Source: Klebsormidium nitens (Eukaryota > Plantae > Klebsormidiophyceae). From it: a stretch of DNA of 64,000 nucleotides. Each line of letters starts with the position of its first letter. Positions within the stretch are counted from its first letter, which is position 1. The notes beneath the pieces are model-generated. The model ran no database searches and was not told the origin of the DNA. It saw nothing but the letters and a program-made list of their open reading frames with translations. Position numbers and translations under genes: made by a program. Below are positions 1 to 64,000 of this stretch, piece by piece. The stretch covers positions 2,033 through 66,032 of the forward strand of contig DF237461.1 in assembly GCA_000708835.1 (NCBI GenBank). Direction: 5' to 3'.

Positions 1-271
1 GCAGGATTGCTCGAGCTGAATTTGTATTCAGCTACAAGGTCTGCTTGTCGCTGATTCTTTCCAGTCCTTTGAGCTGCGATCCGATTGTCCGCTCCATGCC
101 TTGGTCACGTGCATCCGAGAAGTCAACGCCTTCTTTTGGCATTCCTGCCAAAACCTTCGAGTGTGACCACTTCGCTGTAAAACGGTTACCAATCTTCTGG
201 GCAAGCAGAAGGGCCCACTCAAAACGACGTGTCAGAAAGTTTTTTTGGTGATCCTCCCTTCCGTTTTGCAG

Positions 272-529
272 GTGTACTATGCTGTTGACGACGTGTGGGT
301 TCAGAAGGGCATGATCCCCACCGCTCGTTTCCGCTGCGGAGCCGCTGATGCGGGAGGTTTAGCATTCGTTTTTGGGGGCGCCGATCTGTGCCCCGATGGT
401 AACCTAGGCTGCCCGGCGCAAACTACCGTAGAGGTCTTCTTGGATGTGGTACACCCCCGCATCTACATGTACCTGAAGGATCAACCGGAAGAGTCGGTAG
501 ACATCCCTGCAGGCACGAACCAAATCTAG
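272..529 (+). CDS. Last exon of a Kelch-repeat protein (gene begins upstream of the window)
   Basis: Acceptor ccgttttgcag at 270-271, then VYYAVDDVWVQKGMIPTARFRCGAADAGGLAFVFGG..., a Kelch-type W-x5-P-x2-R...VFGG pattern; TAG at 527-529. Confidence 0.6.
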   Translation: MYYAVDDVWVQKGMIPTARFRCGAADAGGLAFVFGGADLCPDGNLGCPAQTTVEVFLDVVHPRIYMYLKDQPEESVDIPAGTNQI

Positions 530-1866
530 GGGCCTGCCTAGCCGGGCCCCGGGGTCTCTGTGAGACCCCTTTTGTTGTTTCTTTGCATGATTGATTAGAT
601 AGACTGAGTATAGTTGCACGTCTCGTTTGGCATCCGCTGGTAGGAGGCCCTCGCGCGCTTTCGACGTAGGCCCACGAAGCTTGTATATTCTTTGCACATA
701 GAATGCAAGCTAGCATAACCGGCAACAATCTGTCAGGATCTGATTGAGCTTGAGGCTGTAGTGCTGATGTCACCAAACCGTCGGTAAAATTCTCTTCAAA
801 GCTGCACCAACCCCTACGACGCACCTTAAATGTGTTTTTCACATCGGTGGCATCCGAAGTGCAGCTAATGACTTGTCACCGAGCTGCTTTGATTGCTATA
901 GAGCATCGATGCTGAAGCATGTTATTACGATCGGACCCTCATCGTGCACCCGGACCCCACCACCAGTGATATCTAATTGAAAATTTTCCAATTAGAATGA
1001 TGGTTAACCATCATTCCGACATGCACGTCAACAGCTGTTTCAGGTTGACTCTCAACCAGTATTGCTGACTAGCCAATCTCTATTCTAAGTGGATCATGCA
1101 CGGCATGTACGGTGAAGGTTATTCCTGCGGCGCTCTCTCATTTCTGGCAGCTTTGCCCGGCACTGCCAACGGGTGCGGCGGCAGCTGAAACATGAAACAG
1201 ATGATCGTTTGCTCTCAAGCTTCAGCTTTCAAAGTTCAGATTTCAGATCCAGTGTCGGCTTGAAGTTACGTGTTTTATAAGGCCGATCTTTATGGACAGC
1301 GCGGAGTTAGCAAGGCCATCATTGCACTGATACCACGCCACGCCGACCTGTGGGCTGTCAGATCTCCGTTTTTACGTTCACCACTGTCACGTGCCATGTG
1401 TGCCTCGATCACTATAGAACGCATTGATCGATCTGGCCTCCTGGGCAATGGCTATAATAAGAAGCCCACGCGCATGTGCCCCCGGCGGCACGCACGTGGG
1501 CGCTGATTGGTGGTTCGCCCAATGATATTAGTGGGGCCAATTCATCGCCAAGATTATACGCGCGACTTGTCAACATGCAAAGCTTCCTTAATTCATGTGG
1601 ATAAGTTCGTGATCCTTCAGGCGCGCATTTCAGCTTGACTACATCGCATCTCAACCACCAGATTGTCTGCCGGGTAGGCCAGCTAGTGAAATCATGCAGG
1701 CCTTCTGTCCGATAACATCTTCTTGATTATGAATCTGGCCTCTTCAAACAACAACCTTTTCTAGGATCGACGTCAGAAACTTTCACCTTATTAGATTCAA
1801 CTCCAACCCAGCACCTAGGGTCTCGCGGCCGCCTGACGACTCAATCTTTCTGAGCATAAGTGTTTA

Positions 1867-3600
1867 TTACAGAAGTGAGAACACAAGTGCCGCCCCAGAC
1901 ACGAGCAGGACAAGCAGCGACACGGCCCCACGAGCAAACGCCCCGCTGGTGTAGGGCGCGCAAAATGTGGTCAAGTTCTGACCGTTGAGCTGCGTCCACG
2001 TGGAACCGTCGGCGGACAGCGTGGCACCCCCCAAGTCGACGGAGCTGAAGTACTTGGAGTAGAACGCAACCCAGCACGCGTCGTAGTTGCTGTAGAGACA
2101 CAAGGGGGGCCGGATCGTTCAAAGAGCGTCAATCTTCGAAGGGTGCGCAAGTAGGTCGCGATCGATGTTCATCGGGATTGGGTTCGAAATCTGACGGTAC
2201 GTGCAACAGTTGATCGAGCCAAGCAAACGCACAGATCACGTACCTTGATTGCTGACAGAAGGGGCCAGGAGCCGGACGACCTATTACGAATGAAAGTGCA
2301 GAAAGCCGTTATCTACAGCATCTCTGAAGTCGCGTTGAGTTTGCTCTAATCGTTCGTCATCTGCTATTGAAGGCCAAGATTATGCCACTGGGATTAAAAG
2401 GAGGAGGCGGCCAAACTTACGAGCGAGCTCTGACGCAGTTCGGTTGGCAGAAGCCGACTGGGTTTGCAGCGGTGGCGGTGACCGTCGCATTTTGGGCGTC
2501 ATAAACGCTGCCGGATGCCGTGACGGCAGCAGGGTCGAGGTACGGACACAACTTGTTCAGCTGCAAGAATAAGCAAGGGAACAAGTGTGGGGCTGGATAA
2601 AAGGCACTTGACACAAGGTAAAAACGATTGTAACCAATGTAGATATCGACTGCAGGGCAGCTTCGAAGGGCAGACGTAGTCACAACCGACTTCAGACGAG
2701 CACGTTAAAGAGCATTTGGTATCCACGAGAAGAAACAAAGTCCTCCTCACAATTGCCACCAAATAGCAGGTTGCAAAACCGCCCCTTGTCTTACACGAAT
2801 GCTAGACTGACATCCTGACGTTTCTGTCATCTTCTGTGAAATTTAGAACAGGCCGTCAAACTTGCTGCACGTCCGCAGGGCTCGCATCTGACAGCCAATC
2901 CGCAGCTGCCGTCGCCTTTGAATATGCTAGCTTGATGCAAGTCTACAAGTCACTCCGTTGCTTTTTTATGGATCCTTACCCCTGTCACACATCCCTGCAT
3001 GTCGTTTCTGTAGGCCAGGGCCAACTGAGCACCAGAAGTGGCATAGTTGAAGTTCTCGCCTGTACGGGGGCAAGGTCGCTTGCCTGAGTCCATGCTGAAA
3101 CCTAATTCTTCAGATGCAAGCTCAAGTGAAGTACTATCCATGAGCTAGCTTGCTCAACATCTCTAAATCCTTAACACCGGAAGACGCAGGTGCTCTTCCT
3201 ACTCATTTTCGGTTGAAGTAGTGTAGAACTTGGAACAAGCTGAAAGTGAGAGAGAACAAATACTACAAGGGTTCTGTGGTGGCATGTATTTTCTGCAATG
3301 CTTGCACCTCCTGGCCTTATCGTCTTGAGAGCACTCCCAATATCGCCTTATGAAGTCAGAATGAATCAAGTCACACCGTGGTGTAAGTCAGTTGCTGCAA
3401 GCTTAGTATCGCTTTCACATTCCGTTGCCCCACTCTATGTCGTGCCTACCTTTGACACAGGTGAAGCTTGTGCCTGCAAGGATGAGTATGACGGCCCAAA
3501 CCCCATACGCATTCAAACTCCGTCTGCATGGCTGAGGCTGAGCAGATCTGCTGCTTGAAGCGGCGGTTCGGAGAGCAGCATTGAGGTCCGCTGGAGCCAT
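1867..3600 (-). CDS. Secreted Cys-rich protein with a probable GPI-anchor/C-terminal hydrophobic signal (paralog A), about 197 aa
   Basis: Exons 3600-3450, 3059-2980, 2560-2421, 2089-1867; all GT-AG and phase-compatible. Signal-like segment AYGVWAVILILAGTSFTCVKG; Cys pattern C-x7-C...C-x3-C-x9-C...C; C-terminus SGAFARGAVSLLVLLVSGAALVFSLL*. Confidence 0.75.
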
Positions 3601-4626
3601 ATCTGCATGGGTTTCACCAGTTCACCAGCTGAGGAGCAGGTCTAGCAGGGCGCACTTCCCTTCTGGCGAAAGGCTCTGTCCAAACACAACTTCACTGCTG
3701 CAAACTTGCAACATTTATGAACAAGAAGTCCGGCGCAGGCGCAATGCAGGCCGTACACAATCTGGCAGACAACGCTCACTCTGCCAAAGGCTGTGATCAG
3801 CGCCACTTTCCAGGTAACTCTTTTCACGTCTAAGTCACATTGTTTTGCTGTATGACTGGGGCATGATGTGGGTCAACTCTGCGGCTCAAGAGACGTGACA
3901 CTGACAATATATATACGCTAAGCTCGCAAATGCAACATGTTTGGCAACAAGTGCTCTATAGGAAGTACCGTACCTACCTGCACAACAGAAAGAGTGCATT
4001 TCTTGAGTACCTACTACTACTTTGGGTACAAATGCATGCAAGACCCATATTATGCTCCATAATTAAATTGAATAAATGGAGGGCATTTCTGCATATCGCA
4101 CGGTTTTGAGATTCTGTCGTGTACTTCGCACCGTCGATAAAAGCTGAAAGCTGCGTCGACGGACGTATTTCTTACAGCACCGTTGGCACCAGTTCCGGTG
4201 CCAGCAGACAGGAAATAACGAAGCCAGTCTACGCGTACGATCCTTACATAGGTCTGGGTTTCGAAGCAAAGAGGAGGTCGAAACACAATCAATTGATACA
4301 GCTTGAAGCCAAAACGGCTGCGCCAGCACTGGATGCTCCGCCTCAGCTGCCAGTTCCGCATGAAGAATATCCAGTGCCACGCATCATTCCGCTATATGAC
4401 AAGGAATCGCCAGGTTACGCAAGCCTGGTTGTGACAAAACCGTTACGCCAGCAACGACGGTGCAACTCGAGGGATGACTCTGACCAATTGAATACGCACA
4501 GCTTCAAAGCCATCAAGTGCGGCATCTGATCACGCCGTCAAAAGAGAAGACATAAGGGCCTTGAACGACAGCACTTGATCAACATTTTCTTGCACGCCAT
4601 TACAATTTGTGGAGCCACAAGCAAAG

Positions 4627-6881
4627 ATGGAGTCTGCAGGGAGAAGATGCAATGCTTCCCATCTTGCCGGCCTTCTTTTGCTTCTGATGGGTTTCCTCCA
4701 GGTCTGCAGAGTCCAGGGTGAGCATTTGGAGACTTCTGGATGTGGCAGCCACTTTTTGAACAAAGCTTCGTTGTCAGGCCAGAGGATGCAAATGAAGAAC
4801 ATTGCTTAGAGAGCTTCATGCAAAGCCTACAAAAAAATGAGGAGAGCCTTTTCAGCATTGCTTTAGTTTGTCGCCTGGTCAACATTCAAAAAGGGCCAAG
4901 TGGTGGTTATAACGGACGGCACTAGCATTCAGCCTCTTGCACTTCTGAAGCAATGCTGCAAAGCATCGGCCTGTGTAGTCCACCCAAGAGTTAATGACAA
5001 GTGACTTTTAGTGAAAGCAAAGCATGGGCGGTCGGCCGAAAGACCTGCTGGAAGGTGTGGTGGATGCTTCTGTTCAATGCTGGGGCTTCGACTTTACAAG
5101 GACTCTTGATGGCATCAGAAGCGTTCCAACCTTAAAGGACTCAAAGACTGACTATAACAACAAGCTTGAGTGGCTTCTGGTGTATAGCAGACCCCCAGTT
5201 GACGTAAAGTATGTCTCCTAGCTTCAAACGAATCGGATACAAGCAGCAATGGCTGTTACCTCAGAATAGCCAGTCCTAAGGAACCTGGTCAATTAGGTTC
5301 TTGTGGCGCTTGATATCCTTCGCTAGTTAGTATGGAATGCCAGCTGAAAAGGGACAAGCAATGGTTGAATCACCAGGTTTAAACGCCTGAAGTAATGCTG
5401 AGCGCAGGAATAGAGCACGCTTTGCTCTCTTCGTACAGGTCAAGTGAACGCCACGCAAGCTGAGTACCTCGACCCTGACGCGCTGACTGCAATCAATGCT
5501 TGCTTCAATCGAGTGAGTATTTTGATTCGTCAAGGGAGTGAAAGCTTCTGCTCTCACACCGCTTTCCCCTCTTGAACAGTACGTTGCGGATCAAGTTAGG
5601 GGCAGGAAAGACAGGGCCTTTGAGCTGCTTCTCCTAGATTGCATATGCAACTCGTAATCTGGACGGGCTCTCATTTTCACATTTGGTCCGTTGCTGCAGT
5701 TGAATGGAAAGTGCCCCGACTCGCCGGCCAAGATGGCAGGGGGCAACCCCTTCTTCAACGTCACGAGCGGAACCATGAGCTACCTCATGAAGCAGTACTG
5801 CTGGGCCAACTGCGTGTCGGCACGGAACTCAATGGCGGTGAGCTCCGCCTTTCGACCCCTGCTTTTACCTCTCAAAACCCAACGCAACGATCGGGTGAGA
5901 ATCCTGAGATGCATGGCGGACACGTCCAAGACCTGTCAACATCGCGATGCCGAGGGTTGCAGGCTACTTGCTTGACTGAGCAGAATTTGAACATCGATTT
6001 TCAACTGTAGGCCTGTGCGTAGAATTTGAACAGCGATTTTCAACAAGAGGCCTGTGCGTCTGCTTGCCACGGTTCGCCTGTTGTTCGTCGAGGCTGAGAT
6101 TTGCTTAGCAAGCCTCTCGAACGTAAAGCCGAGAGTAACTTCCTCCTGACATGCTGAGAACTGAATCGCGGTGTAACCGCTTCCGCTGTGTCGTTGTCGA
6201 ACTGACTACGTACGTATCAACCGCTTCAAAAGACGCGCAGGCAGCTCTCACCAGACTTCAGCTGTCGGCTCACATTATTATATCGCTCGGAAGTGAAGTG
6301 AGCGGTAGATCCTCAAGACAAGAACTTCGAAAGAAGCTTTTCCCGCATTCGAGCTCAGGCTGGCACTCGTCTCACCAAGCGTTTCTAACGTGCAAGAGGT
6401 AGTCTGAAGGACGACCCATGAAAAGGAAAAGCGGAGGCCGAAACGGGAATCACTCTCACCTCCCGTTCCTACATGGACGACAAGAATCTCCAAGGTCAAA
6501 TAGTCCAACGCATAAGCGCAGAGTAACGCTCCCATCTCGTATCCCCCGCAGGCGTGCGCGGACAACGTCATCTCCCAGTACGACCTGAACGCCACCATGG
6601 CGCCGCTCTACTACCCGCCCGCCGAAGCCGCGGCCGCCATCGCGACCGCCAACATCGTCGTCACCATGCGCTCGCTGGCAGGGAGCGACACCATCACCAC
6701 GAGCGCGGCCGCGGTGGCGGCGTCGAACGCGGACCTGGCGGAGCAGATCCTGAACTGGTGCGAGGTCAACGACCCGAATCTGAAAGTCGTGATGTACTCG
6801 GGCGCGAGCAGGAGAGGCGTGCTTACGGCGTTGGGGCTGCTGGCGGGCTTGATGAGTGCGGTTGCCGCGATTGGGCTGTGA
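4627..6881 (+). CDS. Secreted Cys-rich protein with a probable GPI-anchor signal (paralog B), about 210 aa
   Basis: Exons 4627-4717, 5439-5512, 5700-5837, 6552-6881; GT-AG and phase-compatible. Signal peptide HLAGLLLLLMGFLQVCRVQG; ACFNR|LNGKCP...YCWANCVSARNSMA|AC; C-terminus SGASRRGVLTALGLLAGLMSAVAAIGL*. Confidence 0.8.
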
Positions 6882-8425
6882 GAAATGTTTCGTGCGAGCG
6901 CTAGCTTGCAAGGGCCGGCGTGTCATGGAGACGAGGGCAGAGGTGGGATGCGCAAGCAGACGATGGTACGTTCGCGGGAAGGTCTCTTGATTGACCGGCT
7001 GTGCAGAGTGTAGAGAAGAATAGACAGGTACAGAAAACCGAAAGCTGCGATAGGAGGATGCTTATACTAAATTACGCTTTTCGCGATCACTGATCTTAGG
7101 ACTGATTGACTGCTTAGGTGGGTTGATATAATTAGGAAAACAAGACCGCGTAATCCTGATCCCGGGCCCGGCCGGGGAAGACCGAAAGGGTGAAGCCGAC
7201 ATATTGCAAGGAAAGATCAAAGGCGGGTTTGTCACGCATGCGATATAAAGAATGCAGGCAATACTGGTAGCAACGGTCCAAAGCTTAATAGCGGCGGCGG
7301 CCGCCCTCGACATCCCATGATGTGTACAATTGTTCGCTTTCAGCTGGTCAGTTGATTGTGCCTTTGGCAGGCAGCCGGATCATCAATGCACTCGCCGTAT
7401 ACGTACGGACGATTCTCTGGCTAGCAAAGGCCGTACAATGGAAGTACTCACGGACATCGTGAGATCTGTTTGCTGAATGCTGAGGCCGTCTGTAACGCAG
7501 ACTGCTTTTGGTTGTGAGGAGCATCGAGTAGCTGGTAATCATGCAGGCAATATAGAAAAGGACGGCCGATCCACGATTGCGCCCGCACGTGCGATTGGTA
7601 GCTGCATGTATATGTACGTGCTATAGGCCCCTAGCACTTAATTTGGCTAGCTAACGATCAAGCTTCTAATTTGCATATCAGTGCCATGGAATTCATTGAA
7701 CCTACGCGGTGCAAGTATCAGGGCGCAAGCGACATGCATATTCATGACGGCTTTCAGCTCCGATCGAATATGCAATTGTTGTGTACCACCGTTGAAGAAC
7801 AATCACCTGCGGAGGGCGATACACAGATACTTGGATCGTAGCAAGCTAGCTGAAGAATGCGGGCCCTAGCTCTTAAAGGTAATCAGCTTTCGAGGCCGGC
7901 CGTGCTGCCTAGAGGCCGCCACCCTAGCTGGCTCGATCATGCATCCACGTACGATTAAAGATTGGACTGGCCGCGATCGAAATTACCCTTGGACGTGGTA
8001 ACTTCGTGTGCCGATGCATTCCCAAGAAAATCACTGGGAGAACGACGGTAGGTTCTGATCCGCGTTCGCAAGTACCGTGCGTCGATCGTACATGCAACCA
8101 GTGCGTTTTGCATGCCTGTTGGAGATTGTGACTGTGTTGCCCAGACTTGGCTGATCCTGGTCGCCGAGTCACTAAGTTACAGTCAGACAGTATACAAACA
8201 ATGTCTCGTGTGTGGATAACCTCCGTGGCAGGCATTGCAGCTGAGACGGTTCGTCGATGAATCTCCCCCTGAATCGAAAACGTGTTCGGCCCGATAGAGT
8301 TGGCGGCACACGTACTCCTCATGTTTCTCAAGCGAAAACTTTAGAGCAAGCTCAGCTGATTCACGTTGGATGCCCTTGGGGCCTTGATAAAACACGGGAC
8401 CCGTTGGCTGTCGGGGCCCGGCCTT

Positions 8426-11403
8426 CTAGCCCATTCGTTGCTCCCGAAGCATGACCTGCAGAGACGGTCGTCCAGTTATCATTCTGATGAGCTCAAACCG
8501 TATTCGTCTCAAGCGAACCCGTTTGAGTCACCCCACTAGTGCGCACTATCAACATCTGAGTTTCACGTTGGAGGGTTGTCCAGACAAAGTCACCGTCCCC
8601 AGCCCCTCCCAAATCAGTAATGCTCTGACATTGTAAACCAAACCCAGTAGCTGCAAACGGATCCAGTCTGCGAAGCAAAATCTTCCGTTTCACAAGCCTA
8701 ATAGGAAATGCACATGCCGACGGCCTGCCTTCCTGATTGACAAAGCCTTGATCCTTTGCAAGGACCAAGAAGACACAAGAGCTTCTCGTGGCTGAATCGG
8801 CCTTTTAGACCCGGACTTACAGCTCGTACGTCAGAGGTCCAGGCGACATGTACACCGGGCCCCAATCTTCCTACCGACCTAAGATCAGTGGGAGCGGCTT
8901 TGACTTCGAATGGGTACTGAGGAACCGTTCTCACTTCTGGGCTGAACTTTATTAGGATCGTAGTCCGCGGCCGGAGCTGGCCTTCGATTGGGACGAAGTG
9001 CGCCGTGACTCTGGCAGGAAAACCAGCGCTGTCGAGCACGCCCTGCGAAAGAATGCAGATTCTTCGCCTCGAACATGGAAATTGAGCTACTGAGAAGTCC
9101 TTGTGTCGGAACGTTCAAAAGTTCAGGATTGATTAGGAGGGAGTCCCAACAACTTGCGTACAGTTCCGTCCAAATTGTTTGTGTTCAGAGACACAAAGTG
9201 GTGAATTAAAGTTCTCGGACAAACGGTGGAACACACGCCGGGTCAAGAGAATGACACGAAAGTGTAAGAGTTCCGACTATCTCAAGTAATCAACATCTCG
9301 TTCCTCTTCTGTACGCATCAGGATCCGCATGCATAACGAGAATTGTCCAAGATATGGTACACCTATGCGTTCACACTTCCAAAGAGAGTCTTTGTGTCCT
9401 GGCGAGATTGGTAAGTGGGTCTGCTGAAGGCAAGACGCTAGTGCAACATTGGACACTCTGGGTGACGACTGGGGGGGAACCGGGACGGACGAGGGCTGCT
9501 TTACACCTTCGCAATGAAGCTCCGCTCGCCAAGATGAACTGAAGAAGAAGCTAAGGGCGGATTACCTTTACAATTCCCGCCACGTATGCTCCGCAATTGA
9601 ACTGGCCCATGTCTTTAGGAACAGAGATGAATCTGCATTCAATACAGCTAAGACGTGAGTGGGACAAAGCGGCAGCTAAGAACATACATCCAGAACTTGC
9701 ACAAGCAAAGTCTTACGGGTGCTAAAAGTCCACACAACTTTCTGATCATGCAAGCATCAAGACGGACCACGAAATAGCCTTTCTATTATTCCATCCCACT
9801 GCCTTGACTGCAGCACAAGGAAGCGTTGGACAGGTCGGAGATGGACAAACCCACCTATTTACAAGGAGCTCTTTCTCGCTGATCATGTACTCGTCTTCCT
9901 CAGTTGTCGCTTTCTCGAGAGAGTCCGCTTGCTGTCCATGCAATGAAGGATGGGAGACCACTGTCAAATCTGGAATTGCAGTTGAGTCCTTGAGCAAAAA
10001 GTTTTTCTTCGCCCCCCACTTTCGACTCTGCCTATGTTTCAACGTGTACAAATCTCATCAGATGAGGAAGCATCGTTGTGGACGAGTTGCCCGCCACGTG
10101 GACAGGCAGCCAATCAGTACCGGATGGAAAGATGCTCCATGCCAACAACACGGGAGTAAGGAGGCCAATCAAAAACTTTTATTAACAGTAGTCTCACCTT
10201 TCCGAAGAGAGCCTTCCATACTGTCGAATGGATGAACGTCAAAATTCCGAGTAACCGGGTCTCCCTTCTGTTCGCCTGCAAAATCGGACAGAGTTATTTA
10301 AAACACTAACACTGAATTGCAGCCTTGCACCTGCTGGCGTATTGCATCCAATTGATACTCTCTCATTGAAGCAGTCATACCAGGCCGGCTGCCATCAAAC
10401 ACAACCAATTGAGTACTTTACTGTGTTTGAAAACTGGACAAAACGTTTGATGATGTGCGTCAAGCGCCAATCAAATTCCGAATCTTCCAGCTAGACTGGG
10501 GCGTTCATTCAGATCAGCCTAGTGAACAGAAAGGGAACTGAAGACGCAACGGCATCAAGACCGCCTAAAGAAGGAGCAGGGCCATCTAGGTGTGGCTGAG
10601 AAATTTGTAGGATGCGCTCACCTTTTCCCGATGACACAGGAGCTCCAGCACTCGAAGGCCCACCCCATACCCTGCCTCCTCTAGCTTCCTCTCAAGTTCG
10701 TTGACATTGTTCACCTTGGTTTGGAAGTACTGGACAAGCTCGCTGAAGAGGAATGCGAACGCACTCAGGTTTACCTGCATCAGAACATGCCAGAGCGTTG
10801 ATGGCGGATCATACTGTTTGGTTCTGTCAAGATCGTGAAAATGCTGACTGCCAAAGCGACTGAATTTTTTTAAGTGAAAGTAGACCCCAGCTAAGATCAG
10901 GTCTTTTTCCTAAAGGTTGATTGTAGATTGCTTACGCAGTAGGCAGGGAGGACCTGCGGTGCCAAGTGGCACATTTGATGAATTGATCGTTGAGCTATTG
11001 TTTGACAACTAGTGACCCAATTGCAACTTGGTATGGAAAGTTCCTGAAGACCAGAATACCACCACTGCTGGAGAGAAGTTTCCATTGTGAAGCCATATTC
11101 AACAGGATTGCAAAGAAATTGGGGCTGCACAGGTTTATCCAAAAGTTGTGATGAACTTCAGGTGCATCAAAGAATGCACACAATCTGGAAGCGCTGGTCT
11201 CAGGCAGACAGCAATTTTCGAGCTCAATCAAGGCGCTACTCTTCAGTGGCTCTCCACCCTCTCGGCTTTCTGGAAAAACTCTTTCAATCCAATGATCGGT
11301 TCTTTCCACCTTGCAACGCTGACCCTACCTCTGTCTTGCCCTTTGGCAAAGGCCGGTCCACAACGTTCACCAAATGGGCCCTACCGCGCGCAACTCCCAG
11401 CAT
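8426..11403 (-). CDS. TRAPPC5: Trafficking protein particle complex subunit 5 (Trs31/TRAPPC5)
   Basis: Seven exons giving MLGVARGRAHLVNVVDRPLPKGKTE|VNLSAFAFLFSELVQY...LELLCHREK|ANRRETRLLGILTFIHSTVWKALFGK|QADSLEKATTEEDEYMISEKELLVNR|FISVPKDMGQFNCGAYVAGIVK|GVLDSAGFPARVTAHFVPIEGQLRPRTTILIKFSPE|VMLREQRMG*; matches plant Trs31 along its whole length. Confidence 0.95.
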
Positions 11404-12022
11404 GATGGCAGGCTGCCCCTTTCAGAATCTCCAAGTTGGCTGAACAGCATAATTAATTGCACTTGTGCGCCAATTGCTCCATTCCAAAAACCGCTTGCAC
11501 CAACTCTATGCACGTTGGTGCCCACGGTTGAACCTCCTCGCCTCTCTACCTGTCAAGATGTAGCAGGATTGACCAGGATCAAACTGCTGTCTTGTAGGAT
11601 CAAAGCGCTTTCCTGTAGGATAACTTCAATATTATTAAAGAAGAAGCTCTTTTACTCTAGCCTTTTAAAATAATATTATTAATTTGGCTCTAGCTGTTCA
11701 ATAAACTTGCATTGCAGAGCCGCAACGAGAGCGAGCCAACATGTAGGACATTCTGGGCTGTTCGTTTTGCCGATTTGCAGGCGGTACGGGATAAGGGTGC
11801 CGGTCCTCCGACCGCTTCAGCCCCTCAAGAAAAATCGGGGTCATGGAGACTTCAACCGACCTTAATCTGACCTGATTAGAGCACTCAGGGACCGGCTCCG
11901 GCCACTTCCATCGCCCCGGGCCCGGGCCGATCCCGACTCCGAGCCCGGCCTGCCGGGCCATTGCGGTAACGGTTTGGTTCTATCGGCCGCCACGTGTACT
12001 TGTGCTGGCACAGGCAATTTGC

Positions 12023-12030
12023 AAACCCTA
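12023..12030 (+). promoter_or_regulatory. Telo-box (AAACCCTA) in the TRAPPC5/LepA divergent promoter, with site II-like TGGGCY nearby (11756, 12108)
   Basis: Exact motif 188 nt upstream of the LepA ATG. Telo-box plus site II is an established signature of translation-machinery promoters in land plants; function here is untested. Confidence 0.35.
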
Positions 12031-12210
12031 GATCGGTGCCGCTGTTTCAGTGTTTGCTTCTGTGGCGGCGCCGGTGTGCTTGATTCAGCAATTTCTCTTT
12101 GAACTCCTGGGCCAGCCGCCGATTCTGAGAAGCTATCTCTCTCTCTGCTCATTGAAAGGAGTCACAGAGGGTGTGTTACAAGGAATCCTTTTGCCTGCAT
12201 TGACGACGCC

Positions 12211-15200
12211 ATGGCGGCAACGGCCGCGCGGCATGGTTCCTTCGTTGGAAACTCCAGGCTGCTCTCAGATACGCATCCTAGCACATCCTCCCGGCTAAGA
12301 GATTGTGAGACAGTGTCACTGCATTCTAAAGGCTGTCGGAGGAAGAATGTTTGCGACGACGTTCCGTCGTCTTCTCTTTGGGGCCAGCAACTAGAAGTAC
12401 TTAGCGCGGCGCAACGGATAGTTCATTGGCACCGGGAGCGGGGGTGTGCCGCGGTGCCTCGGTTGGTAGCAAGAGGATCTCAGCAGACGCAGTTTACATT
12501 CCCTGGAGTTCCGTCAGTAGAATCTGAAGGATTGTCAAGTCAGGGCAGAAGGGGCGACCTTCTAAGATGCAATGCCCAGGCTCAGCAGGTCGCCCGGATA
12601 CCGGCCCGAACACCAGACGAGAAGTGTGAAAAGGTAAGCCTGCATCAAAAGTACTTATCCAAACAAACCTAGGGCACTCGTTAAGCTCAAACATACCGAC
12701 AAGTCTCCGAGTGGACCCTAGAGTCAGTGGCTTGAGTTACGCCAGATGATCAACATTTCATTGAAAAGTCACAGCAACAAGTATTTCAGTTGTGGCTCTC
12801 ATCAGGCTAACTCTGGCGGTCTTGGAGTATGGGGTTCTTCCTGACTCTCTACTTCAAATCTCCAGAAAGAAGCTGGCTCCATTTCGTGCAGGTCCCGGTG
12901 TCTCGCATCCGGAACTTCTCGATCATCGCTCACATCGACCACGGCAAGAGCACGCTTGCAGATCGGCTGCTGCAGTTCACAGGCACGGTGGAGGATCGGT
13001 TGATGAAGGGCCAGTTTCTGGACAATATGGATTTGGAGCGTGAGAGGGGGATCACCATCAAGCTGCAAGCGGCGCGCATGAAGTACGTGGCGGCCGATGG
13101 AGAGACTTACGTTCTCAACCTGATTGACACGCCGGGGCACGTCGACTTTTCGTATGAGGTGCGCACCCGCCCTTTTGCAAGGTGTAGATCCCGCGATGAT
13201 TGTTCCTGTGTTGCGGTGCTGCTACGAGTTTCTAAGGTCCATAAGGAGCCAGGAGGAGCCGGCGTTTGCATAAATACGAAAAGGAGGGGGCAGGTAGAGA
13301 AGAGGACGTCCGGAAATTTGGTGCGGAGGACGGGCAATTGCCGGGAAGTTCCCCCCCGACCTACTGTGACAGGTTGCGTGCCATTCAATCAGTAATCAAC
13401 AGCCAAGGAAGCCCGGGCATTGAGGCCTTTCTGATGCAGATGTTCCAGACTCAACAAGCTTTCGAGTGACCTTGAACAATGCTGGGGTCGATGAATTTAA
13501 TTGATTGGCTTTTGCATTCATCTTTGTCCATACAAGCGAGGAGATGGTGAAGGCGAATATGAAGTGATTACTTCAGAGCACAAGTTGCGGACACGGCTGA
13601 CATTGACAAAGTAGCCTCAGATTGGGCAAGCTGTTCCGTCTGTACTCAGCCAAAGAAAAGCTTCTCAAGAAAAGAGAACCAGATCAGCTCGTTCATTTGT
13701 TTGTTGCAGGTGTCTCGATCGTTGGCAGCATGCGAGGGGGCTCTTTTGGTGGTAGATGCAGCGCAGGGGGTGGAGGCGCAAACGTTGGCCAACGTCTATC
13801 TGGCCTTGGAGAACAATCTCGAGATCATTCCGGTGAGCTTTGATCTGCTAGAGCTCATTCCAAGTCCCACGTCTGACTTTTTGAGGCGTGCGGATTTCGT
13901 TGTAATTTGAACGATTATTTGATGCTTGTGTGTCTGAGAGTAGTGAGGACAATCTGCAGTAAATTCTGGGTGTGTTGGCTTTGATGGTTGATGGCCAAGC
14001 ACGGGTTGGAAAGGCGTTTATCTGCAAAGGGGCGGATGCCGAATGGACAGTACGCAACAGACGTTTGTGTGGTGTCAAAGAAGTGTAGAAGAGAGCAAAC
14101 GTAATTCAGGAGCCCTGCCCCTTTCCAGATTGGATAGGTACAAGCAAGCACCCCATGAAACATACTCATCAGGGAAACAATGAACCAACCAATCGTAAAG
14201 GCGGGCGCAGGAGTCGAGTACGATGGCGTGAAGTCGTCTGCAAGCGACGGACAGAACCCAGTGATTGTTGCACAAGCGCCTTGATCCGAAAGCTTTGTTG
14301 CAACTCCGCTTGATCCAGGTGTTGAACAAGATCGACCTGCCTGGCGCCGACGCCGAGGCGTGCAAGAAGGAGATTGAGGATGTTGTCGGCCTCGACACGA
14401 GCGGCGCGATTCTTTGCTCCGCGAAGGAGGGCATCGGTATCGAGGACATTCTCGAGGCGATCGTGGCCCGCGTTCCCGCCCCCCGGGACACAACGAAAGA
14501 GCCGTTCCGCGCGCTCATCTTCGACAGTTACTACGACGCGTACCGAGGAGTCATTGTCTACTTCCGGGTGATGGACGGGGAGGTGCGCGTAGGAGATACG
14601 GTGCGATTCATGAACAGCGGGAAGGAGTACGAGATCGACGATCTGGGCGTGATGGCGCCGAACCAGTTGCCGGTGAAAGCGCTGTACGCGGGGGAGGTCG
14701 GGTTCTTGTCCGGGAGCATACGGGCAGTGGCGGACGCGCGGGTCGGGGATACGATTACGATTGCGGGGAAACGGGCAGTGACGCCGCTACCAGGGTACGA
14801 GCAGGCGGTGCCCATGGTGTTCTGCGGGCTGTTCCCGGTGGATGCGGACCAGTGAGTGTGGAACTCTTTTCGCTTTCCTTTCCTCGATTTTCATACGTCA
14901 AGATGCGGTTATCCGTCCAGAGGCGCACGTTTGGCAAGATATGGCAGATGTAGGGGAAGCCCTCGAGCCCGCTGCTATACGGCCTGTAGCCCGAAAGAGG
15001 CTTAGTCGAAGGAAGGAGAGGCCCGCAACTGGAAGCGCGACATGGAGAGACATCAGGCAGCCAGACACTAGGGGCGCGGGAATGAGTGAAGAACAGAGCA
15101 GTCGTTAAAACGACAGGATTATCAGCTTTGCGAAGCGGGTGCGTCTTACTGCACGCAAGGCAGCCGTTGCAACCCGTCCCTGTCCCTAACATCCGGATAG

Positions 15201-18200
15201 AGTAGCAGCTTGATGCACAGTTTCGTCACCAACTGTCAGCACGCTCACTGACATTGACAAAACTTCTCAAATCGGCTTGCGATTATCTTAGTCTGCCATT
15301 CGACCCGGTGAACCTTCGGTCGTCTCGCGGATTCCTGACGGGCCCTATGCCGCCACCTGCAGGTTCCCGGACCTACGCGACGCCCTCGAGAAGCTGCAGC
15401 TGAACGACGCGGCGCTCAAGTTTGAGCCCGAGACGTCAAGCGCCATGGGGTTCGGCTTCCGATGCGGATTCCTGGGCTTGCTGCACATGGAAATTGTACA
15501 GGTTAGATTAGCGGAGTATTTACCCCGGGCAATAACTGGAGATACTTATGGACTGGTTGGGCAAGAGTCTGTTATGGGTTTGGATACTCTGATTGGGGCA
15601 AAATTGATCAATGCATATGGAGATCGTCCAGGTGAGCAGCAGGTTAACGTCCAATTGATGGAGATGCTTACGGAAACGCAAGAGTGATGGCCAGGGATCG
15701 TTCAGGAAGCAGTCAGCTTTTGCAGATTAGTCCGAAAGGTCGTTGAAGGTCGTAAGTCGCTGAAGGTTCCAGGTTGGTGGCTTGCTGGTGTTCTCGGCCA
15801 CGCAATGAAGGAGAGTGTTCTTCAGCGGAAGCAGAGTTTAGCCATGTTTGATATTTTTCCGACAACTAGAGATGCGGATGGGTTTAACCACTGTAACTTC
15901 GAAAGTCACTTTTGGGATTGAACCAGGGGTCGAATGATTGCTGGCGTCGTATGTACTATCCCGATTCGATTGAGTCTGGAGATAGAAACCATCCGCATTT
16001 TCTTTGCCTACAGGAGCGGTTAGAGCGCGAGTACAACCTGAACCTGATCATCACGGCCCCCAGCGTGGTGTATAAAGTGCACTCTGCCGACGGGAGTGTC
16101 GTCATGGTGGACAACCCGGCGCAGCTGCCCGCCGCGGAGAAGCGCGCATTCATCGAGGAGCCGTACGTCCGGGTGAGCACCCCATCCGGACGGCTGTGCT
16201 CGCGCCACCTGTCATTTGACATGCCCGTGCCGTAGTGTTACCTGATTGCTCGGCTTTCGTGCTGCGTCGAGCCATGCGGCACCCGGAATAAGATGGACGG
16301 GTTTGTTGTTTCTCAACTTTGAACGGGTTCGGGGCCTCCACAACCGGGTTCTCTCACTGGAGTCTGTTTGCTTTCAACGATAGTCGCGTCATTCTCAAGG
16401 TCGAGGGCTTTGGTCTTATCGTTGGCTCTCAACGAGCCACTGGAGTTTGATGACGCTTTGTGAATGACGCTGTGCAACTCTGCATGATCACGCCCGAGAC
16501 ATATGCTTTGTCACCACGTCTCTCCTTTTGCGTGTTCCTCTCCCCCCTCTTCACTTCACACTCAATGCGGCATCCTTTTCCGGTGTGCAGATCAGCATGA
16601 TCACACCGAAGGATTTCGTGGGCCCGCTGATGGAGCTGGCGCAGAACCGCCGCGGCGAGTTCACCGAGATGAAGTACATCACCGAGGCGCGCTGCGAGCT
16701 GGTCTACGAGCTGCCGCTGGGGGAGGTCAGCGGCTCGCCTCACTTTCCGCGTCTTCTTTACTCTGCTTACTACTGCGGCTGTGGCGAAAATTCGATTTTG
16801 GGCCCAGGTTTAGGGCCCAGAGTTCTTGGGCTGCGACAAACGCTGCGTTGGCTGCTAACTCCGTGTTCATTTGGGAACGGTCACGGATGGCTGCGACATA
16901 AGTTTGATTACGGCCCAGTATTCAGCATGCGTGTGCCCTCCTTTCGTCCTTTATAAGTGGCTGTCCCCTCCGGTCTCCGCTTTCCTTCTTTGTTTCGGTG
17001 CTATTGAGAGACTGGCCTATCAGCTGCTTGCAACGGCTCGCCTGCCGGTTTTTAGTTTTGGTCCTTGTTGCTTCTTCTCGCTATCTTTTCATTCAGGCTT
17101 CTCCTCTGTTTTTAGCGATCTTGGCGGTGCTCTCTCTGCGAAATCAGGACGCTTTGCAGCGGCTGGGAAATGCGTGCCGACAACCCTCTCTGGTTAGAGA
17201 CTCTCCGGCGCTACAAGTATTCCGTTCTAAGTCTTCGTCTCTCCTTAGAAAAGTTTCCGTCATTCCGTCATCCCTGTTCGCCGTGGGAACAAACGGCTCA
17301 GACGAGGACGTTATTCTCTTTCAAGCCGCTCTGTTAAGCACTGACAAACCATCCTGGAACCTTTTCCTCGACGCTCTTCCTTTTTCGACCCCTGTTTTGA
17401 CCCACTTGTCAACCAGCTCGGCTCCGACAGCAAGCGCGACAAACGTCAAGAGTCTTTGCCTCTCTCTCCCCCTCTTGCTTCTGATCCATATTGAACCCGC
17501 CTCAAACCCGCCTCCTCTTCGTTCCCGAGTAGTGACCGGCATTCCCGACTAGTTGAGACCGCTCACCAAACGTTTTCAGCATTTTCCCCCCTTGCTTCTA
17601 AGCCAATTCAACGGGGACTCGTCCTTCCCTTAACCTCCTTCCTGTTGGTCACCGGCTCAAGTAGTGCACTTTACAACACCAAGGTTGCTCAGCTTCTAAA
17701 CTTGATGAACTCCCCCCAACCTTCCCCCACATCCTTGTTGTTTTCTCAGCACTCTGACCCGTTCCAAACCCCTTCAACCCTCGTTTGAATCCAGGTTCCC
17801 TGCCTGCCAAGTGGTCACTCAGTTTGTCGACATCATGCATCAAGTCGTGCATCAAGGGATACAAAGGTTGCTCATCTTCAGCCTCTTTTGAAACGCCCCC
17901 AACGCTCTTGTCCTTCAGCATCCCTAACACGTCCTGAACCGCTTTAAAGCTTACCTTAACCCATTTTTCACTCGTCCAGGTGGTGACCGACTTTTTCGAC
18001 CAGCTCAAGTCGCGCACCAAGGGGTACGCGAGCATGGAGTACCACCTGATCGGGTACCGCCGCAACGAACTCGTACGCCTCGATCTCAATATCAACGGCG
18101 AGCCGTGCGACCCGCTCGCCACCATTGTGCACCGCGACAAGGCCTACCAGGTAACTGCAAGCCGGGTAGTCTAAGGAATTCCGGGTTTTCAACTTTGGGT

Positions 18201-19384
18201 TAGGGGGCTCAGCCTCTTGAAAGTTTGTGTTTCGCGGAGGTACAACAGGTCGAATAGGAAAGGTCGGACATGCAGTGAAGTGGATTTGGGAAAGGGACTA
18301 GCAAACGTGGGCTTTTTTACCGCACTAACAGCCCTTCGTCCTCTACTGACACGCCTCTCGTTCGGTGGCTCTCGTTCTGGTTAAGGTCGTAGGTTGCAAT
18401 CCATCCGGTGGCGCCAGCATGGCGCTGCCTTTGCACTATACAGGCCCGTTTGCCGATTCAGTATAGCCTTGTAGCAACCGCCGACTACGAACCTTGAAAA
18501 GCCAAGAGTTTTTCCATCTCCAATAACGAACATCGCACTGCAGGTGGGCCGTGCGCTGACGGAGAAGCTGAAGGAGCTCATCCCGCGGCAGATGTTCAAG
18601 ATCCCCATTCAGGCCACCATTGGCGCCAAGGTCATTGCGAGCGAGAGCATCGCCGCAATGCGGAAGGACGTGCTCGCAAAATGCTATGGTGAGCTGCGCT
18701 TAACTTGGCCATCTGCGGTGTCAGGTGCACATGACAACCTCCGGCCTGTTCTATAAGCTGAGAAAACGTTTGGCCGTGCTATAGTTCGGGTTCTAAACTT
18801 CCTCTGGCAATCAGCATATGAGCATCAGTTTAGATATATGCTGGCACCACTGAAACTGAATAACGAAATGTTTGCCCTTCGCGCCTTCAGAATGCGACAG
18901 CTTGCTTGCAAAGCGCTGCGGATAGGGGTTTCAGAACAAGTAAAGCTGAAACGCGCAGGGCATACCGGTGCTGGATTACTGAGCCGGCTGTTGCTGGTGG
19001 CAAGCTTAGGAGGCGAACTTTCAACCCCCCTTCCAATCGGTTGTATTCTCGTCATGGCGACTCTGGATGTTTCGAGTTTTGAACGGTTTGTTCAGCCAGC
19101 GTTTCTAGTCGTAATTGCTGTTCGTCGAAACGGGTCTCTGCGAGGGGCAACCCTGTTTGACATTCTGAGTTCCTTATCCAGCTGATCTGTCAGCCAGGCA
19201 GCCAGTGTTGGAATTTTCACAAGCTCTGCTCATCTTTCGGTGCGCAGGAGGTGATATAAGCCGGAAGAAGAAGCTGTTGAAGAAGCAGGCGGAGGGCAAG
19301 AAACGCATGAAGTCGCTAGGCAAGGTAGACGTGCCGCAGGAGGCGTTCATGGCGGTGCTGCAACTAGAGCGGCAAGTCACGTGA
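12211..19384 (+). CDS. lepA: Translation factor GUF1/LepA (EF4), chloroplast type, about 743 aa with an N-terminal transit-peptide-like exon
   Basis: Exons 12211-12633, 12892-13158, 13710-13832, 14319-14851, 15363-15501, 16014-16172, 16591-16725, 17980-18150, 18544-18688, 19248-19384; frame-consistent. Motifs [74 protein letters not shown]. Confidence 0.96.
15612..15636 (+). repeat. Ghost copy of the LepA exon-5 3' end plus donor inside intron 5
   Basis: TGCATATGGAGATCGTCCAG|GTGAG versus the true TGCACATGGAAATTGTACAG|GTTAG (15482-15506). Confidence 0.7.
16471..16498 (+). repeat. Ghost copy of the LepA exon-7 acceptor plus 5' end inside intron 6
   Basis: TGTGCAA|CTCTGCATGATCACGCCCGAG versus the true TGTGCAG|ATCAGCATGATCACACCGAAG (16584-16611). 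Confidence 0.6.
17008..17862 (+). repeat. Degenerate copies of the LepA exon-7 end (17008-17043) and exon-8 start (17529, 17644, 17811) in intron 7
   Basis: 17811 GTGGTCACTCAGTTTGTCGAC..TCAAGTCGTGCATCAAGGGATAC versus exon 8 GTGGTGACCGACTTTTTCGAC..TCAAGTCGCGCACCAAGGGGTAC; the 17529 copy matches 29/41 nt without gaps. Confidence 0.6.
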
Positions 19385-20368
19385 ACACGTGGCCCATACT
19401 AGCATTCTTTTGTAGATATTCAAGGGGCTCTCCGGGTTGGCAGACCGCACAGAAACAAGGACGAGATCGAGACGTTCTTGCAAGCGCTTGCTTCCAAGCT
19501 TTATCTCGATGGACAGTAGCAAATGTCACTCGACGCCTCTAGTTTGGACATGATGGCTTGTCCAATGGAACATGGCAGCTGCGGGCCACTATAAACATGT
19601 CGTAACCTGTATCCAGTCTATGATGCAAATGACATGCGTCAATACAAATATGCAACCGGAAGTTGACCGTGGCACTGCCGCTGGCTAGGGCTTGCCACTG
19701 AGCCAGCTTTTTGACTCGCTTACTTATTGATTCATGTGCATGTGTTCGTTGTGTTTTGCAGTCCTTAAGCAAGCACCGGCCGAATCATACCCAATTTCTT
19801 GCATTATCATGCAAGCTGATTGCATGTACGTACTCAGTAAAGCTTCAGTTCTGGGAAACTTTGCAATGCAGTCGGCGTTGGAAAATTGCTTGCCAATTAC
19901 TATCGCTAGTAACACCCGTCGTAACCCATCATGCCTGATTCTCAGCCTGTGCGCGTGCACATGCTAGTGAGACATGCATGCATTAGTACAGGCTATAGCA
20001 TGGCTGCACCGTGCCTCATTTCACCTTTGTGAATAGTCGCGTGCTCAGCGGTGATTTACAGGTGCGTTCGTCCAAGGTCAATACTGAAATTCATAAACGG
20101 ACACGTCTCCTGCGTGATAGATTTTCGTTCGAAACAATTGCTAATCCGGCTGTACGTCCTCTAGCTGTTTGCTTCCAAAGAATGAATGAATAGTATAACT
20201 GTTTTACATGTTTGACTGTATGGCTCAAGGTTCCCGCTGTCTACCTCATGTTTATCCACGTATATTTGCTTGTTACCTGGTTCTCGGTCAAATGGTACAA
20301 CTTCACTGCGTCCGTGTGTTAGAATCTAATCAAAAGTGTGTCGAGTTATCCAACTGCCTCGAGTCCTA

Positions 20369-23300
20369 TCACGCGGCTCGGATAGCCACAGCGTTTCTCA
20401 CGACTTCGTTCAGTGCAGCCACAACCGGAGATTGCTCCAGTTGCGGCTTTGGGATTGATGACACCGGTGCAGATAAAACGGAGAAGGATCTCGCGAGATT
20501 GGCCACCGGCCTGACGTTGTCTACAATCACACCGTCAACCCCCTGGAATTGCTGGAAGAAGACAGCCTCCGGCAGATTGCTGCAAGATGGAAATGAGAGA
20601 ACATCAACGTCGAGTACCTTGCCTGTGTGACATCAGCGTCTGCGAAGTGACAGTCGAGCGACAATCGTGAAGGGTCAAGCGAAAAGAGGCGTAACAACAA
20701 GGCCCTTTCGAAATAGGCTGTCAAGCAAGAAATGCTCCCTTCCAGAACGACCTGAAAGTTCTAGCGCCTAAAGATCACGCAAAGGATAGGGGATCGAATC
20801 TCCCAAAGATGACACAGCAAATCATTCGGATGCTACAGGTCTTTTGCGTCAAACTTGCAGTGGGGTCCACGATCTAGAGCCAACAGATGCCGTCCCATTG
20901 TCGATCTTACGGTCCAGGATCAAGAACCCTGCTCCGAGCAGATTAAAATCCGTGGCAGAATTGACGAAACAGCTGCAAAAGAAGCTTCAGAAGTCGTTCG
21001 CTTACTTCTCCTCCCCGTAGGTGTACAGGCCCAGGCCTTGGTTTTTGATGACCCTGATCATTTCCGGTTGTCTAAGAATGGCGGTCACCTCCGATACAAT
21101 CCCCTGGAGTTGATCTGTACACAATAGAGATTGCCGACTCAGCGGAGCTCAGTATCTTCCTGAAAGACTCAGTCATAACAAGCACCAAATCCTGACAGCA
21201 CCTTCGTCTTCCGAAAACAGGCATTGTCATTCTGATGCAGAGCTAGTACCGAATCTCCACCTGTCCGCTTTCAGACAGGGCAACTAAGTTTGGCGCCACC
21301 TCTGCAAGGGAGGACCTCGCTTATGAACACTCACTTGACGTGCAGAGGTCAATAGCTGCAGCGAGCGAGTTTCGCCGAGGATCTTGGTAGAGATCCGAGC
21401 CCCCGTCAGTCAGGAAAAACACCTGAAACAGAAAGTCAGTGTGAATCAGAATTGCCATTGGAAAGCCATTGCTATGCGCCCACCATTGCTCACACGTGGT
21501 TGCTACGAACATCACTCCACCAGTTTGCACTACTGGTACTCTGATCGAAGCAAGCTCGCTATTAACACGTTGGCATTAAAACCTTACCAAGGGGGCACTC
21601 TGCAATGTTCTTGAGCTGCGCAAAATGGGAGAAATGACTGCACTGCTGCTCGATGGTGTTTGTGCGAAGTCGCTCAGAGGTGCTCACAGGATAAGTGCTT
21701 TGCAGGCGGCGGAGTAGAATTGCGGCGTCTGGATGGAAGGTGGAGAAGATGATGCGGCGATGGCCCGCATTTGCCTTGACATCTGCCAGAGTGGCCGTCA
21801 CAACCCGCGCGATCTCTTCAAGGGACTCCTCTGAGTCCAAGAATTTTACCTGGGGAGGTGATGCAATCCTGGTCAGCTTATGAGTGTCAAGAGAGGGGTT
21901 ATGGGCGAGACAGGCACTATTGCCGGCCGTGATCAAGGGACACACCAGGCAACTGTCAGGCAGAATGTTGCTTTGATCAGGACACTCTGCATAAGGTCCA
22001 GGATAAACCCCGCTAAACTGTCAGATTACCCATTCAACTGACTTAAAAACACTTCGCAGTGGGAATGTCTCGAGTAAGCCCTGTAAATCAAAGAGCTCTG
22101 ATCTTCCAGCTTACCTCAATGTTAAAGCCCACGGTCTCTGCGACATTCTGAAAAGCCTCCTTCAGCGTACAAAGGGGCCCCTCCATTGCACACTCCCATG
22201 GCTCCAGGATCCCATCACCAGCTCGCCGGAGCAGCGGCCGACCGCTGAAACCTGCCCCCTCTTGCGGCCCAATCCTCCTGAACTCATCTATTGTCAGATC
22301 CCCTATCCTTCTAGACTCTTCTTCCGACGTGTGGATGTAGTCATCATGGAAAATGACAGCGTGACTATCTTTTGAGACTTGGACATCAAACTCAATGAAG
22401 TCTGCGCCGTGGTTGCCAGCTAGAGCAAATGATCTAATTGTGTTCTCTCGGATGTCAGGCAGCCCCTCTACTCCCCCCACCCAGGCCAGCCGCTTGCTTT
22501 TGTTCTTTCCGGAGCCTCTGCAAGATTAACGAGTTAGCCAAGTTAAAACTATGTAAGAAATTTGTATCAGGAAAAGGCATCGCGCAATCTCAAGATTTTG
22601 ATAGGCACTGAAAGCATGTTAGGAATGCTAAGCTTCACCTGGCCACCACATCCTGCTATCATTGATTTGCATGCGTGCTGTAAGTGGAATGCACCTAGAA
22701 CTCCTCACCTATGACCCACGATAGTGACGCGAGAGCGACCCTGACCAGTTTCTACCCTCCCCCAGTAGCTGGTTCTCGAGGGACTCAGGATGGAGATGGA
22801 CTCTGCTCCGAACCGGCCCCTCTTTTCTGCTTCTTCCGTTTCTATCTGCGGCCAGGCAAAGCTACCGGGCCGCAGAAGAAAGGTCTCCACGATTTTCTGA
22901 CTTGGATTTGCAGCTAGAGTTGGGGCCCTTTCAAGAGGACTGCCACACAAAATATGCATGAATCAGCTGCAATTGGATATTGGTTAGATAGTCCAGCTTG
23001 GAAAAGAACGGGCTCAAAATGTTGAATGCCAGGGTCCCAAAAGAAGCAGATAGAGAACTTGAAATCACAAGTGAAGTTGCTCTGAAAGTGCCTCTAAGCA
23101 AAGATAGCCGGATTGCTAATCAAGATGCTCACCTTGTGAAAGAGGTTCGAGGACTTTGCATGACGATTGTGTCTGCAAAGACAGGATACATCATGTTCAA
23201 GCCAGGAAGCGACTGTTATTAGGTGATGAACAGAACCATCTGTGCAGTTGATCAAGATGGATATCTACCGAAGCAACCAAAGAAGCATCTGGTACGCATC

Positions 23301-23630
23301 TGGCAACCAGTTATAGTCAGCCTCACGCGGATGGGCAGCAAAGATCAGCCGGATGTTGATTGTGGAAGAATATGCAAGAAAGCCTGGACATAACACTGAA
23401 TTGACTAAAATCTCACCAACTGCACCATCCATTGCTAGCGCGTTCAGAGTCTGTCGAACACCACCGCTATTGGAGCCTCTGGAGACAGCTGACACAGCAA
23501 TCGGCTGCGTGGAGCCAAAGATCGGCAGGGCCTCATTTACAAACTGCTTCCCAGGCAGCGAAAAGGACAAGCTCCTCCGGACCAACCCAAACGCAGAACT
23601 TGACCTGCCGATCACGCCTGCTACTTCCAT
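20369..23630 (-). CDS. GDPD: Glycerophosphodiester phosphodiesterase (plant GDPD1-3 type) with a probable plastid transit peptide
   Basis: Spliced motifs VTIVGHR|G...RENTIRSF...GADFIEFDVQVSKDSHAVIFHD...LKEAF...GFNIE|VKF...RRIIFSTFHPDAA...YP|VFFLTDGG...LQGIVSE...GLYTYG...GVDGVIVD; TGA at 20369-20371. The 5' exon boundaries (23630-23417) are less certain. Confidence 0.9.
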
Positions 23631-25373
23631 TCTTCAAGAAGATTGCTCATGCACGGAATGTTCGATGAGGAGGAGAGCGAGGGAGGGTGTCGCTGCTCGC
23701 ACAGTGCCCCAGTCGCCCTTCCCAGAGGGAATCTTTTCCCTGAAAGCAATCGCAGGATACCTTTTGGATGAAGTCCTGCGGCGGCCTCCTGCCACTTTCA
23801 ATTTGACGAAGGTCCGAGGAAGAGGACTCCCTGCATGAGACGGTCTGCCTGATCGCCTTCGTACGGACATTTGCGCTATAGCCTATAGCCCAAAAGATTC
23901 TAAGACGGGGGATTCACATGGATTCACATTGGTCGTTTAATGCACTGTGAAGGCTAAAGACAGCGCACGACCGGGACCCTCCTCCGGGCCGGAAATGGAA
24001 CCCGGTGGCTGCTGAGCTGCGAGCGAATTTCATGAGTGGTAGCTTTCTGAATGGAAACCGGCTACACCGGTAGGTCGATCTCGGATTCGAGAAGGAAATT
24101 GGTGGTAATTTCGTCGAGAAGATGCTCACCCATGGAATCTTGAAGAATTCGGTTGCCAGGTCAGCTCCCGGGCCGTTAGCTGGGCCAAGGCCGGCCAGCC
24201 GCTCTTGCCACGTCGGAAATTGTACGCCGTACGGCCCTGGTCAACGGCATCATCGTACGGTATTTGTGGAGGCAAGTTGCCTGTTCAGGGCTACTGCCCT
24301 ACTGGGCCAGGTACATTCCAGTGACACCGGCTGAAAGCTGATACCCGCACGTCGACGCCTCACAATTGAGGTGACCGTCCGACGCCGTCGATTAACCGTT
24401 AAGTTCTGGCTGGCCAGATCGAAGGTGGTCGCTCGGCCGGGCCGCTGGATTCCCCGGGAACCTGGCGCGGCCGCGGTGAAACTTCGCCTGATGCCCGCGG
24501 CCGGCAACTGTGTTAACATGACCGGCTGTCTCGGGTTCATCATTGGGCCCGGGGGCCGGGCACTTAGTGTACTACCTACCTGCATGCATGCACGTTCACC
24601 ATATCGCAACGGTCTACAGCCACCAGCTGGCAGATCGCTGCCATGGAGAGCCCGAAAAACGGGATGAACTTCATGAATTGCGCCATGCATAAAAAAATTC
24701 GTTCAGAGTAGCGAGTCATCAATTGCATTAAACTACTTGCCTTATCATGAAAAGGCCCGCCTACTTGTTGCTCGTTCCGGGCTGGCGCAATGCCAATCCG
24801 TGCTTGAGAACTTCAAAAGCTATCAGAAAAGATAGGTTATGGTACGCCATATTGATTGAAACTCAGAGAAAGTACGTCAACTAGAATTCTGTCATTGACT
24901 GCACACCCAATTGCAGTGATGCACCGCGAATACTTGTTGCCTAGAAAGAAGGTCAGCATGTTGCGGTAAAGCAATCTTGAAGTCGTATCATTGCATGCTA
25001 GCATCTACTAACTGAATCATGGGAAGTCGATGAGAGCCAATCGGACATGAACAGCTACCACTTACACATTACGTTCGCAATCTGACTCCGACTGAATTCA
25101 ACGGCAAGCACCCCCTATATTGCACACAGTTAGTTCATCTCAGAGAAGGTGGTACCCGGCCAGATTCAGATCAAAGATACAAGAGGCATGGCTAAACATA
25201 CCCAGTGCAAGTGCTCACATGCCAATCGGGACACAAACTGATTCAATTTCAACTTGATTAACCTCTCAAATATTACATGGAAAATTGTTTACGTCAGATT
25301 CACTCAGATTAAAACGTTTCATTGTCGCTGAAAAGAGAACAATCGATTCTTCTAAAATTGAGGCACCACCTCG

Positions 25374-28264
25374 TCAGGTGCCTGGGCCTCCCAATCCTGG
25401 CAGACCACCACCTGGTGGCATGCCTAGGCTGGCGGCTAGGTCCTTCATACGCTCCTTCATTGCCTGTATCATTGGCAAACACTGGTGTCAACGACTCACA
25501 GGAGGCGACCATTCATGAGTCCAGCCGGTCGACCTAGAAAACGTCTACACGTGCTTATGCATTTGCGAAGAGCAGACTGAAGAGCTTGATTAAATATATT
25601 TCCCATGTTAGGGCTTTAACATGTTGATGCCTACCCACGCAGTAGTAAAGAGTGTCTTGGAATAACGCCATAACCAATATGCAAACTGTTTGCACATGCG
25701 GACCTCTTGAAGATTCTCGGTGATTCTTACCATAGGAACCATCCTAAGGGACAAGAGGCGTCACTCCAACATTGTTGCACCTTTGCTCAACCTGGTTCCT
25801 CGTTATGGTTACCAAACAGTCCAGAAACCAGCTCGAACCTCAATGATGATAAGTCAAAACAATCAGTAGAGAGACACAAATATCTCAGAGTGAGCGCAAA
25901 CTCGACACAACTCCAGCATTTACTACCCAGCCATGGAGGAAGAATTGAGCGGAACATCCAATACCGGCCGTTTGTATTTAGGCGAGAGTACATCTGCGGA
26001 TGTGCCGGTTCGCTGGCAATGAACGTACCTGCACGCTCTTTGTGTGAGCGTCAATGTAAGCTTCCGTTACGAGTTCCGCTACCCGGTCAGCCCCCAGCTC
26101 CATGGCCGCTTCCGTAATCTCCGTTCGCCGGGGCTCTTGGTTGCCCGTCATGACGGCCTGTGCAAGCATACGGATGAACAACTCGCTTCCTTTCTTGTTT
26201 TTAACTTGGAGCAGAGATGGAAAAACATCAAATCTATTTTAGGCAATGATCTGCAGAATCCTTATTTCGGTTGTCATGGCAAGGACACCAAACGGCCCAA
26301 CATGTAAAGTACTGACGGGCCTATTATCACCGTCGCCGCAGAGCGTGTTGTTGATTTGTCGAATCTACCACGTTGGCATATACCCAGAGGATGATATCAA
26401 ATTGAAAAGAAGCAACGATTCGAGAAACAGGGCCTTCGAACCAAAAAAGGGTGACGTTGAGAAGAAAGCAGAAGAAGCTTCCTAAAGAGAATAGCACCGG
26501 ACAAACAATCCGTGTTCTGGCCTCACCTTTACAAGCTCATCTGAAGAATACCCGTCAAATTCGGACCTGTAGAAAAGTGATGTGGACGGAATAAGCTGGC
26601 TTTTCATAAGGAAAGGACAAAGCAAGATTGCCATCACAAGGCTCAAAGATATGAAGAAAGCAGGACAGACTCTTACTATTGACCCAAGCACTCAAGGGAG
26701 GGAATGCTTAGCAGATTATACGTGAGCCATACGTGCTGGACAGGCCGTGAAGAAAGCAGACAGCAGATACATAAGCAATGCGGTAGAGTGGGACCAACAG
26801 GTCAACCTGTCTGGTTTAAGTTTGGCCAAAGGATGAGTTACTCACTGCGCCAATTCTTTCTGCACCTTGACTGCCTCCACCTGCACCACCTGCTGCGCTT
26901 TCCGCACAGTTTCGATCAGGCCCTGCATGTTCCCAAACATACCCGCCTGCAGGACGTCAAACACAATGTAAGAATCCACGACGCTATGTCTGTACTTAAG
27001 GGTATTTTGACCGTCACTCCCATGAATGTCATGCACTGAATCAGGAGGGTTCGAAAGCATCACAATCACTTCAGTTCCAAGGTTTCTTTGACGCCAAAAT
27101 ATGTGTGTGCCACGCTGCAGCGCGCCAATCAGTCAAGATGGGATAGGGTCATATTTATGATCTACTTGATCCCTTTTTTCTAAGCAGAAATGCTGGCGCG
27201 GCACAAGCGAAAGCCTGTCATGTTGCACAGTCCAGTCTACTCAAAAACTTGCTCTGTGATATTCAGAGACAAGGGGCACCATTCCTGCCCTTCAAAATAG
27301 GGCTCGTTGAGAGCAGGGTGCAGCTGCAAGTAGCAGAACAGAGGAACGTATAAGCATTTTTTCGAATATGGATTTACGAACACCCGCAATTATTGCTTCA
27401 TTCTGTTGGTGGCAAAGAGGGGATACCTTCTGCTGGCTTGGCTCCTCGCCCTCGCCCTCCTTCTTTCCGAAGAAACCTGCCCGGACTTGAAAGTGGCGGG
27501 TGGCAGGTCTTTGGCGCAGGCGCTGGGCTCCGAAAGGAACAACCGACACTGGCCTCCCTGAATGACAAAACATCCTGACTTCTTCAATAATGAGTATAAA
27601 ACTAGACTTTTATGAGCAAATCTACAGCGCCATCATACCTGCAATAGAAAGAAAGACAGAACAAATTCCAAGGCGACAGTGTCTCAAAGCATTGATAACT
27701 TTTGCAAATAGACCATGCTCTTCCACACTGCCAAAGGCCCAGCCACGCAAGTGCAATTGCGGGCACCATTTCAGCGTCTGCACAGAAACATAGTGAACAC
27801 ACCTCACACCGCACCATTACCAAAAATGGAGAACAATCATTCCGACTGTTGCTGTGTCCTTCAAAAGAGGCAGCCTGGAAGGCCAGTCTTAGTATTTCAA
27901 CTTTTTCCCTGAAAGATACAAACGGCATTGGCACAGCGAGAAGCAACCTTCAGTGGGTCAATTGCCGAGCGATGAACGACCAAATTGTTAGTTCGTAAAC
28001 GACAGCACACAGCTTCAAGCACAATGCCAATGCAGAATTCCGCCAGCAAGGGGTGCGCATATTTGCCATTTCTCAAATTGCCTTTTCCATACTGGCTGTG
28101 GCTACGTAAATTTTGCATGCATTCGGCACGAACTGGTTGCACGCAAGGCCATGAAACTTGCCTGCGAGCAGCTGCGCCTGACTTCCACCGCCAGCTCGGA
28201 TGCCCTGGTTGCAAAACAACCCAGCCCCAGCCTGCGCACCAACCAAGGAGGCTGTTGCCGCCAT
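25374..28264 (-). CDS. STIC2: Plastid YbaB/EbfC-family protein (STIC2-like), about 197 aa
   Basis: Exons 28264-28162, 27557-27427, 26946-26846, 26566-26527, 26157-26029, 25463-25374. Sequence AGMFGNMQGLIETVRKAQQVVQVEAVKVQKELAQSEFDGY...GNQEPRRTEITEAAMELG...AMKERMKDLAASLGMP is the typical plant YbaB/EbfC protein. The first-exon join needs a GC donor. Confidence 0.88.
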
Positions 28265-28622
28265 GCTTCCCCAAAAAGCTGGAAAGGCAATTCAAAAGGT
28301 CTTCGGTCTCTCCTACTCCGTGCCTGCGCCTCAGGCTGTGGCGTCCTTCCCCTCCAACCTTGTGTGCTCAGACCTTGGTCCTGGTCCCTGGACGACGTGC
28401 AGGCTGCTTTGCTTCAGAGCGGCCCTGCCACCTGGCAGATATTCCTGATTTTGCAACTAGACATTGCGGAAAGAGTTGGAAGATTGTTTGACGGTTTACC
28501 GTATCCTACATCATGCAGTATTGGCAGTGTCCAGACAGTGGCATGTCGGAATCAAGTCGGAATTCATTTGCATGCTTCCTCAGCTGGCAATTACGGCGAA
28601 ATAATTCTCATCGAATCGTTGT

Positions 28623-29037
28623 TTAAGGTAGAAGTATGGCATTCAACCGCCTGCAGAACCCTGGGTCACGTTTGGTGTCATAGAATGGTCCAAACCTAAC
28701 CAAATCGAGTCGAGTTTTTTGCATTGGGTTCGGAACCCCAAGGGGGTCCTATGACCCGGGTCTCGAGGNNNNNNNNNNNNNNNNNNNNNNNNNNNNNNNN
28801 NNNNNNNNNNNNNNNNNNNNNNNNNNNNNNNNNNNNNNNNNNNNNNNNNNNNNNNNNNNNNNNNNNNNNNNNNNNNNNNNNNNNNNNNNNNCCTCGAGAC
28901 CCGGCTCATAGGACCCCCTTGGGGTCCCGAACCCAATGCAAAAAACTCGACTCGATTTGGTTAGGTTTGGACCATTTCGTGACCAGAAACGTGACCTAGG
29001 GTTCTGAAGGCGGTTGAATGCCATACTTCTACCTTAA
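28623..29037. mobile_element. DNA transposon-like element with 142-bp terminal inverted repeats flanked by TTAA on both sides; interior is an assembly gap
   Basis: Left arm 28627-28768 (GGTAGAAGTATGGCATTCAACC...) is the reverse complement of right arm 28892-29033 with about 10 mismatches; TTAA at 28623-28626 and 29034-29037. Confidence 0.75.
28769..28891. other. Assembly gap (123 N)
   Basis: Run of n characters. Confidence 0.99.
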
Positions 29038-30353
29038 GGTTCTGGCATGCCTTCGAGTATCATGATGTGTTGCTTGTTAAATCATATAAGCCCAATGTCA
29101 AGCTCAAGCTCAAGCCCCAGCTCAAGTCCTGTATAGATTCTGCACTCCACCGTTACCTTTTTCCCCTCTGAAACGAAAAGATCCCCTAAGCTACGAAGTA
29201 CGGGGCAGGGGTTTTTTAACGGACGGTGTTCTGCATATCTTATATTGGATGTTCACAGCACGGTCCTCGTGACACGGTCAACTTCGACTCGTCTACGCCG
29301 ACCGGCCATCCTTACAAACCGTTGCCTAGGCTTTGTACAAATCCGTCGTAAAAGTTAGCTACAAACGCCCTCAGTAATGTTGAAGACAAGGCCCGGACAG
29401 CGCTCGAATTGGCAGATCGTCATGGCCTCGTGTTTGTAATTGTGTCGGTAGGCTCAGATTAGTCGTAAGTTGATAGAGAAGCAGACATCTTCAGACACAA
29501 CAATTGTATGCCATGAGAAGCCTATGGCCGCACTGGCTACGGCGTTACGAAAAGAGACCATCATGTATGTGACGCCATTGCCCCTGATTGGCTCACCGAG
29601 TTGCAGAATCGTTCAAGACGCATGCTGATTGGCTGCTTGAATTCCAACTTATGCAATCTTTTCCAAGTTCAACTTCAGTCCAGACTCCAGAGTCCAGAGA
29701 GGTCTGCAAAGCAGTGCAAACAGGTTGTAGCCACCGTACCAGTACCCAAACAAAAGAATCAGGTAGAATCGGCCATGCATGCATGAAACATGTAGCCATT
29801 TGGATTCATACTTTTCAGGTTCATATATGCATCTTCGATACAACCACTCTTGATTGTGGGCTGGTACTGTCAAGTTGGTGCGGTTACTGTTTTCTTGGTT
29901 TTGTCATCAAGCGATTGCAACATGTTCCATACGGCATCCTAAACAAGTGTCAGGTGATCTTTGGCTTTTGGTGCAATAGCAGAGAGCTAATACCGTCATG
30001 TGTTTGTATAGGAGTCATACTTCCAATGCATACTACGTGTATTTGTAGAGTTCATTAAAGTTGCAAAAGTACAAGCGCCACATAACTTGGTGGCAGTCAT
30101 GGGGACATGCAATTTAGTACCAGATATCTCGCGTCATGCAAGGGATGTGATCAATCTACGGGGTGCGAGGGCTTCTTTTCTTGAATCAATTGACGAGTGC
30201 ATAGCGGTGGGCGCTCCCACCGCAATACTTGCGAAAGTAGCAGGAGCTCCGAGGTCCTCCAAAATCTTCCAATTCAAATCTCACAACGACGATCAAGGCT
30301 AGATACAAGCATGTGAAAACCGAAGATTTGAACACACGGTTGTCGAAGAAGCT

Positions 30354-32930
30354 CTACCTTTTGTTAGGCCGTCGAACCACAATCTCGTCGGCAAGCTTCT
30401 TTCCAATGTCCGTCTGAATCCTCCCTGCAAGATCGTGTGAAGAAGAACGAATCACTGTTGGATCTCGTGATCCGCCTTTTGATGAGGCAGGCCCTATTTG
30501 AAAAAGAAAATTCAAATATACCACTGGTTCGATTGATGAGTAGCCCAATCTGGTCTTCAATGACCGCACTTGTAGTGACTGACACATGTTACGAGCAGGG
30601 ACATGGCACAGGAAACCTGGAACGAGTACCTCCGAAAAGACGAATTAGGACACGGTCCGCAGTCAAGAGTGAAGTAGCTAATGGGTCCATTTACGGGTGA
30701 ACGTCAAAATCTTCCATGCTCTTTGCGAATGTGGCCTCAACTAGCTTCATTTTTTACTACTTCTACATCAAATGCAAGATAAAATGAGGAAGAGCACTAA
30801 AAGTCAGGAATTCTGGTCTCACCTGCGGCTACAAAGAAGTCGTCAAGCACTTTCCCTTGAGATGCTTCGTATTCTTGAGCTTGCAGGATCATCTCCAACT
30901 GGAAGGAAGTTGGAAAGGCAGGGCGTAAGAAATATCGGCTTGGAAAGCCGCAAACACAAGGCACGTCATTACGTATGCATAAACCAATATGCAGATTGGT
31001 GGTACGAACCTGGACCTACCTGTGTGGAGGCGGGAACCAAACGGGGTCACATCAGACTTGCCTAACGTGCGCAACGGAGGTCTGAATTGGAAGATACAGA
31101 CTCCGATAATCCACACACTGCAACTGAGGTTTGATGCTCTACAACATTCAACAGGTCAACACGTATGCGAAGTGTCTTTTGTTTGTGAAGAACAATCAGT
31201 GAAGTCGCAGGCTGTGGAGTGTACTTCATTACATCGCTTCTCGAGTCCAACGTGTTTTACTCTTTGCCGCAAGCGTAGTTGAATGTCAACTGTCGATTTC
31301 TTGGCGACAACTACGTCATCAGATCTGAATCAAACGGCGATGGCTGCGTGAAGCTGCTCACCTTGTCGAAGTCCTTGACGAGTTTGGCTTCAAGAGTTGA
31401 CGCCGCATCGTACTCAAGCCACAGATCTCGCATCTCTTGTGCTGCAGTAAACCAGTGTCCGCTGAGGGGTTAACAAGGTAGGGTCTCGGATATTTGAGAA
31501 AATGCACTTTCTACAGTAGCGACGGTGGTTATACTGCTCTTCCCAGTGATCCGCTGGAAAGTGATGATGTACTGACCAATTCAGACAACGTCAGACCCAG
31601 AGCGGACCATACAAAACAACAGTATGACAAAACCAGATTCTTAGCTAGCTAACTCTCATTTCGTCCAACCGCCACTTATATCTACAGAGGCTGCTTTGAT
31701 TCGTCTCAGTATGAAAACCCAGAGTACACTTGAACCAAGAAGCGAGCACAGGCGCTGCAGGGACATCTTTGAGGAATGTGGAATAGGTAGTTGTACCTTG
31801 TGGTGTCTCGCCCAGGAGCAAGCACATGTGTTCCATCGCCGCCGCCTCCCTCCTGTTCTTCTCTTCCTTGCTGATTCCGTCATCTGGTGTGATGTCACCA
31901 ACAAGCGCTGAGAGAAGCAGAGCAAATCGAATCAGTTGCGATGATACCTATGGGTGCTTTTGAAAGAAACTTGTTGAAATTTTCTTTATAATCAGGTCAA
32001 TAGAACAGGAGTTACTTTATCAACCGCTGCTTGATTAGCCTTTCAGCAACACCATGTGCGGAGTTTGTCCTGCTTTCATCAACCTGTGTCAGCTTGTCAG
32101 CATTCTAGTCTATTCAGACTCTTAGATTGACACCGTTCAGATCTTGAAAGGCCAACACGGCGTCATGATACTCAACTACATAGTGTCCATTAAGCTTCTT
32201 AGTATGAGCACATTGATATCTCTTACTCAAGATAGAGCGCAGACCAACCTTCTGCAACATCATGCACAATCGCCATCCGTATGCAGCGGTCCCTGTCAAC
32301 GGCCGCATCTTTGGGGTCAATCATGAATGCCATCATCGCCATACGGTACATGTGGTCCGCAATGGATTCGGGGCCTGCGACCCCATGATTGATCCATCCG
32401 GTGCGTTTGGTAGTCTGCAGCAAACACCATTTAAAAGGTCATCAAGAATTGCTCTGAGAATCCATGCTGCTGGACAGTAGTGTGAGTACATACATCGCTC
32501 TAAGTACATACAAATGCATGAATGCACCACGCACGCTTCCAGATTGAGGGACGGAAAGACAGGATTGTTTGTGAAGCCTTGTGAGTAAAAGTGTCACCCC
32601 GTGGTCCTTTTGTGAAAGGTGGTGTTGTTTCCCTTGAAGTGTACAACTGTCAACACACTTTTATTCCTGTGTGAACCTGCATGTTGTCATGTCTTCAGGA
32701 CTAAGGTTGCATGAACTTGCACCAAATTATGAAGGACCCTTAACCACTTTCTTAGTACCACCAAGGCAACTGAGAGCAGACTGGACAGTTGAGGCTTTCT
32801 TTGTATCTCAAAGAGATCGAGTTCTCACCTTCAAACTCTGAATCAATGTCAGAAAGTTGACCAGACTGCCCACGGATTGACTAGTGCTTGTTGAAGCAGT
32901 TTGGCTCTCATCCATTGGCGAGCTCGCCAT
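30354..32930 (-). CDS. HDDC2: HD-domain 5'-deoxynucleotidase HDDC2-like protein
   Basis: MASSPM...VNFLTLIQSLK|TTKRTGWINHGVAGPESIADHMYRMAMM...CIRMAIVHDVAE|ALVGDITPDDGISKEEKNRRE...|AQEMRDLWLEY...VKDFDK|LEMILQAQEYE...|GRIQTDIGKKLADEIVVRRPNKR*. An alternative in-frame ATG lies at 33149. Confidence 0.9.
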
Positions 32931-33559
32931 TGATTGAATTTTTCGATGAGAAAGCTTCCCAACTTGGACACGCTTCTGAAAAGACTTCCTGACTAGATCC
33001 TCGCAGACTGGTCTACGACTTCTAGAATGTAATTGATTTTTGACCACAGAGCTGTCAAGAAGCGAAGCGCCAAGACGGAGGGGCCCCTGCCACAATGATG
33101 GACTATTTCCGACGTCAATGCTTGCAGCTCTATGGAACCGGGGCCACATGCCAGTGGCAATGCCAATGCGGCCACAATGAACTCTTTTATACCGTCACAA
33201 TGTCAATGGAGTTTGATGAGAAACTCAGAAAGAATGCTGTGCAGCGCTCTTCCTCACCCTTCAAGTTCCAACTTCAACTTCAAGTAGAGATGTCAACAGT
33301 GACGAAATTGTCTTGAAGTTGGACTTGAAGTTGGAGCAACTTGCTAGGGCGGAATTCCAGCTCACACTGCATCAGACTGAACTTTGAACTTGAGAAGTTT
33401 GAAGTGTCAATCAGTTGCCAAAACTCGAGAAGCAACTGACTTTGAAAGGCCGGCTAGTGGAAGTAAACGAAGGGGGATAGGTCTGATAGAAGGAGCCGTC
33501 TTTTCATCTCAAAAAGAGGATCCAGCGCATAGCATTCGTGTGCACTTCAGAAGAGTCGG

Positions 33560-36500
33560 ATGGCGAGTGCCCAATTGATGCCCCGCTCGGAAGCTCTCTC
33601 AGCTTTGCGCATGGTGAGTTGGGATTAATTGCTGTTGATTTCTGGTGCGGCGGCGCCTCAATTGACAAGGATCAGTGTTACTTTTTGTGATGAATGCATG
33701 TCCCCATTGAAAACTCCTTGCAGTCTGGCAGTTGACCGACTATTAATCTGTACTCACTGTAGAATTGAAATGGTGCGTCTCAGAGAAGAGATACACATTG
33801 AAAGCAGAAATTTATCATGCTGTGAATCTGTCACTTTATCTTGCCTTCTACGCTGTGAATACAAGACGCCCCCGCAAAATCCAAATCCTTGTCATTCGCT
33901 TTTCACTGCTTTTTGAGAGTCTGTGAAAGTTGAGTAGAGCCGACCAAACGTTTCCTGCCCCCTTATAAGGGGACTGCCGTGCAGAACTTTGCCTCCATAT
34001 TCATGGAGTACATAAAAGTCTCAGCCATGAAAGTTTAGAAGGTCGCTCAACATGAAAGTATGATCAGACCTTGTTTTCTGCTCTTAAGAGAAAACAAACT
34101 TGGTCCATCACAGACCTCAAAGACCAAGACAATCATGCTGGGAAATCGACCGCATTTCTGTAGTGGAATGTATAGGCAATTGTGTCACCTTGCACCTCGT
34201 GGCCAACTGATTGAGAATGTTTCTGTTGATATCTTTGCAGCCCTGCCAAGCGGCCCAGCTAGACGGCCCCGCCTGTTACTCACAACCCTGCTTCGCCCGA
34301 TTGCCTTGCCTCAATGCATCCTCGAGCTTAAAGAGTCAAGTACGCTTGCTCAAGCGGCGGTGTCACCTCCCTAAGACTGCCCCTGCGTTGAAACAAGCGG
34401 GCGGGACTCGGTGGACATGCAGGGCTGCAGCCAGTGCAGAGACAGCCACAGAAACACCAGCAGTTGCTGAGACTGGTACGCAGTCTACCTCCAGCTGGCT
34501 CAGACACATGATTCCTGGGCCTTCACCATCTTGACAGAACTACTGATCGGTTAGGAGGGACTACAGGATTATCTTTGCTGGAGGAGGAGCCAGCTGAAGA
34601 GGAGCGAACATTGCCTCAGAAATAAAGAGTGGATGCCTGCTTTCATAGGTTGTGGTATGTTGGGGCGCAGCATGGTTTTTGAAGAAAGGACAGCTCCTTT
34701 CAGGCACAAGGGGCTGGCACCACCCAACCCCTGAAACGACCTCGAAATGCTGTTCTGTCACGGAGGAGTGTACATTTGACCTTCTAAACGGCCTGCAAAT
34801 GTCGTTGACTGGCCTGCTCGTGTCTTTGCACCAGCCCAGGTCCCATATGAAACACTCTCCAACAGCCTGACAGGGAAAAATGTTGCGGTTGACACTACAG
34901 TAGTACCATGTGATTCTAACGAGTTTGCTGGATTTTGAATCAAGTCCTAAGTGAATCGCCTGCATGTAGGCATCGACTACATTGGGCTCCACCACGTGGG
35001 TCTCCTCGTCAAGGACACTGACAGGGCCCTCGACTTTTACATGGGGACGCTAGGTGAGACATTCAGTGCATGTAGGCCTTCGTTTAGGGATCGTGTATGT
35101 TATCGAATGGCTGTTACTGGCTCCGCCGTTGTCAAACACCTTGGCCGCTTCTGATGAAACGACAGTCGAGTGGCTCAGAAGGTTGCACAGAACAACAATC
35201 CAGTGATTTTCATTGTTAACCATCCCGTGATTGCTCGACAGGAGAAACAACCTGATCGCAGAAGCACAGAACCCGATTGGGCTGTGGCGCGAACTTGACT
35301 CTGTTGCCTTGCCCCAGTCTCTGATCAGAAGGTTTCCACTTCCATCTGTTTCCCTTACAAACGCTTGAGTGACCCTTCTTCTATCAAAGTCGAGTCTCAC
35401 GTTTGTCATCAGAAAGGAGGCCTCACGAAACGCTGAGAGTTAGATAACCATGTCTGATTGCGCAGACTACTCGTTGAGTGACTGTGGTTCGTACTAAAGC
35501 CAGGACGAAGTCGTTGCACCAAAATGGAATCGTCTCGACGTTCAGAGACAGAAAAGATTGTTGGACTGAGCCAACTATCCATTTTATGTCGGCCTCGTCC
35601 CTCTCGCAGGCCTGCATTTGAACAAGGAGCGCCCTGATGACAAGCTGCCGTACAAGGGCGCGTGGCTTTGGGTGGGGGCCGAGATGATCCACCTCATGGA
35701 GCTGCCAAACCCGGACCCCCTGGAAGGGCGGCCGGAGCACGGCGGCCGCGACCGGTGAGCAGGGGCTCAAATGCAGTGTTCCTGCGTGTTTCTCTGGCTT
35801 CTGGATTCGGCAAGGCCGTTGTTCCGTAATCTCATCTTGCGTCTGCCTTCGGGTGCCTTTCTAAACATTCGAAGGCTTGCTTTCAGTCTTCCTTCGCATC
35901 TTGCTTTTTATCTCGCTTGCACTTTGCTCTTCGACTTCGATGCATTTCAGTTGGTTCTGAAGCCGTTGGGGTTCGGCTCAGAAAAGACATTTTAGCTTTG
36001 ATACGTACATGCGTTGCAGCCTGTTGCAGGTCTGTGGCGTCTCTGGATTCCAGTCAGTTGTTTTTGGCCAAGACGGGGCCATCGTTTCCTTGATGGCCCC
36101 TTCTTGACCTGCACCTCAACTTTCCATACCTGGGTAATCAGCTGACTCACAGACGCCCAACGCTCCCGGCGGAATGTGGAAGCAGACGACTCCAGATTAC
36201 TTGAAGTTCCTCACTCAAAGCATTTTTCGCGCAGGCATACTTGCATCAGCGTTGTGGACCTTGAGCCTGTAAAGAAGGTCCTCGACAATAAGGGTAAGCG
36301 GACTTACATGCCGGCAAAAAATATTGCGCACGTGATGTTGATCAGAGTGTTAATTCTGGCCAGTTAAACATTAGATCAACTACCCCCGAAGTCGTCTCGC
36401 AATGCGGCCCAAGGGAAAGTCTTCCTCATGCATTGTTCCGAAGTAAGAGCCTGCGCTGAAATTGTTTCCTGTTGAAGCCTGTTTTGGATCCTGCCTCGCC

Positions 36501-36674
36501 GATCGGGATAAGCAGCTGACTTTCGCTGATTACTCTCTTCCTTGTCCAGGGATTCGGTACACAATGAGCAAGTCTGGCCGGCCCGCCCTCTTTTGTCGGG
36601 ACCCCGATGAGAATGCGCTCGAAATCAGCCAGTCTGCACCGCAACATGAAGGCAGCAGCGTGAAGCATCTCTGA
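33560..36674 (+). CDS. VOC-superfamily glyoxalase-I-like protein with a transit-peptide-like N-terminus
   Basis: Exons at about 33560-33613, 34241-34476, 34970-35053, 35611-35754, 36234-36293, 36550-36674. Motifs LHHVGLLV...ALDFY, DKLPYKGAWLWVGAEMIHLMELPNPDP, GRPEHGGRDRH, SKSGRPALFCRDPDENALE are typical of the plant lactoylglutathione-lyase-like family. Confidence 0.88.
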
Positions 36675-38007
36675 GTATCAGAAACCGGTCACTCCCCACA
36701 TACGAGTTATCAGAATTCATGCGTGTTTCGAGCTTTTAAGGAAAGCCGAGGCTCTACACTCTCGGCGTTGACCTAGATCATCTGGAACGTGAGCTCGCAG
36801 CGCTTAGCCCCATTTCAAATCCAATCGACAAAATGATGTAAAATAAAGTCTTTGTACAGTTTCAGGCACTCCGTGCCAGAGGCTTTGTTCAGTACGAGCA
36901 TTTTAACGAGCTCGAAGTTATGCACGTTGCAAGATGCTAACTTACATTGAAGACCAGAAGTTGATTATCCGCTCTAAACGCGAACCAAAGGCGTCATGCA
37001 CCTCGCCCTTTGGGTCGGCAATGTTACATGGTCGATTTCCGGTCCGTGCATACGTGCCAGTCATTCAACGGTGCTGGCCAAAGTGCATAAGCTCATGTTG
37101 TATGTCTGCTATCAATTAAGCACGCACAGCTCGTTAGAGCTTGTGACTCATGCGTATAACGAATCAACCAAGAACATGATTACATCATGCATGTGCATGC
37201 TCGCGGCGCTGCAATTTGAAATTTGAATATATTGCGCTTATATATCATGCATGGTTGCCACGGCGCACATGATATTATGCACCATGAAATTTTTTGATTG
37301 CGTGCGGCCCGCACCCTTGAAACCATGCACTGGCTAGTAGTACCGTGATCGATTATCAATTAAGTGGCGCTATTTCAAATCATACATATAAAGATAGCAC
37401 AATGTACGGAGAAACTGCAAGGGACTAATTCGCGATCTAGGGCCGGGGTCAGCAGGTATATAGCTTTGCATGCACGCAGAATTGTCCGTTGCAGCCCCGA
37501 ATGCATGCATGAAACGTCATGCAAGCATATGCACTTGGGGGCCCACGACTGGGCTATAGTATATAGGTGCATAAGTGCTGGTCCGAGTTGGAAGACCTCA
37601 GCGCACATGTTGACGCTACCATAATCGAACAAAATGCATGTATTTCTCAGCATCAAACGGTCAAACAGCTTTTCTCAATTGAAGCGAAGGATCCGGACTC
37701 TGGCTTGCTTACTGCAAGAGCTGTTGAATAAAAGTTTTGCGTCTGAAGGCACCATGCACTCGCAAAATCCTTAAATGGTGGCGGATACTGAACGCAGGTG
37801 CATGCCGGCTACATAGCCGGGCTTGACAGATCGTGAAGTACCGACATTTCGTCCATGTGCCACTTGCTATCAGAAGGACCGACCCTAGCTTAACATAGAT
37901 AAATTGGCCCGCCGACAAATAACCGCCTCAGTATGTACACTCTACCTCAACTTTTGACTTTTCTTGATTCTGTACGTCCTAAAGGGCTCCCCCTCGTTCT
38001 TCCGCGT

Positions 38008-41000
38008 CTAGTCAAAAAAGTACGGCGCATCCCGCACGCTCCGCACATCAAACTCCCCCCGGATCGGCACCGGCGGGAAGTCCGTCTCCGGGTACATCTC
38101 CCGAAACTCCGCCAGCAGGTTCTCTAGCAGCGGCTGGCTGTGCAACTCGATGAACTTCTCCCGCAGGATCTCGTTCATCCGCTCGACGTCGCCCGCATGC
38201 GTCCAGTAAGAGTCGTGCACGCCCGCGAAGCACAGCCCCGCCTTGCGGCACGCAATTGCAGTCATCATCATGTGGGTCGCGTCCAGGGAGTGCACGTAGT
38301 TGGGCGCGAACGCGGTCCTCTGCTTGAGCGGGTGCACCTTGTCTGCCTCCTGCTCGTCTTCTAGAAAAACGCTCTGCAAAACGGAAGAGGATGCGGCTCC
38401 GTGAAACCTCTTGACTGCTACCGCAGCTATGGCCGGACTTAGCTTAATGAGCCTCTTCCAAATCCTGTCGAAAGATAACGAGGATTGTTGGGCCGAACTG
38501 GGTGGGCAACCAACATCCTCCAGCAGAACTTGTTACAGCCTCTGGATTTCCGATCCGGGGAGCTTCCAAACCCGGCCCTCTTTCGCCCTCAAGCTACAGC
38601 TTCTTTCTCTTTTAGGTCGTCTAAAATCGTCTTGTCATTTAAATTCTACGAGCCCAGATTCTGGCGGAGCTCAAAGGTGAAAGCAAGTCCTTCAAGTGCA
38701 AGAGGGTTGTTTCACGAGCCAGAACCTGACGGACCTCGACAATCAAAGCGAGATCTTCACCTGCAAGACGGTCTGTACAATCTTCTTGGACCGCTTCTTG
38801 TACGGCTGCACGACGGGCAGCCCCAGCGGCGTGGTCCACATGACGGCGTCGTCACAGCCCTCGGGCAGCCTGCCCGAGATGATGACGGCGCAGTGGCCCA
38901 GCCACGACATGATGGCCCTGCATATGACGTCAGAAGAGGACGTCAGCAAGGGCCGACGTGATCAGTGAGGGATTTCATTGAATGAATGAATGGACGTCAG
39001 CAGAAGTTACGGGCAACAAAAGGGGAGGTCGTGCGGGTTGGTTAGAGCGAACGGACTGCAAGGTCGAAAGAAACAAAGAAAGTGGACGACATTCGGCATC
39101 GAAGGCTAAATCGCTGCACAAGGAGCGAGAGTAGGTGCGAAGTATGCAACGACCGGAGGTCAGATTCGAAGCGGGCAGGAGCGAGGGGGCAATTCATGTT
39201 TTGAGGAAAAGTGCGTTACGTTCCCAGCGACCTGCCAACTTTAGTAGAAACTCAGGTTGATAAATCGAATCTGTTGACGTGTGGGATAGATGCCCAGGTT
39301 GACTCAAACTAGCACGCTGCTCGCACTAAGCTGTAGTCCCCGCTACCGACACTCAGGCTTCCTCCAAAACCTCGCTATCTCCAATCCCTGATAGACGAGA
39401 GCCACTCTTCTAGTTCCTCGCCGCTCTTCAAGTTCCTCACCTAGCTGAATTGAAGATCTCCCCTAGCGACGCCAGCGTGACTTTGGTCGCATACATGGTT
39501 AGCTGGAACAGCAGTTGATCGTCTTCCGTGACCCCTTTCTCCTTGAGCCGGTTCCGGATCTGCTGCCGCGCCCCAATGAATGTCACGCCGTAAACTGACG
39601 TCATCACCGTCTGCTTCACCAACTTGCGGTCCACGTGGTCACGCAGAGCCAGCGCCACGTGGCGGCCCTTCGCTGCGTCCGCTTCAACCTGGCAGTGGCA
39701 CACCGGTTTTAGGACAACAAGTACACTAGACTTTGACGAAAGAACGGATACAGAGTATTCATTTTTCCAGAATGACAATCTCTTTACTCATCTTTCGGTC
39801 TATACGACTAGCAAGGTCTAAGCTGAGCTAAGAACGAAGGTCAACCGTAGGTGCAACGAAAAACTTTTCAAAGGACTAGATTGCAGCTCTGGCATTCCTG
39901 CTTACAAAAGAGTCAATTTGTGCTGAGTTTACTTGGACTTGTCCGTTGGCGCCTAACCATCTTCCGTGGGTCTAGCACAAACCCTTCGCCCGCATGTTCA
40001 GCATAGCACGTCATCATTACCGCTCGCCGGTCTTGACCGTCTTCTGACAGTTCAAGCATCGGGTTTCGTAAATTAAAAACTGGGGGTTGTCGTAACCTAC
40101 CTTCTCCCGGACGGTATCTGCAATCCCGGTGTACACGTCCGCCGGCTTATCCATCGCCAGCATGTTGACGTGCTCCGCCCCCCGGATGTCTTTGCCGAGC
40201 GCCGCATAGTGCTGCAAACCGTTGCAGGAGCCGTCCTGATGCACTGCGAGCGCGCAGACATATGACGGGGGATCGCCGCTTCGGACGGCTTTCGTGATCT
40301 CCATGCACGTGGCAAGGGCTTGGAAGGGGTCCTCTGCTTTCATCCACCACCGGTTGCCCGCCATGGGCCGGTCTGCGGAGTCCATGATCTGATGAGGGGA
40401 AGAGCGAATGATGGTTAGGAAAGGATTCAGAAGGACCCGTCAGAGCCCATGATCTGGAAAGGGGAAGAGCGAAATCGAATAAGAACTTGGTCAAGTTTTA
40501 CCCGTCGAAAGCGCAATTTATGCAGTGTATGAATTCGGGTATGACTGATGTGAGGAAAGCTCTTTCAACGCCTCAAAGGATTGGTAGGGTCATACTTGGC
40601 GGGCGAGCGAATGTGTGCTGGAGTATCTGGCGAGGTTTCGTGAGGCCCATCAAGAGCGAGTCGAAACAAGGACGGACAAATACAAGAGGCACCCAAGCAC
40701 CTCCAAATTGCCACAGAGTAGCGAAGCAACAAGAACCTGGGGCGAACAATACCAGTTGACGCAAAGCAAACGTCACGGTGGGACCAATTCGCATTGTCAA
40801 CTCAAGAACAGCAACAAACCATCGATTCACGATAAAAACTCGGAGTGCACGTCCGTCCATGCAAAGCATCTAAATCCACTTTGCAAGGAAGAGGCTGCCG
40901 CCTAACCTCGGCCATGTGTTCGTCGCAGTACTTTTCCCGCTCGTCGAAGGACAGCTTGTCGACGCTGTTGCCCACCAGGTTCGCGAGGTGGATCTTGAGC

Positions 41001-44000
41001 CACCGCAGGCCGCGCTCCCCAAGAGGGCGGCCGTCCGCAAACTGCAGAGGGCGTAAATGAAGTGAGTCGCAAACCTTTTGATCAATCCACTCCAGTTCAA
41101 CGGCGATGTTGAGCGGGGAAAATTTGGAAAATACCCGTCATGGTACTGATCTTGAGCCACCGCAGACCGCGCTCCCCGAGAAGGCGGCCGTCCGCAAACC
41201 GTAAAGGGTGTAGCAAAACGTAAGTTAATCTCTTTTTAGTTCTTCAATTCCAGTCCAACGCCGATCCGGAGAACAGAAGCGTGAAACATTTCGAATTGCC
41301 CCTCAATATGTTCTATTCTTGAGCGAAGCGCAGGCCGCGCTCCCCGAGAGGGCGGCCATCCGCAAACTGCAGAGGGAGTACCCGAACGTGAATCGCAAGC
41401 TTCTTTGAATGGTTCAGTTCCCGTCCAACGGCGACAATCCGAGAGGTAAGGGGAGAGAACAGAAGGCTAGAAGTATCAAGAGGTGGAAAAACGGGGAAGT
41501 GTGTGCTCAGATCCACCATGAGCATGCCCTGGCAGACGTCGCTCCCGAGGTGGTTCAGGTGCGGGTGGACGGGGTAGGCAAGAAAAGAAAGAAACAGGCA
41601 CAATGCAGCAGGGTAATTTCAAGCTGGTAAGCAAAGAGAGCAGACGACTAACATGAACAACAAACAGAAGAAAAGGACAAGTGGAGACCTACCATGAGCG
41701 TGCCGCGACACACTTCGGCTCCTAGGTGGTTGAGGTGCGGGTGGGGTAGGCAACAACGCGTCAATAAAAGAACAGATACAATGCGGCAGTGTGATCTTCA
41801 TGCTGTTAAGCAAAAGAGCGGAAAGCTAACCACATCAACAGACGGAAGAATGGAGAAGAGTGTATTAGACCCACCATGAGCATGCCCCGGCAGACGTCTG
41901 CTCCGAGGTGGTTGAGGTAAGGGTGAATGGGGTAGGCGCGCCCCCGGAAGTCGAGCGTGTGCGGGAAGAAGAAGCGCTCCTCGTCGCGCAGCTGCCGCAT
42001 CGTGCTCAGCTTCAGAATCATGTCCCCGCGCTGCGACACCGTCTCGCTGTTGGCCTGCTTCACCTGGAAGAAGGAGAGGGGGGGGGAAATCGTGAGTCAG
42101 ATGACGTCAGCAAGTTCGAGGTGGCGTCAGGAGGTCGGCTAGCACTGATAAAGTCGGTGGGAGTTTTCAAGCAAGCTTCAGCTTCATGTCCTTTGCACTG
42201 CGATACCGCCTGCCGCACGTGGTAGGGGGGGATCGTCAGGAGATGACGTCAGCGAGGCGAAGTGACGTCAGGACGTTGGACAGCCCGGAGAGAAGTGGAG
42301 GGGTGTCTTCATGTCAGTTTGAGAGTCAAATCTACGCAACGCAACAGCGTCTCGCTGTTGGCCTGCCACACATGGAAACGGGGGCGGGTTGAATAGGATT
42401 GTGGGTCAGATGACGACAGACAGGCGAGGTGACGACAGGACGTCGGATGGCATTGAAGAAGTGATGGAGAATTCACGTCAGCTTCAGAATCATGTCCCCT
42501 CGCTGCGACACAGTCTTACTGTCTGCCTGCCGCACCTGGAAGGCGGGGAGGGCGGTAGAGAGAATTTCAAGTCAAATGACGTCCTTAAGTCGAGATGACG
42601 TCAGGACATCGGATGGCACAATAGAAGTAGCGGGGCTTTTCAAGTCGGGTTCAACGTCCAATTCTCCGAGCCGCGATACCATGTCCCCTGTTCACCCTGC
42701 CGCAAAGCGCGACTAAGGTGACGTCAGCAGAGCAGGACGTTGGCTGCCGTTTAATGAAGCGGTGGGCGTTGCGTTTCGCTCTTGGCCTGGCGCTTCCAAG
42801 GGTGGGTGGGGGCCAGCAGGAAGTCACGACGTTAGGAGGCGAGGTGACGTCAAAAAATTGGACAGCGTCGAGCAAGGCGGGGATGGGAAACAAGAAACTG
42901 GTCGCATGTTAATTGTTCCATTGTCGAACCGAAAACGTAACCCGCTGAGACGCACCTTTGCCAGCGCCCGCTTGTATTCCCGCCAGATCGTCTTATCCGT
43001 CGCATCCTCCCCCTCCGGTTTCTTCGGCAGGGGGTCCAGCACTCGTCGAGGCAGGCCCGCCGTTGCCCCCTCGTGCTCACACAACTCCCAGACTTGTTCA
43101 ACCACTCGCGATACGGGGGCGTTGATTTTCCAGGGAACGATGCCCAGCGCGTTGAGAGCATCGAAGACAGGTTGCATGCGGGGGATCCTTTCGGGGGAGA
43201 GCCTTTGGGCTTTGCGCAGCGCCTCGAGCTGCATGCGCGAACCCCGGGTGCGCATGACCAGGTTCCGAAGGAGAAGCTGGCCCCCCCGATTGTGACTGCA
43301 GAGAAAATAGATAAACAGTCAATATACATATGAAAAAGTAAACAAAGAGATTGTTGCCGGCAATGTAGGCAACGCCTTGGCTTTTCTCTCTCGTGACATG
43401 GGCACGTGCGTTCTTTACCTCGGCCCTCCTGGCAACAACCTTCAACCTACTCTCAACGAATTGGCTTTTCAAAACACGAAGCTGAACCAACCGCTCGTTA
43501 TTACCCTGCACTTTGATTCTAAATTACGAACCTCCTGTGCTACAATTGACTTCCCAACTTCCTAACCAATTCCCCCCAACATCTGATGACCTCTTGAAGT
43601 CCACTTTCGACTTTCGCCCCGTACAACCGCTGAAACTCCCTTGCCTCCCGAAACCCGCCCTAACCTCCTCCTTAACCCTCACCTGGTCCACGGCTTGGGC
43701 GGCACGAGCATCGGCATGTGTCTCGGGAACCGGTCCGCAAGCGCCGCGGTCTCCTGGCTCAGCTTCTCGAGGATCGCCGGATGAACTTCCAGCACCCCGC
43801 ACTTATGCACCGGCCCCCCCCGGCTGCCTTTCAGCATCCGCAGCGTGTGCCGGAACGCCGGGATCCGGAACTGCTGCTTCCCCTTCTTCGGCACGCTCAA
43901 ATGCCCCCACTCGGGCCCAAACTTCCGGATCGCCGCCTCGAGCATCGCCGCACGCGTCTCCTCTTCGACCGGCAGTTCCGCAGCTTCCGCGCCAATCGGG

Positions 44001-47000
44001 ACGGGCTCCGCACTCGCCGGCGCGCTCCTCACGTGCGCGTCGAGGGTCTGGATGAGGTTACTGTTAACCGCGGCCACGATCGGAGCCAAGACCGCATCTC
44101 CAATGGCGTTGCTCGCGCTCATCCGCACCAAGCTCGCGAGCGAACTCCCGGGCTTCGCCTTTCCCTGCGCCTTTTCCGTTCCGGAAACCTCCGCCGCCGC
44201 GTCACCGCTCGCCGCAAGCTCCGCTGCCCTCTGCCCGCTCCGCCCCCGCCTCTTCTTCTTCGCCTTCGTCGCGCCCCCTTGCGACGTCTCCGCTTCCGCA
44301 GACAGCCTCCGTCGCTCCTTATCCTGTTCCGACCGCTCTTCCATCTCACGCATTGTTTCCTGGATTGCCGTTTCCGTCGAGTCAAGAACCGTTGCACTTT
44401 CCGCGACATCTTCCGAAGGCGCAGCCGCGATTGTCTGCGCCGGATCCGGCAAGGCGCTCGCGGTATCGTCTAGCCGGGGCGCAGTCTCGGTAAGCAATTT
44501 TGACTTGTCTATAGCTTCGTTCCATTGGAAGTCCTGATCAAATGTGCGGGCGTTCTCGTAGAGGAGGGGCGTGTCTTTGGGAGAGACGCCATCGACCTCG
44601 CCCTTCTCGATCGCGTTCAGGAGCTTGGCGTTGGGCGGATTCCTAGGCTCGAAGACGGACTGCACACGTGAAGCAACGGCATTTGATCTGACGTCAGAGA
44701 CATGACAATCTATACAGGAAGTAGATTTGTAAGGCATGGCGCATACTTGTCTGAAACCCGTTTCATGCTTGCCGGATTATCCTTCAAATAGTTGTTGCGC
44801 GCTAGGCTTGTCGTAAGATGTGTCAACAGAAGTGATCGCACGGTATCCGAGAATGCAGCAGCGCTTTGACTCATCTACAATCTGCACCCGACTAACACCA
44901 ACTTACGCTAATCCGCAACACGATGTAACACGATTGAAAGGATCAAAGTGTACTTTCGAAAGATGGACGATCATGTGACATGATTAGACTGGAGCATGAA
45001 GAGTTGTCAATCAGTTTGCCGCCAACCGATTGGTTACACAAACTGTTTCAACATAGACTGGTCTGATTGTTCGAGACAGAAAAGATGACCACGCACTCCC
45101 AGATCTGCAATCCGCGCTTACCGGCGCCACTTCTGTCGCCTGCAGAAAGATTTGAAGGAGCGCCGCCCCCACTTTCGCATGCACGTCGGCGCCCCAGTCC
45201 GTGTTGCTCTCGATCGCTTGCCTTGCGTGATAGTTAATCCTGTGCTTCGACCCCGGTTGCATGAGTTCCTTCATAGGCAACATGCGATACCTGCAATGGA
45301 AGCCGTTGTCAGTATTTGAATTTAGGCATCGTTGTCATTGATCCTCGTTTCTGTTCATTCCCTTTGAAATTTGTCTCCAGAAACGTCAGTACGGCCTCGG
45401 TCGCCACAAGATGCATTACAGGAGAAGATTGACATGGCTATCAGTGACCGGGACCCAGACCGCCGGGCATTCCCACGAGTTTGAACAAAAGCAACCACCT
45501 GTCCCTGAAAATACCGATACATTCGATGCATTACGTTTTTCCTGCCTGATTATCTCTCAAACACTAGGTCTCTCAAACACGATGTCAACACCTCCTCATG
45601 TCGTCAGCGAGATTTTGTGAGCCACACAGTAAGCCGCCTCGACCCGCAGACATACGTGTAGCAACGAAGCTGGACGTTTCTCACCCTTGCTTCGTCGCCT
45701 CCAGAGTAAACTGATCCGGAAAGTAGACCCGCATGACAGCCTCCACGCCTGCCCGCGCCTCCCTCCGTCTCTGCTTGTCCTTCGATGTGCCTTCTGCCGC
45801 CAGTTCCTCCAACTGCATGAGGATCTCCTCCGCCAACGGGCTCGCCTCCGCGCTTGATTCTTCGCCCCCCTCGGCCCTTCCCTGTGCCTCAACCTCCGTA
45901 CTCGACTCACTGCCCTCCTCGTCGGCAAATCCAGCCGCAGCCATTTTTAGCTTCTGTTCCAACTCTTTCTTTTTCCGCTTTGTCTGCCGCTGCCGCAATT
46001 GGTACAAGTGCACCATGCGCGCCAGGTTGGACTCCGTCTCCACCGCCTGACCCAGGTCCATAACCACGGTCACCACCTTAACCCAGCCCTTCTCCGCAAG
46101 ACGGTGCCTGCAGGAGACAGTCGTGGTGGTTAGCCGAAAATTCATGTCAGGCTATGAGCAAGTAAATCTAGACCCTTTTAAAACGGCCGGAAAATCTCTT
46201 TCACGAGGGGCGGACAAGCTTGCACAATGAGGGGTGAACAGTCAGACCAGATCGTGCAGTACACAAACACTATATCCTCACTCACTTTTGCGAAGACGAT
46301 GAGGACGTAATGCTTGCTTGTCAATTCATCAGGTCAGAAAATCCGGATGTCAATCATCGAATCCAAGCATGAGCATTCGTATTGAAAGGCTAGGCCCGTT
46401 CTCCCGGGCTCAGAGACCCACTTTGTAGATGCCCCCCTTCGTTGCACCGCATAAGTTTTAAAGAGCAGCAGAAAGGTCATCGCACTTCCCAATTCCCATG
46501 TTCTCCCTGTCCTCACACACTCACCCACTTCTTTCAGAAATAGAACAATCAAACGCCCGGCCAAGACCGTAATACAACTTTATCAAATTTCTCACAGGCT
46601 CACGTCGTACTTTTCATGAAGATACCGTTTGAACGCCCTGCCAAGTACGTAAAAACAGTGCCACTCTGTTGCTCACCTCTGGTCCCTGGCTGAGTGCCCG
46701 TCGTGGCTGCTGCCCCCTCTGCCGTCCGGCATCAGAAACGCGTTCAGCACGCACTGGAGTGTGAGCGCCGCCAGCTTGTCCGACTCTAAGAGCAAAAGGT
46801 ACGGCCCGTAGTTCTTGCGGTCCATGCCACGCTCCCCGTTCAGGATCGCATTCCGCTCCCGGTCTATCGCGCGCTCCAGCGGATCGAAAAGCTCGGTCAT
46901 GAGCGAGGTTTCGGAGCCCAGCGTTACCCCGCGCTTTCGCCGCTGTGCAACAGAAGGAAGGTGTCAGATCAGCGGAGCGTTAATAGAATTGAGGAGAAAA

Positions 47001-48905
47001 TGAGTGACGCCTTGAATCTATCTAAAAGTATAGTTTGCAACCAAAAAGCTTACAAGGATGACGATCAATTCCGCACCCGAACGCAGTTTTCAACCTCACG
47101 TGTCCAATCTATTCATCAATGTAACAGCCGGAGCAAATATGCTATAGAAACTTCACAAGCATAAGGATCAAAATTCATACAGAAAAGCTCAATGTCTGGA
47201 TGGCTTTCAATCATCAACAAAAGGTACTGGAACGTTGTCTTGGTGACCCGGCACGCTTTTCACCTGTCTTCATAATCAAGGGCCAGCAGAAATGAGAACG
47301 ATATACAGGTGACGCTAGTCCCAGGATTTCATCTCCATCTTGTTGCCAAGTGGGATGTGTTCTGACAGGACTGGAAGCATCTGCAGTCCGCAGTCAACAG
47401 CTTAAGGACACTCGACGTCTCTGTCTTCCTCAAATTTCGCAGACAAATCAATCAGGCAAAGCTTGTCATAACAGGTCTGTACAAGCCTTGGAGAACCCCC
47501 AGCCCCAATCACCGATTGGCACTTCAAAACCTAAGAACAAAGCGCTCGCTTACACTGTGTCCAGTCTAGGCAAGAGACATCGCGATACCAAGTCAGCATC
47601 TTCCATAAAAAGAGCAAGGAAAGCAAAACCGGGATATGACCCAGACCTAATTGAGAGACCAGACCAGGATCCAGGGCTCAACCAGCCAGTCCCCATCCTT
47701 ACCTCGTTCAACTCTTCTTGGAACTTCTTCACTGCCGTGTCCAGAGATTTCGCCTCCATCTTGTGCTGCCGCTGCCGCAGCATCCGGTAGCGCTGCCTCT
47801 CTTCCGTCGCCTTGGGTTTCGGTCCCCTTCGCCGTTCCACGAGGGGCTCTGTGGCTCTCAATTCCAACCCCCCATCCCCCCGCAACTCTTGCCCCTCTCG
47901 CAATCGCTCCTGGGGGGCCTCTGCGACACTCACTTCCACCCCTCCATCTTCCGAGAAGTCTCGCCCCAAGTCGACTGGAGCAGTCTCCGGTGCCCCTTCC
48001 TGGCCTAGATCCGAAAGCGATGCCGCCCGCTCCAAGTCTAATTCTTCGACGAGTAACCGGTTCCCACTCATGTCTGCTGATGCAGCAGACTCCCGTTCGA
48101 GGTCCTCCGTTTGCCAGTTGGTTGTACTGAGAGGTTCCGCCGTCCCCTCTTCTTCAGCCAACTGCTCCGCATCCAGGCCCCGCTCATCAAACACCTTCCC
48201 GAGAGCCCCTCTGACCCCCTCCCTCGCGCTCCCCCACTTGGCCTCGAACCGGCCCCAGTCCCCCTCCTTTTTCTGCCAATACTGCGTCCAAACAGCATTT
48301 CCCCCCTGCAACACCTCCCGCCAATCTCTCTCAGCACTCGACCCCTGCCGCCACAGGCGTGCATAGTCGTGGTAAACTGGGACAGTTACTTGACGCCGCA
48401 CGGCCTGGTTGCTCCTGTGCCGCACCTGCTGCTCTGCGGCGGTGTCATCCGGCGGCTCCTTCCGGACGGGTCGCCGAACACCATGTAAGGCCACTCGGGG
48501 GCTGCCTTCCGGCTCACTTTTCTCGATCTCTGCTATTCGCAACGGAACCAGATGCGAAGCATTTCTAGTGAACAGGCCGGAGTGCGGCCGCAGGAAACTG
48601 CTTTTGCTGGATGAGAAAATATGCCTAGAGGAGACTAGATGACGAGGTGGGACCACTGATGCGGGGTGGTGAGAGAGTGCAGACTTTGCCAGCCCCCCGC
48701 AGCAAGGGGTGTGAAGAATTTCGGGAGCTGTTGCGGTAGCAGCCTTCATCAGCGGCAGGTCCGCTGGTGGCTTCGGTGGTGCTTCTGACTTTGCCCTAGC
48801 TCTGCGTTTCAAAGCTTGCGGCAATTCTCCTTCTTGCAACTTCAGCAGCTTGAGCAGTTTGCTCGAGTCCCGGCAGTGCTGCCCTAAGTAGCGAGCGCGC
48901 CACAT
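38008..48905 (-). CDS. RPOT: Nuclear-encoded phage (T3/T7)-type organellar RNA polymerase RpoT, about 1,586 aa, 12 coding exons
   Basis: Exons 48905-47703, 46942-46677, 46107-45685, 45290-45122, 44659-43683, 43295-42956, 42063-41875, 41041-40907, 40388-40101, 39688-39441, 38917-38761, 38373-38008; phases agree and total 4,761 nt. Motifs [23 protein letters not shown] (A), [14 protein letters not shown] (B), GVHDSYWTH (C), PYFF. Starts MWR like plant RpoTs. Confidence 0.95.
40389..40475 (-). repeat. 65-nt tandem duplication of the RpoT exon-9 acceptor
   Basis: TTCGCTCTTCCCCTTTCCAG|ATCATGGGCTCT (copy, exon-like part begins 40453) versus TTCGCTCTTCCCCTCATCAG|ATCATGGACTCC (true, 40388). Confidence 0.75.
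41042..41874 (-). repeat. RpoT intron 7 made of tandem triplications of both flanking exon junctions
   Basis: Exon-7 end plus donor repeated at 41751-41693 and 41579-41517 (period about 180 nt); acceptor plus exon-8 start repeated at 41366 and 41198 (period about 160 nt). The intervening intron sequence is also homologous between units. Confidence 0.9.
42064..42870 (-). repeat. RpoT intron 6: tandem array of branch point-acceptor-exon-7 start units
   Basis: Exon-7-like starts at 42218, 42371, 42535 and about 42703 (period 153-168 nt), each preceded by CTGACGTC branch-like motifs. Confidence 0.85.
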
Positions 48906-49190
48906 CTTAGCAATAGATGCCTGCAAACAACCAAAGATATTTGATGCTCAACTGACAGGATACAATACTGGCCTGAAGAGCATAAAGTATCCGAAAGATA
49001 GTAATCAGCTGAGCAACCAAAAGTCAGTGGTCAGGTGCCACATCTTAGCAATAGATGCCTGCAAGACAACAGGAGTTCTTTGATGCTTGATTGAACTGAC
49101 ACAGACAACGCCCTCAAAAACGACCACCGAACGTTGATAAGAGATAAAAAGATCACAACCAGCTGAGCAACCAGAAAGTCACTGATCATT
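48899..49190 (-). repeat. 138-nt tandem duplication covering the RpoT acceptor and start codon
   Basis: 28-nt exact match (plus strand GCCACATCTTAGCAATAGATGCCTGCAA) at 48899-48926 and 49037-49064; further similarity between 49005-49036 and about 49155-49190. Confidence 0.85.
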
Positions 49191-49724
49191 AAAGGGAACG
49201 ATGGCCGGATGCAAAAAATCAAAGCCCTTGATAAGATCTGCTGATTCTACAACCTGCCACGTTCTTACACTTTAACAGTTCACCACCCATTAAGCGAGCG
49301 GGCGAGACCACTATCCACCAATCGGTAATGGTTCTCGAAGCCGATGAAACGACAGCATTGAAAGGTACAATTCCAACTTTCAGCACACATGATTAATTTA
49401 GGAACTGTGAAAAGGTTCTTCCTAACCATCTCTTCTTTCCAAGCGGAACTCACCTCCCACGATCCCTAGCGCGCTCCGCTAGGCAGAACACTCACAGGAT
49501 GACTGATGCTTCGCGCGTCATACTCTGACATCCGGAACTAGCTCTCTGAGCACTGAAGCTAGTAAGATAAAACTTCTAGAAGCATTGACCCTCGCCCCCA
49601 TTCACTGAATGGCACCGTGACTGCCTCATTGATTATTTGATATCATATTCTGAATAGCACACTCGGTGTGCGCCAGCAAGTATTATACGGTTCGTGTCGA
49701 TCACAGGTGATGAAAACAGGTGAT

Positions 49725-49965
49725 GAGTATCGGCCCTAATTCCGGAATTTCGCAATTCCGGACGGGTAAACCAAAAACCTTATTCCGGACCTAACAAAGC
49801 AGTCTACCGAGCACGCTGGGGCTTTCACCAGTTCCAATTCCGGATGGTTCGCACGCTATTCCGGACACCGTGTGTCAACTTACCGACCTAATCTGTTATG
49901 TCCGAAATAAGGTTTTTGCTTTACCCGTCCGGAATTGTGAACTTCCGGAATTAGGGCCGATACTC
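49725..49965. mobile_element. MITE-like foldback element, 241 bp, with 72-bp terminal inverted repeats
   Basis: 49725-49796 versus reverse complement of 49894-49965: 5 mismatches in 72 nt; many internal TTCCGGA motifs; no clear TSD. Confidence 0.75.
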
Positions 49966-50683
49966 TCAGGGCCCAAAGAGGAAAAGGCGGGGGTGCTCGG
50001 AGGGCGGCAGTCTCCGCGGTTTCGATGGTAAAGTTGAGGGCGGGAGGTCTGTACCGGGCAACTGCCGAGAAACGGGAAGCTGCGCTCACGTCACTGCTGA
50101 AGAGGGGATCCCGGATCGAGTCTCGTCGAACTTACCATCTGGCAATGGTATTTCCATTGTTCTGGTGATGCTCGCGTCGCTAGTTTCTAGCGTTCAATGC
50201 TGTCCAGTCTAGCTTCAATGAGCAAAAGTGCGATCGAAGTGTGAGTATTGAGCGCCCGTGCTACCTCGCTTGCGTTAGGCATCCACTTACTTCAAGCAGG
50301 CTGCCCGCTGGGACAAGCGACCAGGGAAGGGCCCCTTGCACCAAACGGGCGCTGTAAGACAGCTTGCATTTCCACTTTGAAAGAAGCACATGCGAAGGCA
50401 CTGCGTTAAACACAACAAATCATCCGCGGTGGCAACTGATTGAGCACGTGCCTCTTCTATCTTACTTGTTCGTCAAAAAGTGTGGACTAGCTTCTTTGCA
50501 TAGATTATCAATGATTTTTCAGCACATTGCATGCAGAACACAGCTTCCACGTTTCTTCCACGTTTCTTAGCGGACTGAAACGTATTGGTGCTCTTGCTTT
50601 TCTACCGCAGCTTTGGGGCTCCTCAATTGAGCGATTACAACCATATAGAGCGGCTTCTCAGAATATAAGCAGAGTAACTCAAG

Positions 50684-53600
50684 ATGGAAGGGGTGGAGGT
50701 GGTTTCGCGGGACGAAGAAGAGATGCTTGCCAGGAAAATGGAAGAACTGGAGGCACATGAGTGGGTATGTATAATCTCCGCTGTCCTTTGGAGCTGCACA
50801 TTAAGATTGGAAGCAGCAATGACTCTCTGAGCTGGTAGATTGCTGCATTTGTTATGTTTGTTTAATACAAAGTGGTGGTGCCTGAAGGGATCACATTGTC
50901 TTCACTTCCACGTTTCTACAAGCAACGTCATTTGAATGCCATCCCAGAGTCTCTGCCCTGACAGCAATACTCTGTTCTGTGAATCCTTGCTCTCTGGCAA
51001 GGGCGTTGGACAGGTGCCAAATTTCATGCGTCGATGACAGGTTGCATACGTGCATTGGCATGCTTGGTTAATGGCACGGGTTGCTTTCAAGTTCTTGCCT
51101 CTATACCACTGCATATCAGCAGACTAGGGAAGTAGATTGTGACTCGTTTGTCAATATTAGGTCTGTCACAGACAGTCATTGAACTTGGCCCAAGGGTGCT
51201 CCGCCCGCAAAACCTAGCAGAAGGAGCTGAAGTAAGGCAATATAATCCTGTCCCAATCGTGGTTACAGGAACAGTCTGACGAGTCTGAGGAAGAAGCTGC
51301 CGCGCCTCGTTACACCCTCCCCGACAATCGCCCTTCCCCGGTGCTCCGGCCGGATGATTCGGCGGGGCCGTCCTCAGCCCCCCCACAGAAACGAAAGTTT
51401 CAACGACGGAAGCGGAGCGAAGCTAAGGACCGTCCCTATCGACCACGATGCTACTTTGATCTTTCGCTCGACGGGGTTGCCGAGGGGAGGATTGTGGTCC
51501 AGCTGTACTCGGACGTGGTTCCCAAGACTGCGGAGAACTTTCGGGCTCTCTGCACGGGTGAGGCCTCGTTGTGACCTCTCATGTGTCCCCTGGATTGTTG
51601 TCCATGTGACCTGATTCTAATGTTATTGACCCCTGTCTTTGAGTGCATCCATCCCTGCTTGAGAACTTCACCCCTGGTCTTTGGTTACGCATGGCTGAAT
51701 AGCGTGGGATTTCAGGAGATGGGTTTCTGGGTGCCTCCAGTTTTGACTTCCAAGGGAGCGCTTACACCAAGAACAGTATTTTTGACTGTGGCTGGGCAAA
51801 CCCGATTGTGATGCGGGCTTGAGTCCGGGGCTTTTACGTCCTTCAAACCAAGCGTATGAAGCAAGGTCCTTTATTTTGACACGAAGACGAATGATTTGTA
51901 AGGAGGCTTGGATCAACGAATTCCCCAAAGTACCGACCGCGGCCCCGTCTCTCAATGAGCAATCAGGCGGTCACAGAAGAAGCTGCTCGGGTATCCGGAT
52001 CTAATTTGATCCTGCTTCTACTGCAGGCGAAAAGGGCATCGGAGAGAGCGGCAAGCCGCTTTGGTTCAAAGGCAGCACGTTCCATCGAACGATCCCCATG
52101 TTCATGATCCAGGTGCGGCTGTGTTTTGTACAAAATTGAGCAAGACTTTGTCCCTTCTGTACACATTGAATCTCTCATCTAGCGCTGCAATGCATAAATT
52201 GTGCCCAACCAACATTTCCGCGTTTCAACAGCCAAGGCAAACCATTTGGTTGGCATCATTTAGAGCGTCACAAGCTCTCTTGGTGTGAGTGGTTCGACCC
52301 GCATTGCTAGCGCGACGGCACCTGCTGCTCCAATTTCTCCTATTCCTCCGTGTCAAACGTCCTGTCTGCTCACCTTTGAGCGGGAAAATCTGATCTATCG
52401 ACGAAATTTCGCGCCTTCTTTGCAGGGGGGTGATTTCACAAAAGGAGACGGCACCGGGGGCGAGTCAATCTATGGCAGGACTTTCGAGGTGAGCCGCTGA
52501 CGTTTCATTTTCTGTCGGTTTTAGTCCATGCTTGACCCGTCCTCGACCGAACCAGTCATGAGACAGCAACCGAGATTGTTGAATCGAGGAAGTGACGTAT
52601 CCTTCATTACACGCGCCTGTGATCCGCTATCCTCTATTGCATAAATAATTGCTGTTTGATTTGGGGTCAGGACAAGTCCGCGCACAGCTGCGCACCCTGC
52701 GGGCGTTGCATTTACGGCAAGACAACGGAGATACAAACGAGACTCGAATTAGGCAGGCAAAAGCTCCCTTGACTTGAGTGCCCACAACAATACTTTCCGG
52801 TCCAAAGCCATTCAAGCAGTCTCAGCTCTAACAAACGCTGTGCGTTTCTGGTTCCGTTCCGCAGGACGAAAACTTCGCGTACAAGCACACTCGGAAGGGC
52901 TTGCTGTCGATGGCAAACGCGGGGCCCAATACGAACGGCTCCCAGTTCTTCATCACCGTCACCAAGACGCCGCACCTGGACGGGAAGCACGTCGTCTTTG
53001 GCAGAGTGAGGAACATAGTCCAAGATCTCGATGAGATGGTCATATATCATGGCACGTTGGGCGCAGCGTTTCCAAAGATACGAATCATGTCCAGGGACCG
53101 AAACCCACAATCTGGTCATAGTGAATCTCGGACAAACCGCTCACCAGAATTTACTTGTCGATTTTATTGAAGGACCTTGTCTGCGGGGAGTCGGTTCCGC
53201 CAGATGTTTTAGGCAATCTCATGAGGCTCCGCTCTCTGTTCCCGCCATCAGGTGCGAGCTGAAGGGAGCAACCGCTACCTAAGGAGCCGGTTCCAGCTCA
53301 CCGGGAGGATTGTCCCCCTGATTCTAAACAGTGGTCGCTCAGAGTTCTGGGACAGGTTTGACTTGTCCGAGCGCTAGAGAATCGACGAGCTAGACGGCAA
53401 ACCCGAGCTGGTCATGAAAGGGACAACTCATCCAGAAGGAGTCGACGCGTGTTCTCATACGTGCCGCTCTTCTGCAGGTCATCCACGGATATGGCCTGGT
53501 CAAAGTGCTCAGCGACCTCCCGACCGATGGGAAGGCGGACCGGCCCCTGAAAGAGATCCGTATCACCGACTGCGGAGAGTTCCGTCAAGTGAGCAAGAAA

Positions 53601-56600
53601 ATGAGGCCGCCCTTTATATCGATTGGGTGTTGTAAAAGCAGCGATACTAACCCTTTGAATTCATTCAATGAATTCCGAGTCGACCTTGTGAGATTTCTCA
53701 ATTGATAGGAAAGTCTCCGGACGTGTATCAAGGAGGTCAGACAATTAGAGCTTGCGTGCGAGTGGCCGCATAAGTAGCAACCCCCTTTCAAGAAGAAAAT
53801 CACGGTCGGGGTCATACCATACATCAGTTGCCACTCTTTTGCGATGAACTCTGATGGCACCACGGTAGTATCTGTCAATCGGCTCATCCGCAACGCGATT
53901 TCCGCAAATAAATATTGTAAAACGAGTGCCGACTTCTTTTCGGAGAAGAAGAGCTGACGGTCATTAGAATGCTGCTCTTCGTTACTGAACTTCAGAGGTA
54001 CTCCTGAGGTTGTCAATGGAGAGGGCGGGCTGTGAGACAAGTGGACACAGTCTTCGGCTCTTACTGCCAGGGGAAGCCAATGTTGGTCACGGAGCCTGTT
54101 GAGGGAGCTCGACCAGTTTTACGAATGCATGCGCTCGCAGAATGAAAGAAATTAGACCCCAGGAAGAAACGAAGAAAGACGGAAGCAAGTTCTACAGGAT
54201 TGACTCTGTCAAATGCCTCCGATGGTAATCATGGGCCTAACGACTGGGCTTCAAGCTCGCAGGTCCAGTGATAGAAGAATGATCCTAAAAAGGTTCGGGA
54301 TGAAGGAGCGCTTCCTGTCGTTTCCGGTTCAGGGGGATCCGATGGTGGTTACGGGCCTACTGGGCGACGGCGACGAGTTTTACGACTGGCCGGCGGACAT
54401 GTACGACCCGCCCCAGGACGTCGAGTGGTGGCTGGAGGCGCAGGAGGCGATCCGAAGCATCGGCAACGGGTACTTCAAAAAGGGGGAGTTCATGCAGGCG
54501 CACCGCAAGTACCAGAAGGCGCTCAGGTGAGGGACCGGCAAGGGGAACAGGCCGCCCGGCATTGACCCTTTTGAAATTCCGCAAGAGAAGAGAAGGGTGA
54601 TCCGTTCTGCACACTCCGCAAGAAAAGAGAAGGGGTTGCATCCAGAAGAGGAACAGACGGGCGCAACGAATGAGTGAAGCAGTACGGAAGTGGCATGCGG
54701 CGCCGGGAATCACACTGATCGTCCTGGCACTGATCGTCCTGGCCACGTCATACCAGGAAGCTTATGTGATGCGTCAAATCTTTGAAGAAGGAGAAGGCGC
54801 GGGATCGCTCCGCGTCTTCAAACGGGCGCGAGCGGCAAGCGCCTAGCAGCGCTGCACGAAGAGTAGTCGTCAAACGAAGACAGAGTGGCTTTTGGGTCTT
54901 CGGCATCTTACAAGTGATTGCACTGTCTGTCCAGATACTTCGACCAGTCGTGGCGGAAGGACGGCCTGTCCCCTGACGTCAGCATCAAGCTGAAGCAGGC
55001 GCGGTATGCTACCCTGCTCAACCTGGCGGTAAGCCCGCGTGCTTTGCGAACCGACTTCTTATCTGTTTCGGTTTGGCCGAGCTTGTAAACATGATCATCC
55101 CCCCCCAACCTGTAGACTTGTCGCACATCTGCTGGAAGGAGACGAGGAGTCTGCTTTTCGCTGCGCGCTACCATTGCACGTTTTTCAAAAGCAGTGGGAA
55201 TCCCAGCGGTTCTCCTTGCCTCCTCCCGAGGGTTTTCATCGTCGAACCGATTCGGCCGGCAGAAAGCTTGACCGGCTAGCGTTCGACATGTATACAAGTC
55301 CCAGCCTCAAAACCCGGCAATCTAAACACAATGTTTCGTCAAAGCCCGAACAAGCTCATGATTTATTGTCCCGCAACCCCCGGCCGCATTCAGTGCAAAC
55401 TGCGGCGGGCGACTCGCGGAGGCGGCCCGGAAATGTTGACTATCCAACCGCTCGTATTTTCCAAGCCCTCAGAATCCTGCGATTCTGCGGGGAGTTGTGC
55501 GCGCTGCAGCTAAACAACCCCACGGACGCGATCCAAACGACCCATTTTCCCAACCCTACTTTCTGCTCAGTCGCTCGCCGCAGTCGAGCAAGCTGGGCGA
55601 CCCTAAGACGCGGTTGAATCTCAACGCCGTAGCTTCGACTGAAACCCTGTAATTCTGCGTTTGTGCGCGCCCAGTCGTGCAAGGTGCGGCTGGGCAACCA
55701 CGGACGCGATCCGGAGCACTCGAAGATGCAAACGCCCTCAACTCCAAAAATAATCAAACCCTGCGTTTTTGACGCCCGCACTTCTTTTCAAACCCCTGAA
55801 CTCGTGCTATTTCTTGAGCGCAGTCGCGCAAGCTGGGGCTGGGCGACCCCGGACACCATCTGAGCATTCGAAGACGTAGTTACTTAAACCCGGAACTTAG
55901 CGTTCAACCATTCGGACGCGCCTTTTTAACACCCCTTACTTAGAAAATCCCTAAAACCCCGCGTTTTGTGCGCAGTCGTGCAAGCTGCGGCTGGGCGACC
56001 CCGCGGACGCAATACTTCGCGCAGTCGCCGCTCCGCGAACCCCCCTAGCTTCTAAACCCCTAACCTCTGCGCATTCCTAACCCACATTCGCACGCGGAGT
56101 CGTACGAGCTGCGGTTGGGCAACCCCGCAGACGCGGTTTGGAGCATTCAAGCTGCAAACGCCCGTGACTACGAAATCCCTCAAACCCTGCGTTTTTGGCG
56201 CCCGAGATTTCTTCAATGTCCCTAAATCGTTGTGATCGAGCGCGCGCAGTCGTGCAAGCTGCGGCTCGGCGACCCCGCGGACGCGATCCGGAGCACGGAG
56301 TACGTCCTGAGCGAGCAGCCGGACCACGTGAAAGCGCTCTACAAGCGGGGCCAGGCGCGCGCCGCCAACTCGGAGCTGGACGAGGCCCTCCAGGACCTGA
56401 CCAGAGCAGCTGAGCTCGCGCCAGCGGACGGTGAGGCCCTGTTTTGGATGGAGGTGAATGTTGGGGTGGTTGCGCTCTGGTCTAAGCTGGGTCTATGGTT
56501 CAAGTTTCCAGTCCGGAATGTTGCTGCTCCTTGTTTCCGACCGGATTGTTGGCCGATCTGTGTGGAATGGCTATGTTTTATGTATTTTTTCAAAAATTGG

Positions 56601-56997
56601 GTCGTTCTAACTGTTTTCGTCAGAACGATAGTTTCCAGAAAGTTCTGGGACGTGAGCTTTGCATCCGCCCCGGTTCGGCTGATCTTTCTTGCTTTATAAG
56701 GCTGGACGATCTTCTTTCCTTGCTTCCATCTCTTCAACGAAAGTTTTGTCGGAATGTGCAACACATGCCCGATATGGTTCGGAGCTTGGCTGGTGTGCTT
56801 AGCTCTTGTCGCACGTTCTTACAATCGGGATCTAGTGGCTTGGAAGGAAGACCACACTTATGGTGTGCTTTGAAGAGTATGTTACCGGGTTATGTTTGAG
56901 TGCAGTGAGCATCAAGGAGGAGCTCGTCAAGGTGCGAAAAAAGATTCAGCAGCGGAAGGACAGCGAAAAGAAGACGTACGCTCGGATGTTCTCATGA
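50684..56997 (+). CDS. CYP40: Cyclophilin-40 (PPIase plus TPR; SQUINT/PPID-like), about 443 aa
   Basis: Exons 50684-50764, 51269-51557, 52027-52112, 52426-52488, 52865-53005, 53478-53588, 54333-54526, 54935-55028, 56250-56430, 56906-56997; frame-consistent. Motifs [58 protein letters not shown], then TPR repeats (GNGYFKKG...KALRY; KALYKRGQA) and a C-terminal YARMFS*. Confidence 0.93.
54061..54250 (+). repeat. Two ghost copies of the CYP40 exon-7 5' end in intron 6
   Basis: 54071 GGGAAGCCAATGTTGGTCACGGAGCCTGTTGAGGGAGCTCGACCAGTTTTACGA versus exon GGGGATCCGATGGTGGTTACGGGCCTACTGGGCGACGGCGACGAGTTTTACGA; second copy TCCGATGGTAATCATGGGCCTA at 54218. Confidence 0.75.
55391..56249 (+). repeat. CYP40 intron 8: about 7 degenerate tandem copies of acceptor plus exon-9 start
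   Basis: CAG|TCGTGCAAGCTGCGGCTGGGCGACCCCGCGGACGC-like units at about 55391, 55497, 55581, 55672, 55821, 55973 and 56098; the true exon starts at 56250. Confidence 0.9.
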
Positions 56998-58413
56998 CAG
57001 ATTGTCTATAGTACTGGCGCTCTGGAGCGACACTTCACGAAACTTTTTGAAAGTAAATGGTATAGTCGGACAGGCAAACAATCTTGAAGTGCGACACTGC
57101 AAGACATAGAAGCTAAGTGAGATTGTAAACAAATGTCAACATACACATCTGCAACGTCGCGATTGTTGGGTGGACTTAAGAGATGCAGTTGAACTTCTTG
57201 ACAATTTTCTGCTGCCGACCTTTCAAACTTGCTTTGCACGCCTTGAGGCGGCGCGGCTGGAATAAGAGCTAAGGCCGACAACCGAAACAATCCCGTAAAT
57301 ACGCCGGCTGTATGTCCGACTGAGGGCTGTTTGAAGGACCGAGCATTCTTTAAGGGCAAAGCTAGACGGGCGCGCCGTTGCGGCACATGCTTAGTACCTG
57401 TATTTTCGACGTAAAAAGCAATAAACATTCCACTTATGAATGCTAGAGATTGATGGAATTTTACAGGGGGCATTGCATCAGTAGGTTCAACGCTTCACTA
57501 GTCGATCGCAATATGTGGCACACATGACATGCATGTTACAGCTAGCTGCAACACTGGTCTGCCGATAGGAAGCTAGAGCTGAAGCGCAGAATTCATTTAG
57601 CGCGAGCACACTTGCTAATCAGCGAGCGCTGGCATGAATTTACGTGCATGCAGACTGTAGGTGCTGCAGTCGCGGCATGTATATATTCGAAGGAAACGCT
57701 CCCGCGGCAGGTGACACGGCGGCCATCATTACTAAATGTCCGTGTCATTTTCGGATATCCCAATTCGGTGTCCCGCAATCTCGACTTGAACGGCCACCGG
57801 GCGCGACTAGCTTGAACTTGTCTGCCATCAGTAACAGATCCTTATGGATATGCAATGATTTGCCGCAAAGCATCTTAAGTTTTGCCTAGTGCGCGCCTGC
57901 AAATCCAGCTCGAGGCCTCCTAGAGTACGTCCTCCTCAGTTCGGGCTAATTGTGCTACTCTCCTCACGTGCATGTAAATGCGCAAGCAACTGGATTGTCT
58001 TGTGGACGGTGCAAGTCTCCAAGCGACACACAAAATCTACCCCTACAAGTATGTTTCTAATAGGCCAAAGCCCTTCAGGAACTGACCCGGATTTGACGTG
58101 CTAGCTTCGAGCGCTTTGTGGCGAATGCAATCGACAAACAAGCTACTGTCAAAGCTCGGAGCGGCCGATTCGACAGAAAGTCCTAATTTAGATCTCTAGA
58201 GCTCGTCTGATGACAAGCTACCTGTCCTTAGCGGGCAATGCGACCTATACCACCTGATATCGGTGTTTCAACACGGCATCTATTTTGTTGTCGAGACACC
58301 TGCATGCTGTCGAATCTTGCATGCTGTCGAGTCTGTAATCGTGCACCCGACCCTTCATCATTGCCGCGAAAAACCGCACTCAAGCGGGACCGAAACAACA
58401 CACGCGTGAGCTT

Positions 58414-61400
58414 CTACATGCTGGCCGTAAGAGACTGCGACGCAACCAGCCAGGGGATCGGGTCCTTGCTCATATCTCCCGGCAGCGACCCGGACCCCAG
58501 TCCGCTGCCCGCCCTTCCGCCCGTTGTGACGAAGGAACCGGACCCAGTCGACCCGTCGGACAGCGAGATGCTCCCGTCCCACTCGTTTTTCGCCAGCTGG
58601 AGCCCCACTTGCGCCATGTCGGGCCGTGCCGACGGCCGCCTCTGCGTGCACGCGAGCGCTACGCGGATACACAACATCGCCTCCTGTGCATCGAACTCGC
58701 CCCTAAGTGCCGGGTCGAGGAGCTCTAACTCTCTATCCTGTTTGTACAGCTCCGCGGCGACTTCGGACAGGACCTCGACGGACCCGTCCGGGTGGTGTTG
58801 GACGACCATGCGTCCGCTGACGAGCTCGAGCAACAGAATGCCGAAACTGTACACGTCGCACTTGGGCGTCAGGTACTGGGGCCCCCCGTGCAGGTACTCC
58901 GGGGCCATGTACGGGACGGTACCCTTGACCATGGTCGAGGTGTTGGCGCCCGCGTCGAGGACGAGGTGCGCGAGGCCGAAGTCCGCAATGCACGCCTGAA
59001 GAAAAGGGTACTTTCAATCGATGACAACGTTTATTTCCGGTAAGGGTTTCGACAGGGAAAGGTGGGTTACACATGGGGTCTAGGGTGGCCTGGGGTACGG
59101 TGCATGTCATTTCCTGCTCAGAAGCTAGAGAAGGTTGACGAAGGGTCTCCTCTGCGTCATTCCCATCACTGCCTTGTTACAAGTACAGTGTATGATCGTA
59201 CCTGGAGGCCCCCCTCGCGGTCGATCAGCAGGATGTTGGCGCTCTTGATGTCGCGGTGCAGCATCGGCGGGCGGATGTCATTGTGCAGGTACGCGAGCCC
59301 GCGCGCCACGTCGCGCGCGATGCTCAGGCGCTCCGCCCAACTGAGCGGCGGCGCGTCGGGCTTCACCTTGTGCAGGTTTTCTCCCAAACTCCCGAGAGTA
59401 AAATATTCAAAAACGAGCAAACTCTGCCCCTCCTCGGTACAAACCCCCAGGAGCGGTACCAGGTTCCGGTGCCGCACGTTCCCGAGCGCCTCCACCTCCG
59501 CGCGCCACGCGCGGTCCTCAAAGTCGTGCCGCCCGGGGAGCTTCTCCAGGCGCTTCACGGCGACCGTGGTGCCGTCCGGCAGGAGTGCCACGTGGACCAC
59601 TCCGAAGGAGCCACGCCCGATGACGCTCTCCTCGCTGAAGTCGGCCGTCGCGGCACGCAGTGTGGCGAGCGAGTAGGGCCCCCCCGAGGGTGACAGAGGT
59701 CCGGGCCCCCAGGACTTGTAGGATTGAGCCCCGGAGAACGCGGGAGTGGGGTTCTCCTCGTCAAAGCTCTTGGGGATAGCTTTTAGGCGCCTCTGCCAAA
59801 AGCAGAACAGCAGGAGGGACAGCACGCAAACGGCGACGAGGATGCCCCCCCCAACGCCGCCGACTATGGCGGCGATTTCGGTGCGTGAGGGTGAGTTGGA
59901 GGAAGAGGAGGACGCGGAACTCAGTGCTGCTGGGGGCGGGGGAGCCGGCGGGCCTGAATAAAACAAAGACTTTAGAATCAGGATTCAAGCCTGCTAACCA
60001 CTTTAGTTTTGGAGCCTGAAAAGAAATAGAGCAGCCCCAAAGACGGTTTGGTAGGCTCTCCGGGTTGGTGAAACCGAATTTGGCGAAGGAAAGTCGAGAC
60101 GTGGGGCCAGGAGTGGTTTGCACAGACAGGTACAGAAGGATGTGAAGAGAAGGGACTCTCATAGGCTCCTTAGCGGGGATGACTGCGGATCCAACTAATG
60201 TAGATATTTGTGTCACATGGGAAGCGTATGGAGAATCAGAGAAAAGGGCGAAAACGTGCTAGGGAGAGAGTGAATTTGATTCGTCACTACAGACATACAA
60301 TCGGAAGCAGACCGGTGTTGGTCTTGTGCGCTGTGTCCTGTCCATTTTGTTGCAAAAAAAACTCCGCTCTGTCAAGCACTGGTGTCTGCATTTTTTTGGT
60401 GTCTGCATCACTTAGTGGGGTCAGCAGATTGCAGAAATTAGCAGAGAGAGTAAAAACTGCCAAGGGGTGATCTAAAAATCTGCTCGCTCGAGGGTCAGCT
60501 TTTGGCCTTTCGGAAACTAGGCTACTCAAAACTTAGCGGGTAACAAAGGCTCTGGCTCATGGAAGCCCCTACCCTGGAAACGGCATGGGCAAGACTTTAT
60601 TTTCATGTGTCCTGTACTGTAGAGCTGACAAACTCTTGGGGCCGGCTCGAGCAGTCTGCTTGTGATTCTTACCTGGGCAGGTATTGAAGGAGTTCGGGTT
60701 TGGTGGGTCTGCATTGGAAAAGGAAAGGGCACATCAGCATCGAACGACCTAAGAGCACTTGAAGCAGCCACAAGCCCATACTTAAGCAAGAAGGAAAAGA
60801 ACAAGGCCGCTTGTAAACAGATGGCGTGTTTCTTAGGACAGGCAAAGCACGCTAACAGACGAGATCAACTGTCATTGTTGATCACGAGTTTGTCATTCTG
60901 GATCTCCTGGTCTTTGTTGACCAGAGACTTTGAGAGTACTAAAGTTCCATCTACGATTCAAAAAAGGCCCCAAGTGCACATCCTTTCCGGGCACTGGCCT
61001 GCAGGAATGCTCTCCACAGCAATGCCAAGAGCAGAGTCCATGCAGCACACAAAAGCTTTACTCACAATCTACGTTCAATCTCAGATATTCAAACTGTTCG
61101 TTAGGCAAATCATCTTCAAGCAGCGGCATGGAGGCAACAAAGTCAGCTCACCCGTTCCTTGACAAAACGTTACTGAGTCCAAGCATGGTCCGCCATTCCC
61201 CACTTGACTGTCCGATGCAAATCGGATCGTGGTGTTTTTGCCGAAGGCCACAACCGGCTGGCTCTTGAGCTTGTAATTCATGGAGAGAACTGTGCTGTCA
61301 CTGACGTCAAACTTAAACTGCTGGGATTGAATCACAGTGACGACTCCCGGCACGGAAGTGTCCAGGATTGACATGTTGAGTACTTTGATTGGAGGCCCGT

Positions 61401-62805
61401 TTGAGGGGGATTGGAAGGGGTTGCCAGCCAGTGCGAAACTGAGGGTATACGAGGCTCCCGGAACGGTGGTCACCGATTGCTGCAAATCGATGAAACAGGA
61501 GCGCATTACGCACAGAACAGAGAACTTCAATATAGCTTGAGGAGAAAGGGCAGAAGGAAATCTAAGCAGGCACGGCTGGGAAGAGCAGAGCCCTTACTAG
61601 GCATGACAAACAAGCGACAAATGATAATTCATCGTTCAGCCTGACAAAGTCTTATTCCAGCCCAGGTCCGGAATCAACCAAAAGCTTGTGGGTTGACCCC
61701 AGTAAGGCACCCTGGGTGGCAGGGAACACCTTTGACGTTGAAACCAGGATCTCAATCTGCATACCAGAAAGATGCTGGAAAGAGCTAGCATGACACGCAA
61801 ATATAGCTCACTCTTCTCCCCGTCTTACTGCAGTCAGGTGAGGACTCTTGTGAAAGTTGATCCGCTTCTCAACTATTCGATATGCTGAGAGTGAGAACTC
61901 TTGTATGTAAGGGAATCCTTCTACAAACTGGCCCAGCCTACCCGAAAAAAACGTGGGGTACATATATCTAAATCTGCAGACTGCAGGGCAGCTTGCCTGT
62001 ATTGTCCCCGCGTTCACCCCATTCAGGTCCAGGCTGTGGTTCCCAGTATAGGTGGCCCACCCGTAGAGGGTGTTGACTCCACCGCTCAAGTCTACAGTCC
62101 CCTCCGTGACGGTCCATCCCAAGATGGAAGGGTTCCCCACCCCAACATTGTTGAGCTGGGGGTAGTTGGGTAACTCAAAGTCCCCATTGAAGAGGAGGTC
62201 TGTCATGAAAGAGGGACTTTGGTCTGATTGAGCCGAAGAGAGCTAGTTTATCCATCGCACTTCGGAATGGACCTGTGAAGCTTCCCAAGAATAGTGGCTT
62301 TGCATATCATGAGCCTGCTTTTGGATGTTTATTGTGTATCTTGATGATCAGAGCCACATCGACAGACATTCTCCTAGCAGCGCATGATTTGGTGGTGGCT
62401 TGAAAAAGACAGGAAGGAAGCTGCTCCAAAAACAGCTCTAAAGAGAGTATCCCAGCTTTGAAAAGTTAAGACAAACTTCCGGTCTGGTCATCTGTACTAT
62501 CGACTACAAACTGAGTTCAAACCGCGATTGGCAGAATTTGCGCACACGAAATATGTGCTGAGAATCTGCAGAATTCTACAGCCCTGTTTCTCAAAGCAGA
62601 GCGAGTGAGCGCTTCAGCAGAATCCATGAGGTGATACCAAAGCTGCATAATAATCTGACGGGATGACACGTCTGCTCAAGCAGTGGATGCTAGGATTACT
62701 AAATGTAGATTAGTGACTGCAAATCAGGTTCTCCTCACCTGCTGCCATCACCGATGAGCACCAAACAGACGCAAGAAACGCCAGAGAAAGATAGGCCATC
62801 ATCAT
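58414..62805 (-). CDS. Receptor-like kinase (RLK/Pelle, RD type) with a DUF642/choice-of-anchor-C-like ectodomain, about 655 aa
   Basis: Exons 62805-62739, 62199-61997, 61479-61152, 60708-60673, 59953-59202, 58995-58414; frame-consistent. Signal peptide MMMAYLSLAFLASVWCSSVMA; ectodomain LLFNGDFE...ILGWTV...SLDLNG...GNP...GPPIK...GPCLDSV; Pro/Ser linker; TM IAAIVGGVGGGILVAVCVLSLLLFCFW; kinase motifs GRGSFG, VAVKRL, HRDIKSANIL, DFG, GTVPYMAPEY, DVYSFG. Confidence 0.88.
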
Positions 62806-63040
62806 TTGAATTCGTAAAGTACTGGAGACTGTTTTCTGCTTGAGCAGCTGAAGAGCAGGATAACAACGCAGCCGCCTGGCCACCTTGCCCCGTGAACCAC
62901 TGATTTTTCCAGGGGCGTTAGCAACCGTGCCAGTTGCTCGATTCTACCTACCTAGCTTCGTCCTTTCTGAACCTTCTTTCAAGTTTTGGGGGAAACAAAG
63001 TCGAGTTGGAGATTCTGGTCTCTGAACCGGTTGAGCAAAA

Positions 63041-63072
63041 TACCTACCGTACCTACCTACCTGCCTACCTAT
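63041..63072. repeat. Imperfect (CCTA)n microsatellite
   Basis: tacctaccgtacctacctacctgcctacct. Confidence 0.6.
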
Positions 63073-63190
63073 ACTGTGAGTGGCAGAGAGGGTCTGCCAG
63101 GTGCCTACTACCGGTATTTGTAACGTAGGCACTGGGCAGACCCTGCATGGAGGCCGGGCAGGCTGGCAGTGGCGCAAGTAGGACAAAGTA

Positions 63191-63848
63191 CACTAATATA
63201 TTAGTGTCTCCGGAAATTCTTCTGTGTTAACACCCTCCCGTGCCGCGACCATAAATGAAAAGATCTATGAAGCTGGCCGGTAGGTACCACACCTGCAGAG
63301 CGGTCATCCAGGCACTTGCTATCGCCGGCCGGGTAGCTGGACGACAGCCAAACCTTCCTGTGTCAATCAGGTTTGAATCTTTTGAAGCTACCTAATACGG
63401 TTATCCGGTGACGGTGACTGTAACTTTGATTTCATAATTGACACTGTGACTGTGGTTGAGACTGTGACTGTGACTGAGACTGAGACAGTATTAAACCTTA
63501 ATTATGATCGCAAACAGTGGCGTTTTTAACCTGCCGGAAACCAATTGTGACTCATACTGTGACTCTTGACACTGGAACTGCCCTGGGTACCTAGACCGTG
63601 CCTGTAACTGTGACTGTGACTGAAAAGGCAGTGACTGTGCAGTGCGCAGTGTCACCGGGAAAACTGAGAGTTCCCCGGGAAGTAGCTCGGTACCATGCCG
63701 GTACCCGGTCAAAGAGGACCGGAGTCCCGCATCCAAGCAAACAGATCACTCTGACACATGTCAGACCATTAACCAATGCCTGCACAGATTGACGCCCTTT
63801 GCGAGTATTTACTCTGACAGATCGACCGGAGACACTAATATAGTAGTG
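63191..63848. mobile_element. Non-autonomous DNA transposon-like element with CACTA...TAGTG termini, 658 bp
   Basis: 23-bp TIR CACTAATATATTAGTGTCTCCGG (63191-63213) versus reverse complement of 63826-63848, 1 mismatch; TA on both flanks; internal (GTGACT)n-type simple repeats at about 63410-63640. Confidence 0.65.
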
Positions 63849-64000
63849 TAGATTGTCCCTTTTCCGCAAAAGTGTAGATGTCCCTTTTCCGGTCACGGGG
63901 CACTACAGCTGTACTGCACTGTCCCCTTGCTCTACCGCCCGCCCCTGGGTGGTTTACTTGGCAGCAGCTTTGAGGTCAGCGTTGAACTGCGCCTGTCGAG

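Follow-up and report, generated by a model that had tools for sequence, protein, structure and literature searches.

A receptor-like kinase gene of Klebsormidium nitens encoding a DUF642/choice-of-anchor-C ectodomain, a candidate glycan or cell-wall sensor

The receptor kinase gene lies on the minus strand of a 64,000-nucleotide stretch of the Klebsormidium nitens genome (contig DF237461.1), which is referred to below as the window, and occupies positions 62805..58414 of that stretch. It consists of six exons, which together comprise 1968 nt or 655 codons without an internal stop, from the ATG at 62805 to the TAG stop codon at 58416-58414. The predicted protein is composed of a signal peptide, one DUF642 domain, a Pro/Ser stalk of ~40 residues, a transmembrane (TM) helix, a juxtamembrane segment, an RD kinase, and a Gly/Ser tail. 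Intron 2 has GC-AG borders, and the other four introns are of the GT-AG type. The features of the gene are the following:

62806..63000, at least to 63000, minus strand: 5' UTR; spliced contigs cover 62739-63000
62805-62739, minus strand: exon 1, with the start codon and a signal peptide of 22 residues, whose hydrophobic core is LSLAFLASVW and whose end is VMAA; phase-1 donor GT
62199-61997, minus strand: exon 2, N-terminal half of the DUF642/choice-of-anchor-C domain with NGDFE, GWTV, and SLDLNG; sequon NHS
61996..61480, minus strand: intron 2, GC-AG, which cuts the domain exactly at profile position 69/70
61479-61152, minus strand: exon 3, C-terminal half of the domain with PGASYTLSFALAGNP, GPPIK, and GPCLDSV; sequons NMS and NTT
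60708-60673, minus strand: exon 4, 36-nt mini-exon with the start of the Pro-rich stalk, PPNPNSFNTCP
59953..59877, minus strand: first part of exon 5 (59953-59202), Pro/Ser-rich stalk, PPAPPPP...SSASSSSSNSPS
59876..59796, minus strand: TM part of exon 5, with one transmembrane helix, IAAIVGGVGGGILVAVCVLSLLLFCFW, and after it the basic stop-transfer segment QRRLK, as read from the sequence
59636..59202, minus strand: last part of exon 5, kinase N-lobe to catalytic loop with GRGSFG, VAVK, the alpha-C Glu, and HRDIKSAN
58995..58609, minus strand: first part of exon 6 (58995-58414), kinase C-lobe with DFG, GTVPYMAPE, DVYSFG, and RPSARPDM
58608..58414, minus strand: last part of exon 6, Gly/Ser-rich C-terminal tail and TAG stop
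58413..58300 and beyond, minus strand: 3' UTR; position 2347 of the 2746-nt spliced contig corresponds to 58300, and the contig continues for ~400 nt

Spliced RNA contigs of 2746 nt (run X1) and 2755 nt (run X12), which originate from different studies, contain all five exon joints as predicted, and runs X2 and X8 likewise show all five. The joint between exons 1 and 2 (62199|62739) is found in spliced contigs of four runs, and both joints flanking the mini-exon 4 are present in spliced contigs. All six exons are joined in contigs of ~2.75 kb; therefore, the ectodomain and the kinase are encoded by one mRNA. The original prediction, made from the letters of the window, had placed a signal peptide, an ectodomain, a stalk, a TM helix, and an RD kinase along this strand, and all of them are located at the coordinates that it gave. 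The junctions 61152/60708/59953 that it proposed are exact, with agreeing reading frames and splice sites, and the cDNA linkage of these exons, for which it had called, is provided by the spliced contigs of independent RNA studies.

A second copy of the gene is present on the Logan contig L001, with the same exon layout and with kinase open reading frames downstream. Its ectodomain exons share 93-95% amino-acid identity with those of the gene. The exons of the two copies are 85-90% identical in nucleotide sequence, whereas the introns are largely unalignable. The GC donor of intron 2, exon 4, and the three N-glycosylation sequons of the ectodomain are all retained in L001. Between the gene and L001, pN/pS is about 0.08 for the two ectodomain exons (2 and 3) and 0.18 for exon 6, which indicates that the receptor kinase gene is under selective maintenance.

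The ectodomain is matched by profiles of two related families. Exon 2 aligns to positions 2-69 of Pfam DUF642 (PF04862; 23.6 bits, E 4.8e-5) and to positions 3-66 of NCBIfam TIGR04362 (37.4 bits, E 2.9e-9), and exon 3 to positions 70-155 (19.3 bits, E 1e-3) and 67-156 (46.2 bits, E 5.6e-12), respectively. In both families the profile coordinates abut exactly at the junction of exons 2 and 3, and the 157-position Pfam profile is covered end to end. The matches proposed by the original prediction are thus obtained with both models, as abutting halves and far beyond chance. Each half scored apart is below the Pfam gathering cut-off of 27 bits, and the simple sum of the halves is 42.9 bits. The sum for TIGR04362, again of halves scored apart, is 83.6 bits, which misses the curated cut-off of 120 bits; single-domain bacterial members reach 127-149 bits. 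With its halves scored in this way, the ectodomain is, by sequence, a divergent relative of TIGR04362 and not a member by NCBI's rule.

Of the 46 columns that at least 70% of 42 bacterial relatives conserve, the ectodomain keeps 41, and none of the 14 near-invariant columns is lost (NGxFE, GW, S.DL.G, Q, PG..Y, F.LAGNP, K, M, A, F.S, and GP.LD.V). It reads MNY where the family has MGW, and the alignment places an insertion of ~10 residues in exon 3 relative to most bacterial relatives. The motifs that had been listed from the sequence (NGDFE, ILGWTV, SLDLNG, Q..PGASYTLSFALAGNP, GPPIK, and GPCLDSV) are all present; however, the spacer before PG has five residues, not four. A second DUF642-like stretch was not found in the 64-kb window. 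The profile matches and conserved columns indicate that the ectodomain is a single DUF642/choice-of-anchor-C domain, which exons 2 and 3 together encode in full; this domain, of a sugar-binding type, is otherwise known mainly from bacterial surfaces. Together with the RNA contigs and the conserved second copy, they bear out the proposal that such a domain forms the ectodomain of a receptor-like kinase (RLK) encoded by a single gene.

Relatives of the ectodomain were sought among 1.84 billion representatives with the half-domain of exon 3; this exhaustive phmmer search returned only 76 proteins at E<=0.001. The checked matches among these 76, besides the Klebsormidium-type copy P0001, are bacterial or metagenomic choice-of-anchor-C proteins or an amoebozoan transcript, and no plant protein is among them. 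The nearest are bacterial choice-of-anchor-C proteins with 31-49% identity over the exon-3 half, and no kinase was found in those bacterial relatives that were checked. When a profile of two-domain bacterial relatives, with the exon pieces as separate rows, was used for a word search, only bacterial proteins were returned. The search with a 615-aa first row, in which relatives of that row dominate, gave no kinase-bearing match among the best 120. A search with residues 12-120 of P0001 found P0001 alone, in a collection that lacks the protein of the gene itself and further paralogue fragments, and a metagenome scan with exon 3 detected no relative.

These bacterial nearest neighbours are compatible with a horizontal acquisition of the ectodomain. 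It is possible, with the odds leaning against it, that the Klebsormidium lineage took the domain from a bacterium and fused it to a resident RLK, independently of the DUF642 wall proteins of seed plants and of the DUF642-kinases of ferns and Taxus. The composition of the matches and the absence of eukaryotic relatives from the word searches and the metagenome scan speak for such a transfer, as does the score of the bacterial model TIGR04362, which is approximately twice that of Pfam DUF642. The base composition agrees with it as well: there is a step in GC and GC3 between exons 1-4 and exons 5-6, and in both the gene and L001 the ectodomain exons have a lower GC3 (0.62-0.76) than the kinase exons (0.82-0.84). 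By contrast, a maximum-likelihood tree of the half-domain, calculated without plant DUF642 sequences, places the two Klebsormidium sequences in a polytomy, at the end of a long stem; they have no supported sister, bacterial or other, and do not group with the amoebozoan sequences. Therefore, the tree says nothing on the origin of the domain. The domain is also interrupted by a spliceosomal GC-AG intron, and its intron composition is host-like; any transfer must therefore be old. Furthermore, the taxonomy of the matches was checked for only a part of the 76.

The cytoplasmic part of the protein is matched by Pfam kinase profiles in both of its exons: exon 5 scores 84 bits with PK_Tyr_Ser-Thr and 79.7 bits with Pkinase, and exon 6 scores 52.5 bits with Pkinase (profile 139-256). 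The solved kinases most similar to exon 5 are BRI1 (E 4.7e-35), BAK1, FERONIA, SYMRK, IRAK1, and CERK1, followed by IRAK4. The motifs GRGSFG, VAVK, the alpha-C Glu, HRDIKSAN, DFG, APE, and the Arg of subdomain XI are intact. As judged from these matches, the kinase is an RD kinase of the plant RLK/Pelle (IRAK) type with all catalytic motifs, and it is on the motifs that the prediction of kinase activity is based. In keeping with the RLK/Pelle layout, a single polypeptide combines a signal peptide and an ectodomain with one TM helix and a cytoplasmic kinase.

The fold of the ectodomain has been modelled on a bacterial homologue. The AlphaFold2 model of P0049:24-192, calculated with both Klebsormidium exon pieces in the alignment, has a pLDDT of 93.8; the modelled segment is ~40% identical to the algal ectodomain, and the fold is thus that of the bacterial homologue and not of the algal protein. 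The model is a CBM-like beta-sandwich, which matches CBM70, CBM16, CBM4-2, and CBM35 modules and Stig cyclases with TM scores of 0.5-0.67, and a plant DUF642 cluster with a TM score of 0.82. Neither ectodomain exon gave anything significant in a PDB sequence search, and all scores of an ESM Atlas feature search with exon 3 were <0.9, with generic CBM and GBD-like families only. The fold is also matched in proteins with roles other than glycan binding, namely the Stig cyclases and domain III of Cry toxins. To our knowledge, the ligand is known for none of the choice-of-anchor-C domains. For plant DUF642 proteins, interactions with wall polysaccharides and with pectin methylesterases have been reported (PMC13516882, PMC6651502).

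Because of the CBM-like fold of the bacterial homologue and the published plant DUF642 proteins, glycan or cell-wall sensing by the receptor can reasonably be inferred. In the proposed mechanism, the CBM-like beta-sandwich of the ectodomain would be held out into the cell wall on the stalk, which is probably O-glycosylated, and would bind a polysaccharide or glycoconjugate either from the wall of the alga itself or of microbial origin. Clustering driven by the ligand, or the recruitment of a co-receptor, would then activate the RD kinase through phosphorylation of its activation loop, as in other plant RLKs. The PEP-CTERM or similar sorting anchor of the bacterial proteins would have been replaced in the alga by a eukaryotic TM helix and a kinase. 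The domain is divergent (~84 bits relative to the cut-off of 120) and has a long stem in the tree, so the specificity of the ectodomain may have changed. The reading as a whole, a Klebsormidium type-I receptor kinase that is expressed, is maintained by selection, and operates by the proposed glycan-sensing mechanism, is assigned a probability of about 0.7.

The ectodomain might serve for something other than the recognition of a soluble glycan. It could tether the receptor covalently or tightly to a wall polymer and report mechanical strain, as a sensor of wall integrity in the manner of PERKs and WAKs, or it could bind a wall enzyme such as a pectin methylesterase. Such a role is unlikely, even though the Pro/Ser stalk directly under the domain is extensin-like, the RLKs of K. 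flaccidum have been described as including Pro-rich and extensin types (PMC10868138), and physical interaction of plant DUF642 proteins with pectin methylesterases has been reported (PMC13516882). The closest relatives of the Klebsormidium domain in the searches are bacterial and not recognizably plant, and the biochemistry of plant DUF642 proteins may not transfer to it. The evidence at hand separates tethering from ligand binding in neither direction.

Among the streptophytes with canonical receptor kinases, Klebsormidium diverged earliest. A 2024 review gives only LRR, Pro-rich, extensin, and C-lectin as the ectodomains of its RLKs (PMC10868138). DUF642 is absent from this list, in agreement with the earlier claim that the ectodomain lies outside the standard RLK classes. 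The claim that the architecture is lineage-specific stands only in part: it is missing from the review of Klebsormidium RLKs, but DUF642-kinases of ferns and of Taxus chinensis (A0AA38CBH3) are already in InterPro and have been listed as unclassified RLKs in a one-sentence mention (PMC12512272). The DUF642-RLK architecture is not wholly uncatalogued, the fern and Taxus fusions having been noted briefly (PMC12512272). Their existence is consistent with a history in which an RLK with a DUF642 ectodomain is ancient in streptophytes, the Klebsormidium copy is highly diverged, and the DUF642-kinases of ferns and gymnosperms, perhaps together with the two-domain DUF642 proteins of seed plants, are descendants. 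The match of the plant DUF642 fold to the family model (TM 0.82) also fits this descent. It is nevertheless unlikely, as no plant protein was found among the checked matches of the exon-3 half-domain at E<=0.001, the searches showed no member from bryophytes, lycophytes, or other algae, and the cell-wall DUF642 proteins have been described as specific to spermatophytes (PMC6651502). The chance that two neighbouring genes, for a secreted DUF642 protein and a kinase, were misjoined, or that the locus is a bacterial contaminant or a pseudogene, is negligible, and these explanations are rejected: the step in GC and GC3 could be cited in their favour, but they are contradicted by single spliced contigs with all six exons from independent studies, the spliceosomal introns that interrupt the domain, the reading frame without stops, and the pN/pS of 0.08-0.18 relative to a second copy with the same layout.

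The gene provides an expressed and conserved candidate sensor of glycans or the cell wall from an alga that stands at the base of the lineage of land plants. It contradicts both the published list of Klebsormidium ectodomains (PMC10868138) and the repeated description of the DUF642 family as restricted to seed plants (PMC6651502). The ligand of the uncharacterised choice-of-anchor-C/DUF642 domain could be approached tractably through this gene, and with it one can ask whether gene transfer has brought bacterial domains into the receptor repertoire of plants. It is a tentative and rather unlikely proposition that a bacterial choice-of-anchor C module entered an early-diverging, land-dwelling streptophyte alga and was placed before an RLK kinase independently of the seed-plant DUF642 proteins; if true, the first diversification of plant receptor kinases would have been fed, in this instance, by a sensing domain acquired through horizontal transfer. 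The claim to novelty is modest, since new RLK ectodomains arise often and DUF642-kinase fusions of ferns and Taxus are already in InterPro.

The algal ectodomain resembles the bacterial choice-of-anchor C proteins (TIGR04362; PF04862) in being one domain of ~157 residues that is covered end to end and keeps the near-invariant residues. Unlike them, it is eukaryotic and has a spliceosomal intron inside. The bacterial matches carry a C-terminal PEP-CTERM or other sorting signal, whereas the algal protein continues into the stalk, TM helix, and kinase. With the DUF642 proteins of seed plants (Arabidopsis BIIDXI and TEEBE, and rice DFOT1) it shares the Pfam family, the fold predicted from the bacterial homologue, and export to the wall space, and both could plausibly act in the wall or bind glycans. 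However, the seed-plant proteins have two tandem domains and neither a TM helix nor a kinase, whereas the algal protein has a single domain attached to an RLK.

The DUF642-kinases of ferns and Taxus have the same combination of domains, as given by Pfam or InterPro annotation alone; their published mention is accompanied by neither a function nor a phylogeny (PMC12512272). The algal receptor also shares its type-I layout, an ectodomain of the glycan-binding type, and an RLK/Pelle RD kinase with FERONIA (CrRLK1L/malectin), CERK1 (LysM-RLK), lectin RLKs, WAKs, and PERKs. The predicted DUF642/CBM4-like fold family of its ectodomain lies outside the CrRLK1L/malectin, LysM, lectin, WAK, and PERK classes; by contrast, the nearest solved relatives of its kinase include FERONIA, CERK1, and SYMRK, and its Pro-rich stalk recalls those of PERKs.

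The gene on the minus strand at window positions 62805–58414 is a receptor-like kinase (RLK) gene with an unusual, bacterial-type, CBM-like ectodomain, and it is real, expressed and conserved. Its six exons contain 1968 nt of coding sequence (655 codons) without internal stops. Four of the introns have GT–AG borders, and intron 2 is GC–AG. The coordinates of the gene and the junctions at 61152, 60708 and 59953 that had been read by eye agree exactly with the exon model.

Exons and the GC–AG intron of the RLK gene (window positions)
62805–62739, minus strand, exon 1, from frame and splice sites
62199–61997, minus strand, exon 2, from frame and splice sites
61480–61996, minus strand, intron 2, GC donor CAG/GCAAG, spliced in four of four runs
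61479–61152, minus strand, exon 3, from frame and splice sites
60708–60673, minus strand, exon 4, a 36-nt mini-exon
59953–59202, minus strand, exon 5, from frame and splice sites
58995–58414, minus strand, exon 6, from frame and splice sites

Assembled RNA contigs from four public runs, each belonging to a different study, were placed on window positions 58300–63000. The five predicted exon joints, including the CT..GC (GC–AG) joint, were seen in all four runs, and single contigs of 2746 nt (run X1) and 2755 nt (run X12) each span the complete set of six exons and match the window letter for letter. The ectodomain and kinase therefore belong to one expressed gene, as the original prediction held; because the spliced contigs carry all five joints, the possibility that they are separate genes is ruled out. 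No alternative joints were reported among the contigs of the RNA-type runs. At window positions 59936–62625, each large intron is partly covered by low-depth contigs of these runs. The depth of intron-covering contigs is 2–10, compared to 50–170 for the spliced form, and they are most simply explained as unspliced pre-mRNA.

Features of the encoded protein, from the N-terminus, in the exon-by-exon translation
Signal peptide, 22 residues, N-terminal
Beta-rich domain, about 177 residues, spread over exons 2 and 3
Pro/Ser stalk, after the beta-rich domain, beginning in the 36-nt mini-exon 4
One TM helix, after the stalk, with the basic stop-transfer QRRLK
Juxtamembrane stretch, between the TM helix and the kinase
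Kinase, with the motifs GRGSFG, VAVK, alpha-C Glu, HRDIKSAN, DFG, APE and the subdomain XI Arg
Gly/Ser-rich tail, at the C-terminal end

The translations thus contain the whole predicted series of signal peptide, beta-rich domain, Pro/Ser stalk, TM helix and intact RD kinase. The membrane topology and a competent RD kinase follow from these sequence features, with kinase activity being predicted. The solved structures most similar to exon 5, those of BRI1, BAK1, FERONIA, SYMRK and CERK1, followed by IRAK1/4, place the kinase in the RLK/Pelle family by similarity.

The exons were searched one by one, so that the two halves of the ectodomain were scored separately. Exon 2 matches positions 2–69 of the Pfam DUF642 profile (23.6 bits) and 3–66 of the NCBIfam choice-of-anchor C profile TIGR04362 (37.4 bits, E 2.9e-9), and exon 3 matches positions 70–155 (19.3 bits) and 67–156 (46.2 bits, E 5.6e-12) of the same profiles. 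On each profile, the two matches meet exactly where the exons are spliced; therefore, exons 2 and 3 encode one complete domain, and its matches to both profiles bear out the DUF642/choice-of-anchor-C assignment. When the Klebsormidium pieces are aligned with 42 bacterial relatives, 46 columns are conserved in 70% or more of the members; the algal sequence retains 41 of these, and none of the 14 near-invariant columns is lost.

The structure of the family was modeled from residues 24–192 of the bacterial homologue P0049, the alignment of which has both algal exon pieces among its rows. The model has a pLDDT of 93.8. Its Foldseek neighbours are CBM70, CBM16, CBM4-2, CBM35 and CBM-like Stig cyclases (TM 0.5–0.67), and its ESM Atlas matches are bacterial DUF642 clusters (TM 0.84–0.90) and a seed-plant DUF642 cluster (TM 0.82). 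According to these matches, the modeled family fold is a CBM-like beta-sandwich, which the algal protein would share by homology.

An exhaustive phmmer search of 1.84 billion representatives with the exon-3 half identified only 76 proteins at E ≤ 0.001. The single close match, P0001 (95% identity), is located on the Logan contig L001; the other matches are 31–49% identical. The hits checked, which give a taxonomy for a minority of the 76, comprise two amoebozoan transcriptome proteins and otherwise choice-of-anchor-C proteins of bacterial or metagenomic source, of which many are multi-domain or have PEP-CTERM anchors. No kinase was found in the checked hits besides P0001/L001, and word searches and a metagenome scan found no further eukaryotic relatives. 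DUF642 also occurs in varied multi-domain bacterial proteins, since it is combined with a TIR_2 domain in P0112 and with beta-propeller repeat families in P0210 and P0211. The amoebozoan proteins, P0006 from Pellita catalonica (1010 aa, EukProt) and P0009 from Gocevia fonbrunei (1414 aa, EukProt transcriptome), each contain four stretches matched by phmmer, and family scans of P0006 show four DUF642/choice-of-anchor-C repeats. They form their own well-supported clade in the half-domain tree and could be genuine eukaryotic members or sequences of bacterial prey or contaminants.

L001 carries a second copy of the gene, spanning about 4205 letters, with the same layout, in which two kinase ORFs come after the ectodomain ORFs. 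Its exons are 85–90% identical in nucleotides to those in the window, and its splice sites are kept, including the GC donor of intron 2 (L001 about 1424–1949), whereas most of the intron sequence cannot be aligned. The two copies are collinear over exon 5, the motifs of which are intact, and all three N-glycosylation sequons of the ectodomain are conserved. Between the copies, pN/pS is 0.08 in exons 2 and 3, compared to 0.18 in exon 6; therefore, purifying selection on the ectodomain is at least as strong as that on the kinase. L001 may be an orthologue from another Klebsormidium or a second gene of the K. nitens genome.

The bacterial nearest neighbours of the ectodomain and the higher scores of the bacterial model TIGR04362 relative to Pfam DUF642 fit the proposed horizontal acquisition from bacteria. 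So does a modest GC3 step in both copies, from 0.62–0.76 in the ectodomain exons to 0.82–0.84 in the kinase exons. However, a half-domain tree built without plant DUF642 sequences gives the Klebsormidium pair a long stem that emerges from a polytomy, where no sister group is supported, and an ancient streptophyte origin is the alternative. Exons 1–4 have a GC of 0.51–0.57 and GC3 of 0.55–0.77, compared to 0.66–0.67 and 0.82–0.85 in exons 5–6, and L001 has the same step; intron GC is 0.45–0.49 throughout the gene (58414–62805, minus strand). The step could reflect a mosaic origin or merely different constraints.

In the most likely mechanism, the CBM-like head would be positioned within the wall on a probably O-glycosylated stalk and bind a polysaccharide or glycoconjugate that comes from the wall of the alga itself or from microbes. 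Binding would alter the oligomeric state or recruit a co-receptor, and the kinase would then be activated as in other RLKs. Alternatively, the ectodomain may be a wall tether with mechanical sensing, may interact with a pectin methylesterase, as reported for seed-plant DUF642 proteins, or may have a non-glycan ligand, given that Stig cyclases use the same fold.

DUF642 proteins have been said in reviews to occur exclusively in spermatophytes (PMC6651502; PMC13516882), and a 2024 review gives the RLK ectodomains of Klebsormidium as only LRR, Pro-rich, extensin and C-lectin (PMC10868138). The literature searched did not tie DUF642 to Klebsormidium or algal RLKs. The predicted novelty of the architecture holds in part: a 2025 study of ferns notes, in a single sentence, that the domains found in unclassified fern RLKs/RLPs include DUF642 and that InterPro has a DUF642-kinase of Taxus chinensis (PMC12512272), and the combination is therefore already catalogued, but unstudied. 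The algal domain has MNY where its bacterial relatives have MGW, differs from them by three further substitutions, and contains about 10 inserted residues. The insertion is located around SILDTSVPGVVTVIQ, between two strands (exon 3 residues about 37–52, window 61330–61375, minus strand); it is missing in nearly all bacterial relatives of the exon-piece alignment, with an insert of similar length only in P0007. Bacterial single-domain members score 127–149 bits against TIGR04362, which has a cut-off of 120, whereas the two algal halves together reach about 84 bits. The algal domain is thus placed in the DUF642 family at the Pfam level, as an outlier that has diverged from the bacterial subfamily.
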